This document shows, one piece after another, positions 1-64,000 of a stretch of DNA of 64,000 bases. The stretch is from an uncultured SAR86 cluster bacterium (GTDB lineage Bacteria; Pseudomonadota; Gammaproteobacteria; Magnimaribacterales; D2472), in the NCBI GenBank assembly GCA_902541175.1, contig CACBPP010000001.1:134923-198922 (forward strand), read 5' to 3'. The translations under genes were made by a program, and so were the position numbers. The notes under the pieces are model-generated. The model ran no database searches, was not told where the DNA came from, and was given only the letters and a program-made list of their open reading frames with translations. How positions within the stretch are numbered: position 1 is the stretch's first letter; each line of letters starts with the position of its first letter.

Positions 1-207
1 TATTTAAAGTTAAATGAAACTGCAGCGAAAGTTGCAAGAGTTGTAAGCGATATTCAAAAAGAATTTTCTAATCTAGATTTAAGTACAGAATCTGTAATAA
101 AAAGATTAGATGGCGCTTTAAAGGATGTTCAAAAACTTCAAACTAGGGTAAATGTTCTAGGAAATAAACTAGAAAAAGGCGCAGAAAGTTTAGACGAAGA
201 GCAATAA
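1..207 (+). CDS. C-terminal fragment (68 codons) of a CDS that begins upstream of the window; product not recognisable
   Basis: Frame 1 is open from nt 1 to TAA 205-207 (...NKLEKGAESLDEEQ*). The stop overlaps the next ATG as TAATG. It is absent from the ORF track because it has no start in the window. Confidence 0.45.
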   Translation, partial: YLKLNETAAKVARVVSDIQKEFSNLDLSTESVIKRLDGALKDVQKLQTRVNVLGNKLEKGAESLDEEQ

Positions 208-1757
208 TGCAAAATTTGAGATTATGGAAATATATTTCATTACCATGGATTATGTTCACATTTATTTTCTTTATTATCTTTTTTATTATTGCTTTTACTA
301 ATGACATTGATATTGAATTCTTATCAAATAGATATTTATTAAGTCTATTCAAAAACACAATTTTCTTGTCTTTTGGATCTGCTTGCATATCTATGCTTTT
401 AGCTGTTCCGTTAGCAATATTAGTAACTTTTTATAAGTTTCCAGGATGTAATTTTTTTAGTTGGGCTTTAAGTCTTTCAATAGCATTTCCTGCATATGTT
501 TATGCATTTATTTTTGTTGGAATGTTTGAATACTCAAGTCCCATATCTGAATTTTTAAGAAATTTTGGTATGGCTCTTCCATCAATAAAAAATATATTTG
601 GCGCATCTCTGATAATGTCAATGGCATTATTTCCCTATATTTATCTTATAATCAAAGCTCAACTTTCATCAGTTGGTATTAAGATATTTAAAGCAGCAAA
701 ATCTTTAGGTGACTCGAATTTAGGCGCTGTAAGAAAAGTAATACTTCCATCATTAAAGCCGGCAATTATAGGAGGAATGGCCTTAGTAATCTTTGAAATA
801 ATCGCAGATTTTGGCGGGGTATCAACTTTAAGGATAGATACATTTACAGTTGGCATATATGACGCCTGGTTTGGATATCAAAGTTATTTTTCTGCAGCTA
901 GACTGGCTGGATATCTTTTAATATTTGTTATTTTCATTATGCTACTTTCTAAATACTACGCAGATAGTCCACGTGGGGTTGCTACAAGAACTGCAGAATT
1001 GATAAATAAAGTTGAACTAAATAAATCTAAACAAATAATGTTCTCATTAATATGCTCATTAGTATTTTTAATTGTATTTTGCCTACCATTATTTCAACTT
1101 ATTTATTGGCAGTTATCTGAATCAAGTATCAATCTTCTTAGTAATATTAACTTATTAATAAATTCTTCGATTCTAGGTTTCGCCGTTGGCATTTTTACAA
1201 TCTTTTTCGCAACTGCTCTTTCACTATCCTATAGACAGTCAAGTAAATTAAAATCATTAATTTCAATTTCCACATCAGGTTATGCCATCCCAGGGTCTGT
1301 AATATCTGCAGGACTTTTAATTGGCTTTGATACTATCTTTGGTACTTCTATTACAATTTATGGAATATTTGGTTTAATACTTTGTCTAGGTTTGAGATTT
1401 ATGACACCTGCTTATAATTATTCTAGTTCCTCTTTGGCAAATATATCCAAATCATCAGAAAATGCATTATCTCTTATTCCAAGCAATCCTCTGAAGGCAT
1501 TTAGTTCATTTTATTATCCACAAATGAAATCAGCCTTATTTCTAGGGTTCATGATTGTCTTTATTGAGTGTGTGAAAGAACAACCAGCAACTCTTCTTCT
1601 AAGACCAGTTGGATTTGATACCCTTTCAACAAAAATTTATAACTTTACAAGTGAGGGAGAATGGGAGATGGCAGCAAGTCCAAGCCTTTTATTAATATAT
1701 TTAAGTCTAGCATTTGTATATTTAATTAATAAAAGTATTGACCTAAATACTAAGTAA
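207..1757 (+). CDS. ABC transporter permease, duplicated two-domain type (FbpB/ThiP-like; iron(III) or thiamine class)
   Basis: 516 aa and highly hydrophobic, with about 12 predicted TM segments in two similar halves. Translationally coupled to the upstream ORF. No ATPase gene follows. Confidence 0.65.
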   Translation: MQNLRLWKYISLPWIMFTFIFFIIFFIIAFTNDIDIEFLSNRYLLSLFKNTIFLSFGSACISMLLAVPLAILVTFYKFPGCNFFSWALSLSIAFPAYVYAFIFVGMFEYSSPISEFLRNFGMALPSIKNIFGASLIMSMALFPYIYLIIKAQLSSVGIKIFKAAKSLGDSNLGAVRKVILPSLKPAIIGGMALVIFEIIADFGGVSTLRIDTFTVGIYDAWFGYQSYFSAARLAGYLLIFVIFIMLLSKYYADSPRGVATRTAELINKVELNKSKQIMFSLICSLVFLIVFCLPLFQLIYWQLSESSINLLSNINLLINSSILGFAVGIFTIFFATALSLSYRQSSKLKSLISISTSGYAIPGSVISAGLLIGFDTIFGTSITIYGIFGLILCLGLRFMTPAYNYSSSSLANISKSSENALSLIPSNPLKAFSSFYYPQMKSALFLGFMIVFIECVKEQPATLLLRPVGFDTLSTKIYNFTSEGEWEMAASPSLLLIYLSLAFVYLINKSIDLNTK

Positions 1758-1761
1758 ATAC

Positions 1762-2247
1762 ATGCAAGATAACGAATACAGATTGAATGTTGGTGTAATT
1801 GTTGCTAATAAACAAGGAAAATTATTGTTATGTAAAAGAAAAGGTATAAATAGTTGGCAATTTCCTCAGGGAGGAATTGATTTTGGAGAGAATTCCCTGA
1901 AAGCCGCTAAAAGAGAGCTATTTGAAGAAGTTGGCATAAGCTCAAAATCGGTAAGACTTATCGACTCAATTGACGATTGGTTAAAGTATGATATTCCCAA
2001 AAAAAGCAGAAGAAAAAAAATATTTAAAACAAATTTTAGGGGCCAAGAACAAAAATGGTTTTTATTTAAATTAAAAGAAGATGTAGAAATATCTTTTGAT
2101 AATGATCCTGACAATGAGTTTGATAGTTTTAAATGGGTGTCCTACTGGTACCCTCTCAATGTAATTATTTCATTCAAAGAAAAAGTCTATAGAGAGGCAT
2201 TAAATAAATTAAAATATTCTTTCTGTAAAGAGTTTGATAATGTTTGA
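1762..2247 (+). CDS. rppH: RNA pyrophosphohydrolase RppH (NUDIX)
   Basis: YRLNVGVIV...SWQFPQGGIDFGENSLKAAKRELFEEVGI matches the RppH N-terminus and Nudix box. Position near lgt-thyA is as in E. coli. Confidence 0.85.
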   Translation: MQDNEYRLNVGVIVANKQGKLLLCKRKGINSWQFPQGGIDFGENSLKAAKRELFEEVGISSKSVRLIDSIDDWLKYDIPKKSRRKKIFKTNFRGQEQKWFLFKLKEDVEISFDNDPDNEFDSFKWVSYWYPLNVIISFKEKVYREALNKLKYSFCKEFDNV

Positions 2248-3028
2248 TGAAATTTTAATATTTGGAGTGCTTGGGATTCTTTCAGGATTGCTAGCTGGTA
2301 TGTTTGGCATCGGTGGGGGACTTATAATGGTGCCAGTTCTGATTGGTACATTTATAAACCTTGGATTTGAAAATGAGATTATCGTTCAGCTTGCAATTGG
2401 TACATCAATATCTTGTATTATCTTTACAGGACTGTCTTCAGCAAATGCCCATAGAAAAAAGAATGCAATTGATTTTGATAGCTTCAAGCCTGTTGCGTCT
2501 GGAATAGTATTTGGCGCATTTTTAGGAGCAATATTTGCAGTCCAAATTGATGGATTGGTATTAAAAATTACAATAGCAACATTTGTATTAATTGTTGGCA
2601 TAGATATTCTCTTAAATAAAGATTTTTTGCAGAATATGATACGCCTAAAATCAAAATCAATTTTTGTTGGTTCTGGTATAGGTTTTTTATCTTCAATTTT
2701 GGGTATCGGAGGTGGGACTTTTTCAGTTCCATATTTCAAGGGTTCTGGGCTTAATCTTACCTCTGCAATAGGCACATCAGCAGCATGTGGAGTACCTATA
2801 GCTATTTTTGGGACATTAGGATATGTTCTTGCAGGCATTAATCAAAATATGTTGCCTAATTTGAGTTTTGGATATGTATATTTACCAGCTCTTTTAGGAG
2901 TTTCTCTTACAAGTATTTTTTCTGCAAAATATGGAGCAGATATCGCACATTATTTATCTCAAGCAACATTGAGGAGACTTATGGCAGGTTGGTTTTTTAT
3001 AATATCAATATATATGTTTGCAGTATGA
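2240..3028 (+). CDS. TauE/SafE family sulfite-exporter-like membrane protein
   Basis: About 8 TM segments with repeated GIGGG motifs (GMFGIGGGLIMVPVL, LGIGGGTFSVP). I prefer ATG 2240 over the track's TTG 2234. Confidence 0.7.
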   Translation: MFDEILIFGVLGILSGLLAGMFGIGGGLIMVPVLIGTFINLGFENEIIVQLAIGTSISCIIFTGLSSANAHRKKNAIDFDSFKPVASGIVFGAFLGAIFAVQIDGLVLKITIATFVLIVGIDILLNKDFLQNMIRLKSKSIFVGSGIGFLSSILGIGGGTFSVPYFKGSGLNLTSAIGTSAACGVPIAIFGTLGYVLAGINQNMLPNLSFGYVYLPALLGVSLTSIFSAKYGADIAHYLSQATLRRLMAGWFFIISIYMFAV

Positions 3029-3822
3029 CAATTGAGCTATCAAATTTCTTTAATAACCCTACTCTTATTGAACTTGGGCCATTAAAAATTCAGTACTATG
3101 CAGTGACATGGTTGTTGTCTGCATTATTGATCTACATTTTTTTAAAAAATAACAGAACTATAAAAGAAATAGGCCTTAATAAAGATGAAGTAAATGATAT
3201 GGTTTTTCTGTATGGATTATTCTTTGGAGCGATTTGTGGTGGAAGAGTCGGTTACATGTTTATATATGGGTCAGAACAGTTAATGAATAATCCCTTATCT
3301 TTATTTTATGTTTGGCAGGGTGGACTGAGTTTTCATGGTGGTTTAATTGGAGTAATTATTAGTCTAGTTATCTTTTGTTATAGGAAAAATATAGAGTTAT
3401 TAAAATTACTTGATGGTGTTGCTTTGGCAATGCCTATTGGTCTTGGCTTGGTAAGAATTGGTAATTTTCTTAATGGAGAATTATACGGAAAGGCAACAAA
3501 TGGCGATTGGGGTTTTATATTTCCTACTGATCCTTTTGGCATTTTAAGACATCCATCCCAAATTTATGAGAGCTTTGGTGAAGGATTATTTTTATTTGCG
3601 ATCTTATTAATAATTTCCAATAAAACAAACATTAAAGGTGTTGTTTCATCTTCATTTCTTATTTTTTATGGATTAATAAGATTTATAATTGAATTCTATA
3701 GACAGCCTGATGCCCACATGGGTTATATTGCTTTTGATTCATTAAGCATGGGGCAGATCTTATGTATTCCAATGATTATTATTGGAATTTGTATATTAAT
3801 ATATTCAAGGAAAAATTCATGA
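3025..3822 (+). CDS. lgt: Prolipoprotein diacylglyceryl transferase
   Basis: Motifs GGLSFHGGLIG, RIGNFLNGELYG and RHPSQIYE. Start set at ATG 3025, which forms an ATGA overlap with the previous stop. Confidence 0.9.
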   Translation: MTIELSNFFNNPTLIELGPLKIQYYAVTWLLSALLIYIFLKNNRTIKEIGLNKDEVNDMVFLYGLFFGAICGGRVGYMFIYGSEQLMNNPLSLFYVWQGGLSFHGGLIGVIISLVIFCYRKNIELLKLLDGVALAMPIGLGLVRIGNFLNGELYGKATNGDWGFIFPTDPFGILRHPSQIYESFGEGLFLFAILLIISNKTNIKGVVSSSFLIFYGLIRFIIEFYRQPDAHMGYIAFDSLSMGQILCIPMIIIGICILIYSRKNS

Positions 3823-4682
3823 AAGCATACTTAGACCTTCTTCAATACATCCTTGAGAATGGGGAAGAAAAAAGTGATAGAACAAATACAGGAACAATAT
3901 CTTCTTTTGGTCATCAGCTGGAATTTGATCTAGAAAAAGGATTTCCTGCTGTTACTACTAAATCACTCGCATGGAAAGGTGTAGTATCTGAACTTTTATG
4001 GTTCCTTGAAGGCTCTGAGGATGAAAGAAGGCTTGCTGAGATAAGATTCAATAAAGACAGATCAGAACTAACAGATTTAGAAAAATTTTCAACAATTTGG
4101 ACAGATAATGCAGATAATCAAGGAAAAAAATTAGGATATGAAAACACTAAAATGAAAAAAATTCTTGGTCCTGTTTATGGCGTTCAATGGAGAAATTGGT
4201 GTGGAATTGATCAAATTGAAAATTTATTAACTAATTTAAAAAATAATCCAGATGGAAGAAGACATATTCTTTCTGCTTGGAACGTTGGTGAGTTAGATAA
4301 GATGGCGCTGCCTCCATGTCATGTTATGTCACAATTTTATATTCATAATGAATCAATAAGTTGTCATATGTATCAAAGAAGTGCTGATATGTTCTTGGGT
4401 GTTCCTTTTAATATTGCCAGCTATGCATTGCTATTATCTATCTTTGCTGAAATTCTAAATTTAAAGCCTAAAAGATTTATTCACTCTTTTGGTGATGCTC
4501 ACATATATAAAAACGCTGTTGAGCAAGTTAAGGAACAAATATCCAGAAATCCAAAACCTCTTCCAATGCTAAAAATGCCAAAAATTTCAAATCTAAATGA
4601 TTTAAGTAATTTTTCTGTAGATGATTTTGTTTTAAATAACTATGACCCTCACCCTCCTATAAAAGCAAAGATGGCAATATGA
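3819..4682 (+). CDS. thyA: Thymidylate synthase (ThyA, long form)
   Basis: Motifs DRTNTGT, catalytic LPPCH and YQRSADMFLGVPFNIASYALL. Start at ATG 3819 forms an ATGA overlap with the lgt stop. Confidence 0.95.
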   Translation: MKAYLDLLQYILENGEEKSDRTNTGTISSFGHQLEFDLEKGFPAVTTKSLAWKGVVSELLWFLEGSEDERRLAEIRFNKDRSELTDLEKFSTIWTDNADNQGKKLGYENTKMKKILGPVYGVQWRNWCGIDQIENLLTNLKNNPDGRRHILSAWNVGELDKMALPPCHVMSQFYIHNESISCHMYQRSADMFLGVPFNIASYALLLSIFAEILNLKPKRFIHSFGDAHIYKNAVEQVKEQISRNPKPLPMLKMPKISNLNDLSNFSVDDFVLNNYDPHPPIKAKMAI

Positions 4683-5188
4683 AATTAGTTATTTCCCATG
4701 TTGTGGCTCTTTCAAACAATAATGTTATTGGAATAGATAACAAACTTCCATGGAATCTTAAAACTGATCTAAAGCATTTTAAAGAATATACTTCAAATAA
4801 AATCATATTAATGGGAAGAAAAACTTATGATTCTATTGGAAGGCCTCTACCTAACAGATTAAATTTTGTTGTTTCGACTTCAGTTAATAAGATTGAGGGA
4901 GCGACAGTATTTCAAAGCACGCAAGAAAGTATCGATGCTGCAAAGCAAAAATGTCTTGAAGACCATAATTATAATGAGATTGTAATAATTGGAGGTGGTT
5001 ATCTTTTCAGAGAAACGCTTGAAATTGCAAATAAACTAGTTTTTACAAAAGTCGATTGTGAAATAGAAGGTGATGTATATTATCCTGATGTAAATCTTGA
5101 TGAATGGGTAGAAAAAAGTTCAAGGTATTTCTCAAAGGACTCTGAAAATGATTATGATTTTGTGGTGAAAGAGTATGAGAGATATTAG
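4679..5188 (+). CDS. folA: Dihydrofolate reductase
   Basis: GIDNKLPWNLKTDLKHFKEYT..ILMGRKTYDSIGRPLPNR and IIGGG motifs. ATGA overlap with thyA. Confidence 0.9.
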   Translation: MKLVISHVVALSNNNVIGIDNKLPWNLKTDLKHFKEYTSNKIILMGRKTYDSIGRPLPNRLNFVVSTSVNKIEGATVFQSTQESIDAAKQKCLEDHNYNEIVIIGGGYLFRETLEIANKLVFTKVDCEIEGDVYYPDVNLDEWVEKSSRYFSKDSENDYDFVVKEYERY

Positions 5189-6624
5189 GAAGAAGATGAT
5201 GAGTTCATTTGAATGAAATCTCTTCTTAAAGCTAGGTTTGCTACTCTTATCTCTTCATTTTCAGTATATTTAATCCAATTATTTGCTTGAGTTTTAATTT
5301 TTTTATCTTTATCTCTAGCAGCAATTCTAAAGTTTTTCTTTGCTTCATCAAACTCTTCTAATTCAAAGTATGCCTGCCCTAAAGTTAAATAAACTTGTGA
5401 TAATTTAGTTATCTTTCCTTTTTCAAGTCCTTTCTTTATTGCAGCAACGGCCTCATTAACTTTATCTTCTGATAAATATAAATTACCTAATAATACATAT
5501 GATTTTCCATCTTTGGACATAGCAGCTGCTTTTTCCAAAACCGGAATTGCCTTATCAATTTCTTGGGCCATTCTCCATGCATCAGCTAGGACTTTGAGAT
5601 TTTTTTCAGTGCTTTTTACAACAGGAACAATTTTTTCTTCTTTTGTCTCTTCGTCAGTAATAGTAATCATTTTCTTTTGACCGGAAACAAGAACCTCTGC
5701 TGCCCAGTATGGATTTTTATTCAATAAAAGAAGTTGTGCTAAAGCTAGATATTCTCCTTCTTTATTTAAGAAATCTTTTTGATAAGCAGTTTTCATAGTG
5801 ATCATATAGTCTCTCTCTCTGCCGAGAGTTCCGTAAGCACCGCCTAACTGAATGAAATATAATTTCTTAGGATACAGATTAACTAAGATTTCATATATTG
5901 GTATTTGTTTAAGAATTGATTCTTTCTCACCTATTTCATCCTTTAATTCACTGTAGCAAGCAGCAAGAAGCGAGTACCAATTTTCTCTTGGTTTGTAGCC
6001 TTCCTCTTCTGCCATTTCAATAGCTGTTTCAAGGGATTTCATTGATTTTCTATAATCTTTAGTTGCGTAGTATGCCTGACCGAGCACTGAATAAGATTGA
6101 GCTGTTACTTTTTCAACTTCATCCATCCATTGCAAAATTAGCTGAATACCTTTTTTGTAATTTTCTTGTGCTAAATTTAATTGTGCTAATGCAAACATAG
6201 CTCCGTTTCTAAGACCAATGGTTACTTCAGGTTCATTCATTAACTTTGTGTAAGCGTCCATCGCTTCTGGGTATTTATCATCGTTCATATAAACATATGC
6301 CCAAGCATTCCACATAACGGACCTATCGTAACTTTTGAGATTATCTTTATTATTTCTTAAATCTGTAAGGACTTCTAAAACAGTTTCCATATCAGGAGCA
6401 GGTTCTCCTTTATCGTCAACCTCTTCAAGTGCTTCATAAACCTTTGCCATTTTTTTAGCAGTTGAAGTTTGAAGAGCCCTAGCTTTTTTGTATTTTATTT
6501 GTTTCTTTGTTTCAGGTTGTGACTGCGCCTCAATATAATTAGAAGATAAGGCAAACATAATTGCTAAGGTTGAAAAAAGATAAATTGTAAGCTTTCTGTT
6601 CATATGCTTTATTTTATTCTTCAT
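5185..6624 (-). CDS. Secreted TPR-repeat protein, terminal gene of the TonB2-type cluster (TtpD-like)
   Basis: Signal peptide followed by repeated TPR-like A/Y/L patterns (GQAYYATKDY, LGQAYFELEEFDEA). Overlaps the tonB stop. An alternative ATG lies at 6603. Confidence 0.6.
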   Translation of the reverse strand: MKNKIKHMNRKLTIYLFSTLAIMFALSSNYIEAQSQPETKKQIKYKKARALQTSTAKKMAKVYEALEEVDDKGEPAPDMETVLEVLTDLRNNKDNLKSYDRSVMWNAWAYVYMNDDKYPEAMDAYTKLMNEPEVTIGLRNGAMFALAQLNLAQENYKKGIQLILQWMDEVEKVTAQSYSVLGQAYYATKDYRKSMKSLETAIEMAEEEGYKPRENWYSLLAACYSELKDEIGEKESILKQIPIYEILVNLYPKKLYFIQLGGAYGTLGRERDYMITMKTAYQKDFLNKEGEYLALAQLLLLNKNPYWAAEVLVSGQKKMITITDEETKEEKIVPVVKSTEKNLKVLADAWRMAQEIDKAIPVLEKAAAMSKDGKSYVLLGNLYLSEDKVNEAVAAIKKGLEKGKITKLSQVYLTLGQAYFELEEFDEAKKNFRIAARDKDKKIKTQANNWIKYTENEEIRVANLALRRDFIQMNSSSSS

Positions 6625-7315
6625 CTAGTATATAGGTAAATCTATGCAATACTCCACTAACTGGCACTGCCCTACCATCAACAATTTTTGGTTTATATTT
6701 TAATTTTAAGGCCGCTCTTGCCGATGCGCTATTAAACATTGTGCAAGGTCTAAATACTGCTGCTGGATCGCTTGGATTAGTATTTGAACAATAGCCCTCT
6801 AAGGTATTTGCATCCTCTACACTACCAGTTTCTGTAATAGTAAATTCAACTAGAGCATAACCCATTGTGCCTCTTTCTTGAGCTCTTCTAGGATATATAG
6901 GTATAACCTTAAAAAGTGGAATATATTCTCCATCTCTAAAAAAAGAGCCTCCAGTTTTAAAGTTAGCTTTAGGTTTTGCGACTGAGACATCTAAACCTGT
7001 TAATGGTTGCAAATCTAATTCAGGTTGTGCAATATCCTCTGGTTGCTCTTCAGGCTTTTCAGGTTTATCTACTTCAGTTAAAAAAGTGTCTATTTGTCTC
7101 TCAGGCATAACAACGTCAGCAAGTTTTACAGAAGTATCTTCTTTTAAACCGCTATCACCTAAAGCAATTAAGATCACCATAATAAAAAATAAAGCTAATG
7201 TTATTAAAGAAGAAAATCCTATACCTGCAGCATATTTATTAGCATTAAAAGCTTTGATATAAAAACCATGAATAGGTTTTGTAACAGAATTTATAGCTGC
7301 AAGAACTTGATTCAT
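6614..7315 (-). CDS. tonB: Energy transducer TonB
   Basis: N-terminal TM anchor, Pro/Glu-rich spacer (KPEKPEEQPEDIAQPELDLQP) and a C-terminal TonB domain (YPRRAQERGTMGYALVEF...KYKP). Confidence 0.8.
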   Translation of the reverse strand: MNQVLAAINSVTKPIHGFYIKAFNANKYAAGIGFSSLITLALFFIMVILIALGDSGLKEDTSVKLADVVMPERQIDTFLTEVDKPEKPEEQPEDIAQPELDLQPLTGLDVSVAKPKANFKTGGSFFRDGEYIPLFKVIPIYPRRAQERGTMGYALVEFTITETGSVEDANTLEGYCSNTNPSDPAAVFRPCTMFNSASARAALKLKYKPKIVDGRAVPVSGVLHRFTYILDEE

Positions 7316-7318
7316 AAT

Positions 7319-7729
7319 TTATTTTGGTTCTGATGCAAGAGAAATTGCATTAACTCCTGCTTCTCTAGCTCCGTCCATAACTTTAATTATGGTATCGGCT
7401 ACCGCTTTTTCATCTGCCTGAATAACAACTGATCCTTTTGGATTGTCGGCAAGCAACTTAACAACATTTGCTTTTACTTGTCTTACATCAATTCTTCTTC
7501 CATCCATCCAAACCTCACCAGTAGGACCCACTGCAATTAAAATCGCTGCATTTTCTTGAGTTTCAGCGGTATCAGAATCAGGTCTGTTAATTTCAAGTCC
7601 TGGTTCCTTAATAAAATTTGCAGTTACAATAAAAAAGATAAGCATGATGAAAACTACATCAAGCATTGGAGTTAAATTAATCTCACTTTCTTCTTCTTTT
7701 ACAGCACTGCTAATTGCATTTCTTCTCAT
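7319..7729 (-). CDS. exbD: Biopolymer transport protein ExbD/TolR
   Basis: INLTPMLDVVFIMLIFFIV TM motif. Size is 136 aa. Sits between exbB and tonB. Confidence 0.9.
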   Translation of the reverse strand: MRRNAISSAVKEEESEINLTPMLDVVFIMLIFFIVTANFIKEPGLEINRPDSDTAETQENAAILIAVGPTGEVWMDGRRIDVRQVKANVVKLLADNPKGSVVIQADEKAVADTIIKVMDGAREAGVNAISLASEPK

Positions 7730-7744
7730 TTAATCGCCCTCCTC

Positions 7745-8275
7745 CTATAATTCTCTTTTAATTAGCTCTCTTAAATCATTTGTATGTCTATCAGATGCAC
7801 TACTTAAATATATCGTTGCAAATACTCCTGATAGTGCTACAACCATACCCGCCATTGTAGGTAGAGTTGCTTTAGAGACACCGCCAGCCATTGATCTAGC
7901 ATCACCACCGCCATTGAAAGCCATTACCTGAAAAACCTCTATCATTCCAGTCACTGTTCCTAAAAGTCCAAATAAAGGGGCTAAAACAACACAAGTCTGA
8001 ATAATTGATAAATTTTTATTTATTTCTACTTTAGCCTGAGAAAGCATCTTTTCTCTAATTTGAAGAGCATGCCATGAGGTTTTGTCACTTCTGTTGTTCC
8101 ATTTTGCAGAAATATCCTGAATATAAAACTCGTGACCATGAGAAAAGTACCATATTCTCTCAAAAATCATTGCCCACATAAAAAATACTAAAATAGCTAT
8201 TAACCATAAAACACTTCCACCAGCTTCCATAAAATCCCTTATGGAAGAGAATGCTTCGGTTATAGCGAAAAACAT
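7745..8275 (-). CDS. exbB: MotA/TolQ/ExbB proton channel protein ExbB
   Basis: LAPLFGLLGTVTGMIEVF signature and 3 TM segments. Confidence 0.85.
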   Translation of the reverse strand: MFFAITEAFSSIRDFMEAGGSVLWLIAILVFFMWAMIFERIWYFSHGHEFYIQDISAKWNNRSDKTSWHALQIREKMLSQAKVEINKNLSIIQTCVVLAPLFGLLGTVTGMIEVFQVMAFNGGGDARSMAGGVSKATLPTMAGMVVALSGVFATIYLSSASDRHTNDLRELIKREL

Positions 8276-8284
8276 AATTAGTTT

Positions 8285-9670
8285 CTAGCTTCCTTCTGCT
8301 CTTTCAGCAAGAATACCTGTACTTTGTTCTTCTAGCACACTGATAATTCCTTTAGCTGATGAAGCTGTAAATGAATGTAACAATGTTGTTGGTATAGCAA
8401 CTAACAAACCTAAAACAGTAGTTACAAGTGCTTGTGAAATACCACCAGCCATTAATTTAGGATCACCAGTTCCGTATAATGTAATCATTTGGAATGTAAC
8501 GATCATACCTGTAACGGTTCCCAGTAGACCTGCAAGTGGAGCAACAACAGAGATAATTCTAACAGCACTAATACCTCTTTCTATGGAAGGTCTCTCCGCC
8601 ATAATTGCTTCCGCAAGTTTGAGCTCTAATGTGTCTATATCTTTTTTAAAGTTTTCTTCGCCAACTTTAAGAACTCTTCCTAGTGGGTTTCTAACATCAA
8701 GAGTTTTAGATCCTGCTTGAGCTCTCACAGCTTTTCCGAGTATATATAAACTATATAATTTCCAGAATGCTAGACCAATACCAATTAAACCAACAAAAAT
8801 AATGGCGTAACCGACTTCTCTACCTTGAGCTGCTCTTTCAGCTAATGATGGAGTTTGTATTAGGTTTGCCAATAAACTTCCACCCGTTGGGCCAGTAGGA
8901 TCAACACCAAATCTAACTTGTTCACCAACATCAGCATTTCCAACATTCTTTGCTGTTTTTGTATATCTTCCAGCAGGCTGTCTGGGTAGAAATGCATACT
9001 GTCCAGTTGCAGCAACATATTCCAAATACTTACCATCACATACAGCATTAAATAAACCAACTCTTGTTACATTACAAGTAGAAGATTCACCATCAACATC
9101 AATAACAGTTGTATCAAAAGAAACTACTTGTCCACTGGCAACCATTTCTCTTTGAAGTTCATACCATAGTCCCTCTATCTCTCTAATTGTAGGTAATTCT
9201 GTTGTTTCCGACATTTTAGAAGTCAAATTATTTAAAAAATCTACTCTTTCAACTCCATATTGTGGGCTGGTTAATGATCCAGAAAACTGAACAGCTGCTT
9301 CACCAGCAGAACTTTGAAGATGACCAAAAAGCTCAACTAAAGAACCAAGTTCTTTTTGATAAGCTTCTTCTTTTACTCTAAGAATATCCTCATTTTTCTT
9401 ATATTCTGCTTCTAACTGATCTGCAATTCTTTCTTGCCTGGCTAGTTCTCTTTTTTCAGCAGCTAAGATTTCAGCTTGCTTATTTTTATTTGCCATAAAC
9501 TGAGCTTCACGATCAGCATTTGCTGATTGCTCTTTAGTTTTGCCTTCTTTTACAAGCATTAGAAGAGCTTCAACAGTAGAAATTTCTGTTTCCTCTCCTT
9601 CTGAATCCTGAGCAAATATAGTATTAATTGTTAAAGAAAGAAGGAATAAAATTGATAAATAATTTTTCAT
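8285..9670 (-). CDS. Large MotA/TolQ/ExbB-family protein with a long periplasmic coiled-coil N-domain (TtpC-like)
   Basis: Signal peptide, then about 300 aa of charged coiled-coil region. The C-terminus carries APLAGLLGTVTGMIVTFQ and GGISQALVTTVLGLLVAIP. Confidence 0.8.
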   Translation of the reverse strand: MKNYLSILFLLSLTINTIFAQDSEGEETEISTVEALLMLVKEGKTKEQSANADREAQFMANKNKQAEILAAEKRELARQERIADQLEAEYKKNEDILRVKEEAYQKELGSLVELFGHLQSSAGEAAVQFSGSLTSPQYGVERVDFLNNLTSKMSETTELPTIREIEGLWYELQREMVASGQVVSFDTTVIDVDGESSTCNVTRVGLFNAVCDGKYLEYVAATGQYAFLPRQPAGRYTKTAKNVGNADVGEQVRFGVDPTGPTGGSLLANLIQTPSLAERAAQGREVGYAIIFVGLIGIGLAFWKLYSLYILGKAVRAQAGSKTLDVRNPLGRVLKVGEENFKKDIDTLELKLAEAIMAERPSIERGISAVRIISVVAPLAGLLGTVTGMIVTFQMITLYGTGDPKLMAGGISQALVTTVLGLLVAIPTTLLHSFTASSAKGIISVLEEQSTGILAERAEGS

Positions 9671-10437
9671 TACGCTTCTCCCTTTACAACAGGCATCATC
9701 ATCATATCTGTTGGAGCTAATTTTTTAGCTATCCTAATAGCATCCCTAATAGGTTTTCTATAGCTACCTGACAATTCTTCCCATGTTCCTGTTTCATTGT
9801 CCCATCTTCCACTTGTCCTTTCGTCTTTGGTTTGATAAAACATTCCAATTCTTCCAATAACAAGAATATTAACGACGGTACCATCAGCTAACTTATCCTC
9901 ATAAGTGTCAATCTTTCTTCCGTACTCAGCTTCTATGTTATAAGCTTCAAGAACTTGTCTTACTTGTTCTGATGCGGTTACTTTTGGTTTTGCCAAAGAA
10001 GATCTAACTAAATCAACTCTTGCTCTTCTCTCTTCAGCTCTAAAAGGAGTATCTAATTTAATGAAAGTTTCTAAAGTATCAAGCATCTTTTGAGCCAAAG
10101 GCGGTATTTGTCTTTGCATTACCACAACCTGGACTAATTGCTCATCAAGCTTGTCCATTAAGTCAAGCTGAGCTTGAATTTGTATTCTTTTTTGTGCGTT
10201 GTATAGTTTTAGACCTTCAACTTGTTTGTTCACAACTTTATATTCATTTACAAGTTTATCGGTTTGCCTTTCTGTTTGATCTATCTTATCTTGTGAATTT
10301 GCAGAAAGAATTTGATTTTCTCTACCAACTTCTAAAATACTTTCCATATTTGCTTCAACACTTGCTTCATTTGACAAAACAAATACGCTGAAACAAAAAA
10401 GTATTGGTAAAGATATATTCTTTATTAATTTTAACAT
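9670..10437 (-). CDS. DUF3450 family periplasmic coiled-coil protein (TtpB-like), first gene of the TonB2-type cluster
   Basis: Signal peptide and coiled-coil sequence, about 250 aa. A 1-nt overlap with the next gene. GGGAG Shine-Dalgarno at 10446-10450, 8 nt from the ATG. Confidence 0.65.
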   Translation of the reverse strand: MLKLIKNISLPILFCFSVFVLSNEASVEANMESILEVGRENQILSANSQDKIDQTERQTDKLVNEYKVVNKQVEGLKLYNAQKRIQIQAQLDLMDKLDEQLVQVVVMQRQIPPLAQKMLDTLETFIKLDTPFRAEERRARVDLVRSSLAKPKVTASEQVRQVLEAYNIEAEYGRKIDTYEDKLADGTVVNILVIGRIGMFYQTKDERTSGRWDNETGTWEELSGSYRKPIRDAIRIAKKLAPTDMMMMPVVKGEA

Positions 10438-10592
10438 TTTTTGTACTCCCTAAGGTTTGGACATATTAACAGTCCTAAACCAATAAATAAAATATATATT
10501 AATACTTTATCTAATGGATAATTCTATCAAAAACTTTGTCATTTCTACTAATTTTGTAAATTTTTCTAAATTTGCTTGAAATTTGCCGAAAG
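10438..10592 (-). promoter_or_regulatory. Upstream non-coding region of the TonB2-type operon (promoter not resolved)
   Basis: Second-largest ORF-free gap in the window (155 nt; the largest, 57277-57438, is probably coding), directly upstream of a six-gene same-strand cluster. I could only see weak -35/-10 and Fur-like matches. Confidence 0.4.
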
Positions 10593-11438
10593 TTATAGTT
10601 TTGGAAATAACATAGGAGTGTTCTCCTTATATGACTTATAATTTTCATCATCAGCCCATTTTTTATCATTCATATCTTCAAGCATTCTAACTCCGCTAAC
10701 ATATACAAGAAGAATATATGTAAAGACAGGTGATATTAGTGTGATAAGTTGAAGCCCTTCAAGTGATGAAAAAGAAATAACTGCAATTGCAAACCATAAC
10801 AACACTTCTCCAAAATAATTAGGATGCCTTGACTTTGACCATAGTCCAGAAGTTATAAAGCTATCTTTATTGGCTTCAATAGATCTAAAGGCTGTTTTTT
10901 GATTATCAGCAACAATCTCAATACCAAATCCAATTATAAATAGAATTATTCCAATGTAAGTTAAGGCATTCATCACCAAGCCTTCAGGGCTCGATATGGC
11001 TACCAGAGCGCACATTGAGCATAGCGTTACCCACAAACCTGATATAGTAAATGTCATAAAAAACTGTGAGGCAGATGTTTTAATTGTTCTAAACCTTTTA
11101 TCTTCCCCAGCTTTATGTATTCTCATGAACAAAAATAATCCTAATCGTATTGTCCATATTGAGATCAATAAAACTAAGATAAGATTTCCAAAATTGAGTG
11201 AAATGGATTGATATGTAGATAAGAAAACAAACCATACAACACTTAAATAAGTAACACTTCCTGTTAAATCATAGAACTTTTCAGTTTGAAATATATAAGC
11301 AGGTATATATGCAATCCAATGAATTACATATGCTAAAAGTACAGCATTTTTTACAATTACACTTCCAGTTAAATGTGCAATACCGTAACTAATTACAAAC
11401 GATAAAACCGAAATTAAAATATTAGTTGTCACTTTCAT
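10593..11438 (-). CDS. DUF1295 / steroid 5-alpha-reductase-like polytopic membrane protein
   Basis: About 8 TM segments and the C-terminal motif LWSKSRHPNYFGEVLLWF, typical of DUF1295 and ICMT-like proteins. Confidence 0.65.
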   Translation of the reverse strand: MKVTTNILISVLSFVISYGIAHLTGSVIVKNAVLLAYVIHWIAYIPAYIFQTEKFYDLTGSVTYLSVVWFVFLSTYQSISLNFGNLILVLLISIWTIRLGLFLFMRIHKAGEDKRFRTIKTSASQFFMTFTISGLWVTLCSMCALVAISSPEGLVMNALTYIGIILFIIGFGIEIVADNQKTAFRSIEANKDSFITSGLWSKSRHPNYFGEVLLWFAIAVISFSSLEGLQLITLISPVFTYILLVYVSGVRMLEDMNDKKWADDENYKSYKENTPMLFPKL

Positions 11439-13252
11439 TCTTCACTCCATCCACAAGTTCTATTTTTATTTTCTTCATCAAGCCATTCTTTTAATGGTGC
11501 GTAGTAATTCATTATTGATTTACCGCTAAGTTGTCTTGATCCAGTAAGATTCTCAAAAGCATCCTGCCAAGGCAAGCTTTGACCCATTGCCATAGTAGAA
11601 ATAATTCTATCACCAGCTTCCTTATTCCCATATATTGAGCATTCATGTAAATATCCATCATAATTAATTAAATTACAAAGTGCTTCATGAAACTGATACT
11701 GCATGATGCTAGCTAAATAATATCTAGTGTAAGGAGTATTCCCAGGTATATGATATTTTGCACCTGGATCAAAATAATTTTCTGACCTTTCATAACTAGT
11801 ATTAATTCCCTGATATTCCTCCCTAAGACTCCACCATGAAGAATTTAAGTTGCTTTCATCAATATCTCCATCGAATACTCCTGACCTCCATTTATCTAGC
11901 ATCAAAGCCCATGGAACTATAACAACACCATCTAAAGCTTGTTTCATAAGCAATCCGATCGGATCTTTTTTTGCTTCTTCAGCACCATCTTCTGATATGA
12001 AGCCAATATCAACTAAGTAGTCTGGAGTAATTGAAAGCGTTAGTAAATCTCCAAATGCTTCATGAAAACCATCATTTGCACCTGCTTGGAAAACTGTTGG
12101 GATATGGTTGTAAGCTTGATAATAAAAAATGTGACCTAATTCATGATGAATAGTTATAAAGTCTTCTTCATTTTTTTCAATACACATCTTTATTCTAAGA
12201 TCATTATTTGCAGGATCTAAATTCCATGCAGATGCATGACATACAACCGATCTGTCTCTTGGTTTCACGAATAAGGATCTTTCCCAAAAAGTTTCTGGAA
12301 GAGGCTTGAATCCCATAGAAATGAAAAAATCTTCTGCATACTCTACCATTTCAATTTCGCTTAATGATTTTTCGTTAATTATCTTAGTAACGTCTATATA
12401 TTTGGAATCTGATTTTTCTTCATACACTAAATCATAGATATTTGACCATGACTGACCCCACATATTCCCAAGCATATGAACAGGCAATGGGCCTGTCTTT
12501 GATATCACTTCATCACCATAATGTTCATTTAATTTTGCCCTCACATGGCAGTGAAGAGCATCGTATAATGGTTTTACCTCACTCCAGACTCTATCAGTAT
12601 CATCTAAGAAATCTTCTGCAGGCATATCATATTTACTAAACCACAAATCACTCAGTCCTTCATAACCAAGATCAACCGAGCCTTGATTACCAATATCAAC
12701 CATTCTCATATACATTGGTTTCATCGGCTTACTAATCTCATGCCACCCTTCCCAAGCTCTCAGCAATTCATTAGGATCTCGTGAATTATCTATAATTGAT
12801 TCAAATGCTTCTAAGTCATAGCATTCTTCGTCATCAAAACAATACTCTCCACTCCCATACATTGCTTCGAGGCTTGTAGTAATTTCTGATAATTCGGATG
12901 CCAGTTCTTCATCTAAAGGCGGAGGCATTACAAAGGAACTTTTAAGGATATTTAGCATTCTTTGATTTTCTTTCGATGTATCTAGGCCATCAAAACTAGC
13001 AGCCTCTCTAGATCTTTGTAGCGATTTTAATGTAGATTTTGTTCCATAATCTGCAATTACTTTTTGAGAATCGTATGTTATAAAATTTGAGCTTATCCAT
13101 GAGGCAGAATATATAACAGGACCATCTTTTTTATTTTCCGATTCAACGTTTGCAAGAAACTCTTCTAGGTCTTGATTGTTAAGGGTTTGTTCGCTACTTG
13201 GAGCACAAGAAGTTACAATAATAATTGATATTAAGCTTAAAAAATTTTTCAT
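11435..13252 (-). CDS. Peptidase family M2 (angiotensin-converting-enzyme-like peptidyl-dipeptidase), probable lipoprotein
   Basis: HHELGHIFYYQAY zinc motif plus the downstream GFHEAFGDLL glutamate motif, as in ACE. N-terminal lipobox-like VTSC. Confidence 0.8.
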   Translation of the reverse strand: MKNFLSLISIIIVTSCAPSSEQTLNNQDLEEFLANVESENKKDGPVIYSASWISSNFITYDSQKVIADYGTKSTLKSLQRSREAASFDGLDTSKENQRMLNILKSSFVMPPPLDEELASELSEITTSLEAMYGSGEYCFDDEECYDLEAFESIIDNSRDPNELLRAWEGWHEISKPMKPMYMRMVDIGNQGSVDLGYEGLSDLWFSKYDMPAEDFLDDTDRVWSEVKPLYDALHCHVRAKLNEHYGDEVISKTGPLPVHMLGNMWGQSWSNIYDLVYEEKSDSKYIDVTKIINEKSLSEIEMVEYAEDFFISMGFKPLPETFWERSLFVKPRDRSVVCHASAWNLDPANNDLRIKMCIEKNEEDFITIHHELGHIFYYQAYNHIPTVFQAGANDGFHEAFGDLLTLSITPDYLVDIGFISEDGAEEAKKDPIGLLMKQALDGVVIVPWALMLDKWRSGVFDGDIDESNLNSSWWSLREEYQGINTSYERSENYFDPGAKYHIPGNTPYTRYYLASIMQYQFHEALCNLINYDGYLHECSIYGNKEAGDRIISTMAMGQSLPWQDAFENLTGSRQLSGKSIMNYYAPLKEWLDEENKNRTCGWSEE

Positions 13253-13294
13253 TTATATTCCTCGCTATTAAAATAACATAAAAATAAAATTAAT

Positions 13295-13861
13295 ATGAAA
13301 ATTTCAACGAACCAGTTTAAAAACGGAACAAAGTTAATAATCGATAATGCTCCGTGCTCAATTATAGAGCATGAATTTCATAAGCCTGGAAAAGGCCAAG
13401 CTGTAATGAGGGTTAAATATAAGAATCTTCTAACTGGAAACACTAATGATAAAACTTTCAAGTCAGGTGAAAGTGTTGAATCGGCAGATGTAAGTCATAA
13501 AGAAATGGAGTTTTTATATAAAGATAATGATTCTTGGCACTTTATGGACAAGAATAATTACGAGCAAATTGAAGTTAGCGAATCACAGATGGGAGACGCA
13601 TCAAAATGGTTGGTAGGACAAGAAACTTGTGAAGTTGTTCTGTGGAATGGTCAACCTATTCTTGTAAATCCACCAGTAATTGTTGAGCTTAAGATTGTTA
13701 AAGCAGAGCCTGGAGTAAAGGGAGATACTGTTTCAGGTGCAACAAAGTCTGCAAAACTTGAAACAAATGTTGAGGTTCAAGTGCCTTTATTTGTGAATGA
13801 AAATGAAATAATAAAAGTAGATACTAGAGATATGACCTATGTGGGGAGAGCAAAATCTTGA
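13295..13861 (+). CDS. efp: Elongation factor P
   Basis: FKNGTKLIIDNAPCSIIEHEFHKPGKGQAVMRVKYKNLLTG carries the Lys-type KPGKG loop. 188 aa. Confidence 0.95.
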   Translation: MKISTNQFKNGTKLIIDNAPCSIIEHEFHKPGKGQAVMRVKYKNLLTGNTNDKTFKSGESVESADVSHKEMEFLYKDNDSWHFMDKNNYEQIEVSESQMGDASKWLVGQETCEVVLWNGQPILVNPPVIVELKIVKAEPGVKGDTVSGATKSAKLETNVEVQVPLFVNENEIIKVDTRDMTYVGRAKS

Positions 13862-15591
13862 TTGATGAAATTAATAAGGAAATAGAAAAATTCCTATCTT
13901 CAATTGTAAATAATAAAAAAAATATCAATTCTATTATTAAAAAATGCTCTACTTCTATATCAGATGATCTAAAAAAAGGTCATATAACTTCAAATGTATG
14001 TATGGTCGCAGCAAGCATACTAAAGCTTAATCCAAAAAATTTAGCTGAAGATCTTAAAACAAGATTAGAAAAAATTGATAGATTTGATAACGTTGAAATA
14101 GCAGGACCTGGATTTGTAAACATCTCATTGAATAGAGAAGATTTTGTATCAACAATTCAGTTTATTAATAAAAACAAAGATTCATTTGGTAGTTCTGCCA
14201 TAGGTAAAAAAAATAAGGTGCAAATAGAATTTGTGTCTGCCAATCCAACTGGTCCACTTCATGTTGGTCATGGGAGAGGAGCTGCCTATGGTGACGCAAT
14301 TGGTAGAATTCTTGAATCAACAGGCTCAATTGTTGAAAAAGAATACTATGTTAACGATGCTGGAAGACAAATCGATATTCTGACTGCAAGCGTTATATTA
14401 AGATTAATAAAAAATGATATAAGTAATTACTTTCCAGCCAACGGATATAAAGGTGAGTACATTGATGAAATTGGAAAAAAATTAGACAAAAAAGTAAAAA
14501 TACATGACTTCAAGTCACTTTCAATCAAAACCAGTGAGGACCCAGAAGAAGAAATAGATAATATCATTCATGAATTAGAAAAATTAAATAATAATTCATG
14601 GAATCTCATAAAAAAATTCTCATTAAAAGAAATTGTTAAATCAATTGAGGATGATCTAAAAGCATTTAATGTAAATTTTGACAAATGGTTTTATGAATCA
14701 TCGCTTGGCAAGATTGGTGATGACTCATCTGATATAGCATTGTCAGTAAATAAACTAATAAAAGATGGTCATGCTTATGAGAAAGATAAGGCCATATGGC
14801 TCAATACGGACATAAGTGGTGATGATAAACATAGAGTTTTAGTAAGAGATAATGGGAAGGCAACATATTTTGCCTCAGATGTTGCATATCATAAAAATAA
14901 GATTGATAGAGGCTTTGATAAGCTAATAAATGTTTGGGGAGCCGATCATCATGGATATATTAAAAGAATAGAAGCATCTATTGAAAACCTTGGGTCAAAT
15001 AAAAATAAGCTAGCTGTAAAACTTGTTCAATTTGCAAATCTTTTCAAGGATGGAAAAAAGGTCAAGATGTCCACAAGATCGGGAGAATTTTTTACATTAA
15101 AAAATCTTATCGAAGATATAGGTTCGGATGCTGCAAGATTTTATTATTTATCAAAGCAAGCTGATCAGCACTTAGATTTTGATCTTGATTTAGCAAAATC
15201 GGATAGCAAAGAAAATATTTTTTATTACATTCAGTATGCGCATGCAAGAATCGTTTCGCTTGAAGAAAAGGCCTTAGATAAATTCTCTAAAATTAACAGA
15301 AATATTAAAAATATCAGCAGTGGGAATTATAAAGAATGTGACAATCTAATTCATGAAATATCAAAATTCCCCGATATTGTAAATAAATCTGCAAATACGC
15401 TACAACCTCATGTCATTATCTATTACTTAAAAGATTTATCACAACTTTTTCATAGCTTTTATAACGATAATCATGTCTTGTCTGAATCTGAAGAGAATAT
15501 GCAATCAATTTTAGAGTGTCTAATAGCTGTAAAACAAGTTATTTCAAATGGCTTAAATTTATTAGGAATTACTCCAATGCAAAAAATGTAA
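13858..15591 (+). CDS. argS: Arginine--tRNA ligase
   Basis: SANPTGPLHVGHGRGA (HIGH) and KMSTRSG (KMSK-like). TTG start overlaps the efp stop. Confidence 0.95.
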   Translation: MIDEINKEIEKFLSSIVNNKKNINSIIKKCSTSISDDLKKGHITSNVCMVAASILKLNPKNLAEDLKTRLEKIDRFDNVEIAGPGFVNISLNREDFVSTIQFINKNKDSFGSSAIGKKNKVQIEFVSANPTGPLHVGHGRGAAYGDAIGRILESTGSIVEKEYYVNDAGRQIDILTASVILRLIKNDISNYFPANGYKGEYIDEIGKKLDKKVKIHDFKSLSIKTSEDPEEEIDNIIHELEKLNNNSWNLIKKFSLKEIVKSIEDDLKAFNVNFDKWFYESSLGKIGDDSSDIALSVNKLIKDGHAYEKDKAIWLNTDISGDDKHRVLVRDNGKATYFASDVAYHKNKIDRGFDKLINVWGADHHGYIKRIEASIENLGSNKNKLAVKLVQFANLFKDGKKVKMSTRSGEFFTLKNLIEDIGSDAARFYYLSKQADQHLDFDLDLAKSDSKENIFYYIQYAHARIVSLEEKALDKFSKINRNIKNISSGNYKECDNLIHEISKFPDIVNKSANTLQPHVIIYYLKDLSQLFHSFYNDNHVLSESEENMQSILECLIAVKQVISNGLNLLGITPMQKM

Positions 15592-15595
15592 GCAT

Positions 15596-16129
15596 ATGAA
15601 AGATTTTGCAAATGTTAAAGGTAATAAATCAAAGAAGAATAAAAGAAAAACTGTTTTTACTTCAAAAAAGCCATCAGTAAACACAATATCAACTAGTACC
15701 ATTCTGATATTAATTTTTATTAGCTTAGGTCTAGCCTCTAGTTCAATATTTCTATTCAAGACAGATGTTATATCAATTAAGACTGCCAACACTTCCAACA
15801 CCGTAAACATAGACTTCCCTTCATCACTAATGGAAAATTCAGTGCTTATTGAATTTAATGAAGAAAATAATTCTTTAGAGTGTCAGTACTTTGTCCAAAT
15901 TGGCGCATACGGAAATAAAAAATATGCTCTTGAGGCAATTAAAATGCTCAATAGTGACATTGAAAACCTTTCAATTAAAGAGGTATACAGTACTCTTTTG
16001 CCAGGAAAGCTCTTAAATAGTGTAATATCAGGCCCTTATATTAATAGATCAGCAGCAAATAATGCTAAAGAGAAAATAACAAAGAGCGGTTTTGAACCAC
16101 GATTAAGAACTGTATGCAAAGAGAACTAA
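15596..16129 (+). CDS. SPOR domain-containing membrane protein
   Basis: Basic N-terminus and one TM segment. C-terminal SPOR-like YFVQIGAYGNKKYALEA...GPYINRSAANNAKEKI. Confidence 0.7.
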   Translation: MKDFANVKGNKSKKNKRKTVFTSKKPSVNTISTSTILILIFISLGLASSSIFLFKTDVISIKTANTSNTVNIDFPSSLMENSVLIEFNEENNSLECQYFVQIGAYGNKKYALEAIKMLNSDIENLSIKEVYSTLLPGKLLNSVISGPYINRSAANNAKEKITKSGFEPRLRTVCKEN

Positions 16130-16800
16130 TTAAAAATATAAATGCCATTAATAACAGTATCGATGAGTTGTGCTCATCTATTAATAGAAGTAGAGATGAA
16201 ATAACTTTAATTGCGGTTTCTAAGAAAAAAGGATTTGAGCTCGTTAAGTTAGCTCTTGAGAATGGAATCAATAACTTCGGAGAAAATTACGCACAAGAGC
16301 TTCAAGAAAAATCTTCACTGATAGATTCAGATAATATTGTTTGGCATTTCATTGGTCCAATTCAATCCAATAAAGTTAAAGTAATTGCAAATAATGCTGA
16401 TTGGATTCATACCCTCGAAAGGGAAAAAATTATTAGAAAATTTAATGATGAGTGTAAAAAAATTAACAAAGTAATAAACGGATGCATTCAAATTAATATT
16501 TCGTCTGAAAAATCAAAAAGTGGATGCAGTCCTGATGAGCTTTTTGATATAGCAAAATTAGTAGAATCTATGGAAAATATTAATTTAAAAGGCATAATGG
16601 CTCTCCCAAAACTAACAAATGATAAAGAAGAAAGAGATCATATGATGGAAGAGGTTATAAACTTGAGCGTCAAGTTACAAAAAATTTATCCCAGTGCTAG
16701 TGCTATTTCACTTGGAACAACTTCGGATTACGAGGATGCCATAATTCATGGATCTAATATGCTTCGAATAGGTGAATCAATTTTTGGTAAAAGATCATGA
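16114..16800 (+). CDS. yggS: YggS family pyridoxal-phosphate homeostasis protein
   Basis: AVSKKK...FGENYAQEL and WHFIGPIQSNK motifs. Followed by proC and yggT. Confidence 0.85.
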   Translation: MQRELIKNINAINNSIDELCSSINRSRDEITLIAVSKKKGFELVKLALENGINNFGENYAQELQEKSSLIDSDNIVWHFIGPIQSNKVKVIANNADWIHTLEREKIIRKFNDECKKINKVINGCIQINISSEKSKSGCSPDELFDIAKLVESMENINLKGIMALPKLTNDKEERDHMMEEVINLSVKLQKIYPSASAISLGTTSDYEDAIIHGSNMLRIGESIFGKRS

Positions 16801-17585
16801 AAAATATATTATTTTTTGGTGGTGGTAATATTGCTCAAGCATTAATTTCAGGACTACTATTGAATGGAATGAGCAACAAAAATATTTTTTTTGTAGACAG
16901 AAATCCTTTAAATCAAAAAAAATTAAATAGCTTAAAAGTTAAAAGTTTAAAAAAATCGAATTCTGATATAGATATAGTTATTTTATCTGTAAAGCCAAAA
17001 GATGCTATTCAAGCATACAAAGAAATTTTAAATAACTATAAAAATCCTAAAATTGTCAGTCTTGTCGCTGGTATAAAATCCTCTACATACATCAAGCTGG
17101 ATAATAAATCGGAATTTATGAGAGCAATGCCAAATACTGCATCAAAATATGGTCAAGGAATAACAGCTTTATATAATTCATCTTTTAAAAAAAGTAACTT
17201 TAAAAAGGTCTCTTCTATCTTCTCTAAATTAGGTACAGTTATAGAAGTAGATAATGATTCAAAAATAGATACTTTTACTGGTGTCATTGGAAGTGGGCCC
17301 GCATATTTTTTCCAAACTCTGAAATCATTTGAAAAAAAACTTATGAGATTATGTAACCAAGATGAAAAAATTGTTAGAGAGATTATTGTCAGTCTTATGA
17401 AAGGTGTTGGTTCATCAATTGAAGATGACGGTGATTTGGATAATCTAATTAAAGCAGTTGCTTCAAAGAAAGGAACGACAGAAGCTGGACTAAAGTCGCT
17501 TAAATCCAATAATTTAAATCAAATCTTTGAAAAAGGATTAAACGCTGCGATCAAAAGATCCAAGGAAATTTCAAATGAATTCTAA
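16797..17585 (+). CDS. proC: Pyrroline-5-carboxylate reductase
   Basis: N-terminal FFGGGNIAQALISGL Rossmann motif, MPNTAS, and C-terminal KGTTEAGL. ATGA overlap with yggS. Confidence 0.85.
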   Translation: MKNILFFGGGNIAQALISGLLLNGMSNKNIFFVDRNPLNQKKLNSLKVKSLKKSNSDIDIVILSVKPKDAIQAYKEILNNYKNPKIVSLVAGIKSSTYIKLDNKSEFMRAMPNTASKYGQGITALYNSSFKKSNFKKVSSIFSKLGTVIEVDNDSKIDTFTGVIGSGPAYFFQTLKSFEKKLMRLCNQDEKIVREIIVSLMKGVGSSIEDDGDLDNLIKAVASKKGTTEAGLKSLKSNNLNQIFEKGLNAAIKRSKEISNEF

Positions 17586-18099
17586 TATGCAAATACTTGG
17601 GCTTATTTTAAGTATATTAAATTACGCCCTTGTTTTTCTTTTTATCTTTAATTTATTGAAAGTAAATTATTACAATCAAATTGTTTCAATATTTGTTAAA
17701 GCGTATAGTCCCATAGCAAAAATATTTTCACCCTTACCAATTCAAGCCCTTAATATTTTAATCTTGGCCATAGTATTTAAGCTTTCATCTCTTGTCATAT
17801 ATTTTGGTGATCAGTATGTAATTACAACATTATTAGGGGTGGCTGTAATTCAGACGATAATGATTATTTTAAGGATCATATTTTTTGCAGTAATTGGTGG
17901 TGTAATCCTAAGTTGGGTATCTCCATCAAGCTCAAATGCTTTTTTGGAGTTAATTGAGGAAATATCTTATAAGTCTTTAATGCCGATAAGGAATTATATT
18001 CCATCAGCTGGAGGCTTGGACTTTTCTCCTCTTTTTGTTTTGATTTTAATTAATCTAATTGAATCCTTCTTATCAGATATGCTTAGGTCAATAGTATGA
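17575..18099 (+). CDS. yggT: YggT family membrane protein
   Basis: Two YGGT-like hydrophobic repeats. Conserved position after proC. An alternative ATG lies at 17587. Confidence 0.7.
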   Translation: MNSNMQILGLILSILNYALVFLFIFNLLKVNYYNQIVSIFVKAYSPIAKIFSPLPIQALNILILAIVFKLSSLVIYFGDQYVITTLLGVAVIQTIMIILRIIFFAVIGGVILSWVSPSSSNAFLELIEEISYKSLMPIRNYIPSAGGLDFSPLFVLILINLIESFLSDMLRSIV

Positions 18100-19181
18100 A
18101 GACGGAGACAAAATTAATTCATTTTTCAGAAGGAATTGAACTTGAATCAGGTGAGAAGCTCAATTCATTCGATTTAATGGTAGAAACCTATGGTGAACTT
18201 AATGAAGGCAAATCAAATGCAATTCTTTTATGTCATGCATTTTCAGGCAATCATCATGCAGCAGGAAGTTCTAAAGACTTTGGAATTGGTTGGTGGGATC
18301 AATTAGTTGGTCCTAGTAAAACAATCGATACCAATAAATATTTTGTTGTATGTTGTAATAATCTTGGGGGATGTGCGGGTTCCTCTGGGCCATCATCAAT
18401 TGATCCTTCATCGCAAAAAATATTTGGAAAATCTTTTCCTCAAGTAAGTGTCCTGGATTGGGTGAACTCACAAAAAATGCTTATGGATAAATTAAACATA
18501 GAGTGTTGGCATTTTGTAGCAGGTGGAAGTTTGGGTGGAATGCAGGCTTTACAGTGGTCAATTTCATATCCTGATAAGGTTAAAAAGGCTGGAATTTTTG
18601 CTGCAGCTTCAAAATCTAGTTCTCAGAATATTGCGATGAATGAAGTTGCAAGAGAATCTATAAGAAAAGATGAGAATTTTCATAATGGAAATTATTATGA
18701 ACACGACGTTATACCTAAAAATGGTATTAAAACTGCAAGAATGCTTGGTCACATTACATATCTTTCAGAAGAACATATGGATTCAAGATTTGGGAGAAAA
18801 TTTCAAGATGAAGATTCAAAAGTAGAAGAGTCCGTAAGCTTCGAAGTCGAAAATTATTTGCAATATAAGGGAGAACAGTTCTCAGAGCTATTTGATGCAA
18901 ATTCATATATTTTAATGACAAAAGTAATGGATAGTTATGATGCTGGAAAAGATAAATCGCTAGTTGGGGCTTTAAAAGAAGTGAAAGCTGAGTTCTTAAT
19001 TGTGGGTTTTTACTCTGATTGGCTATATCCACCAGAAAGAGGAAAGGAAATACAAATAGCTGCAATGAATAATAATATAAGGTCCTCTTTTGTGGTTCTC
19101 CAGGGAGATCATGGACACGATAGTTTTCTATTTAGTTCAAAAACTTACTCAAATTTAATTTCAAATTTCATAGAATCATAA
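18096..19181 (+). CDS. metX: Homoserine O-acyltransferase MetX
   Basis: Alpha/beta hydrolase with the GGSLGGMQALQW nucleophile elbow and LCHAFSGNHH. Followed by metW. Confidence 0.85.
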   Translation: MKTETKLIHFSEGIELESGEKLNSFDLMVETYGELNEGKSNAILLCHAFSGNHHAAGSSKDFGIGWWDQLVGPSKTIDTNKYFVVCCNNLGGCAGSSGPSSIDPSSQKIFGKSFPQVSVLDWVNSQKMLMDKLNIECWHFVAGGSLGGMQALQWSISYPDKVKKAGIFAAASKSSSQNIAMNEVARESIRKDENFHNGNYYEHDVIPKNGIKTARMLGHITYLSEEHMDSRFGRKFQDEDSKVEESVSFEVENYLQYKGEQFSELFDANSYILMTKVMDSYDAGKDKSLVGALKEVKAEFLIVGFYSDWLYPPERGKEIQIAAMNNNIRSSFVVLQGDHGHDSFLFSSKTYSNLISNFIES

Positions 19182-19771
19182 TGGCTATTAAACTTTCAAA
19201 AATTATAAACAGTTGGGTTCCAGAAAATTCAAAAGTGATTGATTTTGGTTGTGGTGATGGATCCTTATTAAAAGAATTATTTGAAAATAAGCAAGTGCTT
19301 GGATATGGCGTTGAGATAAATGATACAAAGATAGAAAAATGTATTGAGAAAGGCGTACCTGTAATAAAACTTGACATAGACAAGGGCCTAAATGACTTTA
19401 TGTCATCTAATTTTGATTTATCGATTATGGCCAGATCAATTCAATGTCTTAAAAATCCTGATCTTGCTCTTAACAGAATGCTGGAATTATCAAAAAGATG
19501 TGTTGTGACTCTTCCTAATCTTGGCTATTGGAGATGTAGAATAAACCTTGCATCAGGGAAAATGCCAATTACACCAGAGCTGCCCTCTAGCTGGTATGAA
19601 ACAGAAAATATTCACTTATGTACGATCAAAGATTTTGAAAATCTTTGTTTAAAAGAAAATATTAATATTAAAGACAAAGTTTTCATAAATAGAAACGGTG
19701 ATCAAGGCGGTTTATCTAAAATCAATCCAAATTTATTTGCTGTAGAAGGAGTCTATTTACTTGAAAAGTAA
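19181..19771 (+). CDS. metW: Methionine biosynthesis protein MetW
   Basis: VIDFGCGDGSLLKEL SAM-binding-like motif. 196 aa. A 1-nt overlap with metX. Confidence 0.85.
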   Translation: MAIKLSKIINSWVPENSKVIDFGCGDGSLLKELFENKQVLGYGVEINDTKIEKCIEKGVPVIKLDIDKGLNDFMSSNFDLSIMARSIQCLKNPDLALNRMLELSKRCVVTLPNLGYWRCRINLASGKMPITPELPSSWYETENIHLCTIKDFENLCLKENINIKDKVFINRNGDQGGLSKINPNLFAVEGVYLLEK

Positions 19772-20372
19772 TGATGACATTCTTATTGCCTCATCAAACA
19801 AAGGCAAATTAAAAGAATTTAAAAAACTATTCAAAAATCATAAAGTTTTTTCTTTATCTGATCTTAATATAGAAGATGCTATAGAAGATGGGGATTCCTT
19901 TTTAGAAAATGCAATGATTAAAGCAAAACATGGCGCTAAGGAATCTAAAATTTATACGATTGCAGATGATTCAGGAATTGTAGTCCCTAAATTAGGCTAT
20001 GAACCCGGTATTTATTCTGCAAGATATGCTGGCGAGGGTGCTAGTGATAAAGATAACAGAGATAAGATTATTGACAAAATGATTGAGAAAAAACATGAGA
20101 GTCTTGAAGCTTTCTATGTTTGTGTTCTTGTTGGACTAAAAAGTCCCAATGATCCTATGCCAATAGTAACTCAAGGTGAAATTCATGGGAGAATATCGAT
20201 AAATAGTTCAGGAGAAGGAGGCTTTGGATATGACAAAATCTTTTATCCCGATGGATATGACTGCTCAATGGCTTCTTTAGACCCACAAATTAAAAATAAA
20301 GTTAGTCACAGAGCCGTTGCTTCAGAAAAATTTATAAAATTGTTTAATAGTAGTTATGATACTTTTTTATAA
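19761..20372 (+). CDS. rdgB: dITP/XTP pyrophosphatase (RdgB/HAM1 family)
   Basis: ILIASSNKGKLKEF, ADDSGI, GFGYDKIFYP and SHRAVA motifs. TTG start. Confidence 0.85.
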   Translation: MKSNDDILIASSNKGKLKEFKKLFKNHKVFSLSDLNIEDAIEDGDSFLENAMIKAKHGAKESKIYTIADDSGIVVPKLGYEPGIYSARYAGEGASDKDNRDKIIDKMIEKKHESLEAFYVCVLVGLKSPNDPMPIVTQGEIHGRISINSSGEGGFGYDKIFYPDGYDCSMASLDPQIKNKVSHRAVASEKFIKLFNSSYDTFL

Positions 20373-21001
20373 TTAAATTCAAATAACTCTCTGCCCTCGT
20401 CTTTCCCTCTTCTTTCAAACTTAGAAAGAGATTCTTTTTGAAAAGATTTGTTTGAAGATGGCTTAAATAATTTATTTTTTTTAAATGATTCAGAAATGTT
20501 TTCTGCATAGTTTTCCCAGTCTGTAGATATATATACATTTGAATCGTCCTTCATAAAATCATAAACCATTTTTAAAAAAGATTTATTTATTAGTCTTCTT
20601 TTGTGATGTTTTTCTTTAGGCCAAGGATCGGGACAAATAATAATCACTGAATCAAATACTTTTTTTGGGCTTTGATCTAAGAGCAGCCTAATATCGTCTG
20701 AAAAAATTTTTATGTTATTGATATTGTTTTCTTTTATGCTTGAAACCAAAGTTCCTATGCCTGACATATAGACTTCGGAACCTATAAATAAATAGCTAGG
20801 ATTATTTATTGCTTGAAAAATAATATTTTCAGCATTACCAAATCCAATTTCTAAATAACATTTATCAAAGTGTTTGCTGAAATCTTCTACTTCCTGAATA
20901 CTTTTTACAGAAAATTCTGATAAAGAGCTTAAACTTTGGATCTGCTTTTTAGTTATTCGGCCTTTTCTTTTTACAAACGAAGGAAGAAACTTTAATTGCA
21001 T
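20354..21001 (-). CDS. trmB: tRNA (guanine46-N7)-methyltransferase
   Basis: LEIGFGNAENI SAM motif and ICPDPWPKEKHHKRR. Confidence 0.85.
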   Translation of the reverse strand: MQLKFLPSFVKRKGRITKKQIQSLSSLSEFSVKSIQEVEDFSKHFDKCYLEIGFGNAENIIFQAINNPSYLFIGSEVYMSGIGTLVSSIKENNINNIKIFSDDIRLLLDQSPKKVFDSVIIICPDPWPKEKHHKRRLINKSFLKMVYDFMKDDSNVYISTDWENYAENISESFKKNKLFKPSSNKSFQKESLSKFERRGKDEGRELFEFNYKKVS

Positions 21002-21016
21002 TGCTAAATGCTAGAT

Positions 21017-21877
21017 TTATGCAAAATCTACCATAAATGCTTTCAATTTTTTAAGTGCGCTGTTTTCAATTTGTCTAATTCTTTCAGCGGAAACTTTATA
21101 TTCATCAGCTAAATCATGAAGTGTAGCCTTTTCATCTGATAGGTATCTTCTATTAAGAATATCTTTACTTCTATCATCAAGAGTTTTTAGTGCTGCAAGA
21201 AGCTCTTCCTTGTTTTCTTGTTCGGCTTGCTCTGATGCAACTATGATTTCAGGATCATATCTTTTATCTTCTAAATATTGAGAAGGAGACATAATTTCAT
21301 CATCATCACCAGAGGGAACCGGTGAATCAAATGATGAATCATTTGAAGATAGTCTATTTTCCATGTGTAATACATCTTTGACCTCAACATTTAGGTCAGA
21401 TGCAATTTTTTCAGCTTCTTCTTTAGTCAGCCAATCAAGTGATTTCTTTTTGCTTCTAAGATTGAAGAATAGTTTTCTTTGCGCTTTAGTTGTAGCAATT
21501 TTTACTAATCTCCAGTTTTTAAGAATATATTCATGAATCTCAGCTTTAATCCAATGAACTGCAAAAGAGACTAGTTTTACACCTCTATGAGGATCATATT
21601 TATCTACAGCTTTCATTAAGCCAACATTACCTTCCTGAATAATATCTCCCAGCGGCAATCCATAACCTTGATATGATCTTGCAATATGAACCACAAATCT
21701 TAAGTGATGAATCACGAGCTGTCTTGCAGCATCTAAATCGTCTTCCTCATATAATTTCAAAGCAAGCTCTTGCTCCTCTTCCTTGGTAAGAATAGGTATT
21801 GAATGAACAGATGAAAGATATGATTCAATATCTTTACCTGGACTATTTAATTGTGAGGGTTGTAATTGTGTGCCCAT
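21017..21877 (-). CDS. rpoH: RNA polymerase sigma-32 factor RpoH
   Basis: Sigma-70 regions 2-4 plus the RpoH box (TTKAQRKLFFNLRSKK). Confidence 0.9.
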   Translation of the reverse strand: MGTQLQPSQLNSPGKDIESYLSSVHSIPILTKEEEQELALKLYEEDDLDAARQLVIHHLRFVVHIARSYQGYGLPLGDIIQEGNVGLMKAVDKYDPHRGVKLVSFAVHWIKAEIHEYILKNWRLVKIATTKAQRKLFFNLRSKKKSLDWLTKEEAEKIASDLNVEVKDVLHMENRLSSNDSSFDSPVPSGDDDEIMSPSQYLEDKRYDPEIIVASEQAEQENKEELLAALKTLDDRSKDILNRRYLSDEKATLHDLADEYKVSAERIRQIENSALKKLKAFMVDFA

Positions 21878-21931
21878 AATATAAATAAAAATTATAATTA
21901 ATTATATCAATTAATTATGAATAATAGAAAA

Positions 21932-22753
21932 TTATACCAATTTTTTGAAAAAATCTCCTAAAACAGGTAAAAAATCGCTTTTAATTGAATTATTTCTAAA
22001 GGCTATAAAGAATGGATTTAGTATTGAATCCTCCTTTGCATAGGTCAATTCTTCATAATCTCCAATTTTGATAACACTTCCTCCCTTTTGGTTAAGGACT
22101 GCATGAGCAGCAGCTATATCCCATTCAGAAGTGGGGCCAAATCTGGGGTAAATGTCAGCCTCGTTATCTACCAAACTACATAGTTTCAACGAACTACCCT
22201 TCTCAATAATCTCATAATCTATGTTTTGTGATTCAATATAATTAAGAAAAGCCGTATCTTTGTCACTTTTATGACTTTTGCTCATTACAATTCTTAACTT
22301 ATCGTAAGAATCATTTTGTGACTGCACATCTTCAAAAATAGATCCATGCCAAATTTTTCTAGTTACAGGGGCGCCAACAATACCAAATACAACTTTCTTA
22401 TTGTTAATCATTGCAATATTTACGGTAAATTCACCAGTTTTATTAATAAACTCTTTGGTTCCATCAAGAGGATCAACTAACCAATATGTTTGGTCTAAAC
22501 TTTTTATTAGATCCTCACTAAAAGTTTCCTCTGAGATAATTGAAATATCCTTTGAAATTTTCTCTAATGAATTCAGTATTATTTCATTAGATTTTTTATC
22601 TGCTATCGTTAAAGGAGAGCCGTCTGATTTTTCTTCTTGATCAAAGCTTTCAGAATTATAAATCTGCATAATTTCATCAGAGGCAAAATTAACGCATTCT
22701 ATCAGTGCGCCTAAATGATTATCAAAAAAATTTTTACTTACCATTTTATTCAA
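21932..22753 (-). CDS. cysQ: 3'(2'),5'-bisphosphate nucleotidase CysQ (inositol monophosphatase family)
   Basis: WLVDPLDGTKEF and EWDIAAAHAV motifs. Confidence 0.8.
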   Translation of the reverse strand: MNKMVSKNFFDNHLGALIECVNFASDEIMQIYNSESFDQEEKSDGSPLTIADKKSNEIILNSLEKISKDISIISEETFSEDLIKSLDQTYWLVDPLDGTKEFINKTGEFTVNIAMINNKKVVFGIVGAPVTRKIWHGSIFEDVQSQNDSYDKLRIVMSKSHKSDKDTAFLNYIESQNIDYEIIEKGSSLKLCSLVDNEADIYPRFGPTSEWDIAAAHAVLNQKGGSVIKIGDYEELTYAKEDSILNPFFIAFRNNSIKSDFLPVLGDFFKKLV

Positions 22754-23877
22754 ATACTACAACTTTGTTTATTAAGATTTTTGTAATCAATTGCTTCAAG
22801 GATTTTATAATGAATGTCTGTATTATCCATCAATCCTTGAAATAGTTCTGCTCCAGGACCATAAGCATGCACTCCTACAGGAATCGAAGTGTGTCTTCCA
22901 GTACCCCATTGAATAACAACTTTATCATCGTCTTGCTTAAGAATTTGTAATCCTCCAGTTTCATGATCAGAAGTAACTATTAACAGTGTCTCGTTATCTT
23001 CATTTACAAAGTTAATCAAATCTCCAATGGTTAAATCAAAATCTTTAAACTCCTCTATCATTTCATTTGCATCGTTATCGTGTGCAGCCCAATCTATTTG
23101 ACTACCTTCAGTCATTAAAAAGAACCCATTACACTGCTTGTTCAAATGATTTAATGCAAAATTTGTCATTTCTCTTTGAGTTGGTTTTTCATTTGATCGC
23201 TCAATGCCATCATCGTCAAAAAGACCAATAAGCTTTTTAGAATGATCAAAATTCAATTGCAGAGACTCTTTTTCTGTGAGCACATAGTGCGTGTCATTAA
23301 TTTTATTTAAATCAAAAAATTCTTTACCTCCTCCTAAAGCAATATCAATTGAAGAATTAATAAGCTGATTAGCAATATTTTTGTATTCATATCTGCTGTC
23401 AATGTGAGCATATAAAGCTGCAGGCGTTGCATGAGTTACTGAAGATGTTGCGACTATGCCGGAGGTATAACCCTTTTCATGAAGCATTTCTACAATGGTA
23501 TCTAATATTTTTTTGTCTGGATCCAATGACAAATATCTATTTTTTGTTTTATATCCAGTTGACCATGCTGTTGCTGCTGCTGCTGAGTCTGTATATGCAT
23601 TGTTATAAGAATGGGTTAAAGAGGTACCGACATTTGGGATTTGATCAATAAAAAGTCTATGGTCTAGACCACCAATTGCAATACGTGACAAAGTTATCTG
23701 ATTAGGCCCAACCCCATCCCCAATAGCAAGAATTATATTCTTGGCTTTTAAGTTATTAGGAAAATCTTTAATTTCAATAAATTCTGTTTTTTTTGTGCCG
23801 ATTGAAATCGATTCAGTTCTCTTAGATGTATCACATGATGAAATTACTAAGACTATTAAGAGAAAAATATATTTCAT
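22750..23877 (-). CDS. Alkaline phosphatase (PhoA family), exported
   Basis: ILAIGDGVGPNQ, active-site TDSAAAATAWSTG, and SDHETGG. Lipoprotein-like SSC signal. Confidence 0.85.
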   Translation of the reverse strand: MKYIFLLIVLVISSCDTSKRTESISIGTKKTEFIEIKDFPNNLKAKNIILAIGDGVGPNQITLSRIAIGGLDHRLFIDQIPNVGTSLTHSYNNAYTDSAAAATAWSTGYKTKNRYLSLDPDKKILDTIVEMLHEKGYTSGIVATSSVTHATPAALYAHIDSRYEYKNIANQLINSSIDIALGGGKEFFDLNKINDTHYVLTEKESLQLNFDHSKKLIGLFDDDGIERSNEKPTQREMTNFALNHLNKQCNGFFLMTEGSQIDWAAHDNDANEMIEEFKDFDLTIGDLINFVNEDNETLLIVTSDHETGGLQILKQDDDKVVIQWGTGRHTSIPVGVHAYGPGAELFQGLMDNTDIHYKILEAIDYKNLNKQSCSI

Positions 23878-23883
23878 TAAGTT

Positions 23884-24720
23884 TTAATCAAGAGCCTTCA
23901 TTCTTTGTTTTATTCTATCGCTTTGCTCTGGAAAACAACTCCAACAATGGTCATATATTGCCTCTTCCCACTCACCATACATTGGATTAATAATCATGAA
24001 CCATTTTTCTCCCCACATGTTTGCGTATTTATCTATTAAATCCTTTCTACTTTGCACACTTGTAGCGGTCTCTTTAAGAGGTATAAAGTCATCTAGTTGG
24101 TCACCAAAAATTTGAATGATACGAAAATCTTTTTTAATTAAATCTCTTCTACTTGTCTTATCTGAAGTCCAACCTTTTTCATTTTTCATAAGAAGAACAT
24201 CAATATCACTATCAAATGGCAATCCTAATGCTTTTATATTGTTACGCGTATATTCCTCTAAATCATGAGTCCTATTTGTTACATAAAAGATTTTAATTCC
24301 TCTGTCATCAGCATAACTAAGATAGTCTTTTACTCCGGGTAAGGCACCAGCTGCCTCCTCAGACACCCATTCTTTCCAGCCAATGGGATAACTTGTTCCA
24401 TTTCTAATGCTTCTTACCTGATGTTCTGAATTATCAAGAACAGTCTCATCAATATCTAAAATGATTGCTGGAGGCAGACTTTGATAATTATCACTTTGAT
24501 CCAAGATAGCTGTCCAAGATTTATCTTCTAAAGCCTTATCTATATTTTTTTGTGCAGAAGAATATACTTGAAAGGTATTTGCTTTAAATTCAGCGGATGT
24601 TCGTTTAAACAAAACTGCAAGAAGTGATTGTGACTGATAAGAATTATCTATTTCACTTGCAAGTGGAGCGTTGTTGAAAAAAATTATGCAGTATAAAAAT
24701 ATGTGTCTTAATGATTTCAT
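23884..24720 (-). CDS. HAD-superfamily class C acid phosphatase / 5'-nucleotidase e(P4)-like, exported
   Basis: ILDIDETVLDN (DDDD motif I), FYVTNR, and GDQLDDF. Signal peptide present. Confidence 0.75.
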   Translation of the reverse strand: MKSLRHIFLYCIIFFNNAPLASEIDNSYQSQSLLAVLFKRTSAEFKANTFQVYSSAQKNIDKALEDKSWTAILDQSDNYQSLPPAIILDIDETVLDNSEHQVRSIRNGTSYPIGWKEWVSEEAAGALPGVKDYLSYADDRGIKIFYVTNRTHDLEEYTRNNIKALGLPFDSDIDVLLMKNEKGWTSDKTSRRDLIKKDFRIIQIFGDQLDDFIPLKETATSVQSRKDLIDKYANMWGEKWFMIINPMYGEWEEAIYDHCWSCFPEQSDRIKQRMKALD

Positions 24721-24728
24721 AGTACAAG

Positions 24729-24742
24729 AGCATTATAATGCT
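24729..24742. promoter_or_regulatory. Perfect 14-bp palindrome AGCATTATAATGCT containing TATAAT on both strands, in a divergent intergenic region
   Basis: Read directly from the sequence. It lies 8 nt upstream of the acid phosphatase ATG (24720) and about 30 nt upstream of the small-ORF ATG (24772). Confidence 0.3.
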
Positions 24743-24771
24743 AAGATTATAATTAGTTACAAAAATTATTT

Positions 24772-24933
24772 ATGGATAATAGATTAATAGAAAATTTAGA
24801 AAAATTAAAAAAGATGCTTGTTCTTTTGAGTGAAGAAAGAAAGGTTGTCTTGTCTCATCATAAAACTTTTGAGCATGTTGAAAAAATGAGATCGATTGTT
24901 AACGAATCTATAGAAATGGCGAATAAATCATGA
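24772..24933 (+). CDS. Unannotated 53-aa ORF (MDNRLIENLEKLKKMLVLLSEERKVVLSHHKTFEHVEKMRSIVNESIEMANKS), helical and charged
   Basis: Below the ORF-track cutoff. Its TGA overlaps the ATG of the enoyl-CoA hydratase gene as ATGA (24930-24933), the coupling pattern used across this window. No clear SD. Confidence 0.35.
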   Translation: MDNRLIENLEKLKKMLVLLSEERKVVLSHHKTFEHVEKMRSIVNESIEMANKS

Positions 24934-25796
24934 CAAATAAAAAATATAAATGCTTTGACCTTAATGTATCAGACAATATAGCAAATCTAGTTTTGTCTAG
25001 GCCTAACGAACTTAACACAATGTCTAGAGACTTCTGGGTAGAGCTCGGAAGCATACTAGAAGAAATTAATAGAAATTCTGACATAAGAGTTGTTGTTATG
25101 TCTTCCACAGGCAAACATTTTTGTGCTGGAATGGACTTGAGTGCTTTTTCAAATGGAGTTGAGGATATTCCAGATGACAAAAAACCTGATAGTGCAAGAA
25201 TCGGTGAAGCTTTGTACAGAGTTGCAAAGGAGCTTCAAGGATATATTAGTAATTTAGAAAAAATTAGAGTTCCTGTTATTGCTGCTATTCAGGGTGGCTG
25301 TATTGGGGGTGCTGTAGATATGGTTACAGCATGTGACATCAGACTTGCATCAAAAGAAGCTTTTTTCTGTATACAAGAAATTAATATTGGTATGGCAGCT
25401 GATGTAGGAACTCTTCAAAGACTTCCAAAAATTATTCCTGATTCTAAAATGAGAGAGATGGCCTATACGGGTAGAAGAATGTATGCAGATGAGGCAAAAG
25501 ATTCTGGCTTAATAAGTGATATGTATGAAACTCAAGAAGAAATGCTTGAGGGTGCTAATAAGTTAGCAAAAGAAATAGCTTCAAAATCTCCAGTAGCAAT
25601 ATATGGACTTAAAGCAGTAATGAATTACTCAAGAGACCACAGTGTAAGTGACGGTCTTGAATACAATGCTTTGTGGAGCGGCGCCATGCTAAGTCAGAAA
25701 GATATGACTGAGGCTATAACTGCTAATATGGAAAAAAGAGATGCATCGTTCGATGATATGGTCGATGTTAAAAAGTTTAACGAATCGGGCTCTTAA
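24930..25796 (+). CDS. Enoyl-CoA hydratase/isomerase family (ECH1 / dienoyl-CoA isomerase-like)
   Basis: Crotonase motifs VVVMSSTGKHFCAGMDL and AAIQGGCIGGAVDMVTACDIR. Confidence 0.8.
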   Translation: MTNKKYKCFDLNVSDNIANLVLSRPNELNTMSRDFWVELGSILEEINRNSDIRVVVMSSTGKHFCAGMDLSAFSNGVEDIPDDKKPDSARIGEALYRVAKELQGYISNLEKIRVPVIAAIQGGCIGGAVDMVTACDIRLASKEAFFCIQEINIGMAADVGTLQRLPKIIPDSKMREMAYTGRRMYADEAKDSGLISDMYETQEEMLEGANKLAKEIASKSPVAIYGLKAVMNYSRDHSVSDGLEYNALWSGAMLSQKDMTEAITANMEKRDASFDDMVDVKKFNESGS

Positions 25797-26563
25797 GATT
25801 TTCTAAGAAATACAGGAACAGTTACTGTGGATTCAGCTTTTGAATACTTATATCCATCCAAATCAAACCCAGATAAGTCTTCAAAATTAGTTACCTTATT
25901 TTGAATTATCCATTTAGCCATAAGGCCTCTAGCTTTCTTTGCATAGAAACTGATAATTTTATAATTACCGTTCTTATAATCTTTAAATGTTGGAGTAACG
26001 ACATTAATGTCTTCAGGTAATTTTCCTAAAACTGTAAAGTACTCTTTTGAAGCTAAATTAATTAAAAGATCTGACCTTTGAACTTTCAATTCATTTAAAA
26101 CATTTTTTTGGACCTTATCACCCCAAAATTCGTAGAGATTCTTTCCTTCTGAAGTTTCTAATTTTGTTCCCATCTCAAGCCTATATGGTTTCATTAGATC
26201 CAATGGTCTCAATATCCCATATAACCCAGATAGAATCCTTATATGCTTTTGAGCAAATTTCATTTCAGCATTATTTAGATCCTCAGCTTGGAGTCCTTGA
26301 TATACGTCTCCTTTAAAAACAAGCATTGAAGGCTTCGAATCAGCAGATACTTTTTTTGCTGGAGACCATGATTGGTATCTATCGAAGTTCAGTGTGGCAA
26401 GTTTATCGCTTAAACCCATTAAAGATGCAATATCTTTGGGTTCTTTTGTTTTTAAGTTATCTATAAGTTTTGAGGATTGACTCAAAAATGCAGGCACAGA
26501 ATGATCATGATTTGATTCAAATTCATAATCAAGTGTTTTTGCTGGAGAAAGTACTATAATCAT
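25793..26563 (-). CDS. yaaA: Peroxide stress protein YaaA (DUF328)
   Basis: MIIVLSPAKTLD N-terminus and LSGLYGILRPLDLMKPYRLEM. Confidence 0.85.
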   Translation of the reverse strand: MIIVLSPAKTLDYEFESNHDHSVPAFLSQSSKLIDNLKTKEPKDIASLMGLSDKLATLNFDRYQSWSPAKKVSADSKPSMLVFKGDVYQGLQAEDLNNAEMKFAQKHIRILSGLYGILRPLDLMKPYRLEMGTKLETSEGKNLYEFWGDKVQKNVLNELKVQRSDLLINLASKEYFTVLGKLPEDINVVTPTFKDYKNGNYKIISFYAKKARGLMAKWIIQNKVTNFEDLSGFDLDGYKYSKAESTVTVPVFLRKS

Positions 26564-26566
26564 GGC

Positions 26567-26584
26567 TGTATTTTAACGAATACA
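26567..26584. promoter_or_regulatory. Inverted repeat TGTATT-N6-AATACA in the 38-bp yaaA/TRAP divergent gap (candidate operator)
   Basis: Read directly. Arms are 6 bp with a 6-nt spacer. AT-rich, so a chance match is plausible. Confidence 0.2.
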
Positions 26585-26601
26585 TAGAGGCATATTCAAT
26601 A

Positions 26602-27072
26602 ATGTATATAGAAAAAGGCATAAATTCTTTAGGAAAATTCATATCATTGATGATTCCAGTTATGACAATATTGATGATAGTGATAATAGTCGCCAGATAT
26701 TTCTTTGGTATTGGACTTACAGGACTTCAAGAATTTGTAATGTATCTTCATGCATTCATATTTCTTGGTTGCGCAGGATATGTTCACTACAAAGATGAGC
26801 ATGTCAGAGTAGATATCTTTTATAGAGACTCATCTAATTCATACAAAAATAATGTAAATTTTATATTAAGCCTTTTCTTCCTGTTACCTGTTTGTTTTGT
26901 TATAGGTTTTTATTCTCTAGAGCTAATTGAGATGTCTTGGAAAATTAGAGAGGTTTCAACTGAGGCTGGTGGTCTTGATTATGTTTACATCCAGAAAACG
27001 TTAATCATTCTTTTCCCACTTACTATGATTTTAACTTTCGCATATCAACTAATTCATAAAAAATGGAAATAG
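26602..27072 (+). CDS. TRAP transporter small permease (DctQ-type)
   Basis: 156 aa with 4 TM segments. Overlaps the following DctM-type gene. Confidence 0.8.
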   Translation: MYIEKGINSLGKFISLMIPVMTILMIVIIVARYFFGIGLTGLQEFVMYLHAFIFLGCAGYVHYKDEHVRVDIFYRDSSNSYKNNVNFILSLFFLLPVCFVIGFYSLELIEMSWKIREVSTEAGGLDYVYIQKTLIILFPLTMILTFAYQLIHKKWK

Positions 27073-28400
27073 TTCCTCTTCTGCTACTTGTGATAATTTG
27101 TGCTGCTTTACTGGTAGGTTTTCCAGTAGCGCTTACTCTGGCAGGTGTATCAATAATATTTGCGTTGATTTGCATTCCTCTAGGAATTTTTGATCCAACT
27201 ATTTTTAAAAGTATTCCAATTAGAATTTTTGGAATTATGAATAATGTAACATTGCTTGCAGTTCCTTTATTTATTTTTATGGGAACTATTCTTGAAAAAT
27301 CTGGTATTGCTGCAAAGATGCTTGAAAATATGGCAAAGGCTTTTAGAAGTATAAAAGGCGGATTGTCTATATCGATAATTATTGTTGGTGCTTTACTTGC
27401 AGCAAGTACAGGGATTGTAGGCGCGACTGTAGTAACTATGGGTCTAATGTCCCTCCCAATTCTAATAAATCAAGGATACGATAAAAGCTTCTCAGCTGGG
27501 TTGGTTGCATCCACTGGGACTCTTGGACAAATAATTCCACCATCCATAGCCTTGGTTTTGCTTGGTGATGTTATGTCAAATGCTTATCAAAGAGCTCAAA
27601 ATGACATGGGTATATTTTCCCAACAAACCGTAACTGTTGGAGATTTATTTATAGGTGCTATTGTTCCTGGAATTCTGATATGTATTGGGTATCTTATTTA
27701 TACACTTTATAAAAATAGCAACAATTTAGATTTAAAATATACTTCAACAGAATTTACTATAGATAAAGTTGAATTATTTAAGACGCTAGCGCTCCCAATA
27801 ATCTTAATTTTTTTAGTTCTAGGCTCTATATTTGCAGGTATTGCAACGCCTACAGAGGCGGCTGCAATTGGAGCATTTGGTGCCTTATTAATTGCATTAA
27901 TAAACAGAAAAGTTAATTTACATTTCTTTAAAGAGACTTCTGAGAAAACTGCAATTGTTTCAACAATGATTTTTACAATTCTTATTGGTGCATCAATTTT
28001 TTCACTAATATTTAGAGGTGTTGGAGGTGATGAGTTAATTGACCTAATTTTTAATTCTCTCCCTGGAGGATCATTTACTGCTCTAATATTTGTCCTAGTT
28101 ATTATTTTTTTGCTTGGTTTTATTTTAGATTTTATTGAGATTTGTTACGTAATAGTGCCACTCGTTGCTCCACCTCTTTTGATGATGGGCTTTGATCCTG
28201 TATGGCTTGCTATTTTATTTGCAATAAACTTACAAACTTCATTTTTAACTCCACCATTTGGATTTTCGCTTTTTTACTTGAGAGGGGTTGCAGATGAGAG
28301 CATACAAACTAAAGAAATTTATAAAGGCGTTACTCCTTTTATATTAATTCAAATTATTATTCTTTTTGCAGTTATGCTATTCCCAATTCTAGTAATATAA
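27063..28400 (+). CDS. TRAP transporter large permease (DctM-type)
   Basis: 445 aa with about 12 TM segments. Typical LFIFMG, IPPS and FLTPPFG motifs. Confidence 0.9.
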   Translation: MEIVPLLLLVIICAALLVGFPVALTLAGVSIIFALICIPLGIFDPTIFKSIPIRIFGIMNNVTLLAVPLFIFMGTILEKSGIAAKMLENMAKAFRSIKGGLSISIIIVGALLAASTGIVGATVVTMGLMSLPILINQGYDKSFSAGLVASTGTLGQIIPPSIALVLLGDVMSNAYQRAQNDMGIFSQQTVTVGDLFIGAIVPGILICIGYLIYTLYKNSNNLDLKYTSTEFTIDKVELFKTLALPIILIFLVLGSIFAGIATPTEAAAIGAFGALLIALINRKVNLHFFKETSEKTAIVSTMIFTILIGASIFSLIFRGVGGDELIDLIFNSLPGGSFTALIFVLVIIFLLGFILDFIEICYVIVPLVAPPLLMMGFDPVWLAILFAINLQTSFLTPPFGFSLFYLRGVADESIQTKEIYKGVTPFILIQIIILFAVMLFPILVI

Positions 28401-28406
28401 GAGTTA

Positions 28407-29177
28407 ATGAACAAAAAATTCTTAATCATATCTACTTTCTTTATTTTAATAAGCTGCTCAGATAGTTTTGTTGAATTAGAAGACAGAATCAAAATTCATG
28501 CAGAAAAGAATGGTATTGAGAAGTCTTTTTTTCAAGTTAAAAAAGAAGCTCTATATATTCAACAATGGAGCAAAGACGACACATTCATTGATGAAATTAA
28601 TGAATTTAAAAAATTAGATAAAGAAAATTTTCCTGAAAAAGGCAAAATTCTATTTACAGGTAGTTCAAGCATAAGGTATTGGGATTCGTTAGAAGAAGAT
28701 ATGGAACCACTTGAAGTCTTAAATCGTGGTTTTGGAGGAGCACAAATTTCTCATGTTATTTATCATTTTGAAGAAATTATTAAGCCATACGAACCAAAGG
28801 CTATTGTTTTTTTCTGTGGGACAAATGATTTAACTGCGCTAAAGACTCCAAAAGAAACTATGAGTGATTTCAAAAAATTCTTAAGTCTTGTTAGGAATGA
28901 GTTTGGAAATATTAAAGTATACGTAATAGGTATAAAGCCATCTGTAGACAGACTTTATCTTGATAAGGAAGAAAGGATTTTTAATAGTTCGATTAAGCTA
29001 CTTGCAAGTCAAGATGCTTACTTAGAGTATATTGATGTTTGGGATTCTATGCTAAGTGAGGATGGTTCAAGAATGCCAGAATTGTTCATTGAGGATGGCC
29101 TTCATATGAACAAAAAAGGATATGAAGTTTGGACAAAGCAAGTAAGGAAAAGTCTTTCAAAAGATTTTAATATTTAG
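28407..29177 (+). CDS. SGNH/GDSL hydrolase-type esterase, exported lipoprotein-like
   Basis: Block I FTGSSSI, block II NRGFGGA, block III GTND and block V DGLHMN. Signal ends in ISC. Confidence 0.75.
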   Translation: MNKKFLIISTFFILISCSDSFVELEDRIKIHAEKNGIEKSFFQVKKEALYIQQWSKDDTFIDEINEFKKLDKENFPEKGKILFTGSSSIRYWDSLEEDMEPLEVLNRGFGGAQISHVIYHFEEIIKPYEPKAIVFFCGTNDLTALKTPKETMSDFKKFLSLVRNEFGNIKVYVIGIKPSVDRLYLDKEERIFNSSIKLLASQDAYLEYIDVWDSMLSEDGSRMPELFIEDGLHMNKKGYEVWTKQVRKSLSKDFNI

Positions 29178-29605
29178 TTTAATAAAGGGTTTTTGCCCCA
29201 TTTGTTCTCATCTTTTTTTCCCGGAAGTATGCATAAGATTGAAATTATTAGTAATCCAATAATTATTAGATATGATAGTTGCCACCAACCAGAAATACCT
29301 ATATCTTGAAGTCTTCTTGATGTTACTGATATTGAAGGACATAAAATAATTACATTAAAAATCAAGGTCAATGGTCCAATTGGATTTTGCACACTCTCCC
29401 ATTCTTTATCTCTTATCTCGATTCCGTATGTAAATAAAGTTGGATAACTTTCGATTGATAAAAATAGCATGGTCTCAAAAAAAGAAATCAAAAAGCTTAC
29501 AATAAATACAGCCAAGCAAAAATACCAAAATTCGCTTCTACAAGCTCTTCCGCTAAAATTATTCCAGTTGCTAAAAACGGAAACGCATGCCTCTTTTATA
29601 TTCAT
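29174..29605 (-). CDS. DUF805 family inner membrane protein
   Basis: FSGRACRSEFWYF N-terminal motif, TM segments, and RRLQDIGISGWW. Confidence 0.7.
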   Translation of the reverse strand: MNIKEACVSVFSNWNNFSGRACRSEFWYFCLAVFIVSFLISFFETMLFLSIESYPTLFTYGIEIRDKEWESVQNPIGPLTLIFNVIILCPSISVTSRRLQDIGISGWWQLSYLIIIGLLIISILCILPGKKDENKWGKNPLLN

Positions 29606-29657
29606 AAGAAAATAATAATTTATGTGTATGATATTAGACAGTGAAGAAGTATAAAAA

Positions 29658-30635
29658 TTATTTACGTATTTCTATAAGATCTGCATTATTCTTTTGAAGA
29701 ACTCTCTCTGCTCTGTAACTAGATCGAACCATTGGTCCTGAAACAACCTCAAGAAATCCTTTTTTAAGTCCTATCTCTCTATATTTCTCGAACTCTTCTG
29801 GTGTAACCCATCTTTCAATTGGGTGATGGTTCATGGTTGGCCTTAAGTATTGTCCAATAGTAAGAATATCAACTTTGTTATCAATAAGATCATCCATAGT
29901 CTGCTCTATTTCTTTGTCTGATTCGCCAAGTCCTAGAATAATACTTGTTTTTGTTAAAACCATTGGATTAATGCGTTTTGATTCTGCAAGAACACTTAAA
30001 GTTTGTTGATATCCTGCTCTTATATCTCTTACTTGATGAGTTAATCTTTCAACAGTTTCAATATTTTGAGCAAACACCTCCAATCCACAATTAACTAGAG
30101 TTTCAATTGAGGATGACAGTCCTTTAAAATCAGGAGTTAGGGCTTCAACAGCTGTATTAGGATTTAATTCTTTGATGAATTTTACAGTATTTGCAAAATG
30201 CTGCGCGCCACCATCGGGAAGATCATCCCTATTTACAGATGTGAGTACCACATACTTTAGCATCATAGCCTCTACTGCTTTTGCTATGTTTATTGGTTCG
30301 TCTTTATCAAGCCATCCATTGGGATTGCCAGTATCCACCGAACAAAACTTACAAGCTCTTGTACAAACTGATCCCATAAGCATAAAAGTAGCTGTTCCAG
30401 CAGACCAACACTCGCTGATATTAGGACAATGAGCCTCTTCGCAAACTGTATAAAGTTGCTTACTGTGTACTTGTTCTTTTACCTTATGAAAATTAGGATT
30501 GAATTCAGCTTTAACTTTTAGCCAGCTTGGTTTCTTTGGTGTAGGAATATTAGCGTACTTATTAAGCTTTTGACCATTTTTTATAGCCTTAATACCATCT
30601 CTATTTGTAATTTTTGTAGTTGCTATTATTTCCAT
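29658..30635 (-). CDS. lipA: Lipoyl synthase
   Basis: [12 protein letters not shown] auxiliary cluster and [10 protein letters not shown] radical-SAM CxxxCxxC. Confidence 0.95.
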
Positions 30636-30637
30636 AA

Positions 30638-31240
30638 CTAAAATACTTTTCTTAATAAATCTATTATGATTTCATGCAATTGTAATTTAGAAATATCTTT
30701 ATTTAAATCCTTTATCTGAGTAACTTCAAGGCCTTTATAACCACAAGGATTTATTTGTTTAAACGGTGATAAATCCATATCAAAATTAATGCTTATTCCA
30801 TGATAAGACTTTCCTTTTGAAATTCTTAATCCAATTGAAGCAATTTTCTTCTTATCAACATATACACCAGGAGCTCCATCTTTAAAATTACATTCTATAG
30901 ATAATTTTGAAAGTAGCTCTTTAACAAAATCTTGAATTGTTGCAACAAGTTTATTGGGGCCACAATTTAACTTCTTAACATCGAGTAAAAAATAAATAAT
31001 TATCTGTCCCGGTCCATGATAAGTTACCTCTCCTCCTCTATCAGACTGAACAACAGGAATTTCCTTTGACTCTAATATATGCTTTTTATCAGCAGCAGTT
31101 CCTAAAGTAAAAATAGGTGGATGTTCAAGTATCCATATCTCATTTTTAAAGTCATCTGCATTAATGTGAGCTCTCATTTGCTCTAGAGTCTCATGATAAT
31201 TAACAATACCAAGAGATTTAAAAGTTAAGTCTTCAAGCAC
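30638..31240 (-). CDS. lipB: Octanoyltransferase LipB
   Basis: [21 protein letters not shown] and KIASIGLRI motifs. The GTG start shares 1 nt with the upstream stop. Confidence 0.9.
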
Positions 31241-32325
31241 TATTTGTTTCTTGATTCAACAAAGGCATCTTCAGATATCTTGTGATATGCGGATACATTA
31301 TTCTTAAAGTTTAAATAAGATTCATAAACTTTAGCTATTGTTTCATCTTCCTTTGCCAGGTCATCAAGAATTTTGTTAGATATTTCTCTAAATTCTTCAA
31401 TTACATCATCAGGCAATCTTCTTAATTCAACACCGTGAACCTCAACAAGCTCAGTAAGTGCCTGATTGTTTTTTGCTAAATATTCATCAAGCATATCCTG
31501 ATTCACGGCTTTTGTTGCAGTTTCGATAATGACTTGAAGGTGATTTGGTAGAGAATTCCATGCATCAATATTAATTAATAGTTCTAACATTGGTCCTGGC
31601 TCATGCCATCCTGGATAATAATAATATTTTGCTGCCTGATGGAAACCAAAGGTTAAATCATTGTATGGACCCACCCACTCTGTAGCATCAATCACACCCG
31701 TTTGAAGCGCAGTAAAAAGCTCTCCTCCTGGAAGTGTTACTGGTATTCCGCCAGCCTCCTTCAATACTTCACCACCAATTCCAGGAATTCTCATTTTTAG
31801 TCCTTTTACATCCTCTAGAGAATTAATTTCTTTATTAAACCATCCAAACATTTGTGTGCCTGTATTTCCTGCTGGAATAGGATAAATATTAAATGGAGCA
31901 TAAATTTCTCTCCATAATTCTAGGCCTCCGCCTCTATTGACCCATGCATTAATCTCATCTGCGGTTAACCCAAATGGAACACTGGTAAAAAATTGTGCAG
32001 CTGGAACTTTGCCTTTCCAGAAATAACCTCCACTGTGTCCCATCTGATGAGACCCACTTGATACAGCATCAAATACACCAAATGCAGGAACTTGTTCTTC
32101 TGCACCATAAACTGTAATTTTCATTTGGCCATCACTCATTTCCTCAACGAGGTCTGCAATTCTTTCTGGAGCCATTCCAAGTCCTGGGTAATTTTTAGGC
32201 CATGAAGTTACAAGGCGCCAATTAAAGGTTTCATTTTTATCAATTGATTGCGAATCAATATTTTCAGACTGATCAGAGCAACCAACTAAAAAAATTACTG
32301 ACAATATAAGAGTTATTTTTTTCAT
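31240..32325 (-). CDS. TRAP transporter substrate-binding protein (DctP-type), lipoprotein
   Basis: LVGC lipobox. About 360 aa of family-7 SBP-like sequence (WPKNYPGLG..., GVIDATEWVGPYND). Confidence 0.8.
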   Translation of the reverse strand: MKKITLILSVIFLVGCSDQSENIDSQSIDKNETFNWRLVTSWPKNYPGLGMAPERIADLVEEMSDGQMKITVYGAEEQVPAFGVFDAVSSGSHQMGHSGGYFWKGKVPAAQFFTSVPFGLTADEINAWVNRGGGLELWREIYAPFNIYPIPAGNTGTQMFGWFNKEINSLEDVKGLKMRIPGIGGEVLKEAGGIPVTLPGGELFTALQTGVIDATEWVGPYNDLTFGFHQAAKYYYYPGWHEPGPMLELLINIDAWNSLPNHLQVIIETATKAVNQDMLDEYLAKNNQALTELVEVHGVELRRLPDDVIEEFREISNKILDDLAKEDETIAKVYESYLNFKNNVSAYHKISEDAFVESRNK

Positions 32326-34499
32326 TATAGTTTTTCAAGATTTGCGTAAGCCATTACCAGCCATTTTGTTCCAGAAGCATCAAAATTTACTTGAACTCTT
32401 GCTGAATCTCCTGAACCTTCATAATTTAATACAATACCTTCACCAAATTTCTTATGTTTTACTTTCTGGCCAAGCGCAATTCCGATTTCCTCCTCAAACT
32501 CTACTTTGGTTTCATTAAAGTCTTTTCTATTATAAGGAATATTGGTTTGTGCTCTAGGTCTTATTTCGTCAATTAAGTCTTTTGGTATTTCTCTTAAAAA
32601 TCTTGAAGGAGGATTAAAAGTATCATTACCATGCAACCTCCTTGATTCAGCATGCGTTATATATAATTTCTCCATTGCTCTTGTAATTGCAACATAACAA
32701 AGCCTTCTTTCTTCCTCTAATTGAGATGCGCTTTCCATTGATCTGCCATGTGGGAATAAACTCTCTTCTAAGCCAGTAAGAAGGACTAATTTAAATTCAA
32801 GACCCTTTGCAGAGTGCATTGTCATAAGTTGTGCAGCATCATCATGCTCAGCAGCTTGTCTATCGCCGGCATCAAGAGAGATAACATCAAGATAGTTTTC
32901 TGCAATCTCAGTATTTGTTTTATCTTCTTTAATACTTTGCTCAAAATTTTTAGTTGCCGTTATTAATTCTTCAAGATTTTCTGTTCTAGTTTTGCCTTTT
33001 TCACCAGCCTCTTTAGCATGATATGAATATAGGCCAGATTCTTTAATAATAAGTTCCATTAAATCCGACAAACTATTGTCTTCAATGAAAGACTTACATC
33101 CTGCAATAAACTCCAGATAGTCTCTCAATCCAGAACCACCCCTCCCAGAAATTGATCCTTCATCAATTAATTTTGCAGATGCCTTAATATAAGAAATATT
33201 ATATTTTTGAGCCGTTTGTCGAATTTTGCCCAAAGTTTTTTCTCCAACTCCTCTAGTTGGATTTGATATTGATCTCTCAAAGGATGGATTATCATTATTG
33301 TTAAATATAATTTTCAAATATGCGATTGCATTTTTTATTTCGAGCCTTTCATAGAAACGCAATCCGCCGTAAATCCTGTACGGAATGCTTATTCTTAATA
33401 AAGCTTCTTCTATTGCTCTTGATTGTGCATTTGATCTATACAGAACTGCTGTTTCTTCATATGCCCCACCTTTATTCATCCAGTCCTTTAGAACATCTGC
33501 AATAAACCTTGCCTCATCCTGTTCGTTGTAAGCCTGATAAAGGACTATTTGTTCACCCTCAAGTTTTTCTGTCCATAAATTTTTGCCAAGTCTGTCTTTG
33601 TTATTATCAATTAACGCATTTGCTGCGTTTAGAATCACGTTAGTAGATCTATAATTTTGTTCAAGCCTTACAATCTCCGTATTTTTGTAATCTTCTGTAA
33701 AAGAATTTACATGTTCGACTTTAGCTCCACGCCAGCCATATATGGACTGATCATCATCTCCAACCGCTGTTACATTTGCATCGTCCGATGCTATTTCACG
33801 AAGCCATTTATATTGAATAGTATTAGTATCCTGAAACTCATCAATGAGAATTGATTGAAACCTTGACTGAAAAAAAGTCTTAACTGAAGGCGAAGCAACT
33901 AGTATTTCATATGACTTTAAAAGCAGTTCACCAAAATCAACTAGATCATCATTTTTACAAATTTTTTCATATTCTTTATATATTTTATTAACAGTTTCAG
34001 TGTAAAAATCTCCTTTTTCATCAACATCTTTACTTCTTAATCCATCATCTTTCCATGAATTGATTTGCCACTGACTTTGTCTAGCTGGCCATGTGGCTTC
34101 ATCCAAACTCAGTTCTTTTGATATTCTTTTTACTATTCTTAATTGGTCATCTGAATCTAGAATGGTAAATCCACTTGAGAGTTCTGCCTCTTTATGAAAT
34201 CTCTTAAGCAGTTTATGAGAAAGGCCATGAAATGTTCCAACCCAGGAATCAATAATTGGAGATTGAAGAAGTTCTTCAATTCTTGACCTCATTTCATTTG
34301 CAGCTTTATTTGTAAAAGTTACAGCCATTATTGTAGATGGATTTCTTCCAAGCGCCTCTACTTCCCAAGCAATTTTGTGAACAAGAACCCTGGTTTTGCC
34401 AGAACCGGCTCCTGCCAAAACTAGGAGATGTTGCTTTTCAGATGTAACAGCGTTTCGCTGATCTTCATTTAAGCTGTCTAAAATATGAGATACATCCAT
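32325..34499 (-). CDS. uvrD: DNA helicase II UvrD
   Basis: The N-terminus is nearly collinear with E. coli UvrD (LLVLAGAGSGKTRVLVHKIAW...IMAVTFTNKAANEM). Also DEFQDT, YRS, and the C-terminal conserved tail. Confidence 0.9.
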   Translation of the reverse strand: MDVSHILDSLNEDQRNAVTSEKQHLLVLAGAGSGKTRVLVHKIAWEVEALGRNPSTIMAVTFTNKAANEMRSRIEELLQSPIIDSWVGTFHGLSHKLLKRFHKEAELSSGFTILDSDDQLRIVKRISKELSLDEATWPARQSQWQINSWKDDGLRSKDVDEKGDFYTETVNKIYKEYEKICKNDDLVDFGELLLKSYEILVASPSVKTFFQSRFQSILIDEFQDTNTIQYKWLREIASDDANVTAVGDDDQSIYGWRGAKVEHVNSFTEDYKNTEIVRLEQNYRSTNVILNAANALIDNNKDRLGKNLWTEKLEGEQIVLYQAYNEQDEARFIADVLKDWMNKGGAYEETAVLYRSNAQSRAIEEALLRISIPYRIYGGLRFYERLEIKNAIAYLKIIFNNNDNPSFERSISNPTRGVGEKTLGKIRQTAQKYNISYIKASAKLIDEGSISGRGGSGLRDYLEFIAGCKSFIEDNSLSDLMELIIKESGLYSYHAKEAGEKGKTRTENLEELITATKNFEQSIKEDKTNTEIAENYLDVISLDAGDRQAAEHDDAAQLMTMHSAKGLEFKLVLLTGLEESLFPHGRSMESASQLEEERRLCYVAITRAMEKLYITHAESRRLHGNDTFNPPSRFLREIPKDLIDEIRPRAQTNIPYNRKDFNETKVEFEEEIGIALGQKVKHKKFGEGIVLNYEGSGDSARVQVNFDASGTKWLVMAYANLEKL

Positions 34500-34523
34500 T
34501 TAGGGATTCATTTTTTTGTTTAA

Positions 34524-34538
34524 GTTAGATATTCTAAC
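34524..34538. promoter_or_regulatory. Inverted repeat GTTAGA-TAT-TCTAAC, 3 nt upstream of the RpiR-family gene ATG (candidate autoregulatory operator)
   Basis: Read directly. It lies in the 42-bp uvrD/rpiR divergent gap. Confidence 0.3.
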
Positions 34539-34541
34539 CTT

Positions 34542-35387
34542 ATGTCGACTAAATTATTGAGACAAATTAAAAATTCTCTTCCTGATTTAAGAAAATCTGA
34601 AAAAATTGTTGGAGAGTATATTTTAGAAGATCCAAAATCAATTATTACTATGAAAACTGCAGAAGCTTCAGAAGCAATGGGTATTAGCGAACCAACATTA
34701 ATAAGATTCTGTAAAGCAATTGGATTTTCAGGTTTTCAAGAACTTAAAATTAATTTGTCTCAGCAGCTAGCAGCTGACGATTATTTTGTTATGTACGAGA
34801 TAACAGAAGACGATTCAATTCATGAGCTATGTGAAAAAGTTTTTGATACAACAATAAGTGAGATACTTAATGTAAGGTCACAGCTTGATCAGAGTATTCT
34901 TGAAAATGCCATTGAAGCTCTTGTGAATGCAGATAGAGTTGAATTTTATTCATTTGGTGGTTCAGCACCAGTTGCAATGGATGGTCAGCATAAATTTTTT
35001 AGATTGAAAATACCCTCATCATATATTTCTGACCCACACCTACAATTTATGTCTGCGAACTCTTTAAGCAAAAATGATATTGTTGTAGCAATCTCCCAAT
35101 CTGGAACAACTGCAGCCTTAATTGAAAGTGTCAAAATAGTTAGAAAAAATGGTGTTAAAGTTATTGGAATAATGCCAGGCGATACACCACTTGCAGATAT
35201 TTGTGATTTTCCTCTAACAATCAATATTGGAATAAATAATAGAATTTCAAAACCCCTTACGTCCAGAATTGCTTATACAGCGGTAGTAGATGTGCTAACG
35301 ATGGGAGTAGCTCAATTAAAACCTGAGGCACAGGATCACCTATATAACATTGCGGACAGCCAAAGGTCTTTAAAAATAGATAATTAA
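34542..35387 (+). CDS. RpiR/HexR family transcriptional regulator (HTH + SIS domain)
   Basis: N-terminal HTH_6 (SEKIVGEYILEDP...ISEPTLIRFCKAIGFSGFQELK). C-terminal SIS (VVAISQSGTT). Confidence 0.85.
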   Translation: MSTKLLRQIKNSLPDLRKSEKIVGEYILEDPKSIITMKTAEASEAMGISEPTLIRFCKAIGFSGFQELKINLSQQLAADDYFVMYEITEDDSIHELCEKVFDTTISEILNVRSQLDQSILENAIEALVNADRVEFYSFGGSAPVAMDGQHKFFRLKIPSSYISDPHLQFMSANSLSKNDIVVAISQSGTTAALIESVKIVRKNGVKVIGIMPGDTPLADICDFPLTINIGINNRISKPLTSRIAYTAVVDVLTMGVAQLKPEAQDHLYNIADSQRSLKIDN

Positions 35388-36001
35388 TATATAGCTGATT
35401 CTCTAAACCAGAGATTTACTGCCCATTTTTCGCCAGAAATTACTGGAGATCCTGCATGAAGAGCATCAGGATTAATTTCAGTTGTTCCCTCAATACAATT
35501 ATGAAAAACTACAACATCTCCTTTATTAGGTTTTACAGAAACATTTATCTCGGGGAAATCAGTCTCTCCGCCCTCTTCAACATCATTTAAATATGCTAAA
35601 GCTGTTACCATTCTTTGTCCTCCAGGAAACCAATTGTTTTGGCCTTCTTTGGTAGTTTTATCAAACGCATCAAAATGAGGCTTATATTCGTTTCCTGGCC
35701 CATAATAGACAAGTTGAAATTGCTCTGCGTTATTAATAGGCATTTGGACCAAAACAGAAAATCTTTTACTTACTTCGTGAATAACTTCATTTGCACTATG
35801 CTCAAGCCAACAATAGTCATTAGTTCTGCTTGAATGAACTTCGTGCTCAGAATCAGTTATTACAGTTGCCCTTTGCATCTTGCCTTTTCCATGCTCAACA
35901 AATGCTTCACATTCATCATTAGATAGAAAATTAGATACAACATACACAACCGGATTGGCTGAATACATGGTTACGTTTTCAGATATTTTTTTTGGTTCCA
36001 T
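35384..36001 (-). CDS. Prolyl 4-hydroxylase-type 2OG-Fe(II) oxygenase (P4Hc)
   Basis: HFDAF (HxD), GGETDFP, distal LHAG His, and the EKWAVNLWF 2OG-binding strand. No signal peptide. Confidence 0.85.
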   Translation of the reverse strand: MEPKKISENVTMYSANPVVYVVSNFLSNDECEAFVEHGKGKMQRATVITDSEHEVHSSRTNDYCWLEHSANEVIHEVSKRFSVLVQMPINNAEQFQLVYYGPGNEYKPHFDAFDKTTKEGQNNWFPGGQRMVTALAYLNDVEEGGETDFPEINVSVKPNKGDVVVFHNCIEGTTEINPDALHAGSPVISGEKWAVNLWFRESAIY

Positions 36002-36047
36002 TTACGATTCAAATTATACTATTTTTGTACATTAATAATAATTTTTC

Positions 36048-37037
36048 ATGAAAATATTTATATCAATAGCATCCTATCAAGATCCCTTGTTGGAAACGAC
36101 CATTAACAGCGCATATAAAAATGCTAAACATCCTGAAAACTTAGTCTTTGGTATATGCGATCAGTCCTCAAATCCTATAAATATTGATTCTTTTAAATTT
36201 TCTAATCAATTTAAGTACGATCATGTAAATCCAATAGATTCAAAAGGTCCTTGTTGGGCTAGAGCAAGAATCCAAAAAAGCTTTAATGATGAAGATTTCT
36301 ATCTTCAAATCGATTCTCATATGCAATTTGAAGAAAATTGGGATTCATATTTAATCAAATATATTGAAAAGATTAAGAATACTGATTCAGAAATACATCA
36401 GAGTCCAATTATCACCTGCTATCCTCGTGCCTTCAATGTCATAGATCTAGAAAGAGGTGAATTTGATCTCAATAATGCCGAAACAAGAACTGATGCTATT
36501 TCATTCAGAAAAGACAGTATGTTCATAAAAAATAATTTCTCAAGACAAATTGGCTCAATTGCATCCAAAGAAATAACTCATGGGTATTTAATTGCTGCTG
36601 GTTGCATATTTACTACTGGTGATTTTGTAAAAAAAGTTCCTTATGATCCAGAATTTTATTTCTATGGTGAAGAAATATCATTAATGCTTAGATCATTTAC
36701 AAGAAACTTAGGAATTTTTCATATTCAGTCACTCCCGATTTTTCACCTATATGCTGAGCTTTCGAATATTAAAAGAAAGCTTCATTGGAATGAAGATGAA
36801 GATTCAAATAGAGATGTTAAATGGTATCAAAGAGAAGAAAAAAGTATAAATAAATTAAATGCATTGATAAATGATGATGTAGAAGGTGCTTTTGGCCTTG
36901 GTGATAAAAAAACATTAGATGATTATGAGTATCTTTCAGGTGTAGATCTTAAAAATAAAGTTGTTACTGACGAAAATAAAGCATTTACAGCAAAATTTAT
37001 TTCTACTCTTGATTGGAGAGAATCGCCTTTTAAATAA
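36048..37037 (+). CDS. GT-A glycosyltransferase of the PF11397 / CAZy GT60 type (Gnt1-like polypeptide GlcNAc-transferase)
   Basis: IFISIASYQDP..., GPCWARA, YLQIDSHMQFEENWD, ITCYP and VPYDPEFYFYGEEISLMLRSFT...FHLY. Recognised from memory of the family pattern and not confirmed by HMM. Confidence 0.65.
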   Translation: MKIFISIASYQDPLLETTINSAYKNAKHPENLVFGICDQSSNPINIDSFKFSNQFKYDHVNPIDSKGPCWARARIQKSFNDEDFYLQIDSHMQFEENWDSYLIKYIEKIKNTDSEIHQSPIITCYPRAFNVIDLERGEFDLNNAETRTDAISFRKDSMFIKNNFSRQIGSIASKEITHGYLIAAGCIFTTGDFVKKVPYDPEFYFYGEEISLMLRSFTRNLGIFHIQSLPIFHLYAELSNIKRKLHWNEDEDSNRDVKWYQREEKSINKLNALINDDVEGAFGLGDKKTLDDYEYLSGVDLKNKVVTDENKAFTAKFISTLDWRESPFK

Positions 37038-37084
37038 TTCTTAAGAACAGATGTTAAAATTGTCTAAATAATTCTGGAGAAAAT

Positions 37085-37501
37085 ATGAGTGAAGAAATCA
37101 AAAAATTTTTTAAAACCTATACAGATTTCGTAACCAAAGTTACTAGCGATCCGAGCTTGGACCTTGAGTCTTTAAAACAAAGTTTTATTGAAATTGAAAA
37201 GAATTCAGATATTAAGACTCCCAGGCTTTTAACAGCAGCATTGGGATTGGGAAGTGAAACAGGTGAGTTTGTGGAAATAGTAAAAAAAATGTTTCTCCAG
37301 GGTAAGCCTCCTTCTGAAGAAAACATATTTCATATGAAAAGAGAGCTTGGAGATATCATGTGGTATTGGGTAACTGCCTGTGCCTCATTAGGGCTTGATC
37401 CGTATGAAGTAATCAGTGAAAACCAAGAAAAACTTGCCGCTAGATATGGAGAAAAATTTGAGGTTGAGAGAAGCGAGGTCAGAAAAGAAGGCGATCTTTA
37501 A
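37085..37501 (+). CDS. MazG-like all-alpha nucleotide pyrophosphohydrolase
   Basis: LGSETGEFVEIVKK and ELGDIMWYW (ExxE...ExxD metal motifs). 138 aa. Confidence 0.7.
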   Translation: MSEEIKKFFKTYTDFVTKVTSDPSLDLESLKQSFIEIEKNSDIKTPRLLTAALGLGSETGEFVEIVKKMFLQGKPPSEENIFHMKRELGDIMWYWVTACASLGLDPYEVISENQEKLAARYGEKFEVERSEVRKEGDL

Positions 37502-37509
37502 TTTGAAAT

Positions 37510-38295
37510 ATGGAGCATCTTAAAAATCTTAACATTGTTATAACTGCAGGAGCTTCTGGTATTGGTTCAGAAATGGCAATTGAATTATGCAAGCATGGAT
37601 CATGCGTAACAATATGTGACAAAGACTCTTCAGTACTTGATAGATTTTCTAAGAATAATCCTAAAATAGATTGCCATAATGTTGATGTTTCTGAAGAGCC
37701 ACAGATAAAAAAATTTTTTAACGAAATTGAAAAAAAAGCGGGAAACATTAGCGCATTAATAAATAATGCAGGCATTTCTGGTCCATCAGCAAAACTTGAA
37801 GATATTAGTTTTCAAGATTGGAAAGAGACTATTGATACAAATCTTGACGGAGTTTTTTTAGCAACAAGATCTGCAATACCTTTAATGAAAAAAAATGGAG
37901 GCTCTGTAATTAATATTGGATCAACATCATCATTTATGGGAACTCCTCTAAGATCAGCGTATTCAGCATCAAAGTGGGGCTTAATTGGTCTCACGAAAAC
38001 CTGGGCCATGGAATATGGAAAAAATAACATCAGGTTTAATGCAATATGTCCAAGCTCAATTAATGGTAAGCGTATTGAAAATGTTATTAAAAAAGAAGCT
38101 GAATATCGTAATACTTCAATAGATAAAATAAAATCAACATATCTCAAACAAACATCTTTAAAAACTTTCATTGATGTTGAAGAAGTTATTGGGATGATAA
38201 TTTATTTATTGTCGCCTTTAGCAAAAAATATAACCGGGCAAATGCTTGTTATTGACGGACATACAGAAACCCTATCGATGATGGAGAAAGATTAA
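37510..38295 (+). CDS. Short-chain dehydrogenase/reductase (SDR)
   Basis: TAGASGIGSE, NNAG and YSASKWG motifs. Confidence 0.85.
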   Translation: MEHLKNLNIVITAGASGIGSEMAIELCKHGSCVTICDKDSSVLDRFSKNNPKIDCHNVDVSEEPQIKKFFNEIEKKAGNISALINNAGISGPSAKLEDISFQDWKETIDTNLDGVFLATRSAIPLMKKNGGSVINIGSTSSFMGTPLRSAYSASKWGLIGLTKTWAMEYGKNNIRFNAICPSSINGKRIENVIKKEAEYRNTSIDKIKSTYLKQTSLKTFIDVEEVIGMIIYLLSPLAKNITGQMLVIDGHTETLSMMEKD

Positions 38296-38296
38296 T

Positions 38297-39280
38297 ATGA
38301 AAGCAGCTTGGTATGAAAAAACTGGTGAAGCACAAAAGGTTCTTCAGATTGGAGAATTAGATAATCCTGTTCCAAATAAAGGCGAGGTTTTAGTCCAACT
38401 TAAAACATCTGGCATTAATCCATCAGATGTGAAAATAAGGTCAGGAGCAAGAGGTGAGCTCCAATTTCCAAAGATAATACCTCACTCTGATGGTGCGGGA
38501 ACTATCGTTGATGTTGGAGAAGGTGTTGATAAAAATAGAATTGGCGAAAGAGTTTGGATCTGGAATGGTGCTTTTGGAAGAGCTTATGGAACTTGTGCGG
38601 AGTTAATTTCTTTACCTGAATTTCAAGCAGCCAAAATCAATGACAGTGTAGATTTTAAATCTGCAGCATGTATGGGTATACCTGCTTCTACAGCATATTA
38701 TGGGATATTCGCCAATGGTTCAGTTAAAGACAAAACTGTATTAATTTCTGGAGGAGCTGGTGCTGTAGGATTTTATGGTATTCAACTAGCCAAACTTTCT
38801 GGAGCAAATGTTATTTCAACTATAAGCAGTGATGATAAGGCAGAAGTAGCTCAAGAAGCAGGTGCAGATAAAGTAATAAACTATAAGAATGAGGATGTTG
38901 TCGAAGAAATTATAAATTACACAGATAATAAAGGAGTAGACAGAATCTTTGAAGTTGAATTTGGTGGTAATTTATCAATTAATGAGAAAGTCTTGAAATC
39001 AAATGGTGTTATAGCAGCATATGGTTCGATGGCAGAAATAGAACCAAAATTGCCCTTCTACAACTTTATGTTTAAAGGGATAAAAATTGATACTTTTTTA
39101 ATTTATTCGATTAACCAAAATTTCAGAGAACAACTTATATATCGGCTTTCAAAAATGTTAAACGAAAATTCTTTAAAACATATGGTTACAAAAACTTTCT
39201 CTATAGATAATATTATCGAGGCTCATGAAGCAATGGAAAGTGGTAATATTATTGGCAACATTGTAGTAGAGGTGTCATAA
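38297..39280 (+). CDS. MDR-superfamily NAD(P)H quinone oxidoreductase-like (zinc-independent)
   Basis: GINPSD, LISGGAGAVGFYGIQLAK, and C-terminal GNIIGNIVV. Confidence 0.8.
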   Translation: MKAAWYEKTGEAQKVLQIGELDNPVPNKGEVLVQLKTSGINPSDVKIRSGARGELQFPKIIPHSDGAGTIVDVGEGVDKNRIGERVWIWNGAFGRAYGTCAELISLPEFQAAKINDSVDFKSAACMGIPASTAYYGIFANGSVKDKTVLISGGAGAVGFYGIQLAKLSGANVISTISSDDKAEVAQEAGADKVINYKNEDVVEEIINYTDNKGVDRIFEVEFGGNLSINEKVLKSNGVIAAYGSMAEIEPKLPFYNFMFKGIKIDTFLIYSINQNFREQLIYRLSKMLNENSLKHMVTKTFSIDNIIEAHEAMESGNIIGNIVVEVS

Positions 39281-39282
39281 GA

Positions 39283-39645
39283 ATGATTACGGTATTGTCT
39301 TCAATATATTTTATTTATGGTTTTATCCTATTTTATACATACTCAAAAGGTTACAGTCTATTGAGATATCTTCTAAAAAGAAAAAATATTAATGTCTATA
39401 TCTCGATTGAGCTAATTTTTGTAATCTTATGCTCTTTAATTGTTTTTACATCACAGCCGTTGAACTGGGTCGTTGGATTAATAATGCTATTCCACATAGC
39501 TGGAATAATATGGCTTATTTCTAATCCGGGAAGCTTTTATTCTATGGCAGAAGATCCTTCTATAGATATTGATTCGTTAGAAATCTCGTCTGCTATGGTT
39601 GTAATTGGATTGGGTGTATTTGTATATTTTTCAACAATATTTTAA
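39283..39645 (+). CDS. Hypothetical 4-TM membrane protein
   Basis: Hydrophobic 120-aa ORF tightly following the oxidoreductase gene (2-nt gap). No recognisable family. Confidence 0.5.
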   Translation: MITVLSSIYFIYGFILFYTYSKGYSLLRYLLKRKNINVYISIELIFVILCSLIVFTSQPLNWVVGLIMLFHIAGIIWLISNPGSFYSMAEDPSIDIDSLEISSAMVVIGLGVFVYFSTIF

Positions 39646-40514
39646 AGATTATCTTTGAGCCTCTTATATAGACTGGATGTATCCCATTTCCCGCCTCCAG
39701 ATTTTTGTATCTCTTTATAATAGTCGTTAACAATTTTGGTGACTTCTAAACTTATGTTTTCATGTTCTGCTTTTTGAATAACTATGTCTAAATCTTTTCT
39801 CATTAGATCTACAGCAAAACCATGATCGAATTCATCTTCGAGCATTGTGTGCCATCTATTTTCCATTTGCCATGATTGAGCAGCTCCTTTAGAGATGACT
39901 TCTAAAACATCTTTGGAGTTTAATCCTACTTTTTCTGAGAAATTCATCCCTTCAGCAAGACCTTGAAGTAAACCGGCTATGCAAATCTGATTTACCATTT
40001 TTGTTAACTGTCCTGATCCACTTTCTCCCATATATTTTATAGACTTAGAGTAACTCATTAAAATATCTTTCAGTTCTTTATGTAGCTCATTTTTACCACC
40101 CACCATTATTGAGAGTTGACCAGATTCGGCTCCAGCCTGACCCCCAGATACAGGTGCATCAAGATAATTTATATTCTTTGTGCTTAGAAGATTATTCATC
40201 TCCTTGGCTAGATCAGCTGAAGTAGTTGTATGATCTACAATGCAAGAGCCTGATTTTAAATGTTCTAAGGCTCCATCTTTATCAGAAATAATTTCTCTTA
40301 CATCGTTATCATTGCCAACACAAAGAAAAAGAATATCAGATACTTTTGATATTTCTTTTATGGAGCTACATTCAGATCCAGAATATTTCTTTATCCAGCT
40401 TTTGGTTTTTTCAAGTGAGCGATTAAATACTCTGATCTCATGCTGTTTTGATAGATGCCCGGCCATTGGAGATCCCATGACTCCAAGGCCTATAAAGCCA
40501 ATGGCTTTATTCAT
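39642..40514 (-). CDS. 3-hydroxyisobutyrate dehydrogenase family NAD(P)-dependent oxidoreductase
   Basis: IGFIGLGVMGSPMAGHL, DAPVSGG and GSGQLTKMVNQ motifs. Confidence 0.85.
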   Translation of the reverse strand: MNKAIGFIGLGVMGSPMAGHLSKQHEIRVFNRSLEKTKSWIKKYSGSECSSIKEISKVSDILFLCVGNDNDVREIISDKDGALEHLKSGSCIVDHTTTSADLAKEMNNLLSTKNINYLDAPVSGGQAGAESGQLSIMVGGKNELHKELKDILMSYSKSIKYMGESGSGQLTKMVNQICIAGLLQGLAEGMNFSEKVGLNSKDVLEVISKGAAQSWQMENRWHTMLEDEFDHGFAVDLMRKDLDIVIQKAEHENISLEVTKIVNDYYKEIQKSGGGKWDTSSLYKRLKDNL

Positions 40515-40678
40515 ACTATAAAATCTTGTCTGTTTTTTTTAGCAGTTCTTTTGATGCCGTCTTTAGTTTGATATTCAGCTGTAATGCCTTTGGTACCCTC
40601 AAAGTTTTTTAATAAGAGCATATAAATCGCCGACATAACGATCCACATAATGGGAAGTATAATAATTGATTCAATCAT
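40511..40678 (-). CDS. Unannotated 55-aa single-TM protein (MIESIIILPIMWIVMSAIYMLLLKNFEGTKGITAEYQTKDGIKRTAKKNRQDFIV)
   Basis: Fills the apparent 166-nt gap. AAGGA SD about 5 nt upstream of the ATG. Starts 2 nt after the upstream stop, and its TGA overlaps the downstream ATG (ATGA). Confidence 0.45.
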   Translation of the reverse strand: MIESIIILPIMWIVMSAIYMLLLKNFEGTKGITAEYQTKDGIKRTAKKNRQDFIV

Positions 40679-40680
40679 AG

Positions 40681-41655
40681 TTATCCTTGCATTCTATTTT
40701 TAAATTCATCAAAAGCTTGCTCATATTCTGACTTTATTCTTCCAACAAGCTCAGCAACGGAAGGAGAATCTTTAATTCCACCAATTCCCTGTCCAGATCC
40801 CCATATGTCTTTCCAAGCCTTGGAGTCAGTGTTTCCACCAGAGCCAAAGTTCATTGCGGACTTGTCTGCATCTGGAAGATTATCAGGATCAAGACCTGCA
40901 TTTTTTATTGAGGGTTTAAGATAATTCCCTAAGACTCCAGTAAATAAAGAAGAGTAGACTATGTCACTTGCAGCGCTTTCCTCTAACATTTTTTTATATC
41001 CAGGATCAGCATTTGCCTCCTCAGTGGCAATAAATCTAGTGCCTAAATATGCGTAGTCTGCACCAAGAGCAATTGCTGATGCTACCGAGTGACCATCACC
41101 AATTGAACCTGAAAGAATTATTGTTCCATCGAACCATTCTTTAACCTCTCTAACCAATGCAAATGGTGACAAGGCCCCAGCATGACCACCTGCGCCAGCG
41201 CAAACTAATATAAGTCCATCGACGCCCTGCTCGGCTGCCTTTTGTGCATGTCTTACATTTATAACATCATGAAAAACCAGACCCCCATAGCTATGAGCAG
41301 CATCTACAACTTCTGATGGTGGTCTTAAAGAAGTAATAATTATGGGCACCTCATGTTTGACACAAGTTTCCATATCTTGCATTAGTCTATCATTAGATCC
41401 GTGACATATTTGGTTGACTGCAAAGGGAGCAACTTTTGCATCAGGATTTTGCTCTTGGTATTCTGCAAGCGCAGTTTTTATTCTAACAATCCATTCATCA
41501 AGAACATGTTGGGGTCTTGCATTTAATGCTGGAAAAGATCCTACAATTCCAGCTTTACATTGAGCAATGACTAAGTCTGGGCCTGAAACTAAAAACAGGG
41601 GTGCGCCAATAACTGGCATCACTAATTTATCTTTTAACTGATTAGGAATAGTCAT
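40681..41655 (-). CDS. Nitronate monooxygenase (NMO / 2-nitropropane dioxygenase family)
   Basis: MPVIGAPLFLVSGP, CAGAGGHAG and LGADYAYLGTRF motifs. Confidence 0.85.
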   Translation of the reverse strand: MTIPNQLKDKLVMPVIGAPLFLVSGPDLVIAQCKAGIVGSFPALNARPQHVLDEWIVRIKTALAEYQEQNPDAKVAPFAVNQICHGSNDRLMQDMETCVKHEVPIIITSLRPPSEVVDAAHSYGGLVFHDVINVRHAQKAAEQGVDGLILVCAGAGGHAGALSPFALVREVKEWFDGTIILSGSIGDGHSVASAIALGADYAYLGTRFIATEEANADPGYKKMLEESAASDIVYSSLFTGVLGNYLKPSIKNAGLDPDNLPDADKSAMNFGSGGNTDSKAWKDIWGSGQGIGGIKDSPSVAELVGRIKSEYEQAFDEFKNRMQG

Positions 41656-41668
41656 ATTTTCTCCTTAA

Positions 41669-42937
41669 CTAATAATCTATTGTCATATATACCAAAGACT
41701 TCAATCCCTCATCTAAAGCATCATCATTAACAGTGAAATATGGTGAATGATTGCCGGCTTGTTCAAGTTTGCCTGGGTCATTAACACCAAGAAATATATA
41801 TAGTCCTGGAATTTCCTGAGAAAAGTATGAAAAATCTTCTGCGCCAGTCCGTCTTGTTATTTCAGCAAAGTTTCCATTAGTCGCTTCAATTAAGGACTGT
41901 TTCATTCTCTCACCTAGAGGAATATTGTTATACGTAACTGGATAAAAACCGCCAACATCAAACTCAACCCTGACTGTTGCTCCTGTAGCAGTTTCAACTC
42001 CTTCAGCAATTTTTAATATGTCATTATAAATTTCTTTTCTCAATTCTGGGTCAAAAGTTCTAATGGTGCCCATCATTGTAGCTTCTTCTGGAATAATATT
42101 ATTTCTTGTTCCTGCTTCGATCATACCAACGGATACCACAGCAGGATTACCAACAATATTAACTCTCCTGCTAACTATAGTATTAATTTGATTAATAAAT
42201 TGACTTGAGGCCATGATGGGATCAATTCCCTCCCAAGGTCTTGAACCATGTGATTGAACACCCTTAATTTTTACTCTCCATGCTGAAGCAGCTGCCATGG
42301 CTGGACCTGGTGCAAATCCAACATAACCATGTGGTGCATTTGAGACATGAAGACCAAATATCACTTCAGGATTATATCTTTCAAAAATCCCTTCCTCTAA
42401 CATCATTTTTGCACCGCCATTCTCTCCTTCCGGAGGGCCTTCTTCTGCAGGTTGAAAAATGAACATAATGCTTCCTTTGAGTTGGTCTTTGTTTTTAGAA
42501 AAAAATTCAGCCACTCCCATTAAAATTGCAACATGAGCATCATGACCACATGCATGCATAACACCAACTTCATTACCCATATAAGTTGTCTTAATTTTTG
42601 ATGCATATGGTAAACCAGTTTTTTCAACCACAGGTAATGCATCCATGTCGGCTCTTATAGCAATAGTTGGGCCAGGCAGATCACCAGTTAGTAATCCTAC
42701 AACTCCGGTATGTGCAATACCAGTTTCAACATCCATTCCTAATGAAGTTAAATGATCAGCAACTTTTTTTGCTGTTCTAAATTCTCTATTACCTAATTCA
42801 GGATTTTCATGAATATCATGACGCCATTCAATAACCTTAGTCATCAAACTATCGAGATCTTTTTCAAGAGTTTCTTTTAAATTTGCGTCTATGTTGAAGG
42901 AAAAAAATACTAAAACTGTGACTAAAGTTTTTTTCAT
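41669..42937 (-). CDS. M20D family amidohydrolase (hippurate hydrolase / N-acyl-amino-acid amidohydrolase-like), exported
   Basis: IHENPELGNRE, RADMDALP and MHACGHDAH motifs. I prefer ATG 42937, which gives an MKKTLVTVLVFFS signal, over the track start at 42988. Confidence 0.8.
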   Translation of the reverse strand: MKKTLVTVLVFFSFNIDANLKETLEKDLDSLMTKVIEWRHDIHENPELGNREFRTAKKVADHLTSLGMDVETGIAHTGVVGLLTGDLPGPTIAIRADMDALPVVEKTGLPYASKIKTTYMGNEVGVMHACGHDAHVAILMGVAEFFSKNKDQLKGSIMFIFQPAEEGPPEGENGGAKMMLEEGIFERYNPEVIFGLHVSNAPHGYVGFAPGPAMAAASAWRVKIKGVQSHGSRPWEGIDPIMASSQFINQINTIVSRRVNIVGNPAVVSVGMIEAGTRNNIIPEEATMMGTIRTFDPELRKEIYNDILKIAEGVETATGATVRVEFDVGGFYPVTYNNIPLGERMKQSLIEATNGNFAEITRRTGAEDFSYFSQEIPGLYIFLGVNDPGKLEQAGNHSPYFTVNDDALDEGLKSLVYMTIDY

Positions 42938-42965
42938 AAAGTGATTATAAATTAAGTTGTAGTTA

Positions 42966-43835
42966 TTATGAATTACCCATTGCTTCAAGAATTTCTAATA
43001 GCAAGTTTATAATATCTAAATAGAGTATAAACGCCATTTCAAGTGCAGTAGCCCAATCATTTTTGGCATAAATGCTAGATTGCATTTTAATATAATTGAA
43101 ATCAAATAAAAGAAATAAAGAAAAAAGAATCGCACCAAAAATTGCAGATCTTCTCACAACCTCCCTACTAAATTCCATATAAAAACGCGCAAAATTAAAA
43201 ATCAGTAATCCAAATAAAGATATTATTAAGATGATTCCAAACAATGAGCTTTCTGAGAAAGATATAAAATCGCCATAACCTATAAAACCTGTAATTAAAG
43301 TTACAACTAGTACTATTTTAAGAGCAGTAAATCCATCATTTTCATCCATCTCAAGCATTACCAGAGCAAGAAGAGGACCAAAGAATAAACTCGTTAGAGT
43401 GAACAAGGTCATTCCAACCCAAAGGTTAATAAAATCAAATGAAGTTATAATTGTTGATGCAAATAAACATCCCATCCATAGCGAAAACAGCAATCCAATG
43501 CCCCACGATGAACCCATTGGGGAATGTATGTAACCCATCTTTAATAATTCAATGACTTCATCCTGATTTTTAGCAACTTCATGAAGCACAGTGTCTTTAT
43601 CTTCATGTTTTTCCATTGGTTTTGGAAAATCTTTCTTTGTTTCTAAATAAGGAATTAAATCTAATTTACCTTTCATGTTGACCGAGCCCCTAAATAAAAG
43701 CCCCATAAAAGTTGTGTTATTTTTATATGCTTTTTTTGCTCTATTAAGGCAAAAAAAACACATCATCAAAACTATCCCTAGTTGTGCTGAGAGTATTACA
43801 AGTGTTTTGAATATTAGAGAAGTTTCTACAAACAT
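42966..43835 (-). CDS. Polytopic membrane protein, possibly Bax-inhibitor-1/YccA-like with an inserted hydrophilic loop
   Basis: 7-8 TM segments. The C-terminal region (FGAILFSLFLLFDFNYI...ALEMAFILYLDIINLLLEIL) resembles the BI-1 family. Weak assignment. Confidence 0.4.
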   Translation of the reverse strand: MFVETSLIFKTLVILSAQLGIVLMMCFFCLNRAKKAYKNNTTFMGLLFRGSVNMKGKLDLIPYLETKKDFPKPMEKHEDKDTVLHEVAKNQDEVIELLKMGYIHSPMGSSWGIGLLFSLWMGCLFASTIITSFDFINLWVGMTLFTLTSLFFGPLLALVMLEMDENDGFTALKIVLVVTLITGFIGYGDFISFSESSLFGIILIISLFGLLIFNFARFYMEFSREVVRRSAIFGAILFSLFLLFDFNYIKMQSSIYAKNDWATALEMAFILYLDIINLLLEILEAMGNS

Positions 43836-43892
43836 ATACAGACCATATCATACGATTTTTACAATATGCTTTTATTTAAGTATAAATTCTGA

Positions 43893-44393
43893 TTACTTTT
43901 TAAAAAAAGCTACCGAGTGATCTTCATATTCTCTATTTCCAATTTTTTTGAAACCAAAATCTTCATGGAACTTTATAGATATTAAATTTTCTGGAAATGT
44001 GTTTACTTCACAACATAGAGGTATTTCTTTTGTAATAGCAATTTTTTCAATAAGCTCATAAAAACTTTTTCCAATACCCTGTCTTCTATATGAATCTTTT
44101 ATTGCTATTCTATCGATATATAGAAACTTGGATTCTGTATTGCTAAAAAATTTATAGTTAGGTGAATCATAAGAGGATTTCTCTCTGAAACATATGATGA
44201 ATCCTTTTATTTCATTATCTTTTACTACATAAAATTGATATGAACTAAGTTGTATTAATTGTCTCAGGTACTCTATTGAACTCAAGCTTCCAACTTCTGG
44301 AGAATTTTCTTGATTAAGCTTAAAAATTTTCTCTAAAAATTCATGGCTTAGTTTTGAAGGAAAATTGTGAATTTCATGATAAAACTGATTCAT
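43893..44393 (-). CDS. GNAT family N-acetyltransferase
   Basis: YRRQGIGKSFY acetyl-CoA binding motif. 166 aa. Confidence 0.8.
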   Translation of the reverse strand: MNQFYHEIHNFPSKLSHEFLEKIFKLNQENSPEVGSLSSIEYLRQLIQLSSYQFYVVKDNEIKGFIICFREKSSYDSPNYKFFSNTESKFLYIDRIAIKDSYRRQGIGKSFYELIEKIAITKEIPLCCEVNTFPENLISIKFHEDFGFKKIGNREYEDHSVAFFKK

Positions 44394-44396
44394 TCA

Positions 44397-45083
44397 TCAA
44401 GAATCAAGTTCATTTATTGCGTCATCAATCTTTTTATGTGTTTCAGCTATGTAAAGCTCTTTTGTCATCGAATAAGCTGGATGTCCCATAGTCGATAGAT
44501 CTTTTGCTTTTTCAAGAGCGACTTTCATCAAGTTATCTGATTCAACGACTTCATCCATAAGACCTGCATCTATTGCATTCTCTAGTGTATACATTTCAGC
44601 GCCCAAAACTGCTCTATATTTATGAGATTGAGCAACTCTAAATTTAATGAGCTCTAATATAGGTAAAGGTATTACCATGTTTGTTCTCATTTCATTAGCT
44701 CCAAGCATGAAGTCGCCTTTTACGCCTATTCTATAGTCACAACAGCATAATAAAAAAGTTCCTAGGGCAATACCATGACCTGAACATGCTGCAATAACTG
44801 GTCTTGGAAATGCAAATATTCTTGATAAGAGCTTAAAGCCATTTATTGTCATATTCTGAATAAGTTTCATATCTCCGCCTTGTATAGTTTTGAGATCAAA
44901 CCCAGCAGAAAACATTCCCTCTCTTCCTGTAATTATGAGGCATCCCTCTTCGGTAGGAACATCATCAAGACATTCATTTATATGCTGTGACATTTCTGGA
45001 GAGAAAACGTTTGCCTTACCATCATCTAAAATAAGTATTGATACATTATCTTCTTTCTTAAGCGTAGCTAGTTTTTCTGACAT
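44397..45083 (-). CDS. Enoyl-CoA hydratase/isomerase (crotonase) family protein
   Basis: ITGREGMFSAGFDLK and ACSGHGIALG motifs. Start set at MSEKLATL (45083). Confidence 0.75.
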   Translation of the reverse strand: MSEKLATLKKEDNVSILILDDGKANVFSPEMSQHINECLDDVPTEEGCLIITGREGMFSAGFDLKTIQGGDMKLIQNMTINGFKLLSRIFAFPRPVIAACSGHGIALGTFLLCCCDYRIGVKGDFMLGANEMRTNMVIPLPILELIKFRVAQSHKYRAVLGAEMYTLENAIDAGLMDEVVESDNLMKVALEKAKDLSTMGHPAYSMTKELYIAETHKKIDDAINELDS

Positions 45084-45114
45084 AATATAATTTTCTTTAA
45101 AAGGAAATTTTATC

Positions 45115-46941
45115 ATGATTAAAAAAATTCTTAAGCACACGAGAAATCTTTTATTAGTTACTTTGGGAATTGGATCTCTGTATTTAATAAATCTTTTTTT
45201 TATGAAGCCCTTCTCAATTGATCATTTTTTAGCAAAAGAGCTAATTCTTGATCTTACAAGTTCACCTGAAGAGTTAACTTATGTTGGGGTATTAGATGAC
45301 TATAATTGGCTGACGAATCATAACTCCAAGTTATCAATTCCAAAAGAAACTGATATTGAAAATGGAATTGAGCATACAGAAAAAACTATAAAAACCTTAT
45401 ATAAGTATGTTGACTCGAGACTATCCGATACTCAAAAAAGTACAAAGAAAATTGCAATTTTTGATTATGAAAATCATTTAAGAGAACTTAAAGATTTTCC
45501 TTATTTAGACTATCCGCTAAATCAAATTGGAGGAATTCATTTAAATACCATTGAGTTTATGAATGATGTACATCCTATTAGGAAAAAGTCTGAAGCAAAC
45601 GATTTCATAAAAAGGACAGATTTAATTAAGGAAGTGTATCAAGGAGTTCTTGCCGACCTTGAAAAACAAGCTAAGAGTGGTATTTATCCGCCTGAATTTG
45701 TATATGACCATGTAATTAAACAGCTAGATGAATTTATAGAATATTCGAATGAAGAACATCCTCTTTATACCCAATTCATGTCAAAGATAAATCAACTAGA
45801 TTTAAATCAAGAAGATGTAAATTATTTTGAAAATGAAATAAAAAGGTCCATTAGCAGAAGTGTTACGCCGGGTTTTGAAGCTTTAAGAGATTTTATGATA
45901 AGAACTCAAAAATATGCTAATAAAGATCATGGTATATGGTCTCAGCCAGGAGGAGACGAATACTATAAATTGAAAATAAGGACTTTCACCACAACAGATT
46001 ATTCACCAGAGAAAATTCATCAAATAGGGCTTAGTGAAGTAAAACGGATTTCTGAAAGAATGAGATACATTCTTTCATCTCTTGGATATGACGAGAGTAA
46101 GTCTGTTGGAGAAATAATGAATGAATTAAATGAGAATCCAGATTTCCTATATGCAGACACTCCAGATAGAAAAGAAATAGTTGTTAAAGACTATACAGAA
46201 ATGGTTGAAGAGGCTTATGAAGTAATGAAAGATTATTTCCATACTATGCCAAAGTCAAAGGTCATAGTGAAAGCTGTTCCTGAGTACTCTGAAAGAACTG
46301 CGGCTGGAGGATATTATCAGTCGCCAGCGCTTGATGGAAGTAGACCTGGTGTATTTTATGCAAATCTATACGATATTAAGCAAACACCAACCTATAGCAT
46401 GAGAACTTTGGCTTATCATGAAGCAACACCTGGACATCATCATCAAATAGCACATTCTCTTGAAAATGAAGATTTAACTCTCTATAGACGGTTTGGATAC
46501 TACACTTCTGCTTTCGCAGAGGGATGGGCTCTTTACTCTGAAATTTTAGCTCTTGAAGCTGGTTTGGCTGAAGATCCATATGACGAACTAGGAATTCTTC
46601 AAAGCGAACTTTTTAGAGCAGTAAGATTAGTGGTTGATACCGGAATGCATTATAAAAGATGGACTCGCGAAGAAGCAATGAAGTACATGAAAACAAAAAC
46701 AGGAATGTCAGATACAGAAGTTAGAGTCGAAATTGAAAGATACATTGTTTGGCCAGGACAAGCGCTAAGCTATAAAGTTGGTATGATCAAAATACTCGAA
46801 CTCAGAGAAAAAGCTATGAGTGAGCTTGGTGATAAATTTGATATAAAAGATTTCCACTCAGCTGTTCTAGATCATGGAAATCCTCCACTCTTTATTGTTG
46901 AGGAGATGGTAAATAATATGATTAAAGAAAATTTGAACTAG
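45115..46941 (+). CDS. DUF885 family protein (putative metallopeptidase-like), membrane-anchored or exported
   Basis: HEATPGHHHQ and EGWALYSE motifs, typical of DUF885. N-terminal hydrophobic segment. Confidence 0.8.
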   Translation: MIKKILKHTRNLLLVTLGIGSLYLINLFFMKPFSIDHFLAKELILDLTSSPEELTYVGVLDDYNWLTNHNSKLSIPKETDIENGIEHTEKTIKTLYKYVDSRLSDTQKSTKKIAIFDYENHLRELKDFPYLDYPLNQIGGIHLNTIEFMNDVHPIRKKSEANDFIKRTDLIKEVYQGVLADLEKQAKSGIYPPEFVYDHVIKQLDEFIEYSNEEHPLYTQFMSKINQLDLNQEDVNYFENEIKRSISRSVTPGFEALRDFMIRTQKYANKDHGIWSQPGGDEYYKLKIRTFTTTDYSPEKIHQIGLSEVKRISERMRYILSSLGYDESKSVGEIMNELNENPDFLYADTPDRKEIVVKDYTEMVEEAYEVMKDYFHTMPKSKVIVKAVPEYSERTAAGGYYQSPALDGSRPGVFYANLYDIKQTPTYSMRTLAYHEATPGHHHQIAHSLENEDLTLYRRFGYYTSAFAEGWALYSEILALEAGLAEDPYDELGILQSELFRAVRLVVDTGMHYKRWTREEAMKYMKTKTGMSDTEVRVEIERYIVWPGQALSYKVGMIKILELREKAMSELGDKFDIKDFHSAVLDHGNPPLFIVEEMVNNMIKENLN

Positions 46942-47540
46942 TATTTTTCAGGATATTTTGCAGTAAAAACACTGTAATAATTCTTAAGTTCAGTTATGTC
47001 TTTCATATTATCACCTGAAGGACTAAAGGCCTTACCAAGAAGTATTTCTTTTTTTGCAAAATCTAATGATGCTGGAATTATTTTAGTATTTAATTCTTTT
47101 GCTATTCTTAAGAATCCTGTTTTCCATTCCTTTACTTTTGAACGGGTTCCTTCAGGAGATATTCCAATTAAGGAACTATTAATGTCTTTGATCTGATTAA
47201 TTGCGTCTTTAATTATCCCTCCAGGTTTGTTTCTATCAACGGGTATTCCCCCCATGTATCTCAAAAAAACTCCAAGTCCATACTTAAATGCAGTATGTTT
47301 ACCAATAAATGTAACTTTTGCATCCAGGCCAGCAATTGCTGCAACCCCTAGAATCCCATCCCAATTTGATGTATGCGGAGCAACAATTACTACAAGTTTT
47401 TTTTCATTAAATTCATCTGAAATTTTTCCATGAACCTTCCATCCAAGAGAAGTCAAAACAAATCTACCCAGCCATTGAAGAGCTTTTGGTCGGTATGCCC
47501 GAAAACTTTTCGGAATTTGTGAGCTTGAAACACTTTTCAT
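46938..47540 (-). CDS. PlsC-family lysophospholipid (1-acyl-glycerol-3-phosphate) acyltransferase
   Basis: VAPHTSNWDG (HX4D), FIGK and ISPEGTRS motifs. Confidence 0.75.
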   Translation of the reverse strand: MKSVSSSQIPKSFRAYRPKALQWLGRFVLTSLGWKVHGKISDEFNEKKLVVIVAPHTSNWDGILGVAAIAGLDAKVTFIGKHTAFKYGLGVFLRYMGGIPVDRNKPGGIIKDAINQIKDINSSLIGISPEGTRSKVKEWKTGFLRIAKELNTKIIPASLDFAKKEILLGKAFSPSGDNMKDITELKNYYSVFTAKYPEKY

Positions 47541-47542
47541 TT

Positions 47543-48241
47543 TTAAACAGCAGTTTTATTTAATTTATCCTTAATTAAATATGGCAAATATATTGAATAG
47601 CAAACAATTACAGCAAGAATATAGATATCAATCATATGGTATGGCGCATCTCTCATAAAACCTGTTACATTTAAACCGGGTGGTTTTTCCATAACATACC
47701 AATAATTTGCTGGCGGTCCAAGTAAATAATTAATTGGATACATCAAAATTAAGAAGAAAGTTAACACTAATAGAACTCTGTGTACATCTTTAAAGTAAGG
47801 TCTTTGATTATCAATTATTATTGCATAACTTACGCCTAGTAAAATCATTGAATGACCAACCATATGACGAACATAATCAATATGTGGGAATGAATATAAA
47901 ACATCAGGAGTTAATATGGCCATGCCTGCTCCAGAAATACCAGCAAAAAAAGCAAAGATAAAAAACTCTCTTCTCTGAGTTATAAAATAGAGCATGATAG
48001 ATGCGCAAGAAAAATCACATAGGTGAAGAGGCAATCCTAGCTTTATTTGTTGAGTATATCCCTCCCTATAAAAATCTAAACCTTGGTTTATTAGAATAAA
48101 AATGAAAATTGCAGCTATTACAAGTTTTTTCCATATATCACTTTTATTTAAAACAAATTTAGGTAAATAAATAATCAAAGCAATGCAAGCTATGGCAAAA
48201 ATGATATGAGAAGTATCTAAAAGGCTAAATTCTGTCATCAT
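47543..48241 (-). CDS. TIGR02206 / YwaF / TMEM164-like integral membrane protein
   Basis: About 7 TM segments with an LPLHLCDF motif. Assignment is from memory. Confidence 0.5.
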   Translation of the reverse strand: MMTEFSLLDTSHIIFAIACIALIIYLPKFVLNKSDIWKKLVIAAIFIFILINQGLDFYREGYTQQIKLGLPLHLCDFSCASIMLYFITQRREFFIFAFFAGISGAGMAILTPDVLYSFPHIDYVRHMVGHSMILLGVSYAIIIDNQRPYFKDVHRVLLVLTFFLILMYPINYLLGPPANYWYVMEKPPGLNVTGFMRDAPYHMIDIYILAVIVCYSIYLPYLIKDKLNKTAV

Positions 48242-48246
48242 AAATA

Positions 48247-49257
48247 TTAGGCGTAAACTTTGCCGAAATCATTATTTAGAAAATCATCCCAAGACAAAGA
48301 TTCTTGTTTTGTGAAACCCTTGTTAGTAACTTTACCATCAAGATACATTTTAAGAATGCTACATACTCCAGAGGCAGTCGTTAATTGAATAGCGCTGAAT
48401 TTTTCATTTCCATATATTTTTCTTAAATAGGTTTTCTCTTGTAAAACTCCATCAATAAGTCCTATAACTTTTACAAAAAATATTATTACGTCATTTTTTG
48501 TCCTTGGGACTTCTTTGTCAAAAAGCTTCTCTAAGACATCTTTATTCTTTTTCAAGTGAAGATCGTTGAACAAAAATTTCATATGATTTAAATGGCCTGG
48601 ATATCTAATTGTTTTATATGAAAGATTTTGGACTTCACCTTCAAAAGTCTCACACATGGTCGCACATCCTCCACTTGTATTAAAGGCTTCAAAGCTTTCT
48701 CCCTCAATTACAATTTTTTCAGCTCCCTCTAGAGGCATAACCTTTATTGATTTTCCTTCATAAATTGCATCAGCTTCATTGCAATATTCATTAATTAATC
48801 CGTTTGTTGACCAACTTAAGTAATAGCTCATTTCATTAGTTGTAAATCTTGGTAAAGCTCCAACTCTCATAAGAACTTCATTAACAGAATCGAATTGATT
48901 CATCATGCCAGCTGCACAAATATTAATGGCTCCTGGAGCAAGACCGCACTGTGGCATTAAAATATTTTCTGATTTAAGTGATCTAATGTATTCAGTCGTT
49001 TCAACATCTTCAGTAAGATCAAAGTAAGCGATTCCATTTTCTGATGCTACGCTTGCTATATTTTTGTTTACTGCAAATGGTCCTGCTGAAATTACTGCAT
49101 CAACCCCATTTAAAAAATCTTTAACCTGTAAAATATCATGAGCATCGAAACCATCTTCTATGTCGCCTTGCTTAATGTCATAGTCCTTTTTTAGTAATTG
49201 TTTTAATGCCCAGCCTATGTTTCCACTGCCAACAATCGCAATTTTAGCTTTCATCAA
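48247..49257 (-). CDS. Saccharopine dehydrogenase family protein (probable L-lysine 6-dehydrogenase)
   Basis: KIAIVGSGNIG Rossmann motif, 336 aa. Overlaps an ALDH7-type gene, as in lysDH-amaB operons. Confidence 0.65.
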   Translation of the reverse strand: MMKAKIAIVGSGNIGWALKQLLKKDYDIKQGDIEDGFDAHDILQVKDFLNGVDAVISAGPFAVNKNIASVASENGIAYFDLTEDVETTEYIRSLKSENILMPQCGLAPGAINICAAGMMNQFDSVNEVLMRVGALPRFTTNEMSYYLSWSTNGLINEYCNEADAIYEGKSIKVMPLEGAEKIVIEGESFEAFNTSGGCATMCETFEGEVQNLSYKTIRYPGHLNHMKFLFNDLHLKKNKDVLEKLFDKEVPRTKNDVIIFFVKVIGLIDGVLQEKTYLRKIYGNEKFSAIQLTTASGVCSILKMYLDGKVTNKGFTKQESLSWDDFLNNDFGKVYA

Positions 49258-50617
49258 ATTCTACCCCCTGAGCAAGTGGTAAATCTTCTCCGTAATTTAC
49301 AGTTGCAGTTACTCTTCTCATATAATTTTTCCAAGCATCTGAACCTGACTCACGTCCACCTCCCGTATCTTTTTCACCACCAAAAGCGCCACCAATTTCA
49401 GCTCCGCTTGTACCAATATTAACGTTAGCAATACCACAATCACTTCCAGATTCACTTAAAAATAATTCTGATTCCCTCATATCATTTGTAAAAATTGAAC
49501 TACTAAGTCCTTGACTAACATCGTTTTGCATTCGAATAGCATCTTCAATTTTTTCATAACTCTTAACATATAAAATAGGTGCGAATGTTTCAGAAAGCAT
49601 TTCATCTTCTATTTCCTTTACAAGGACTAATGCTGGTTTTACATAATATTCATCAGAATCTTCAATATCTAATCTTTCACCACCGATTACAGATACATCC
49701 TTAGCTCTCAGAGACTCAAGTGTTTTTTGCATAGAATTAAAGCTATCTTTAGAAATTAAAGGACCTATTTGAGAGGAATCCTTTGAGGGACAGCCTATTA
49801 TTAATTCCTCAAAGCATTTTTCCAAACGCTCAACACAGTCGTCATATATATCTTTATGAACAAATAATCTTCTTAGCGAGGTGCATCTTTGACCGGTTGT
49901 TCCGCAAGCAGAAAAGGCAATACCTTTTATTGTTAAATCTAAGTCTGCTGAAGGACATACGATTGCAGCGTTATTGCCTCCAAGTTCAAGCAAAAGCTTA
50001 CCAAGTCTAGCTGAAACAATTGGTGCCAACTCTTTGCCCATTTGTGTGCTTCCCGTAGCAGATACCAAAGATATTCTCTTATCTTCACAAATTAAAACTG
50101 CTTCTTCGTTACCACCTTCTATGATTTGAATTAATTCTGAAAACTCGCCGCTTATCTCATCCCAGGCTTTTTTTATTCCTTTTGCACACTCATTTGAATG
50201 TGGGCTAGGTTTCCATATTATGCTGTTTCCACAAACAGCAGAAAGACAGAAATTCCATGCAAATACAGCCATTGGGAAATTAAAAGCTGTTATGCAGCCA
50301 ACAACTCCCAAAGGATGCCATAACTCTTGAAGTCTGTGATTTGGACGCTCACTTGGCATAGTCAAGCCATATAGTTGCCTACTTAATCCAACAGCAAAAT
50401 CACACATATCTATTGCTTCTTGAACTTCTCCGAGCGACTCTGTCTTTATCTTTCTGGCTTCTTTGGTTATGGTTTTTGCAAGGAGTTCTTTTTGAAGTCT
50501 TAACTGCTCACCAAATTGTCTTATAAACTCTCCTCTTTGAGGCGCTGGAATTTTTTTCCATTTTTCAGCAATGTCTTGCGATCTAATAATAATCTTGTTG
50601 TACTGTTTTTTATCCAT
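49244..50617 (-). CDS. ALDH7-type aldehyde dehydrogenase (alpha-aminoadipic semialdehyde / piperideine-6-carboxylate dehydrogenase, AmaB-like)
   Basis: GEVQEAIDMCDFAVGLSRQLYG..PSERPNH...ITAFNFPMAVFAWN is collinear with ALDH7A1. Also ELGGNNA and catalytic GQRCTS. Confidence 0.8.
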   Translation of the reverse strand: MDKKQYNKIIIRSQDIAEKWKKIPAPQRGEFIRQFGEQLRLQKELLAKTITKEARKIKTESLGEVQEAIDMCDFAVGLSRQLYGLTMPSERPNHRLQELWHPLGVVGCITAFNFPMAVFAWNFCLSAVCGNSIIWKPSPHSNECAKGIKKAWDEISGEFSELIQIIEGGNEEAVLICEDKRISLVSATGSTQMGKELAPIVSARLGKLLLELGGNNAAIVCPSADLDLTIKGIAFSACGTTGQRCTSLRRLFVHKDIYDDCVERLEKCFEELIIGCPSKDSSQIGPLISKDSFNSMQKTLESLRAKDVSVIGGERLDIEDSDEYYVKPALVLVKEIEDEMLSETFAPILYVKSYEKIEDAIRMQNDVSQGLSSSIFTNDMRESELFLSESGSDCGIANVNIGTSGAEIGGAFGGEKDTGGGRESGSDAWKNYMRRVTATVNYGEDLPLAQGVEFDES

Positions 50618-50661
50618 AAAGATTTACAGCAAATTATGCTCTCCCGATAAATACTATTTTA

Positions 50662-51450
50662 CTATAGTTGTGCTTTAAGGTATTCCAATAAAATGTTTAT
50701 TTTGTTGGATCCACCAAAATATACTGATTCATATTCATCAAATGTCTCTAGGCTTTTAATAAGGCCTCTTAGTGCATCGGGATAATCAACAATTTTTTTT
50801 AATGGTTCAAATAAAACATTTATTGTAAATAAAGAATAATCTTCATGAAATCTACATAAAGTTTCTTTTTCTGATCTGATATACCAAGACGAAGGATCTG
50901 TGAGCAAAGAAGCTTCTTCTTTTAAATGAAATCTTTTTGTATCTCCATGAATAAGCCAATTCTGCCTAGCAAAGGGTTTTTTAATAGGTGCCTGTCTTAT
51001 AAAAGTTGCAATTCTCTCGCCTATCTTCTCGTCTAGAGATTTAACAGGATCATGTATAACCTTTAGTGGTTTACCAATTTTTGTTCTTACATCCCAATAA
51101 CTTGGCGAACAAATACTTGCCGCAAGAAGTTTTTGATCGCCTTGTGACTCCATTAAGCATAAATCATCTTGAATATTGAGGCTTAATTCAGCAATGAGAT
51201 CAGGATACTTAGAATGCGTTATTCCAAATATTTTTCCTAAGCAAATTTGTGCATCAATAGAATCTTCAGTTACTGCAATAACCTTGTTGTAATTAGAATC
51301 GAGTAAATTTTTTTTATGTTTTAAAAGATTTTTACCAATCTTTCTATTTAGCCATTCATCTAACCCTATTGGCCTCAATCCTAGTCGATATTTTTTTTCG
51401 CCAGCACCCCAAGGAGGCTTAGTCCAAAAATTATTCTCAGAAGCCTCCAT
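50662..51450 (-). CDS. Possible DUF3445 (heme-dependent oxidative N-demethylase-like) family protein
   Basis: About 260 aa with a QDDLCLME-type segment. Recognition is weak and from memory. Confidence 0.35.
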   Translation of the reverse strand: MEASENNFWTKPPWGAGEKKYRLGLRPIGLDEWLNRKIGKNLLKHKKNLLDSNYNKVIAVTEDSIDAQICLGKIFGITHSKYPDLIAELSLNIQDDLCLMESQGDQKLLAASICSPSYWDVRTKIGKPLKVIHDPVKSLDEKIGERIATFIRQAPIKKPFARQNWLIHGDTKRFHLKEEASLLTDPSSWYIRSEKETLCRFHEDYSLFTINVLFEPLKKIVDYPDALRGLIKSLETFDEYESVYFGGSNKINILLEYLKAQL

Positions 51451-51476
51451 ACAAATATGAAATACGGGATTACAAA

Positions 51477-51782
51477 TTAAAAAATTTTATGTTTTCCTTG
51501 AAGTATCTCTAAATACATCTTGTAATCACCTATTAAGCTGTAAAAAGGATATTTAAAGGTAGCAGGTTTATTTTTTTCAATAAAGAAATGTCCTACCCAT
51601 GCAAACCCATAGCCCGACAGAAGTGCATATAAGATAAATAAAAAATTAAATGACAGAATAAATTTAATTAAAAAATATATGCTTATACTTGTTCCAATAA
51701 AATGCATCAATTTTGTGTACTTATGATCATGCTCAGAAATATAGTAAGGATAGAAATCCTCAAAACTTTTATATCTTTCCAT
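51477..51782 (-). CDS. DUF962 (Mpo1-like) membrane protein
   Basis: FEDFYPYYISEH..TKLMHFIGT and GHFFIEKNKPATF motifs. Confidence 0.65.
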   Translation of the reverse strand: MERYKSFEDFYPYYISEHDHKYTKLMHFIGTSISIYFLIKFILSFNFLFILYALLSGYGFAWVGHFFIEKNKPATFKYPFYSLIGDYKMYLEILQGKHKIF

Positions 51783-51790
51783 TTTAATTT

Positions 51791-52384
51791 CTACTTAGGA
51801 GCCGCTTCAGGTTGAAACATGTAATAACCCTCAAAAGGTATCATTAAATGCGCATATGGTGTGCCTTTAAACATCTGATATGGCTCTCCTTTTGTAAAAT
51901 CTGTTGTAAAGTTTTCTATAGTTTTTGTGTCTTTTGGCATTAGCATTAAATGTGGTCCTGATTCAATAAAGTGATTCATTTTTATTGCATTCTCCTTGTT
52001 ACCACCATATAAAGATGAAACTCTATTGTCTTCTCCAACATCACCATGTAGCATCCATATATAGGCATCTCTCTCCATATTAGGACTAGTGCCATTTACA
52101 TATGCCTCAACCCATTTGAATCCTTCAATATCTGCGCATGACGCATTTGTATCTTGAGCATCTTTGTAACCATCCTCAGGCATTGGCCTTCCTGGAGAAC
52201 ATGTCCAGCCATTGCTACCCTCTTTAAGAATTTTTCCATCATATGTAGCAACTGAAGCATTATCACCTATAAATGATGGCGCAGCTGTAGATAGTGTCTC
52301 AATCATCCATTCATTTGATTTTCCGTCAGCAAAAGCACCAACAGTAAATACCAAACCAATTAAACATAAAAATTTTGAATTCAT
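51791..52384 (-). CDS. Hypothetical exported protein
   Basis: Signal peptide (…TVGAFA/DG). The 197-aa ORF fills the space between neighbours. No family recognised. Confidence 0.5.
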   Translation of the reverse strand: MNSKFLCLIGLVFTVGAFADGKSNEWMIETLSTAAPSFIGDNASVATYDGKILKEGSNGWTCSPGRPMPEDGYKDAQDTNASCADIEGFKWVEAYVNGTSPNMERDAYIWMLHGDVGEDNRVSSLYGGNKENAIKMNHFIESGPHLMLMPKDTKTIENFTTDFTKGEPYQMFKGTPYAHLMIPFEGYYMFQPEAAPK

Positions 52385-52445
52385 TTTATCTCCTCATATA
52401 ACCTTTCTTTAATTCTAAGAAAGAATCTTATTTAATACAAATATA

Positions 52446-53657
52446 TTAATTAAATGTATTTTCAATATGTTTTGTTATAGAGCGAAACATAGCTATATGA
52501 GCTGCTTTTGAGTACTCTCTTTCTGACCTAAACCTATGGTTTGAAGATGTTTTGGCTATAACAACGTTTGATTCTGGATCAACATATATGAATTGATTAA
52601 ATATGCCGTGAGCAGTGAAATCAGTTATGGGATCCCCAGGAACCCACCATTGATAACCGTAACCCCATTCATTTGAAGAAAGCTCTCCTGAATTTGGCAT
52701 TAGGTGGGGAGCGTCTGGTGTATGAGATTGAATAACCCAATCCCTAGGAACAATTTGCTCACCTTCCCAACTTCCTTCATTCAAGTAAAGCTGCCCGAAC
52801 TTGGCAAAGTCACGCAAAGAAGCATTTAGGCCACCAAGCGCCATATCTGTACCAGTATTATCAGCAATGTAATATGCTTCACTTTCTGTACCTATTTTGC
52901 TCCATATTCTTTTATATAAATACTCTCTTAATGGCATATCGGTTACTGATTCAAGAATCATGCCTAATACTTGAGTATCAAGGCTCACATAATGATTATA
53001 TGTTCCTTGTTCTCTTCCATTATTTAGTGTCTTGGCAAAATCTCTGAATGACGATCCTCTTGCGGTTGCTCTTGCAAACCTGTTTATGTCTGAGCCTGGA
53101 TCAGCATAGTCTTCATTGAATTCAATTCCTGAAGACATTTGAAGAAGATTTTTAATTTTTACGTTTTCGTAACCAGTTCCATCAAAATCATTGAGATATT
53201 TCGAAACTTTATCATCAATACTATCAATTAGGCCTTCATCAACAGCTATGCCAAATAAGGCTGATAAGTAAGATTTAGATACTGAAAAAGCTATGTGTTT
53301 GCTATCTTTGGTATTACCGTGCCAATATTGTTCAAATAGCATTTTCCCGTTATGAAGGATTATTAGTCCATCCGTATGGAAATGATCTAATCCATCAGCT
53401 AATTTTAGTTCCTCTCCTTCAAAAAAATAAAATTCTGGTAAATCATAATCCTTTGTTTCAAAAATATATGGTTGTTCTGATGCGGGTATAGGTGAAGATG
53501 TTTCAAAGATTTTATTAATGTTAATGAAATTCTTGGCTATTGATTTTTCGTTATATAAATTAGCTAGTTTGTAGAGCCTAACAATGTTTGGGCTATATAT
53601 AGCTAAGCCTAAAAGTATTAATGCTAATGCTGCAATTAAAAATTTACTCATAATCAT
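52446..53657 (-). CDS. Serine hydrolase, class C beta-lactamase / esterase (PF00144-like) family
   Basis: FSVSKSY (SxxK) motif. N-terminal membrane anchor or signal. About 400 aa. Confidence 0.8.
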   Translation of the reverse strand: MIMSKFLIAALALILLGLAIYSPNIVRLYKLANLYNEKSIAKNFININKIFETSSPIPASEQPYIFETKDYDLPEFYFFEGEELKLADGLDHFHTDGLIILHNGKMLFEQYWHGNTKDSKHIAFSVSKSYLSALFGIAVDEGLIDSIDDKVSKYLNDFDGTGYENVKIKNLLQMSSGIEFNEDYADPGSDINRFARATARGSSFRDFAKTLNNGREQGTYNHYVSLDTQVLGMILESVTDMPLREYLYKRIWSKIGTESEAYYIADNTGTDMALGGLNASLRDFAKFGQLYLNEGSWEGEQIVPRDWVIQSHTPDAPHLMPNSGELSSNEWGYGYQWWVPGDPITDFTAHGIFNQFIYVDPESNVVIAKTSSNHRFRSEREYSKAAHIAMFRSITKHIENTFN

Positions 53658-53669
53658 GATCTCCCCACT

Positions 53670-54029
53670 TTATATCCATTGATCATTTGGAGCAGTTAAT
53701 TCATCAATTTTGTCACCTGTGTTAACTATTCCTCTTGGCTCAACTAACATTATACTAGCTTCATCATTTGCAAAGGGTCTATGTTCTGTCCCTTTTGGAA
53801 CAACTATCATTTCTCCTGCTTCAAGTTTTATCGTTTCAGTTTTAAATTCAATAAACATTTCTCCTTCAATAACAATAAATACCTCATCGGTATCAATATG
53901 CTTGTGCCAGATAAAATCATTTTGAATCTTTACTAACTTAAATTGGTAATCATTAAGTTCCGCAATCACTTTAGGCGACCATTGATCTGAAAACTTTTTA
54001 AACTTGTCTTTAAAATTAACCTTTTTCAT
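53670..54029 (-). CDS. Cupin domain protein
   Basis: WHKHIDTDEVFIVIEGEM...VVPKGTEHRP, the two-motif cupin signature. Confidence 0.75.
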   Translation of the reverse strand: MKKVNFKDKFKKFSDQWSPKVIAELNDYQFKLVKIQNDFIWHKHIDTDEVFIVIEGEMFIEFKTETIKLEAGEMIVVPKGTEHRPFANDEASIMLVEPRGIVNTGDKIDELTAPNDQWI

Positions 54030-54520
54030 TAAAGATTCTCCTTTAGCTCAACCTTTTTTGTTCCATCGTCATTAAACGTTACCGTTATAGGTTTCCATTC
54101 TTCATGGCCGCATATTCTCATCAAACAACCCTCAATTTTCAAATTCCCATTTTGTAATAAATAAATATTTGATTTAAAAGTTCTTCCCCTTCCTGGGTCA
54201 TATATCCTTCCGCCAGATAGCTTTTTTGCTCCATCAATATATTTGAAACCATTTATTAAGTTAATTCCGACAAGCGTTCTATCTCTCAAAGATTTTTCTT
54301 TGTTGTTATTATCAAGTATTGATTTCTGGTCTATTCCTTCTTCAACAAAAATATGTTCAATGGTTGCGCATAATTCATTTTCGCACTTACTAACCAAAAC
54401 GATGGATTGGGATGTCAACCAATATCCAATCATAGAATGATTATTATCAGCATCTAAATTTGAAGATAAAAATATTGCAAGAAAAGTTAAGTAGATATTA
54501 ATTAAATTTCTTTTAGCCAT
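54029..54520 (-). CDS. DUF2147 family periplasmic protein
   Basis: Signal peptide. GYWLT..., GGRIYDPGRGRTFKSNIYLLQNGNLKIEGC and ICGHEEW motifs. Confidence 0.7.
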   Translation of the reverse strand: MAKRNLINIYLTFLAIFLSSNLDADNNHSMIGYWLTSQSIVLVSKCENELCATIEHIFVEEGIDQKSILDNNNKEKSLRDRTLVGINLINGFKYIDGAKKLSGGRIYDPGRGRTFKSNIYLLQNGNLKIEGCLMRICGHEEWKPITVTFNDDGTKKVELKENL

Positions 54521-55082
54521 TTGTTGTCCTATTTAATATATTTTTAATTTTTTTCTCTAATACATTTTTAGATAAACATGTTCTGTATGGATTGTCGCTG
54601 TAGACAGGATTGCCTACCAATAATTCTTTTGGTTTATTAGATTTAAATCTCCATCTTGTTCCTGTCTCTTTTGAAAAAAAAGTGTATCTGATCTCATCAT
54701 TATTAATTCTATATAAATTGTCTTCATTTACTATTTTAAAGGTTATAACAGCTTCTAAATATGAGCCAAATATCCTATCAATATAATTTACATAAACCTC
54801 ATTATTCATAAATCCACAATCAATATATTTACTTATTATCTCTCCTTCAAACTTGACTTCGTTTGATGAAAAAAGGTCTATTTCTTTATTAAGTAGATTC
54901 GATAACTCATCGCCAACACTTTCTAGAACTTCAATTGAATAGGCGTTGCTGGTTTTATCTATTTTTGAGGAGATTTCTATTGAGGGCGGTTTATAAGTAT
55001 TTTTAGATTCTTCAATTTCACAAGAATAAAGAAATATTATTGTAGATAGAAAAATGAAAATATTACGTGAATGTGATCTCAA
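54513..55082 (-). CDS. Hypothetical lipoprotein
   Basis: With a TTG start at 55082 (TTGA overlap with the upstream stop), the N-terminus is MRSHSRNIFIFLSTIIFLYSC, a clean lipobox. The track's GTG at 55103 adds 7 residues. Confidence 0.55.
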   Translation of the reverse strand: MRSHSRNIFIFLSTIIFLYSCEIEESKNTYKPPSIEISSKIDKTSNAYSIEVLESVGDELSNLLNKEIDLFSSNEVKFEGEIISKYIDCGFMNNEVYVNYIDRIFGSYLEAVITFKIVNEDNLYRINNDEIRYTFFSKETGTRWRFKSNKPKELLVGNPVYSDNPYRTCLSKNVLEKKIKNILNRTTNG

Positions 55083-56116
55083 TCTTCCAATACCAAGATC
55101 CACTCTCTGACCATATCAACAGCCTCGGTGTGTGAAAGTGCTCTTCCAGATTCTGGCATCATCACTCCTGGATCAAGAGAAATCATTCTATGTAATAAAA
55201 TTGATTCGTCCGGTTTGCCTGGCACTATTGAATACTTTAAGCCTCCACTGCCTCTACCAGTTGCAACAGGTTTTTTATACAAACCCAAATGAATATCTCT
55301 TGTTTCATCTAGGTGAAGATAAAGACCGGTTGAATTTGCATTTCCTGTTGGAGAGTGGCAATGCCCACAATTTACATCTAAATAAGAACGAACTCTGTCA
55401 TTAATATTTTGGCTTTCGTCTGTCCAATCAACTGGAGAAACTAACTCCATTGGATAATCATCTATTATTTGTCTATTCATCCAATAAGTTAACTGATTAA
55501 ATTCTCCATCATTAAATTCAAACTTTTTATTTAAGTTTCTGGCTTTTGGCCCAATTGGTGTGATCTTATCCTCAGCTGCATGACATTCCTTGCATTGATT
55601 TACGTTTGGCACTCGATATCTAACATCTCTATCGTTGCCCATAAAGTCAGTCCAAGAAACATTAATTGTTTTTCCAGCAATTTTTTTATATGCCTCGTTT
55701 TGTTCTTCATTCCATGCATAAGATACAGCTTCCCAGCCATTTTCTTTCCTTAATAAAAGTCTTGTTTCTAAAAGATTCATTCCTAGATCCGGATTTCTTT
55801 CATCAACAGGATAATAAAATGTTTTTATTAATGCAGAACCGACAGGAAAATTAAAAACCCAATTCTCTTCATATTGAGCTTTTTTATTATTAGGGACATA
55901 TACCCATCTTTGCTTATATGAGTAATCAGAAAATAGTGTTGATATTAGCTCATATGGTATTACATTCTCATGAGGTATCTGTGCTGAATCATCAAGAAAA
56001 AAACCAAACTCTGATAGTTTTGCTGGAAAAGATTCAGAAATAATTAGATTATCATTAATCGCAGTTAGCCTGGTGCACAGAATAAGCACTAGCAATATTT
56101 GAAATTTCTTTTTCAT
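55079..56116 (-). CDS. Periplasmic diheme c-type cytochrome (SO2930 / HNE_0200-type, TIGR03806-like)
   Basis: Signal peptide and two CxxCH motifs (CKECH, CGHCH). Immediately downstream of a parallel beta-helix gene, the described pairing for this family. Confidence 0.7.
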   Translation of the reverse strand: MKKKFQILLVLILCTRLTAINDNLIISESFPAKLSEFGFFLDDSAQIPHENVIPYELISTLFSDYSYKQRWVYVPNNKKAQYEENWVFNFPVGSALIKTFYYPVDERNPDLGMNLLETRLLLRKENGWEAVSYAWNEEQNEAYKKIAGKTINVSWTDFMGNDRDVRYRVPNVNQCKECHAAEDKITPIGPKARNLNKKFEFNDGEFNQLTYWMNRQIIDDYPMELVSPVDWTDESQNINDRVRSYLDVNCGHCHSPTGNANSTGLYLHLDETRDIHLGLYKKPVATGRGSGGLKYSIVPGKPDESILLHRMISLDPGVMMPESGRALSHTEAVDMVREWILVLED

Positions 56117-56121
56117 TATCC

Positions 56122-57276
56122 CTATATACCGTCTATTACAATCGGCTCAAGTGGATTAATGACCCCTTTAAATTCTTTCTTTTCTGTTCGTATAGGATTT
56201 GAAAATCCTAACATGTACTTTATTGGACTGATCGTTAAAAAACTTACATCGTTATTTTCGTCCACCTTTAACTTGTCGTTATTTGGTTGCCCAAAAATCA
56301 TTTGAGAAATTGGAACAACACCATCCCAAAAAATATCTGGCATATTCCCATCACTTATTTCAAATAATGCTTTTGCCAAATCACCTGTTTCAACATCTGG
56401 ATCAAATCCACCAGGGCCATATATATTGTTATGAACCTGAATCCTTCTTGGATGGGGATAATAATTTGGATCATCTGTTTCATCAGAATAAGAGACAATC
56501 GAGAGGTTTACTGTTCCATTTCCACTCATTTCATTATTAAAAACCTCGACATCAGAATTAGCCATAATAATAATTCCCGTGCCTCTTGGAACTTCCCCAA
56601 CAATATTGCCCTCTGGAGCAAAGTTATCAGTATCATTGTCTATTGATTTGTTATCAAAAACTCTTATATGGTGGCCGCCTTGTTGAGGCAGATCAGGTAA
56701 ATCAAATATTAAAATGCCACCAGTATTATGTGAAGCAAGATTGTTGTATACATCTGCATAGTAAGAATTTTCTATTTCAATTCCAGCTACGTTATATTGA
56801 GCAGTACTATTTCTAACAATAATGTTCTTAGATTGTCCTACGTATATTCCAGCATCTGATGCGCCTATGGCAACACACCCATCAATAAGAACATCTTCAG
56901 ACTCAACTGGATAAAATCCATATGCACCATTTGTGCTCTTTGGTCCGCCTGTCCACTCTGTTCTTAAGTTAATCATATTGATGCCTTTTGATCCTATTAC
57001 CTTTAGAGCATCACCTTTTGCATCCAATATTGCGAAATCTTTTAACGTCACTTTATTTGAAGTTACTAAAAATCCTTGAGCTCCAGACTGTTGATTTTTG
57101 AAATCTAATATAGTTTTATCCAAACCCTCGCCAATTATTGTCACGTTATCTACATCAAGAGAAAGTCCATCTTCAAATAAATAGTAACCAGACTTAATCA
57201 AAAGAGTATCCCCTTCTGACATAAGTATTAGAGCTTCTTGCAGTTCTTCTTGAGCATTTTCTCCTGGATTTATCAC
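56122..57276 (-). CDS. Parallel beta-helix repeat protein (NosD-like, TIGR03805-like); true start probably upstream (see findings)
   Basis: Repetitive G-x-I/V-x-N beta-helix turns (NIIVRNSTAQYNVAGIEIENSYYADVYNNLASHNTGGILI...). Coordinates follow the track's GTG. An in-frame signal peptide lies upstream, up to about 57372. Confidence 0.7.
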   Translation of the reverse strand: MINPGENAQEELQEALILMSEGDTLLIKSGYYLFEDGLSLDVDNVTIIGEGLDKTILDFKNQQSGAQGFLVTSNKVTLKDFAILDAKGDALKVIGSKGINMINLRTEWTGGPKSTNGAYGFYPVESEDVLIDGCVAIGASDAGIYVGQSKNIIVRNSTAQYNVAGIEIENSYYADVYNNLASHNTGGILIFDLPDLPQQGGHHIRVFDNKSIDNDTDNFAPEGNIVGEVPRGTGIIIMANSDVEVFNNEMSGNGTVNLSIVSYSDETDDPNYYPHPRRIQVHNNIYGPGGFDPDVETGDLAKALFEISDGNMPDIFWDGVVPISQMIFGQPNNDKLKVDENNDVSFLTISPIKYMLGFSNPIRTEKKEFKGVINPLEPIVIDGI

Positions 57277-57438
57277 TATTTCTTTTGCGTATAGCTGAAC
57301 GCAAAAAACAGCTATGACTGAGAGAATACATGCCTCAAATAAAAAATTATTTTTAACTTTCCTTAAAAAAATACTAATTCCCCTATATGTAATAATTATT
57401 GTATTAGAAATGTCTTTGAGAAAAAAGAAAAGCTTTAA

Positions 57439-57903
57439 CTATGGCAGTATTTCGACATTAATAATTTCTGAAAGAATTGGGTTATATTTTTGGTCTAACC
57501 TATTTCTATTGATGGGTTTATGTTCATAGTCACCTATCGCAAGTTGAAGAGAATATTTTCCAGGAGGAAGCGAGAGCTCTGCTTCTTTTTGACCACCACC
57601 AAAATGGAGAATATTTGCTCCATATGGTATCGGTTGATTTTCAAAACTTTCAACTTTATAGGCATTATTAATAATTAAATGATGATGTCCGCTAACTATA
57701 CAATTATCTTGTTTCTCAACAACTATACCTGCAGGACTAATATTTATATTTTTTGTTCCAAACTCTACCTTTAGTTTTTGATTCTCACTAACAAAACCGT
57801 CATGTGGACTTAAAAAGAAGAGCTCAATATCATCACAATTATCTGAGCTATCAAAAGAAAAAGCTAAAGGTGATACAAAAAGAAAATATAAGATATGTTT
57901 CAT
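57439..57903 (-). CDS. DUF4399 family exported protein
   Basis: Signal peptide, a GHHHLIIN motif and LHFGGGQ, characteristic of DUF4399. Confidence 0.65.
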   Translation of the reverse strand: MKHILYFLFVSPLAFSFDSSDNCDDIELFFLSPHDGFVSENQKLKVEFGTKNINISPAGIVVEKQDNCIVSGHHHLIINNAYKVESFENQPIPYGANILHFGGGQKEAELSLPPGKYSLQLAIGDYEHKPINRNRLDQKYNPILSEIINVEILP

Positions 57904-57905
57904 AA

Positions 57906-58739
57906 TTAATTTTTAGTTTTTGGTGGTCCTAATAAAAAATAGATTGCTTCGGTAAAGTTTGAGGCGTTTTTCATGTTGTTAAAAATATCTATCCATCCCA
58001 TAAAAGTTATTTTCGTTGGATTAAAAGTATTCACATTTCTTACTAAACCAAACTTTACTGGCTCGCCTTCCGGTTCAAATGTACCAAACATTCTATCCCA
58101 GATAATTAATAAATTTCCATAATTTTTATCTATATACTGGCTATTGGCTCCGTGATGAACCCTGTGATGAGATGGAGTATTAAAAATCCATTCAAGCGGG
58201 CCAAGCTTGCCAACAATTTGTGTGTGTCCAACAATTCCCCATAGTGTGCTGACTACACCTGCCACCGCAATTATGGTTGGATCGAAACCTACTAAAGGCA
58301 AAATCATAAAAAATGGTAATTTTGATATTGGGCCAAACCAAGCCTGTCTAAAAGATACAGCAAAGTTCATTTCTTCACTTGAGTGATGGCTCATATGAAT
58401 AGCCCATAAGAAATTTACTCTGTGGGAAATACGATGATAAAAATAAAATACTAAATCAATCATGACAAAAGTTAGAATCCATAAAGCCCAAACTGGCATC
58501 AGTGCTGATAAGTTAAATAACTTAAATTGGAACAAATAAAAATGTAGCGCTAATGTAATCCCCTTTAGAGCAAACACCATGAGAATATTTCCTGTTAAAA
58601 GTCCAATTGTGCAAAGGGTGTCATCTTTTTTATAAAGATTTTTGTTATAAATACTGGAGAAAAATACTTCAATAAGAATCATAGCCAGAACTATTGGAGC
58701 TCCAATTGCGTAAACTTGGTTTATTGTTAAATCTGTCAT
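57906..58739 (-). CDS. Fatty acid hydroxylase / sterol desaturase superfamily membrane di-iron oxygenase
   Basis: Histidine boxes HRISHR, HMSHHSS and HHRVHH. 4-5 TM segments. Confidence 0.8.
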   Translation of the reverse strand: MTDLTINQVYAIGAPIVLAMILIEVFFSSIYNKNLYKKDDTLCTIGLLTGNILMVFALKGITLALHFYLFQFKLFNLSALMPVWALWILTFVMIDLVFYFYHRISHRVNFLWAIHMSHHSSEEMNFAVSFRQAWFGPISKLPFFMILPLVGFDPTIIAVAGVVSTLWGIVGHTQIVGKLGPLEWIFNTPSHHRVHHGANSQYIDKNYGNLLIIWDRMFGTFEPEGEPVKFGLVRNVNTFNPTKITFMGWIDIFNNMKNASNFTEAIYFLLGPPKTKN

Positions 58740-58744
58740 ATTTA

Positions 58745-59101
58745 TTATTCTTCTGATTCCTCTAAAACTTTTTTAGGCAAATCAAAACTATTTCTCTTTA
58801 GTGTCCAGTCTTTTTTAACATTTTGTATGAGTAATTTACCATAAAGATGTGGAAATTTTCCTAATCTGCTGCCTGATTTAGCCTTTTCAAAAACTATTTC
58901 ATCTTTAATGGAATCTTGATCTATTTCTAACAAAATAACTTTCTTAGAGTTTTTAAAATATAAATGAAGTGTCAAGGCAAGCTGTTTTGATGTTGATAAA
59001 TGTATAAAGCCATCATCATTATCTAACTTGGTTACTACATAACCAAGGGAGACTGCATGTTCCCACTCTTCTTCCGTCAAAACTTTATAAATAGAGCTCA
59101 T
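58745..59101 (-). CDS. DUF952 family protein
   Basis: IYKVLTEEEW, GFIHLST..Q and FPHLYG motifs. Confidence 0.7.
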   Translation of the reverse strand: MSSIYKVLTEEEWEHAVSLGYVVTKLDNDDGFIHLSTSKQLALTLHLYFKNSKKVILLEIDQDSIKDEIVFEKAKSGSRLGKFPHLYGKLLIQNVKKDWTLKRNSFDLPKKVLEESEE

Positions 59102-59182
59102 TTAAAACAATATAATTTATAACCTTCGATGTCTTATTATGTCTATAATTAGAAGAGTTAATCAAATTTATTGGGGTCAAAA

Positions 59183-59605
59183 ATGTTCGATGTTTATCAC
59201 TCTTCGCTTTTAGGTATATGGTTGATGTTAGCAACCATGGTTATTCAATCAATTGTAGCAGTTAGAGTTCATCGAAGACAGAAAGGAGGATACAGTCCTG
59301 GAATAGTTAAGCCTGAACTGGGTCAATCGTCATTCGTATTTAGAAGCCATAGGACATTTCAAAATTCTCTTGAAAATATTGTTCCAATATTAGGTATGGC
59401 ATTTTTAGCAATGTTTTCAGGCTATGGTCCACTAAAGCTTTCAATAATAATATGGATATATGCTCTAGCAAGAATTGCTCATATGATTTTGTATTACAAA
59501 ATAGCAACTGAAAGAAATCCAAGTCCAAGAAGCATACCTTGGGCTATTGGATTTTTAGCTGGATTTTATTTTATGATTGACCTTGGAGTTTATCTTCTTT
59601 TATGA
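59183..59605 (+). CDS. MAPEG family membrane protein (microsomal glutathione S-transferase-like)
   Basis: RSHRTFQNSLENIVPIL and ARIAHMILYY motifs, 4 TM segments. ATG 59183 preferred over the track's TTG 59171. Confidence 0.65.
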   Translation: MFDVYHSSLLGIWLMLATMVIQSIVAVRVHRRQKGGYSPGIVKPELGQSSFVFRSHRTFQNSLENIVPILGMAFLAMFSGYGPLKLSIIIWIYALARIAHMILYYKIATERNPSPRSIPWAIGFLAGFYFMIDLGVYLLL

Positions 59606-60060
59606 ATAAAGAATCTAATTTTGAGTCTGGTAGATGTCAATGCGGAGACATTACTTATACTCTAGATAAGAATAAAGTTATATCTGCCCATCATTGTCAC
59701 TGCAAAGATTGCCAAAGAACCACAGGTTCTGGTAAAGCGACAATTTTGTTTATTGCAAAAAAATATGTTGATTTAAATGGCGAGCTTAAATTCTTTGAGA
59801 GCAAAGGCTCTTCTGGTTCTCATGTTAGAAGAGGCTTTTGTCCAAATTGTGGTTCAGGCATTTTAAGTTATTCAAAAGAAATCTCTCGAATTTTCTATGT
59901 GAAAGCAGGAACCCTAGATGATTCAAGCTGGGTAACAATTGATTCAAACTTTTTTACAAAATCTGCAAATAATTGGAATAAGCCTGATGAGTCAATAAAG
60001 TGTTTTGAGGGCAATCCAAGTATTATTAGTGGAATAAAAACTATTTTGAAGTCCTTTTAA
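59602..60060 (+). CDS. GFA (glutathione-dependent formaldehyde-activating / CENP-V) family protein
   Basis: Cys motifs CQCGD, CHCKDCQ and FCPNCGS. Confidence 0.8.
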   Translation: MNKESNFESGRCQCGDITYTLDKNKVISAHHCHCKDCQRTTGSGKATILFIAKKYVDLNGELKFFESKGSSGSHVRRGFCPNCGSGILSYSKEISRIFYVKAGTLDDSSWVTIDSNFFTKSANNWNKPDESIKCFEGNPSIISGIKTILKSF

Positions 60061-60445
60061 TTAAAAGCCCTGCACATAGCTTATTTCCAGTTGGGTCTCT
60101 TAAATAAGCCAAATACATTTTAAATTTTCCATAATCTCGAATGCCTGGCTCTTCCTCAATAGAGGTGCCTCCATTTTCTATTCCTGCTTTGTGCCACGCA
60201 TCACCTTGTTCAATAGTTTCAATATTAAATCCCACAGTTGCTCCATTTGAAACTGTTGCAGGCTGGCCGTCTATTGGCTCAGTAATACAAAAACTTGTTC
60301 CCTTTAAATTATAGAAATATCTTTTTTGTCCAGTGAGATTTGGATATAGTTTTCCTGGTCCTCCTCCGAGAACCTCAAATATTTTGTCATAAAAGATTCG
60401 TGACTCTTCAATATTGTTTGTGCCCACCATTACATGACTAAACAT
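60041..60445 (-). CDS. VOC (glyoxalase/bleomycin-resistance/dioxygenase) family protein
   Basis: MFSHVMVGTNNIEESRIFY N-terminus and C-terminal AYLRDPTGNKL. Confidence 0.75.
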   Translation of the reverse strand: MFSHVMVGTNNIEESRIFYDKIFEVLGGGPGKLYPNLTGQKRYFYNLKGTSFCITEPIDGQPATVSNGATVGFNIETIEQGDAWHKAGIENGGTSIEEEPGIRDYGKFKMYLAYLRDPTGNKLCAGLLIKRTSK

Positions 60446-60456
60446 ATTTTCTCCAG

Positions 60457-61365
60457 TTATATAAATAAATTAATTATTAAATATGAAAACACTGATGCGA
60501 TTATCCATAAACTTAATGCAAATAAAAAATTTTTCAAATTTATTTCTTTAATAGCTTCAAATGTTATTTGAGTTCCAATACAAAAAAGGGCTGATATTAA
60601 AAAAATCTTACTAATTGAATCTATGAAAAAAATTGTATCTTGATTGAGCTCAAGAATAGTCCCTGAGGCTATAGCAATAATAAATAATAAAATAAAAATA
60701 GGGAATTTAGGTTTTGATTTATCTTGATAAAAAATTCCTAAGATTATAATTAAAGGTATCAACCAAATAGTTCTGCTAAGTTTAAGTATTGTTGCTGTCT
60801 CAACTGCATCACCTCCAAAGGCTATTGCCGTGCCTATAACAGAACCTGTGTCGTGAACAGCCATTGAAGACCATGCTCCAAAGCTTTCGAAATTCATACC
60901 AGTTGCTGCTCCAATTAGAGGAAATATTCCAATTGCTATCGCGTTAAATATAAAAATTATAGTTAGCGCAGCGAATAAATCTTTTGGCTTTGCTTTAATT
61001 AGTGGTGAAATTGCTGCCATTGCGGTGGCGCCACATATAGCAGTTCCAGAGGCGATTAATATTCCTAAGCTTCTATCAACTTTAAATAGATTTGCCAGAA
61101 ACAAGCCAACAAAAAAAATTATTATTACAAAGGCAGATATATAAGGAAAATATTTAAAAGCTATTTCTGTAGCGCTTGATGCGGATATTGTGATACCAAT
61201 TAAAATTATTCCAACTTGCAAAAGATTTGTAGTAACTGATTTACTAATATAATCACTTGGAAATTTAAAAACGAGCACCAATAATGACCCCATTACTAAT
61301 GCTATTAAAGGAGATCCTATAAGGATTGAAAAAAAAGCAAGCAAGACACCTATTATGATTTTCAT
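60457..61365 (-). CDS. YeiH/UPF0324 family putative sulfate-exporter-type membrane protein
   Basis: About 10 TM segments with an ASGTAICGATAMAAISP motif. Confidence 0.6.
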   Translation of the reverse strand: MKIIIGVLLAFFSILIGSPLIALVMGSLLVLVFKFPSDYISKSVTTNLLQVGIILIGITISASSATEIAFKYFPYISAFVIIIFFVGLFLANLFKVDRSLGILIASGTAICGATAMAAISPLIKAKPKDLFAALTIIFIFNAIAIGIFPLIGAATGMNFESFGAWSSMAVHDTGSVIGTAIAFGGDAVETATILKLSRTIWLIPLIIILGIFYQDKSKPKFPIFILLFIIAIASGTILELNQDTIFFIDSISKIFLISALFCIGTQITFEAIKEINLKNFLFALSLWIIASVFSYLIINLFI

Positions 61366-62204
61366 TAAGTATGTTCTATTAACAAAGTTGGAACATTGTG
61401 AGTATGAGACTTAATGGTAGCCACTAAAGTATTTTCTTTCAGCCCCTCTTTTATTGGAGTAACATCAACGCCCTCACTTATAAGTCTATTATAAGCCTCC
61501 TCAATTGATTCAACTTCCCATGCTAATCCCCAAAGACTGTCTTGAGAATCATCTTCATTTTTTCTTTCGATAACTTCGATTGTAGTTTTATTAACCCTGA
61601 AGAAAAGCATTCTACTTTTCCAATGTTCGATGACTTTATCCAAAGCCAATCGAATATTAAAAACATCTTTATAAATATTTATAAACCCATTTGCATCATT
61701 TGTATTTATTACAAGATGGTCGAGTTTGTTAATTGTAGCTTTGGGATACTTGTTTAAGCTTGGTAATGCTCCTTCTGAATGCTCAATGATAAAAGAAAAA
61801 ATTCCTCTGGTAAGTTCCGGAGGTAAAAAAAGATTTTTCCATTTTCTTATTTTTTGAGTTTTATTATCAATGCCTTCACCCTCAGTTGGCTCTGTTACTA
61901 AATAACCGGATTTCTTTAATGTAGAACATGACTCTTTAATATTATTTGTTCCGAAAACTACCCCAATGAGCCCATCTCCCTGCTCTTCAATTGCGCCATT
62001 TACCAATGCAGCTCCAAGACCATCTCCATTCGCTGACAAAAGTTCACAATAGGTATTTTTAAAATTGAAAATTACATTAGCGGTTCCAAGTGCCTTATGT
62101 TCTCCTTTCCAGACAGGCTCCATTCCAAAGATTTTCCTGTAATTTTCCTCAGCGTCATTAATGTCTTTTACTGCGATTATTAAATGATCTATAGAAGATA
62201 TCAT
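61365..62204 (-). CDS. Two-domain VOC family protein
   Basis: Two glyoxalase-like halves, each beginning with a DHL(I/V)I... strand (SIDHLIIAVKD, LDHLVINTND). Confidence 0.65.
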   Translation of the reverse strand: MISSIDHLIIAVKDINDAEENYRKIFGMEPVWKGEHKALGTANVIFNFKNTYCELLSANGDGLGAALVNGAIEEQGDGLIGVVFGTNNIKESCSTLKKSGYLVTEPTEGEGIDNKTQKIRKWKNLFLPPELTRGIFSFIIEHSEGALPSLNKYPKATINKLDHLVINTNDANGFINIYKDVFNIRLALDKVIEHWKSRMLFFRVNKTTIEVIERKNEDDSQDSLWGLAWEVESIEEAYNRLISEGVDVTPIKEGLKENTLVATIKSHTHNVPTLLIEHT

Positions 62205-62208
62205 TGTG

Positions 62209-63084
62209 CTAGTCCTTAGATTTAAAAAGATTTCTCAAGAACGGGAGAATCCATATGATTTTTAGAAAACTTTTTGGAAATAGTCTGCTCATCAAATCAT
62301 AAAAATGTGCATCTATGCCAATCAATATCCTTTTATTTTTCTTTCTTATATTTTTAAGAATAACTTTTGCTGCATGTTTTGGTGAAGAAGGCGCATTTTG
62401 CTTAAATTGAATGCCTGCCTGCTCTTTTGTATCTGCATTTGCTCCAAATATTGCAGCGCCCGCATCATCCTTTTCAAAACTTTTAAATTTTGCTGAAGAG
62501 TAAATATTTGTTCCAATGTGGCCAGGAAAAACACAATAAGCTTCCACATTAGACTCAGCCATTTCTAGTTCAAGTGACAGAGATTCAGTAAAAGCCTTTA
62601 CTCCAAATTTTCCAACATTGTAAATCGACTGTTTTGGGACACTAAAAAGACCAAATATTGAGGATGTATTGATTATTGCAGCTTCAGGTCGCTTTTCTAA
62701 ATGAGGTAGAAAAACTGTTGTCATTTGAATTACAGAATTAAGCAAAATATCTAACCCCCAATTCCAATCATTCTCATCTACTTCATTGACTTTTCCCACT
62801 ATGGATAATCCTGCATTATTAAATACTAGGTCTATTTGTTTATGAAATTCGATAACCTCGTTAGGCAAAGCCTGTACTTTTTCTTTATCGCTAATATCAA
62901 AATTATGTGTTGATACAGCGATATTCTTTTTCCTTAAAAGCTGTTTGGTTTCTTCAAGAGATTCTTTATTCCAATCTACAAGTGCTAAATTACAACCCAT
63001 GTCTGCAAGCTCTATTGATAGGGCTCTGCCTATTCCAGAACCGGCTCCAGAAATTAATGCTACTTTTTGTGAAAAATCTTTCAA
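62209..63084 (-). CDS. Short-chain dehydrogenase/reductase (SDR)
   Basis: ISGAGSGIGRA, NNAG and YNVGKFG motifs. Confidence 0.85.
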   Translation of the reverse strand: MKDFSQKVALISGAGSGIGRALSIELADMGCNLALVDWNKESLEETKQLLRKKNIAVSTHNFDISDKEKVQALPNEVIEFHKQIDLVFNNAGLSIVGKVNEVDENDWNWGLDILLNSVIQMTTVFLPHLEKRPEAAIINTSSIFGLFSVPKQSIYNVGKFGVKAFTESLSLELEMAESNVEAYCVFPGHIGTNIYSSAKFKSFEKDDAGAAIFGANADTKEQAGIQFKQNAPSSPKHAAKVILKNIRKKNKRILIGIDAHFYDLMSRLFPKSFLKIIWILPFLRNLFKSKD

Positions 63085-63410
63085 TATATATCTGTTTTAT
63101 AAATATTAACTATGGTTACACCAATGACTATAAGAAATAATCCTCCAATTGTCTGCCAATTTAAAGTTTGTTTATAGAAAAAGTAGCTCAATATTGCTAT
63201 TGAAAATATCCCTACTCCTGACCATGAAGCATAAACGATTGAAAGTGGGAGTTTTTGAGAAACAATAGCCAAAAAGTAAAATGAAATAGCATATGAAAAT
63301 AATAAGATTGTAGTTGGTAAAATTTTTGTAAAATTTTGTGAAGCAGGCAAGAGCATGGTTCCAAAAACTTCAAACAAAATTGCAGAAAACAATAGTATAT
63401 AAACATTCAT
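63081..63410 (-). CDS. SMR family small multidrug/quaternary-ammonium efflux protein
   Basis: 109 aa with 4 TM segments and the conserved TM1 Glu (AILFEVFGT). Confidence 0.8.
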   Translation of the reverse strand: MNVYILLFSAILFEVFGTMLLPASQNFTKILPTTILLFSYAISFYFLAIVSQKLPLSIVYASWSGVGIFSIAILSYFFYKQTLNWQTIGGLFLIVIGVTIVNIYKTDIY

Positions 63411-63772
63411 ATATTTTTTATGCTCTCTTCAAAATTTATTCCATCAAAATAAATGACCTCTTTAATTTCTGGTGGGTCATCCACACATTTGAGGTTAATG
63501 CTATACATTTCAGGATGAGACCTCGGTTGATAAAAGGATTTGATTCCACATCTTTTGCAAAAAAAGTGTTTTGCTGATCCACTCTCAAACTTATATTCTA
63601 AAAGTAGATCTTCTCCAGCGATAAGTTCAAAAAGTTCATGCTTTACGAAAAGGTGCTGATAGTTAATCATGTCACAAATGGAACAATTGCAATTCCAAAT
63701 TTCGACTGATTGATCTGATTTAAATTTATATTTAACTCCTCCACAATGACAGCCTCCAGTATATTCTTTCAT
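63407..63772 (-). CDS. GFA (CENP-V) family protein
   Basis: Cys motifs GGCHCGG, CNCSIC and FCKRCG. Confidence 0.8.
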   Translation of the reverse strand: MKEYTGGCHCGGVKYKFKSDQSVEIWNCNCSICDMINYQHLFVKHELFELIAGEDLLLEYKFESGSAKHFFCKRCGIKSFYQPRSHPEMYSINLKCVDDPPEIKEVIYFDGINFEESIKNI

Positions 63773-63778
63773 AAATAT

Positions 63779-64000
63779 TTATAATAAATATCCTGTAGCT
63801 ACAAACATCCAGAAAGCCATCATTCCAATAGTTAAAAATAAAAATATTTGTGCTTGTTTAACCTTATTCATCTGATATAGAGATATACAAAAAATTGTTC
63901 CAATGAATCCTATTGTTAATGCTACGAACAAATGAGCTTGATAGGACATTAGATTAGATCCATCTTCTTGTTTTATTTTTGTATTTTTCAAATTCATCAC
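63779..64000 (-). CDS. Small 2-TM hypothetical membrane protein (start at or beyond the window edge)
   Basis: ORF is open to the last base of the window, with an ATG at 63997. Two hydrophobic segments. Confidence 0.4.
   Translation of the reverse strand: MMNLKNTKIKQEDGSNLMSYQAHLFVALTIGFIGTIFCISLYQMNKVKQAQIFLFLTIGMMAFWMFVATGYLL

What the first reader, a model, noticed from the sequence alone, without database searches (positions are those of the whole stretch)
35384..37037. Divergent prolyl 4-hydroxylase + GT60 (Gnt1-like) pair: candidate bacterial hydroxyproline O-glycosylation system
ORF 35384-36001 (minus strand) has the complete collagen/plant/viral-type P4H signature: HFDAF, the distal His in LHAG, and the EKWAVNLWF strand.

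A second ORF lies 46 bp away and is transcribed divergently, at 36048-37037. It carries the pattern I recognise as PF11397 / CAZy GT60: IFISIASYQDP, GPCWARA, YLQIDSHMQF..NWD and VPYDPEFYFYGEEISLMLRSFT..FHLY.

GT60 is the family of Dictyostelium and Toxoplasma Gnt1. Gnt1 adds alpha-GlcNAc to the hydroxyproline that a prolyl hydroxylase creates on Skp1, as part of an O2-sensing pathway. Hydroxyproline O-glycosylation is otherwise a plant and algal hallmark.

A hydroxylase plus a Hyp-directed GlcNAc-transferase encoded head-to-head in a bacterium suggests a two-step, O2- and 2OG-dependent protein modification pathway. To my knowledge this has not been characterised in bacteria.

Neither protein has a signal peptide, so the target should be cytoplasmic. 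No obvious Pro-rich substrate gene is adjacent.
Basis: partly seen in the sequence, partly recalled or inferred. Interest (0 to 1): 0.75.

Follow-up and report, generated by a model that had tools for sequence, protein, structure and literature searches.

The report
Bacterial prolyl hydroxylase–glycosyltransferase gene pair
A marine SAR86 bacterium has a collagen-type prolyl hydroxylase gene back-to-back with a GT60 protein-type sugar transferase gene; the same two enzyme types are fused into one protein in other bacteria, so they probably hydroxylate a proline and then attach a sugar to it, a modification not yet shown in bacteria.

Summary
ORF 35384-36001(-) is a complete collagen/Bacillus/algal-type prolyl 4-hydroxylase (B. 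anthracis P4H, E=2e-32; all Fe/2OG residues present). ORF 36048-37037(+) is a PF11397/GT60 GT-A transferase (141 bits, cutoff 21). Its nearest solved structures are polypeptide GalNAc-transferases. The window is from a SAR86 bacterium.

Evidence for functional coupling:
- The pair is invariant in this SAR86 clade: 50/50 loci found via the GT and 77/77 found via the P4H.
- The 45-68 bp spacer has a conserved core.
- Both genes diverge together between near-identical flanks.
- 16 of the 150 best GT60 representatives carry a P4H-like domain in the same polypeptide, and the three whose gene neighbourhoods I examined are bacterial. The association arose in at least three separate GT60 clades.

Evidence for caution:
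- The SAR86 adjacency lies inside a longer syntenic block.
- Most bacterial and viral GT60 genes have no hydroxylase nearby.
- The P4H is not the PhyA/PHD type used in the Skp1 pathway.
- In three SAR86 lineages the P4H has lost its iron ligands while the GT stays intact and constrained.
- No substrate was identified.

Verdict: a probable but unproven bacterial hydroxyproline-glycosylation module. It is a new variant of a known kind.

The parts
35384..36001 (-). Collagen/Bacillus/algal-type prolyl 4-hydroxylase, 205 aa, soluble. Catalytic residues: Y100, Y106, H109, D111, T133, H182, K192.
   Evidence: PF13640, 63 bits. Full-length matches to solved P4Hs: 3itq E=2e-32, 2jig 8e-32, 7zsc 3e-27, 5c5t 9e-19. 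Residue equivalences to C-P4H-II Y421/Y427/H430/D432/T467/H501/K511 from PMC9676403. dN/dS 0.018-0.047 in lineages with an active site.
36002..36047 (.). 46-bp divergent spacer. It contains the conserved core AAATTATACTATTT (36011-36024), which reads as a -10-like TATACT toward the GT and as TATAAT on the opposite strand toward the P4H. Putative shared bidirectional promoter core.
   Evidence: The spacer is 45-68 bp (median 49) in 73 measurable metagenome loci. The core is conserved across 85 distinct spacers. The promoter function is inferred only: the generic promoter scan is no better than shuffled sequence.
36048..37037 (+). GT60 / PF11397 GT-A glycosyltransferase, 329 aa, soluble. Has the DxH metal motif (D89, H91), invariant D200, and near-invariant H225 and H233.
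   Evidence: PF11397, 141 bits. Invariant columns in the 56-sequence alignment A1. AF2 model pLDDT 92.3, pTM 0.92. The top 28 Foldseek PDB hits are all GT27 polypeptide GalNAc-transferases, E about 2e-8.
37085..37501 (+). MazG-like nucleotide pyrophosphohydrolase, 138 aa. It runs in the same direction as the GT, 47 bp downstream. It is a conserved neighbour and possibly co-transcribed; whether it belongs to the system is unproven.
   Evidence: PF03819. Present downstream of the GT in 49 of 50 orthologous loci; the 50th contig ends before that position. Absent next to all 80 viral GT60 loci and next to the fusion proteins examined.

Best explanation
The two genes form a functional unit for two-step protein modification in SAR86 bacteria. 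They are divergently transcribed and probably co-regulated. Step 1: the Fe(II)/2-oxoglutarate/O2-dependent collagen-type P4H converts a peptidyl proline in an unidentified protein to 4-hydroxyproline. Step 2: the soluble GT60 GT-A enzyme, with a Mn2+-binding DxH motif, transfers a sugar from a UDP-sugar (most likely UDP-GlcNAc) onto that hydroxyl.

Shown: the enzyme classes, intact catalytic residues, invariant linkage within the clade, co-divergence of the two genes, and independent fusions of the two domain types in other bacteria.

Inferred: that hydroxyproline is the acceptor, the donor sugar, co-transcriptional control from the shared spacer, and the identity and location of the substrate.
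For: 1. Enzyme identity is established.
2. The GT's closest solved structures are protein O-glycosyltransferases: GT27 fills ranks 1-28.
3. Linkage holds in both directions: 50/50 loci with an orthologous GT carry the divergent P4H ORF, and 77/77 loci found via the P4H carry the divergent GT. L016/L017 keep the trio despite a different upstream flank.
4. The spacer core is conserved.
5. P4H and GT diverge together between near-identical flanks. In L062-L065, dN is 0.275 and 0.279 against UvrD 0.011 and NMO 0.023. In L042-L043, dN is 0.106 and 0.192 against 0.004 and 0.011.
6. Fusion evidence: 16 of the 150 best GT60 representatives carry a P4H-like domain in the same polypeptide. The fused domains keep an intact HxD...H triad. 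The contexts are bacterial: surE-pcm-nlpD, tatABC, aroKB, surA. The oxygenase domain of the one fusion searched against the PDB (P0179) matches B. anthracis P4H best.
7. On an approximate tree the association arose in at least three separate GT60 clades.
8. Eukaryotic precedent: PhyA makes the Hyp that Gnt1 (GT60) glycosylates, and PhyA-Gnt1 fusions exist in protists (PMC6437050).
Against: 1. In L021, L060/L063/L064 and L062/L065 the P4H has lost Fe/2OG ligands (H109R or T; H182R or Y; K192R or S). The GT there keeps its DxH motif and 12 or all 13 tracked invariant residues (L065 has H225Y), with dN/dS 0.07-0.10 where it could be estimated. So the GT can be maintained without catalysis by its neighbour.
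2. The SAR86 adjacency sits inside a longer syntenic block, lipA-lipB-dctP-uvrD-rpiR-P4H-GT-mazG...NMO. Conservation alone is therefore weak evidence.
3. The sister SAR86 GT60 paralog and the GT60 genes of other bacteria (30 loci) have no oxygenase within 6 kb. Only 7 of 80 viral loci have one within 5 kb, and none is adjacent.
4. GT60 includes Thr-directed enzymes (PMC8724618).
5. No substrate candidate was found: no Pro-rich ORF in the window.
6. There is no experimental or expression data.
Confidence: 0.45

Rival explanations
1. The two genes are neighbours by synteny only and work independently. The GT60 enzyme glycosylates Ser/Thr of some protein, as the Thr-directed GT60 members do, or a non-protein acceptor. 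The P4H separately hydroxylates a protein such as a translation factor or a collagen-like protein.
For: The block around the pair is extensively syntenic. The GT is maintained beside dead P4Hs. The sister paralog and most other GT60 genes lack a hydroxylase. GT60 contains Thr-directed enzymes (PMC8724618). The GT evolves 2-5 times faster than the P4H in several pairs.
Against: Fusions of GT60 with P4H-like domains recur independently in other bacteria. P4H and GT diverge together between conserved flanks. No exception to adjacency was found in 127 loci. The shared spacer has a conserved core.
Confidence: 0.28
2. The P4H-like protein partners the GT in some way other than making its acceptor. 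It could be a substrate-recognition or scaffold subunit, or an O2/2OG-dependent regulator that hydroxylates the GT or a third protein. Its catalytic activity would then be dispensable in some lineages.
For: The dead P4H ORFs stay intact over long divergence (L062-L065, dS about 1.5), with dN/dS 0.19-0.30. That is relaxed but below neutral. Linkage is invariant and the genes co-diverge.
Against: 42 of 50 loci keep the full catalytic heptad under strong constraint, dN/dS 0.018-0.047. All fused domains keep the iron triad. So catalysis is the normal state. There is no direct evidence of a complex.
Confidence: 0.15
3. The pair acts on a small molecule or glycan: a free amino acid, a nucleotide sugar or a secondary metabolite. 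The neighbouring MazG might take part in nucleotide handling.
For: MazG is conserved downstream. All three families occur as auxiliary genes in phages. Some GT60 proteins are fused to GT2, GT4 or methyltransferase domains, as in glycan assembly enzymes.
Against: The P4H aligns over its full length with peptide-acting P4Hs and keeps the catalytic-loop Tyr that contacts the substrate proline. The GT's nearest structures are polypeptide transferases. The locus has no sugar-nucleotide, polymerase or export genes. MazG is absent from the fusion loci and the viral loci.
Confidence: 0.1

Closest known systems
Skp1 modification pathway of Dictyostelium and Toxoplasma (PhyA prolyl 4-hydroxylase plus the GT60 enzyme Gnt1)
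   Same: A soluble 2OG/Fe P4H paired with a soluble GT60 transferase. The two domain types are also found fused, in protists (PMC6437050) and here in bacteria. Both imply a two-step Pro to Hyp to O-sugar logic.
   Different: PhyA is PHD/EGLN-type. The window enzyme is collagen-type and has no PDB hit to PHD/PhyA/PPHD at E<0.01. Bacteria lack Skp1/SCF (my own knowledge). The follow-on transferases PgtA, AgtA, Glt1 and Gat1 are absent from the locus. The acceptor and donor are untested.
Bacillus anthracis P4H (PDB 3itq, 5hv0, 5iax) and Chlamydomonas Cr-P4H-1 (2jig, 3gze)
   Same: Closest solved relatives of the hydroxylase (E=2e-32 and 8e-32). Same size (about 205-225 aa), a single domain, and all Fe/2OG/catalytic-loop residues.
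   Different: No glycosyltransferase partner of B. anthracis P4H turned up in the literature searches. Cr-P4H acts in the secretory pathway on Ser-Pro-rich wall proteins, and its Hyp is glycosylated by unrelated GT families (my own knowledge).
GT27 polypeptide GalNAc-transferases (human GalNAc-T1/T2/T4/T12, Toxoplasma GalNAc-T3)
   Same: Nearest solved folds: ranks 1-28, E about 1e-8 to 1e-7, TM about 0.5. Shared GT-A core with a DxH metal motif and a protein acceptor.
   Different: Only 12-17% identity. The window protein has no lectin domain and no membrane anchor. GT27 enzymes target Ser/Thr with GalNAc in the Golgi.
LH3/PLOD3 and mimivirus L230 (collagen lysyl hydroxylase fused to a glycosyltransferase)
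   Same: A 2OG hydroxylase creates a hydroxyl on a protein side chain, which a linked GT then glycosylates. The oxygenase domain of the bacterial fusion P0179 weakly matches LH3 (E about 1e-3).
   Different: The target is lysine, not proline, and the GT folds and families differ. The window P4H matches P4Hs and not LH3.
Pseudomonas PPHD (prolyl hydroxylase acting on EF-Tu)
   Same: A bacterial cytoplasmic prolyl hydroxylase acting on a housekeeping protein (PMC6437050 and references therein).
   Different: PPHD is PHD-type, no glycosylation step is known, and there is no sequence match at E<0.01.

Membership tests
Collagen-type prolyl 4-hydroxylase (P4Hc; B. anthracis P4H / Cr-P4H / C-P4H catalytic domain class) | 2OG-Fe(II) oxygenase (DSBH) domain above the curated threshold | tested here: met
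   PF13640, 63 bits against a cutoff of 27.
Collagen-type prolyl 4-hydroxylase (P4Hc; B. anthracis P4H / Cr-P4H / C-P4H catalytic domain class) | His-x-Asp...His iron triad, plus Lys at +10 from the distal His and the Tyr/Thr that bind 2OG | tested here: met
   H109, D111, H182, K192, Y100 and T133, matching C-P4H-II H430/D432/H501/K511/Y421/T467 (PMC9676403).
Collagen-type prolyl 4-hydroxylase (P4Hc; B. anthracis P4H / Cr-P4H / C-P4H catalytic domain class) | Catalytic-loop Tyr, three residues before the first His, that contacts the substrate proline (Cr-P4H Tyr140) | tested here: met
   Y106 in YKPH.
Collagen-type prolyl 4-hydroxylase (P4Hc; B. anthracis P4H / Cr-P4H / C-P4H catalytic domain class) | Full-length homology to solved P4Hs of this class rather than to the PHD/PhyA class | tested here: met
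   3itq 2e-32, 2jig 8e-32, 7zsc 3e-27, 5c5t 9e-19. No PHD/PhyA/PPHD hit at E<0.01.
Collagen-type prolyl 4-hydroxylase (P4Hc; B. anthracis P4H / Cr-P4H / C-P4H catalytic domain class) | Peptidyl-proline 4-hydroxylase activity | not testable with these tools
   Needs an enzyme assay.
CAZy GT60 / Pfam PF11397 'Glycosyltransferase (GlcNAc)' | Match to the family model above the curated threshold | tested here: met
   PF11397, 141 bits against a cutoff of 21. The PF11397 = GT60 correspondence is from my own knowledge. dbCAN was not available.
CAZy GT60 / Pfam PF11397 'Glycosyltransferase (GlcNAc)' | GT-A fold with a DxH metal-binding motif, related to the GT27 polypeptide transferases | tested here: met
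   D89 and H91 are invariant in A1. AF2 pLDDT 92. Top 28 PDB folds are GT27.
CAZy GT60 / Pfam PF11397 'Glycosyltransferase (GlcNAc)' | UDP-GlcNAc donor and retaining alpha transfer to a polypeptide | not testable with these tools
   Needs biochemistry.
Gnt1 orthologues (Skp1 hydroxyproline alpha-GlcNAc-transferase) | The partner hydroxylase is a PhyA/PHD-type P4H | tested here: not met
   The partner is collagen-type.
Gnt1 orthologues (Skp1 hydroxyproline alpha-GlcNAc-transferase) | Groups with characterised Gnt1 rather than with Thr-directed pp-alphaGlcNAcTs in a phylogeny | not tested
   No labelled eukaryotic GT60 sequences could be retrieved with these tools. In the tree the window GT sits in a SAR86-specific clade.
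Gnt1 orthologues (Skp1 hydroxyproline alpha-GlcNAc-transferase) | The acceptor is Hyp143 of Skp1 | not testable with these tools
   Bacteria have no Skp1 (my own knowledge). The acceptor is unknown.
LH3 / mimivirus L230-type lysyl hydroxylase-glycosyltransferase | The hydroxylase is of the lysyl-hydroxylase (PLOD) class | tested here: not met
   The window P4H gives no PLOD hit at E<0.01. Only the fusion P0179 shows a weak one.
Known anti-phage defence systems (PADLOC) | Component proteins match defence-system models | tested here: not met
   The P4H gives only a generic 2OG-domain hit. The GT and MazG give none.

The most novel reading that the evidence does not exclude
Bacteria possess an unrecognised O2-, Fe- and 2-oxoglutarate-dependent protein hydroxyproline O-glycosylation pathway, built from collagen-type P4H and GT60 modules. 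It would exist as a divergent gene pair throughout one SAR86 clade and as giant [GT60]1-4-(AhpC)-P4H fusion enzymes in other Proteobacteria. The fusion enzymes would build a Hyp-linked oligosaccharide much as the Skp1 pathway does. This would be a prokaryotic counterpart, and possibly a source, of eukaryotic Hyp glycosylation.
Probability: 0.35. Interest if true: 0.8.

Novelty: new variant of a known kind. Interest (0 to 1): 0.62.

Why it matters
Glycosylation of hydroxyproline is regarded as eukaryotic: plant and algal wall proteins, and Skp1 in protists. No bacterial case surfaced in the papers I could search.

SAR86 is one of the most abundant heterotroph groups in the surface ocean (my own knowledge). 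A conserved modification step that depends on O2, Fe and 2-oxoglutarate would link its proteome to oxygen, iron and carbon status.

The bacterial fusions give an experimentally tractable way in. They also offer a possible evolutionary link between collagen-type P4Hs, GT60 and the eukaryotic pathways.

The lineages with a dead hydroxylase but a live transferase are a natural experiment on how acceptor specificity (Hyp versus Ser/Thr) might switch.

Tried and rejected
- **Generic promoter/terminator scan of 34400-39800:** 21 promoter-like sites against 24.8 expected, so uninformative.
- **PADLOC:** no defence-system membership.
- **Sequence and profile searches of the GT against the PDB:** no solved GT60 structure, so Hyp-binding determinants could not be checked.
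- **Substrate hunt:**
  - No Pro-rich or collagen-like ORF in the window.
  - The DUF8426 gene upstream of two of the fusions has no homologue in the window or in the SAR86 loci.
  - MazG has three invariant prolines, but nothing singles them out.
- **Viral association:** more than 581 viral GT60 loci exist. Only 7 of the 80 kept have a P4H-like ORF within 5 kb, none adjacent, and none has MazG. Among cultured phages only four Xanthomonas/Stenotrophomonas jumbo phages carry the GT. In the one examined, the neighbours are a NUDIX hydrolase and a carbamoyltransferase, not a hydroxylase.
- **Literature:** searches for a bacterial P4H-GT60 system returned nothing relevant.
- **Frameshifts in L038 and L054:** not used as evidence, because both are MAGs whose names (LRMED) suggest long-read assemblies, so sequencing error is plausible.
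- **MazG as part of the system:** considered and left open, because it behaves like the housekeeping flanks and is absent from the fusion and viral contexts.
Full report
**Observation.**
The window has about 32% G+C. Its GT gene is 96-98% identical to those of SAR86 single-cell genomes AG-891-I20 and AG-360-N22. They are divergent, with 46 bp between the start codons. All quoted motifs are present.

**The hydroxylase.**
It scores 63 bits on PF13640 (cutoff 27). It aligns over its full length with solved prolyl 4-hydroxylases:
- B. anthracis P4H, E=2e-32
- Chlamydomonas P4H, E=8e-32
- human C-P4H alpha2 catalytic domain, E=3e-27
- PBCV-1 P4H, E=9e-19

No PHD, PhyA or PPHD structure matched at E<0.01, so it is collagen-type and not the Skp1/HIF type. 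It keeps the iron triad (H109, D111, H182), the 2OG ligands (Y100, T133, K192) and the catalytic-loop Tyr that contacts the substrate proline (Y106). These are the equivalents described for C-P4H-II and Cr-P4H in PMC9676403.

**The transferase.**
It scores 141 bits on PF11397 (cutoff 21). No solved structure is related by sequence or by profile. An AlphaFold2 model built from a 56-sequence alignment is confident (pLDDT 92.3, pTM 0.92). Its 28 best PDB neighbours are all GT27 polypeptide GalNAc-transferases, followed by KfiA and TarS. The DxH motif (D89, H91), D200 and other residues are invariant across the family alignment. This fits the published view that GT60 is the protist/cytoplasmic counterpart of GT27. 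The same source also states that GT60 includes Thr-directed enzymes as well as the Hyp-directed Gnt1 (PMC8724618). Family membership therefore does not by itself imply a hydroxyproline acceptor.

**Is the adjacency conserved?**
A scan of species-representative genomes with the GT profile confirmed 442 loci and returned the best 80.
- In all 50 loci where the GT is an ortholog (43-98% identity, SAR86-type genomes), a P4H ORF lies divergently upstream. In 49 of them a MazG-like gene lies downstream; the 50th contig ends before that position.
- The other 30 loci have no oxygenase within 6 kb, even with a profile search. They comprise a sister SAR86 paralog and genes from Burkholderiaceae, Thiomicrospira, a 'Rickettsiales' MAG and Porticoccaceae. 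The SAR86 paralog lies between an AlgH-like gene and gamma-glutamyltranspeptidase.
- In the reciprocal test, anchored on the P4H in metagenome contigs, 77 of 77 loci with enough flank carry the divergent GT. The spacer is 45-68 bp.

Within SAR86, however, the pair lies in a longer conserved block, lipA-lipB-dctP-uvrD-rpiR-P4H-GT-mazG...NMO. Adjacency alone is therefore weak evidence.

**Evidence beyond synteny.**
1. L016 and L017 keep P4H-GT-MazG with a different upstream flank.
2. P4H and GT behave as one hypervariable island.
   - L062 vs L065: dN is 0.275 (P4H) and 0.279 (GT), against 0.011 (UvrD), 0.055 (RpiR), 0.070 (MazG) and 0.023 (NMO).
   - L042 vs L043: dN is 0.106 and 0.192, against 0.004 and 0.011.
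3. The spacer has a conserved core, AAATTATACTATTT (window 36011-36024). It reads as a -10-like hexamer toward the GT and as TATAAT toward the P4H. I take this only as compatible with a shared promoter, because the generic scan is no better than shuffled sequence.
4. Gene fusions are the strongest evidence.
   - An exhaustive search found 3,725 GT60 representative clusters.
   - Of the best 150, 16 also contain a P4H-like domain. The architectures are GT60-P4H, GT60x2-P4H(x2) and [GT60]3-4-AhpC/TSA-P4H(-P4H), up to 2,461 aa.
   - The three fusions whose gene neighbourhoods I examined (50-58% G+C) lie among ordinary bacterial genes: surE-pcm-nlpD and tatABC; radA-cvpA-purF; aroK-aroB-surA.
   - All 13 full-length fused oxygenase domains keep HxD...H. 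Twelve have a basic 2OG ligand (Arg); P0171 has Glu at that position. Most GT60 repeats keep DxH.
   - The oxygenase domain of the one fusion searched (P0179) matches B. anthracis P4H best.
   - On an approximate NJ tree without bootstrap, the SAR86 linked clade, the multi-repeat fusions and the single-repeat fusion P0171 fall in three separate parts of the family. P0171 sits among Burkholderiales-type genes.

The association therefore arose repeatedly. Protist PhyA-Gnt1 fusions are already known (PMC6437050). I found no report of the bacterial, collagen-type version.

**Evidence against strict coupling.**
42 of the 50 loci keep the full catalytic heptad. Two more, L038 and L054, have likely sequencing frameshifts. 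In six loci from three lineages the ORF is intact but the ligands are gone:
- L021: H109R, H182R, K192R
- L060/L063/L064: motifs degenerate
- L062/L065: H109R

In those genomes the GT keeps its DxH motif and 12 or all 13 tracked invariant residues (L065 has H225Y). Its dN/dS is 0.07-0.10 where it could be estimated. The dead P4H shows relaxed but non-neutral dN/dS of 0.19-0.30, against 0.018-0.047 for active P4Hs.

There are several possible readings:
- The GT does not strictly need Hyp.
- Those lineages have another P4H elsewhere in the genome.
- The acceptor site switched to Ser/Thr.
- The P4H-like protein has a second, non-catalytic role.

**Other context.**
- All three gene families are common in phages, and GT60 is abundant in viral contigs. 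Viral GT60 genes are rarely near an oxygenase and never near MazG.
- The system is not a known defence system.
- No Pro-rich or collagen-like candidate substrate exists in the 64-kb window.

**Conclusion.**
The best-supported reading, at about 0.45, is a coupled prolyl-hydroxylation and O-glycosylation module acting on an unknown protein. It is an analogue of the Skp1 PhyA/Gnt1 pathway, not a member of it, because it is built with a different P4H subclass. The main rival, at about 0.28, is independent function within a syntenic block. The finding is a new variant of a known kind. It can be tested directly by co-expression and mass spectrometry, and the bacterial fusion enzymes make it of wider interest than the SAR86 locus alone.

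Noticed in passing
L091:10001-17386 (P0121); also P0122, P0123, P0126, P0134, P0164, P0170, P0172, P0210: Giant bacterial proteins of 1,100-2,461 aa with 2-4 tandem GT60 repeats, sometimes an AhpC/TSA peroxiredoxin domain, and one or two C-terminal P4H-like domains. P0121 lies beside a divergent sulfotransferase-like gene in a surE-pcm-nlpD neighbourhood. I found no report of this architecture.
   Followed up: partly
L060:5397-6065, L063, L064; L062:5312-6010, L065; L021:65-685: Catalytically dead but intact P4H paralogues (H109R or T; H182R or Y; K192R or S) in three SAR86 lineages. dN/dS is 0.19-0.30, next to fully intact GT60 genes. These may be pseudoenzymes.
   Followed up: yes
window 37510-39280: An SDR plus zinc-ADH gene pair lies between MazG and the 120-aa membrane protein. 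It is absent from the closest relatives (L008/L009, GT 96-98% identical) but present in the more distant L012, L015 and L018. It is a small variable cassette.
   Followed up: partly
L048:5444-8705 and L067, L074, L079 (same layout): SAR86 genomes carry a second GT60 paralog, sister to the P4H-linked one. It lies between an AlgH-like (DUF179) gene, whose stop overlaps the GT start, and gamma-glutamyltranspeptidase. It has no hydroxylase, and its function is unknown.
   Followed up: partly
L061:5687-6999 (Porticoccaceae bacterium nBUS_09): A GT60 that nests within the SAR86 P4H-linked clade has no P4H. Instead it has a broken MazG-like remnant immediately upstream, which is the opposite order to SAR86. 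This suggests transfer followed by decay.
   Followed up: partly
L088:7447-7983 and L092:921-1496: A gene of about 180-190 aa, flagged DUF8426 in the precomputed annotation, with a C-terminal hydrophobic segment. It sits directly upstream of, and in the same direction as, two different GT60-P4H fusion genes. It could be a partner or a substrate. My own Pfam scan found no family for it at E<=0.001.
   Followed up: partly
window 35384-35387: The 3' ends of the convergent HexR/RpiR-type regulator gene (34542-35387, +) and the P4H gene (35384-36001, -) overlap by 4 bp. This leaves no room for a terminator between them.
   Followed up: no
L042 vs L043; L062 vs L065: Divergence is mosaic. UvrD and RpiR are 98-99% identical in L042/L043 (98% and 93% in L062/L065), while the adjacent P4H and GT are only 60-83% identical with saturated dS. 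This suggests allelic replacement of this segment by recombination between SAR86 lineages.
   Followed up: partly
L173:3992-7687 (Xanthomonas jumbo phage Xoo-sp13): Among cultured phages, only four Xanthomonas/Stenotrophomonas jumbo phages encode a GT60 homologue. In Xoo-sp13 it is a longer protein of about 450 aa, next to a carbamoyltransferase and close to a NUDIX hydrolase.
   Followed up: no

Follow-up and report, generated by a model that had tools for sequence, protein, structure and literature searches.

A beta-helix protein and a dihaem cytochrome c as a candidate self-contained periplasmic redox pair among lineage-specific neighbours in SAR86

The window analysed, a 64,000-nucleotide stretch of DNA from an uncultured SAR86 cluster bacterium, contains a run of seven minus-strand genes around a pair that is an already recognised, widespread cassette. 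In the order of transcription the run begins with a membrane di-iron oxygenase of the FA_hydroxylase family (57906-58739; PF04116, 105 bits) and, after a 2-nt gap, a DUF4399 protein with a signal peptide and a GHHHL motif at residue 72 (57439-57903; PF14347, 75 bits, cut-off 28). The pair follows: a parallel beta-helix protein (56122-57372; TIGR03805, 409.6 bits, cut-off 141.5) and, beyond a 5-nt gap, a dihaem cytochrome c of 345 aa with a signal peptide (55079-56116; TIGR03806, SO2930 family, 363.2 bits, cut-off 313.3). Downstream lie a 189-aa lipoprotein with a lipobox cysteine (54513-55082), whose start, if placed at TTG 55082, shares a 4-nt TTGA overlap with the cytochrome stop; a DUF2147 protein with a signal peptide (54029-54520; PF09917, 74.9 bits, cut-off 27), overlapping the lipoprotein gene by 8 nt; and a small cupin of 119 aa (53670-54029; Cupin_2, 46.7 bits), overlapping by 1 nt. 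Re-read from the sequence, gene order, motifs and junction distances were all as the original prediction gave them. HMM searches confirmed its TIGR03805, TIGR03806, DUF4399, DUF2147, cupin and FA_hydroxylase assignments, and with both models above their curated cut-offs the pair is indeed the TIGR03805/TIGR03806 cassette; full-text literature searches turned up no report of what it does, in line with the original prediction. The description of the locus as a tightly coupled operon holds for the junctions themselves, but it passed over the spacer between the DUF4399 and beta-helix genes, and the tightness is typical of the genome. Tight junctions are ordinary for the window, not special to this locus: coding density is 97.7%, same-strand neighbours have a median spacing of 2 nt, and 45 of the 60 junctions between same-strand genes measure at most 10 nt (27 of the 60 overlap).

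The widest same-strand spacer of the stretch is that from DUF4399 to the beta-helix gene, which measures 162 nt if that gene begins at its first canonical start but 66 nt if it begins at a probable ATT start. Within it, at 57398-57410 on the minus strand, lies a 13-nt motif, TTTCTAATACAAT, that is invariant across 10 aligned SAR86 loci while the spacer around it diverges. The 12-mer TTCTAATACAAT is single-copy in the window and occurs exactly once, always at this site, in each of 19 loci (1.49 Mb searched). This conservation makes the motif a candidate for the pair's -10 promoter element (TACAAT) or operator; the DUF4399 gene lies upstream of it and is separated by it from the pair. Translated from its first canonical start, GTG 57276, the beta-helix gene (56122-57276) yields 384 aa without a signal peptide, and only translation from ATT 57372, which yields 416 aa, adds one (IFLRKVKNNFLFEACILSVIAVFCVQLYA, followed by KEIV). 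A Shine-Dalgarno-like GGGGA (57379-57383, minus strand) can be read 6 nt before this ATT, and GGGG(A) is kept before the start in aligned relatives, as is ATT or ATC followed by TTT at the start position. Canonical starts in the ATT/ATC relatives, where there are any, sit within the hydrophobic core, and relatives with ATG-started genes encode equivalent signal peptides. The beta-helix gene thus appears, from the alignment, to use a conserved near-cognate AUU/AUC start codon. The claim that the exported proteins carry signal peptides or lipoboxes is borne out for the DUF4399 protein, the cytochrome, the lipoprotein and the DUF2147 protein, and for the beta-helix protein only from ATT 57372.

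Whether the seven genes represent one machine or a pair with incidental neighbours can be weighed by comparing neighbourhoods across 80 related genome loci, 28 of them (L001-L028) from the window's SAR86 subclade and 52 from outside it. The original prediction envisaged a single periplasmic machine for redox, metal-handling or lipid-oxidising work, and several features are in its favour. The junctions range from the 8-nt overlap to the 5-nt gap and include the TTGA overlap, the majority of products are exported or membrane-bound, FA_hydroxylase proteins are lipid-acting, and DUF2147 is called lipocalin-like in a passage of a preprint that cites the HP1028 structure (bioRxiv 10.1101/2025.07.29.667474). 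Moreover, 24 of the 28 subclade loci have a DUF4399 domain upstream of the pair and DUF2147 downstream; of the four exceptions, two are cut before DUF2147 (L012, L024), one has neither gene (L027), and one has a 217-aa gene between the DUF4399 and beta-helix genes (L019). However, DUF4399, DUF2147, the cupin and the lipoprotein stand beside the pair only in this subclade, none of the four being found within 10 kb of it in the other 52 loci (profile HMM, E 1e-3); for DUF2147, for example, the count is 25 subclade loci against 0 of 52 others. Inside the subclade the whole 13 kb is syntenic, but unrelated flanking genes are equally so, to an ALDH gene on one side and a VOC gene on the other in the loci that reach that far.

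The accessory set itself varies even there. The lipoprotein, which matches no Pfam or NCBIfam model and whose lipobox cysteine is kept in 19 relatives, is missing from seven subclade loci (L015, L016, L021, L022, L025, L026, L028). The cupin is split from DUF2147 by an opposite-strand gene for a 484-aa peptidase in four (L015, L016, L019, L023), and since its N-terminus (MKKVNFKDKFKKFSDQW) has no hydrophobic stretch and no signal peptide it is cytoplasmic, which fits a periplasmic machine poorly. An FMO-like gene intervenes between the FA_hydroxylase gene and DUF4399 in five (L021, L022, L025, L026, L028), and beyond the subclade the FA_hydroxylase gene is not linked to the pair; its product reaches only 76 bits with the OlsE model, whose cut-off is 475. 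In L015 and L024 the DUF4399 protein is replaced, at the equivalent position, by an Endonuclease_NS-DUF4399 fusion, in which the DUF4399 domain is joined to a secreted nuclease. With close junctions the norm of the genome, a promoter-like conserved motif between DUF4399 and the pair, and beta-helix-cytochrome fusion genes that stand alone elsewhere, the seven-gene machine can, at the level of the whole family, be regarded as largely refuted. Survey of the accessory genes across genomes had been proposed as a check, with lack of co-conservation counting against the idea; the pair proved constant in the 80 loci and the accessories confined to, and variable within, one subclade. The di-iron oxygenase, the DUF4399 and DUF2147 proteins, the lipoprotein and the cupin are therefore best read as neighbours specific to the lineage and not as machine parts. 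Because DUF4399 and DUF2147 are stable in the subclade and the first bases of the lipoprotein gene overlap the stop codon of the cytochrome gene, DUF4399, DUF2147 or the lipoprotein may have an accessory role local to the subclade, although the seven-gene reading, even in a weaker form that keeps the lipoprotein and DUF2147 as subclade accessories, is improbable.

The pair, in contrast to its neighbours, is constant. In 78 of the 80 loci the cytochrome gene comes immediately after the beta-helix gene, the remaining two being cut by contig ends, and the loci span SAR86, SAR92, OCS116/PS1, Rhizobiaceae, Kordiimonas and Chitinophagales within a family of 758 clusters at 50% identity (E <= 1e-30). 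Natural single-chain beta-helix-cytochrome fusions exist as well, with domain order the same as gene order. Three found by a search of representatives (P0224, P0248, P0265) each pass both NCBIfam models, and 78 of 115 aligned matches in a search with P0224 contain both domains, bringing in fusions from Myxococcota, Binatia, Kryptonia and Planctomycetes, including the cultured Gimesia maris. AlphaFold2 predicts an 812-aa fusion to be one rigid body (pLDDT 91.6, pTM 0.90), with the inter-domain segment, about residues 390-490, mostly above 90 apart from one ten-residue block at 78. In six of eight contexts examined the fused gene sits among unrelated genes, and therefore no third partner is required.

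Within the cytochrome, the N-terminal domain is rich in beta structure (about residues 40-169) and precedes haem 1 (CKECH, residues 175-179, nt 55580-55594) and haem 2 (CGHCH, residues 250-254, nt 55355-55369). The only haem-related invariants are C175/C178/H179, C250/C253/H254 and M320-P321, the last likely supplying the axial Met of haem 2; H252, M319 and H329 are missing in some fusions, and for haem 1 no sixth ligand is conserved family-wide. W128, Y133 and W135 are also invariant. In the AlphaFold model (pLDDT 87.9, pTM 0.86) the beta-sandwich runs directly into the CxxCH helix, and Foldseek found no PDB match to the fold at E <= 1e-3; the haem-2 domain gives a weak PSCyt1 match. Some homologues bear an additional C-terminal monohaem TIGR02603 domain, which we take from family annotation to be the built-in acceptor of Planctomycete-type dehydrogenases. 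The beta-helix protein, which also matches the Pfam Beta_helix and NosD domains, has D173, E199, E201, D207 and D350 invariant among 137 sequences together with an Asn ladder, but no invariant His, Met or Cys; Y151, Y154 and Y177 are invariant too. Its best structural matches by Foldseek are the A-modules of the AlgE4/AlgE6 epimerases (E 2e-9), followed by an alginate epimerase/lyase, RbmB, PL6 lyases and chondroitinase B. These best matches act on uronate polysaccharides, but beta-helix folds are promiscuous and the chemistry is consequently not fixed by structural neighbours.

Our preferred reading, to which we assign a probability of about one half, is that the functional unit is the pair alone, an obligate periplasmic complex acting as a self-contained redox enzyme, with the other genes mere neighbours. 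The complex would join a CASH-type parallel beta-helix protein to a dihaem cytochrome c, both of them exported, and in the SAR86 lineage it would be expressed under its own conserved upstream element, with the beta-helix translated from a conserved near-cognate AUU. Most likely, the invariant Asp/Glu cluster of the beta-helix (D173, E199, E201, D207) would bind the substrate, which would be carbohydrate-like or anionic and may be a carbohydrate or uronate. Haem 1, following the beta-sandwich and free of a conserved sixth ligand, would be the reaction centre or electron entry point, and haem 2, His/Met-ligated and PSCyt1-like, would hand electrons on, first to the pool of soluble cytochrome c and from there to the respiratory chain. 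No cofactor besides haem is evident in the pair, and no conserved neighbour indicates the substrate. The periplasmic redox role originally proposed is reasonable for the pair, which is exported and haem-bearing, but a single machine that also takes in the other exported DUF proteins, the cupin and the di-iron oxygenase is not supported.

Among other roles for the pair, one modelled on MauG/MbnH would have the dihaem protein use H2O2 or O2 to modify beta-helix residues post-translationally, the modified beta-helix then being the enzyme; a cofactor or metal site is an example of such a product. The strict gene pair, the fusions and rigid complex, a haem 1 without conserved sixth ligand, and invariant Tyr/Trp residues in both partners that could carry a radical are all compatible with this, but Pfam and NCBIfam scans show no CCP/MauG homology, the cytochrome fold has no PDB match, and a maturase permanently fused to its own substrate would be unusual. 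Variants with the added TIGR02603 relay haem domain also point to electrons flowing continuously and not to a single modification event, and the proposal is unlikely. Less likely again is a P460/c'-beta-like haem enzyme or sensor, in which haem 1 would bind NO, hydroxylamine, CO or similar and the beta-helix would serve as scaffold or anchor. Apart from P460 (2je2) and cytochrome c'-beta (9hqt, 7zqz, 7zs4), which weakly resemble the N-terminal domain plus haem 1 at rmsd 4-7 A over 84-115 columns, the weak Foldseek matches include no haem protein, and the modelled passage from beta-sandwich to CxxCH helix and the lack of a conserved distal ligand at haem 1 also favour this reading; however, the P460 and c'-beta matches are far below significance (E 0.4-1.4, probability 0.12-0.18), Pfam P460 does not match, and the reading gives no reason for the constant presence of so large a beta-helix and its invariant acidic cluster. 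The suggested analogy with NosD, whereby the beta-helix would deliver a metal or sulfur species to a metalloenzyme and the cytochrome would perform redox steps, is the poorest prospect: it draws on the Pfam NosD domain (PF05048, 35 bits, cut-off 23.6), a weak TIGR04247 match over the first 170 residues (E 2e-9), periplasmic location and an ABC transporter after the pair in another SAR86 clade, but TIGR04247 reaches 36 bits against a cut-off of 300, nosZ, nosF, nosY and nosL were not found near the pair, that transporter is of MacA/MacB type (HlyD, FtsX), unlike the ABC-2 type NosFY, and missing elsewhere, the beta-helix offers no invariant His, Met or Cys, and NosD structures fall outside its top 50 Foldseek matches, with none in a PDB profile search at E <= 10. 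Beyond the two-domain fusions, the family includes tandem beta-helix-beta-helix proteins and one beta-helix-beta-helix-cytochrome protein.

The beta-helix and dihaem cytochrome c genes of this locus encode an obligate, exported complex that needs no dedicated partners. Both products belong to families already catalogued as a two-gene cassette, as the original prediction had stated: the beta-helix protein (56122-57276 from its first canonical start, a GTG, minus strand) scores 409.6 bits against TIGR03805 over profile positions 1-314 of 314 (curated cut-off 141.5), and the cytochrome (55079-56116, minus strand) scores 363.2 bits against TIGR03806 over positions 2-312 of 314 (curated cut-off 313.3), with the beta-helix gene upstream and a gap of 5 nt between them. 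NCBI names the latter family 'SO2930 family diheme c-type cytochrome', its namesake being the Shewanella oneidensis gene SO2930, and the family is also labelled SO2930/HNE_0200. The window pair is a bona fide member, alike throughout the core in its scores, adjacency and two CxxCH motifs, and what sets this copy apart is an apparent near-cognate ATT start together with an upstream motif and neighbours that are specific to its lineage. Overall, the family comprises 758 clusters at 50% identity (E <= 1e-30, exhaustive search of representative proteins) and spans Proteobacteria, Bacteroidota, Planctomycetes, Myxococcota and Binatia. It is catalogued without an assigned function, and the claim that none has been described holds in literature searches on TIGR03805/6, SO2930, HNE_0200, PSCyt1 and the combination of beta-helix and diheme cytochrome, which found no study assigning one; the sole mention of SO_2930 was an entry among c-type cytochromes tabulated in a network-analysis paper (PMC4837345).

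The two genes stay together across a broad sample. Among 80 loci fetched with cytochrome relatives at 46-99% identity and up to 10 kb of flank on each side (SAR86, SAR92, OCS116/PS1, Rhizobiaceae, Hoeflea, Kordiimonas, Woeseiaceae and Chitinophagales), tblastn and ORF clustering show that in 78 the cytochrome gene is immediately preceded by a beta-helix gene, and the remaining two are cut by contig ends. A homologue search with a 22-sequence cytochrome alignment yielded SAR86 sequences only (76-99% identity). In the exhaustive search that gave the 758 clusters, the top 150 representatives include about 15 proteins of 730-812 aa, and the three of these long proteins that were checked each combine an N-terminal TIGR03805 with a C-terminal TIGR03806 match, both exceeding the cut-off. 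Searching with one such fusion, P0224, gave 120 relatives, 115 of them aligned, and 78 of the 115 are beta-helix-cytochrome fusions; their sources are Myxococcota, Binatia, Kryptonia and Planctomycetes, with the cultured Gimesia maris among them. The other 37 (840-900 aa) have no cytochrome domain, and all five that were scanned (P0426, P0401, P0383, P0413 and P0430; 870-900 aa) are tandem beta-helix-beta-helix proteins, while P0371, a protein of 1318 aa outside this alignment, combines both arrangements as beta-helix-beta-helix-cytochrome. In locus L084 a gene for a 440-aa product without Pfam matches begins 4 nt after a tandem beta-helix gene and may encode its cytochrome partner. In some homologues the cytochrome is further extended by a monohaem TIGR02603 domain. 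An AlphaFold2 model of an 812-aa fusion, built from the 115-sequence alignment, reaches pLDDT 91.6 and pTM 0.90, with an inter-domain segment mostly above 90 pLDDT apart from one ten-residue block at 78, and this prediction indicates that the beta-helix and cytochrome domains sit in a fixed assembly.

Eight genomic contexts of fused genes reveal no recurrent partner beyond close-lineage synteny. A short-chain dehydrogenase (SDR) gene was considered as a third component and rejected, occurring only in two related loci with common flanking genes (L082, from Binatia, and L087). An aldehyde-dehydrogenase-like gene accompanied by a TetR regulator was likewise set aside as nothing general, being confined to two related Planctomycete contigs; in these (L081 and L085, Gimesia maris and a related contig) some 40 nt separate the aldehyde-dehydrogenase-like gene from the fused gene downstream of it, and the former is unusually long at 565-575 aa and has the divergent TetR gene alongside. 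The pair has divergent TetR neighbours, too, in L073, L075 and L077 from Rhizobiaceae and in the alphaproteobacterial L076, and such neighbours may reflect inducible expression of the pair.

The cytochrome, a 345-aa protein with a predicted hydrophobic signal peptide at residues 1-20, has an unprecedented fold. Its two haem-binding motifs, CKECH at residues 175-179 and CGHCH at 250-254, are invariant in 100 sequences. In an AlphaFold model built from a 95-sequence alignment (pLDDT 87.9, pTM 0.86), a beta-rich N-terminal domain (residues 40-169) runs straight into the CKECH helix, and a mostly helical and coil region after it holds CGHCH and M320-P321. Foldseek found no PDB match to this model at E <= 1e-3, and sequence searches of the PDB, with the single sequence or a profile, yielded nothing useful. 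Besides the His of each CxxCH, M320 is the only family-wide invariant candidate for an axial ligand (H252, M319 and H329 are missing from some fusions), and haem 2 is therefore probably His/Met-ligated, as judged from residue conservation; haem 1 has no conserved sixth ligand.

Two alternative readings centre on the cytochrome. In the first, the cytochrome would modify its beta-helix partner, as in MauG/MADH or MbnH/MbnP, which resemble the cassette in being conserved gene pairs where a dihaem c-type protein is matched with a partner that has no haem. This is less likely, given that Pfam and NCBIfam scans at E <= 0.01 find no CCP_MauG domain in the pair, and given that the pair also occurs as a permanent fusion. 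In the second, likewise less likely, the cytochrome would be a P460-like small-molecule enzyme. The only haem proteins among the weak Foldseek matches are cytochrome P460 and cytochrome c'-beta (E 0.4-1.4, probability below 0.2), and the modelled succession of a beta-sandwich and a CxxCH motif weakly resembles theirs, which is a hint; the match is nevertheless insignificant, and Pfam P460 does not match the window cytochrome. Similarly, the PSCyt1 profile has no significant match on the window cytochrome itself and registers weakly (E 6e-5) on the haem-2 domain of the homologue P0248.

The beta-helix protein is carbohydrate-enzyme-like and carries an invariant acidic cluster. The closest solved folds to its beta-helix domain are the A-modules of mannuronan C5-epimerases (AlgE4, Foldseek E 2e-9, about 20% identity), followed by an alginate epimerase/lyase, RbmB, PL6 alginate lyases, chondroitinase B, DFA-IIIase and polygalacturonases; for AlgE4, AlgE6, the epimerase/lyase, PL6 and chondroitinase B the E values range from 2e-9 to 1e-5. 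The likeness to these enzymes lies in the fold and in acidic residues clustered on successive turns. It does not extend to sequence: a PDB profile search gave only weak matches, to phi29 gp12 (E 9e-4) and a pectinesterase, and detected neither AlgE nor NosD. Across 137 sequences the invariant positions, numbered on a 416-aa form of the protein, are an Asn ladder, several Tyr, D173, E199, E201, D207 and D350, with no invariant His, Cys, Met, Lys or Arg. Catalysis relies on Lys/Arg in PL6 lyases and on Tyr/Asp/His in AlgE, with a Ca2+ site, whereas the window protein lacks an invariant Lys, Arg or His to serve as catalytic base; a putative counterpart of the AlgE motif YGFDPHE reads AYGFYPVE, with the Asp and His lost. 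The absence of invariant His, Cys, Met, Lys and Arg argues against both a NosD-like metal site and a classical lyase base, and the conserved residues are compatible with a carbohydrate- or cation-binding groove. We know of no alginate epimerase or lyase, PL6 lyase or chondroitinase B that has a cytochrome partner.

The analogy with NosD in the original prediction fares poorly against this fold affinity. NosD is the periplasmic beta-helix of the NosDFY system that delivers copper or sulfur to nitrous oxide reductase, and a trafficking factor of that kind would share with the window protein an exported right-handed beta-helix and a match to the Pfam NosD/CASH repeat domain. However, the window protein scores 36.4 bits against TIGR04247 (curated cut-off 300) and lies outside the NosD family, it has no conserved metal-ligand residues, and NosD is absent from the best 50 Foldseek matches of the beta-helix domain. 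Nor do nosF, nosY, nosL or nosZ occur among the ten ORFs scanned (51791-59101) or beside the pair in related loci. A NosD-like role is accordingly less likely than that of a redox enzyme.

For the redox-enzyme reading the nearest models are functional and not homologous: the pair probably works, by analogy, like the two-subunit periplasmic cytochrome-linked dehydrogenases. Flavocytochrome c sulfide dehydrogenase, SoxAX/SoxCD and TsdAB similarly combine a catalytic or substrate-binding subunit with a dihaem relay to soluble cytochromes, and the TIGR02603 haem domain of Planctomycete-type dehydrogenases is the same one that some pair homologues carry. Unlike these enzymes, to which it has no homology, the pair has no flavin, molybdenum or PQQ domain, and its catalytic cofactor, if any, must be haem. 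In the mechanism proposed here, the complex would be a redox enzyme in which the beta-helix would hold the substrate, haem 1 would be the reactive or entry haem, and haem 2 would pass electrons on to soluble cytochromes. Variants with a TIGR02603 domain suggest that electrons are exchanged with the respiratory chain in a sustained way. The best guess at the substrate, taken with low confidence from the fold neighbours, would be a uronate or polysaccharide-type compound. In its fullest form, the proposal is a new class of periplasmic haem enzyme, in which a five-coordinate haem at the acidic groove would oxidise a uronate- or polysaccharide-type substrate or some other abundant marine compound and synthesis would be throttled in SAR86 by a conserved AUU/AUC start; its electrons would feed the respiratory chain of SAR86 and of many other aerobic heterotrophs. 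We give this full version a probability of only about 0.15.

SAR86 is among the most abundant bacterial groups of the surface ocean, and if the cassette is indeed a cytochrome-linked oxidoreductase of carbohydrates or small molecules, marine carbon-cycling models would gain an extra route of energy gain or substrate processing. For now it is best seen as a clearly delimited known unknown and not as a novel type of system. What is new here is the delimitation of the unit to two genes, the Rosetta-stone fusions with a confident assembly model, the alginate-epimerase-like affinity in place of the NosD analogy, a cytochrome fold absent from the PDB, and the SAR86-specific upstream motif and near-cognate start codon. 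Gimesia maris (fusion P0454), Shewanella oneidensis and Kordiimonas offer tractable sources for biochemistry.

The genes surrounding the pair in the window, all on the minus strand, are as originally described, with exact gene order, CKECH, CGHCH and GHHHL motifs and junctions, and HMM scans bear out every family assigned. Upstream lie a membrane oxygenase gene of the FA_hydroxylase family (57906-58739; PF04116, 105.4 bits), which scores 76 bits against OlsE (NF052566) relative to a curated cut-off of 475, and a DUF4399 gene (57439-57903; PF14347, 75 bits) encoding the GHHHL motif. Downstream are a lipoprotein gene of no family (54513-55103 from a GTG or 54513-55082 from a TTG), a DUF2147 gene (54029-54520; PF09917, 74.9 bits), a cupin gene (53670-54029; Cupin_2, PF07883, 46.7 bits) and a gene for a beta-lactamase-fold protein (52446-53657); the four Pfam matches all reach the gathering score. 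With the lipoprotein starting at TTG 55082, its 4-nt overlap with the cytochrome gene is TTGA, and its lipobox Cys is kept in 19 relatives. PDB sequence searches with DUF4399 and DUF2147 yielded nothing useful. DUF2147 is described as lipocalin-like in a hopanoid-transport preprint citing the HP1028 structure (bioRxiv 10.1101/2025.07.29.667474). Together with the FA_hydroxylase and the beta-lactamase-fold esterase it fits a lipid-related neighbourhood, yet these genes are not tied to the pair.

In the 80-locus survey, the FA_hydroxylase, DUF4399, lipoprotein, DUF2147 and cupin genes stand beside the pair only in the 28 loci of the window's own SAR86 subclade. Profile HMMs built from the subclade copies of DUF4399, DUF2147, the cupin and the lipoprotein detected none of the four in the 52 remaining loci, where a single FA_hydroxylase homologue appears, about 4 kb off the pair in L058. 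Nor is the set constant inside the subclade: the lipoprotein is missing from seven loci, the cupin is split off by an opposite-strand 484-aa gene in four, and the FA_hydroxylase is split off by an FMO-like gene in five; where these loci are long enough, unrelated genes are syntenic too, from an ALDH gene on one side to a VOC gene on the other. The original prediction named a lack of co-conservation of the accessory genes as refuting it, and for its seven-gene periplasmic redox or metal machine the survey shows just that, the accessory genes being confined to one subclade and variable there; the machine is not supported, and the core pair stands. The functional unit is two proteins, or one fused protein, and the accessory genes are not needed. 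Gene spacing is unusable for operon calls in this SAR86 genome, the window being 97.7% coding with a median same-strand spacer of 2 nt, and 45 of its 60 same-strand junctions measuring at most 10 nt, 27 of them overlaps.

In two subclade loci (L015:2385-3383 and L024; cluster C131) a 332-aa Endonuclease_NS-DUF4399 fusion replaces the stand-alone DUF4399 upstream of the pair, a hint of DUF4399 being a general-purpose exported module, possibly one that binds metal. Most loci of other SAR86 clades (L029-L056) have a MacA/MacB-type ABC exporter downstream, made up of five genes for HlyD, an ATPase and three FtsX permeases, directly after the pair or one gene later, in the place that the lipoprotein, DUF2147 and cupin occupy in the window subclade; a beta-lactamase-fold gene follows about 8.6 kb downstream. 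Elsewhere the neighbours are likewise unrelated: a NUDIX hydrolase and an ammonium transporter (OCS116/PS1), the divergent TetR and CTP synthase (Rhizobiaceae), and a TonB-dependent receptor (Kordiimonas).

The cupin has no signal peptide, and the beta-helix protein has none from GTG 57276 and gains one from ATT 57372. The beta-helix frame is open up to the DUF4399 stop codon and contains no ATG, GTG or TTG upstream of GTG 57276, and the extra stretch encodes a typical signal peptide. The ATT (57370-57372, minus strand) lies 6 nt past a GGGGA element in the window, a distance of 5-7 nt across relatives, and ATT or ATC followed by TTT occupies the equivalent position in 17 subclade loci (L001-L014, L018, L020 and L024), whose canonical starts, where any exist, fall inside the hydrophobic core of the signal peptide. 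Other subclades have an ordinary ATG and an equivalent signal peptide. Given the signal peptide, the lack of a canonical start upstream and the ATT/ATC conservation, the gene appears to begin at a conserved near-cognate codon, giving a 416-aa protein, and the conserved AUU/AUC suggests control at the level of translation. The DUF4399 stop (TAG, 57439-57441) is in the same frame, which is open downstream to 57276 in the window and in L001-L009; read-through of this TAG to join DUF4399 to the beta-helix was rejected on account of in-frame spacer stops in relatives such as L010-L014, where ATT/ATC is kept.

About 15 nt upstream of GGGGA, within the spacer between DUF4399 and the beta-helix gene, stands TTTCTAATACAAT (57398-57410, minus strand), which is invariant in ten aligned SAR86 loci while the surrounding spacer diverges, and whose 12-mer core, in a search of 1.49 Mb, has a single copy per locus in 19 SAR86 loci, each time at this position. 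It looks like a candidate -10 element (TACAAT) or an operator. Were it a promoter, the pair would be transcribed separately from FA_hydroxylase and DUF4399, and the motif suggests such a promoter of its own. A consensus scan for promoters and terminators was uninformative, promoter-like sites being rarer than chance and terminator-like sites slightly commoner, and an Rfam scan of the entire window returned zero RNA families. The window has a GC content of about 32%, and four SAR86 single-cell or metagenome assemblies encode proteins 99% identical to its cytochrome. Among SAR86 genomes that are otherwise near-identical, an exported 197-aa protein with no family hit (51791-52384, minus strand) exists in two very different versions, about 45-50% identical in some loci and 97% in others (L001, L005 and L008-L011 versus L002-L004), whereas the flanking genes are more than 90% identical throughout the same loci; this gene is locally hypervariable or has been replaced.
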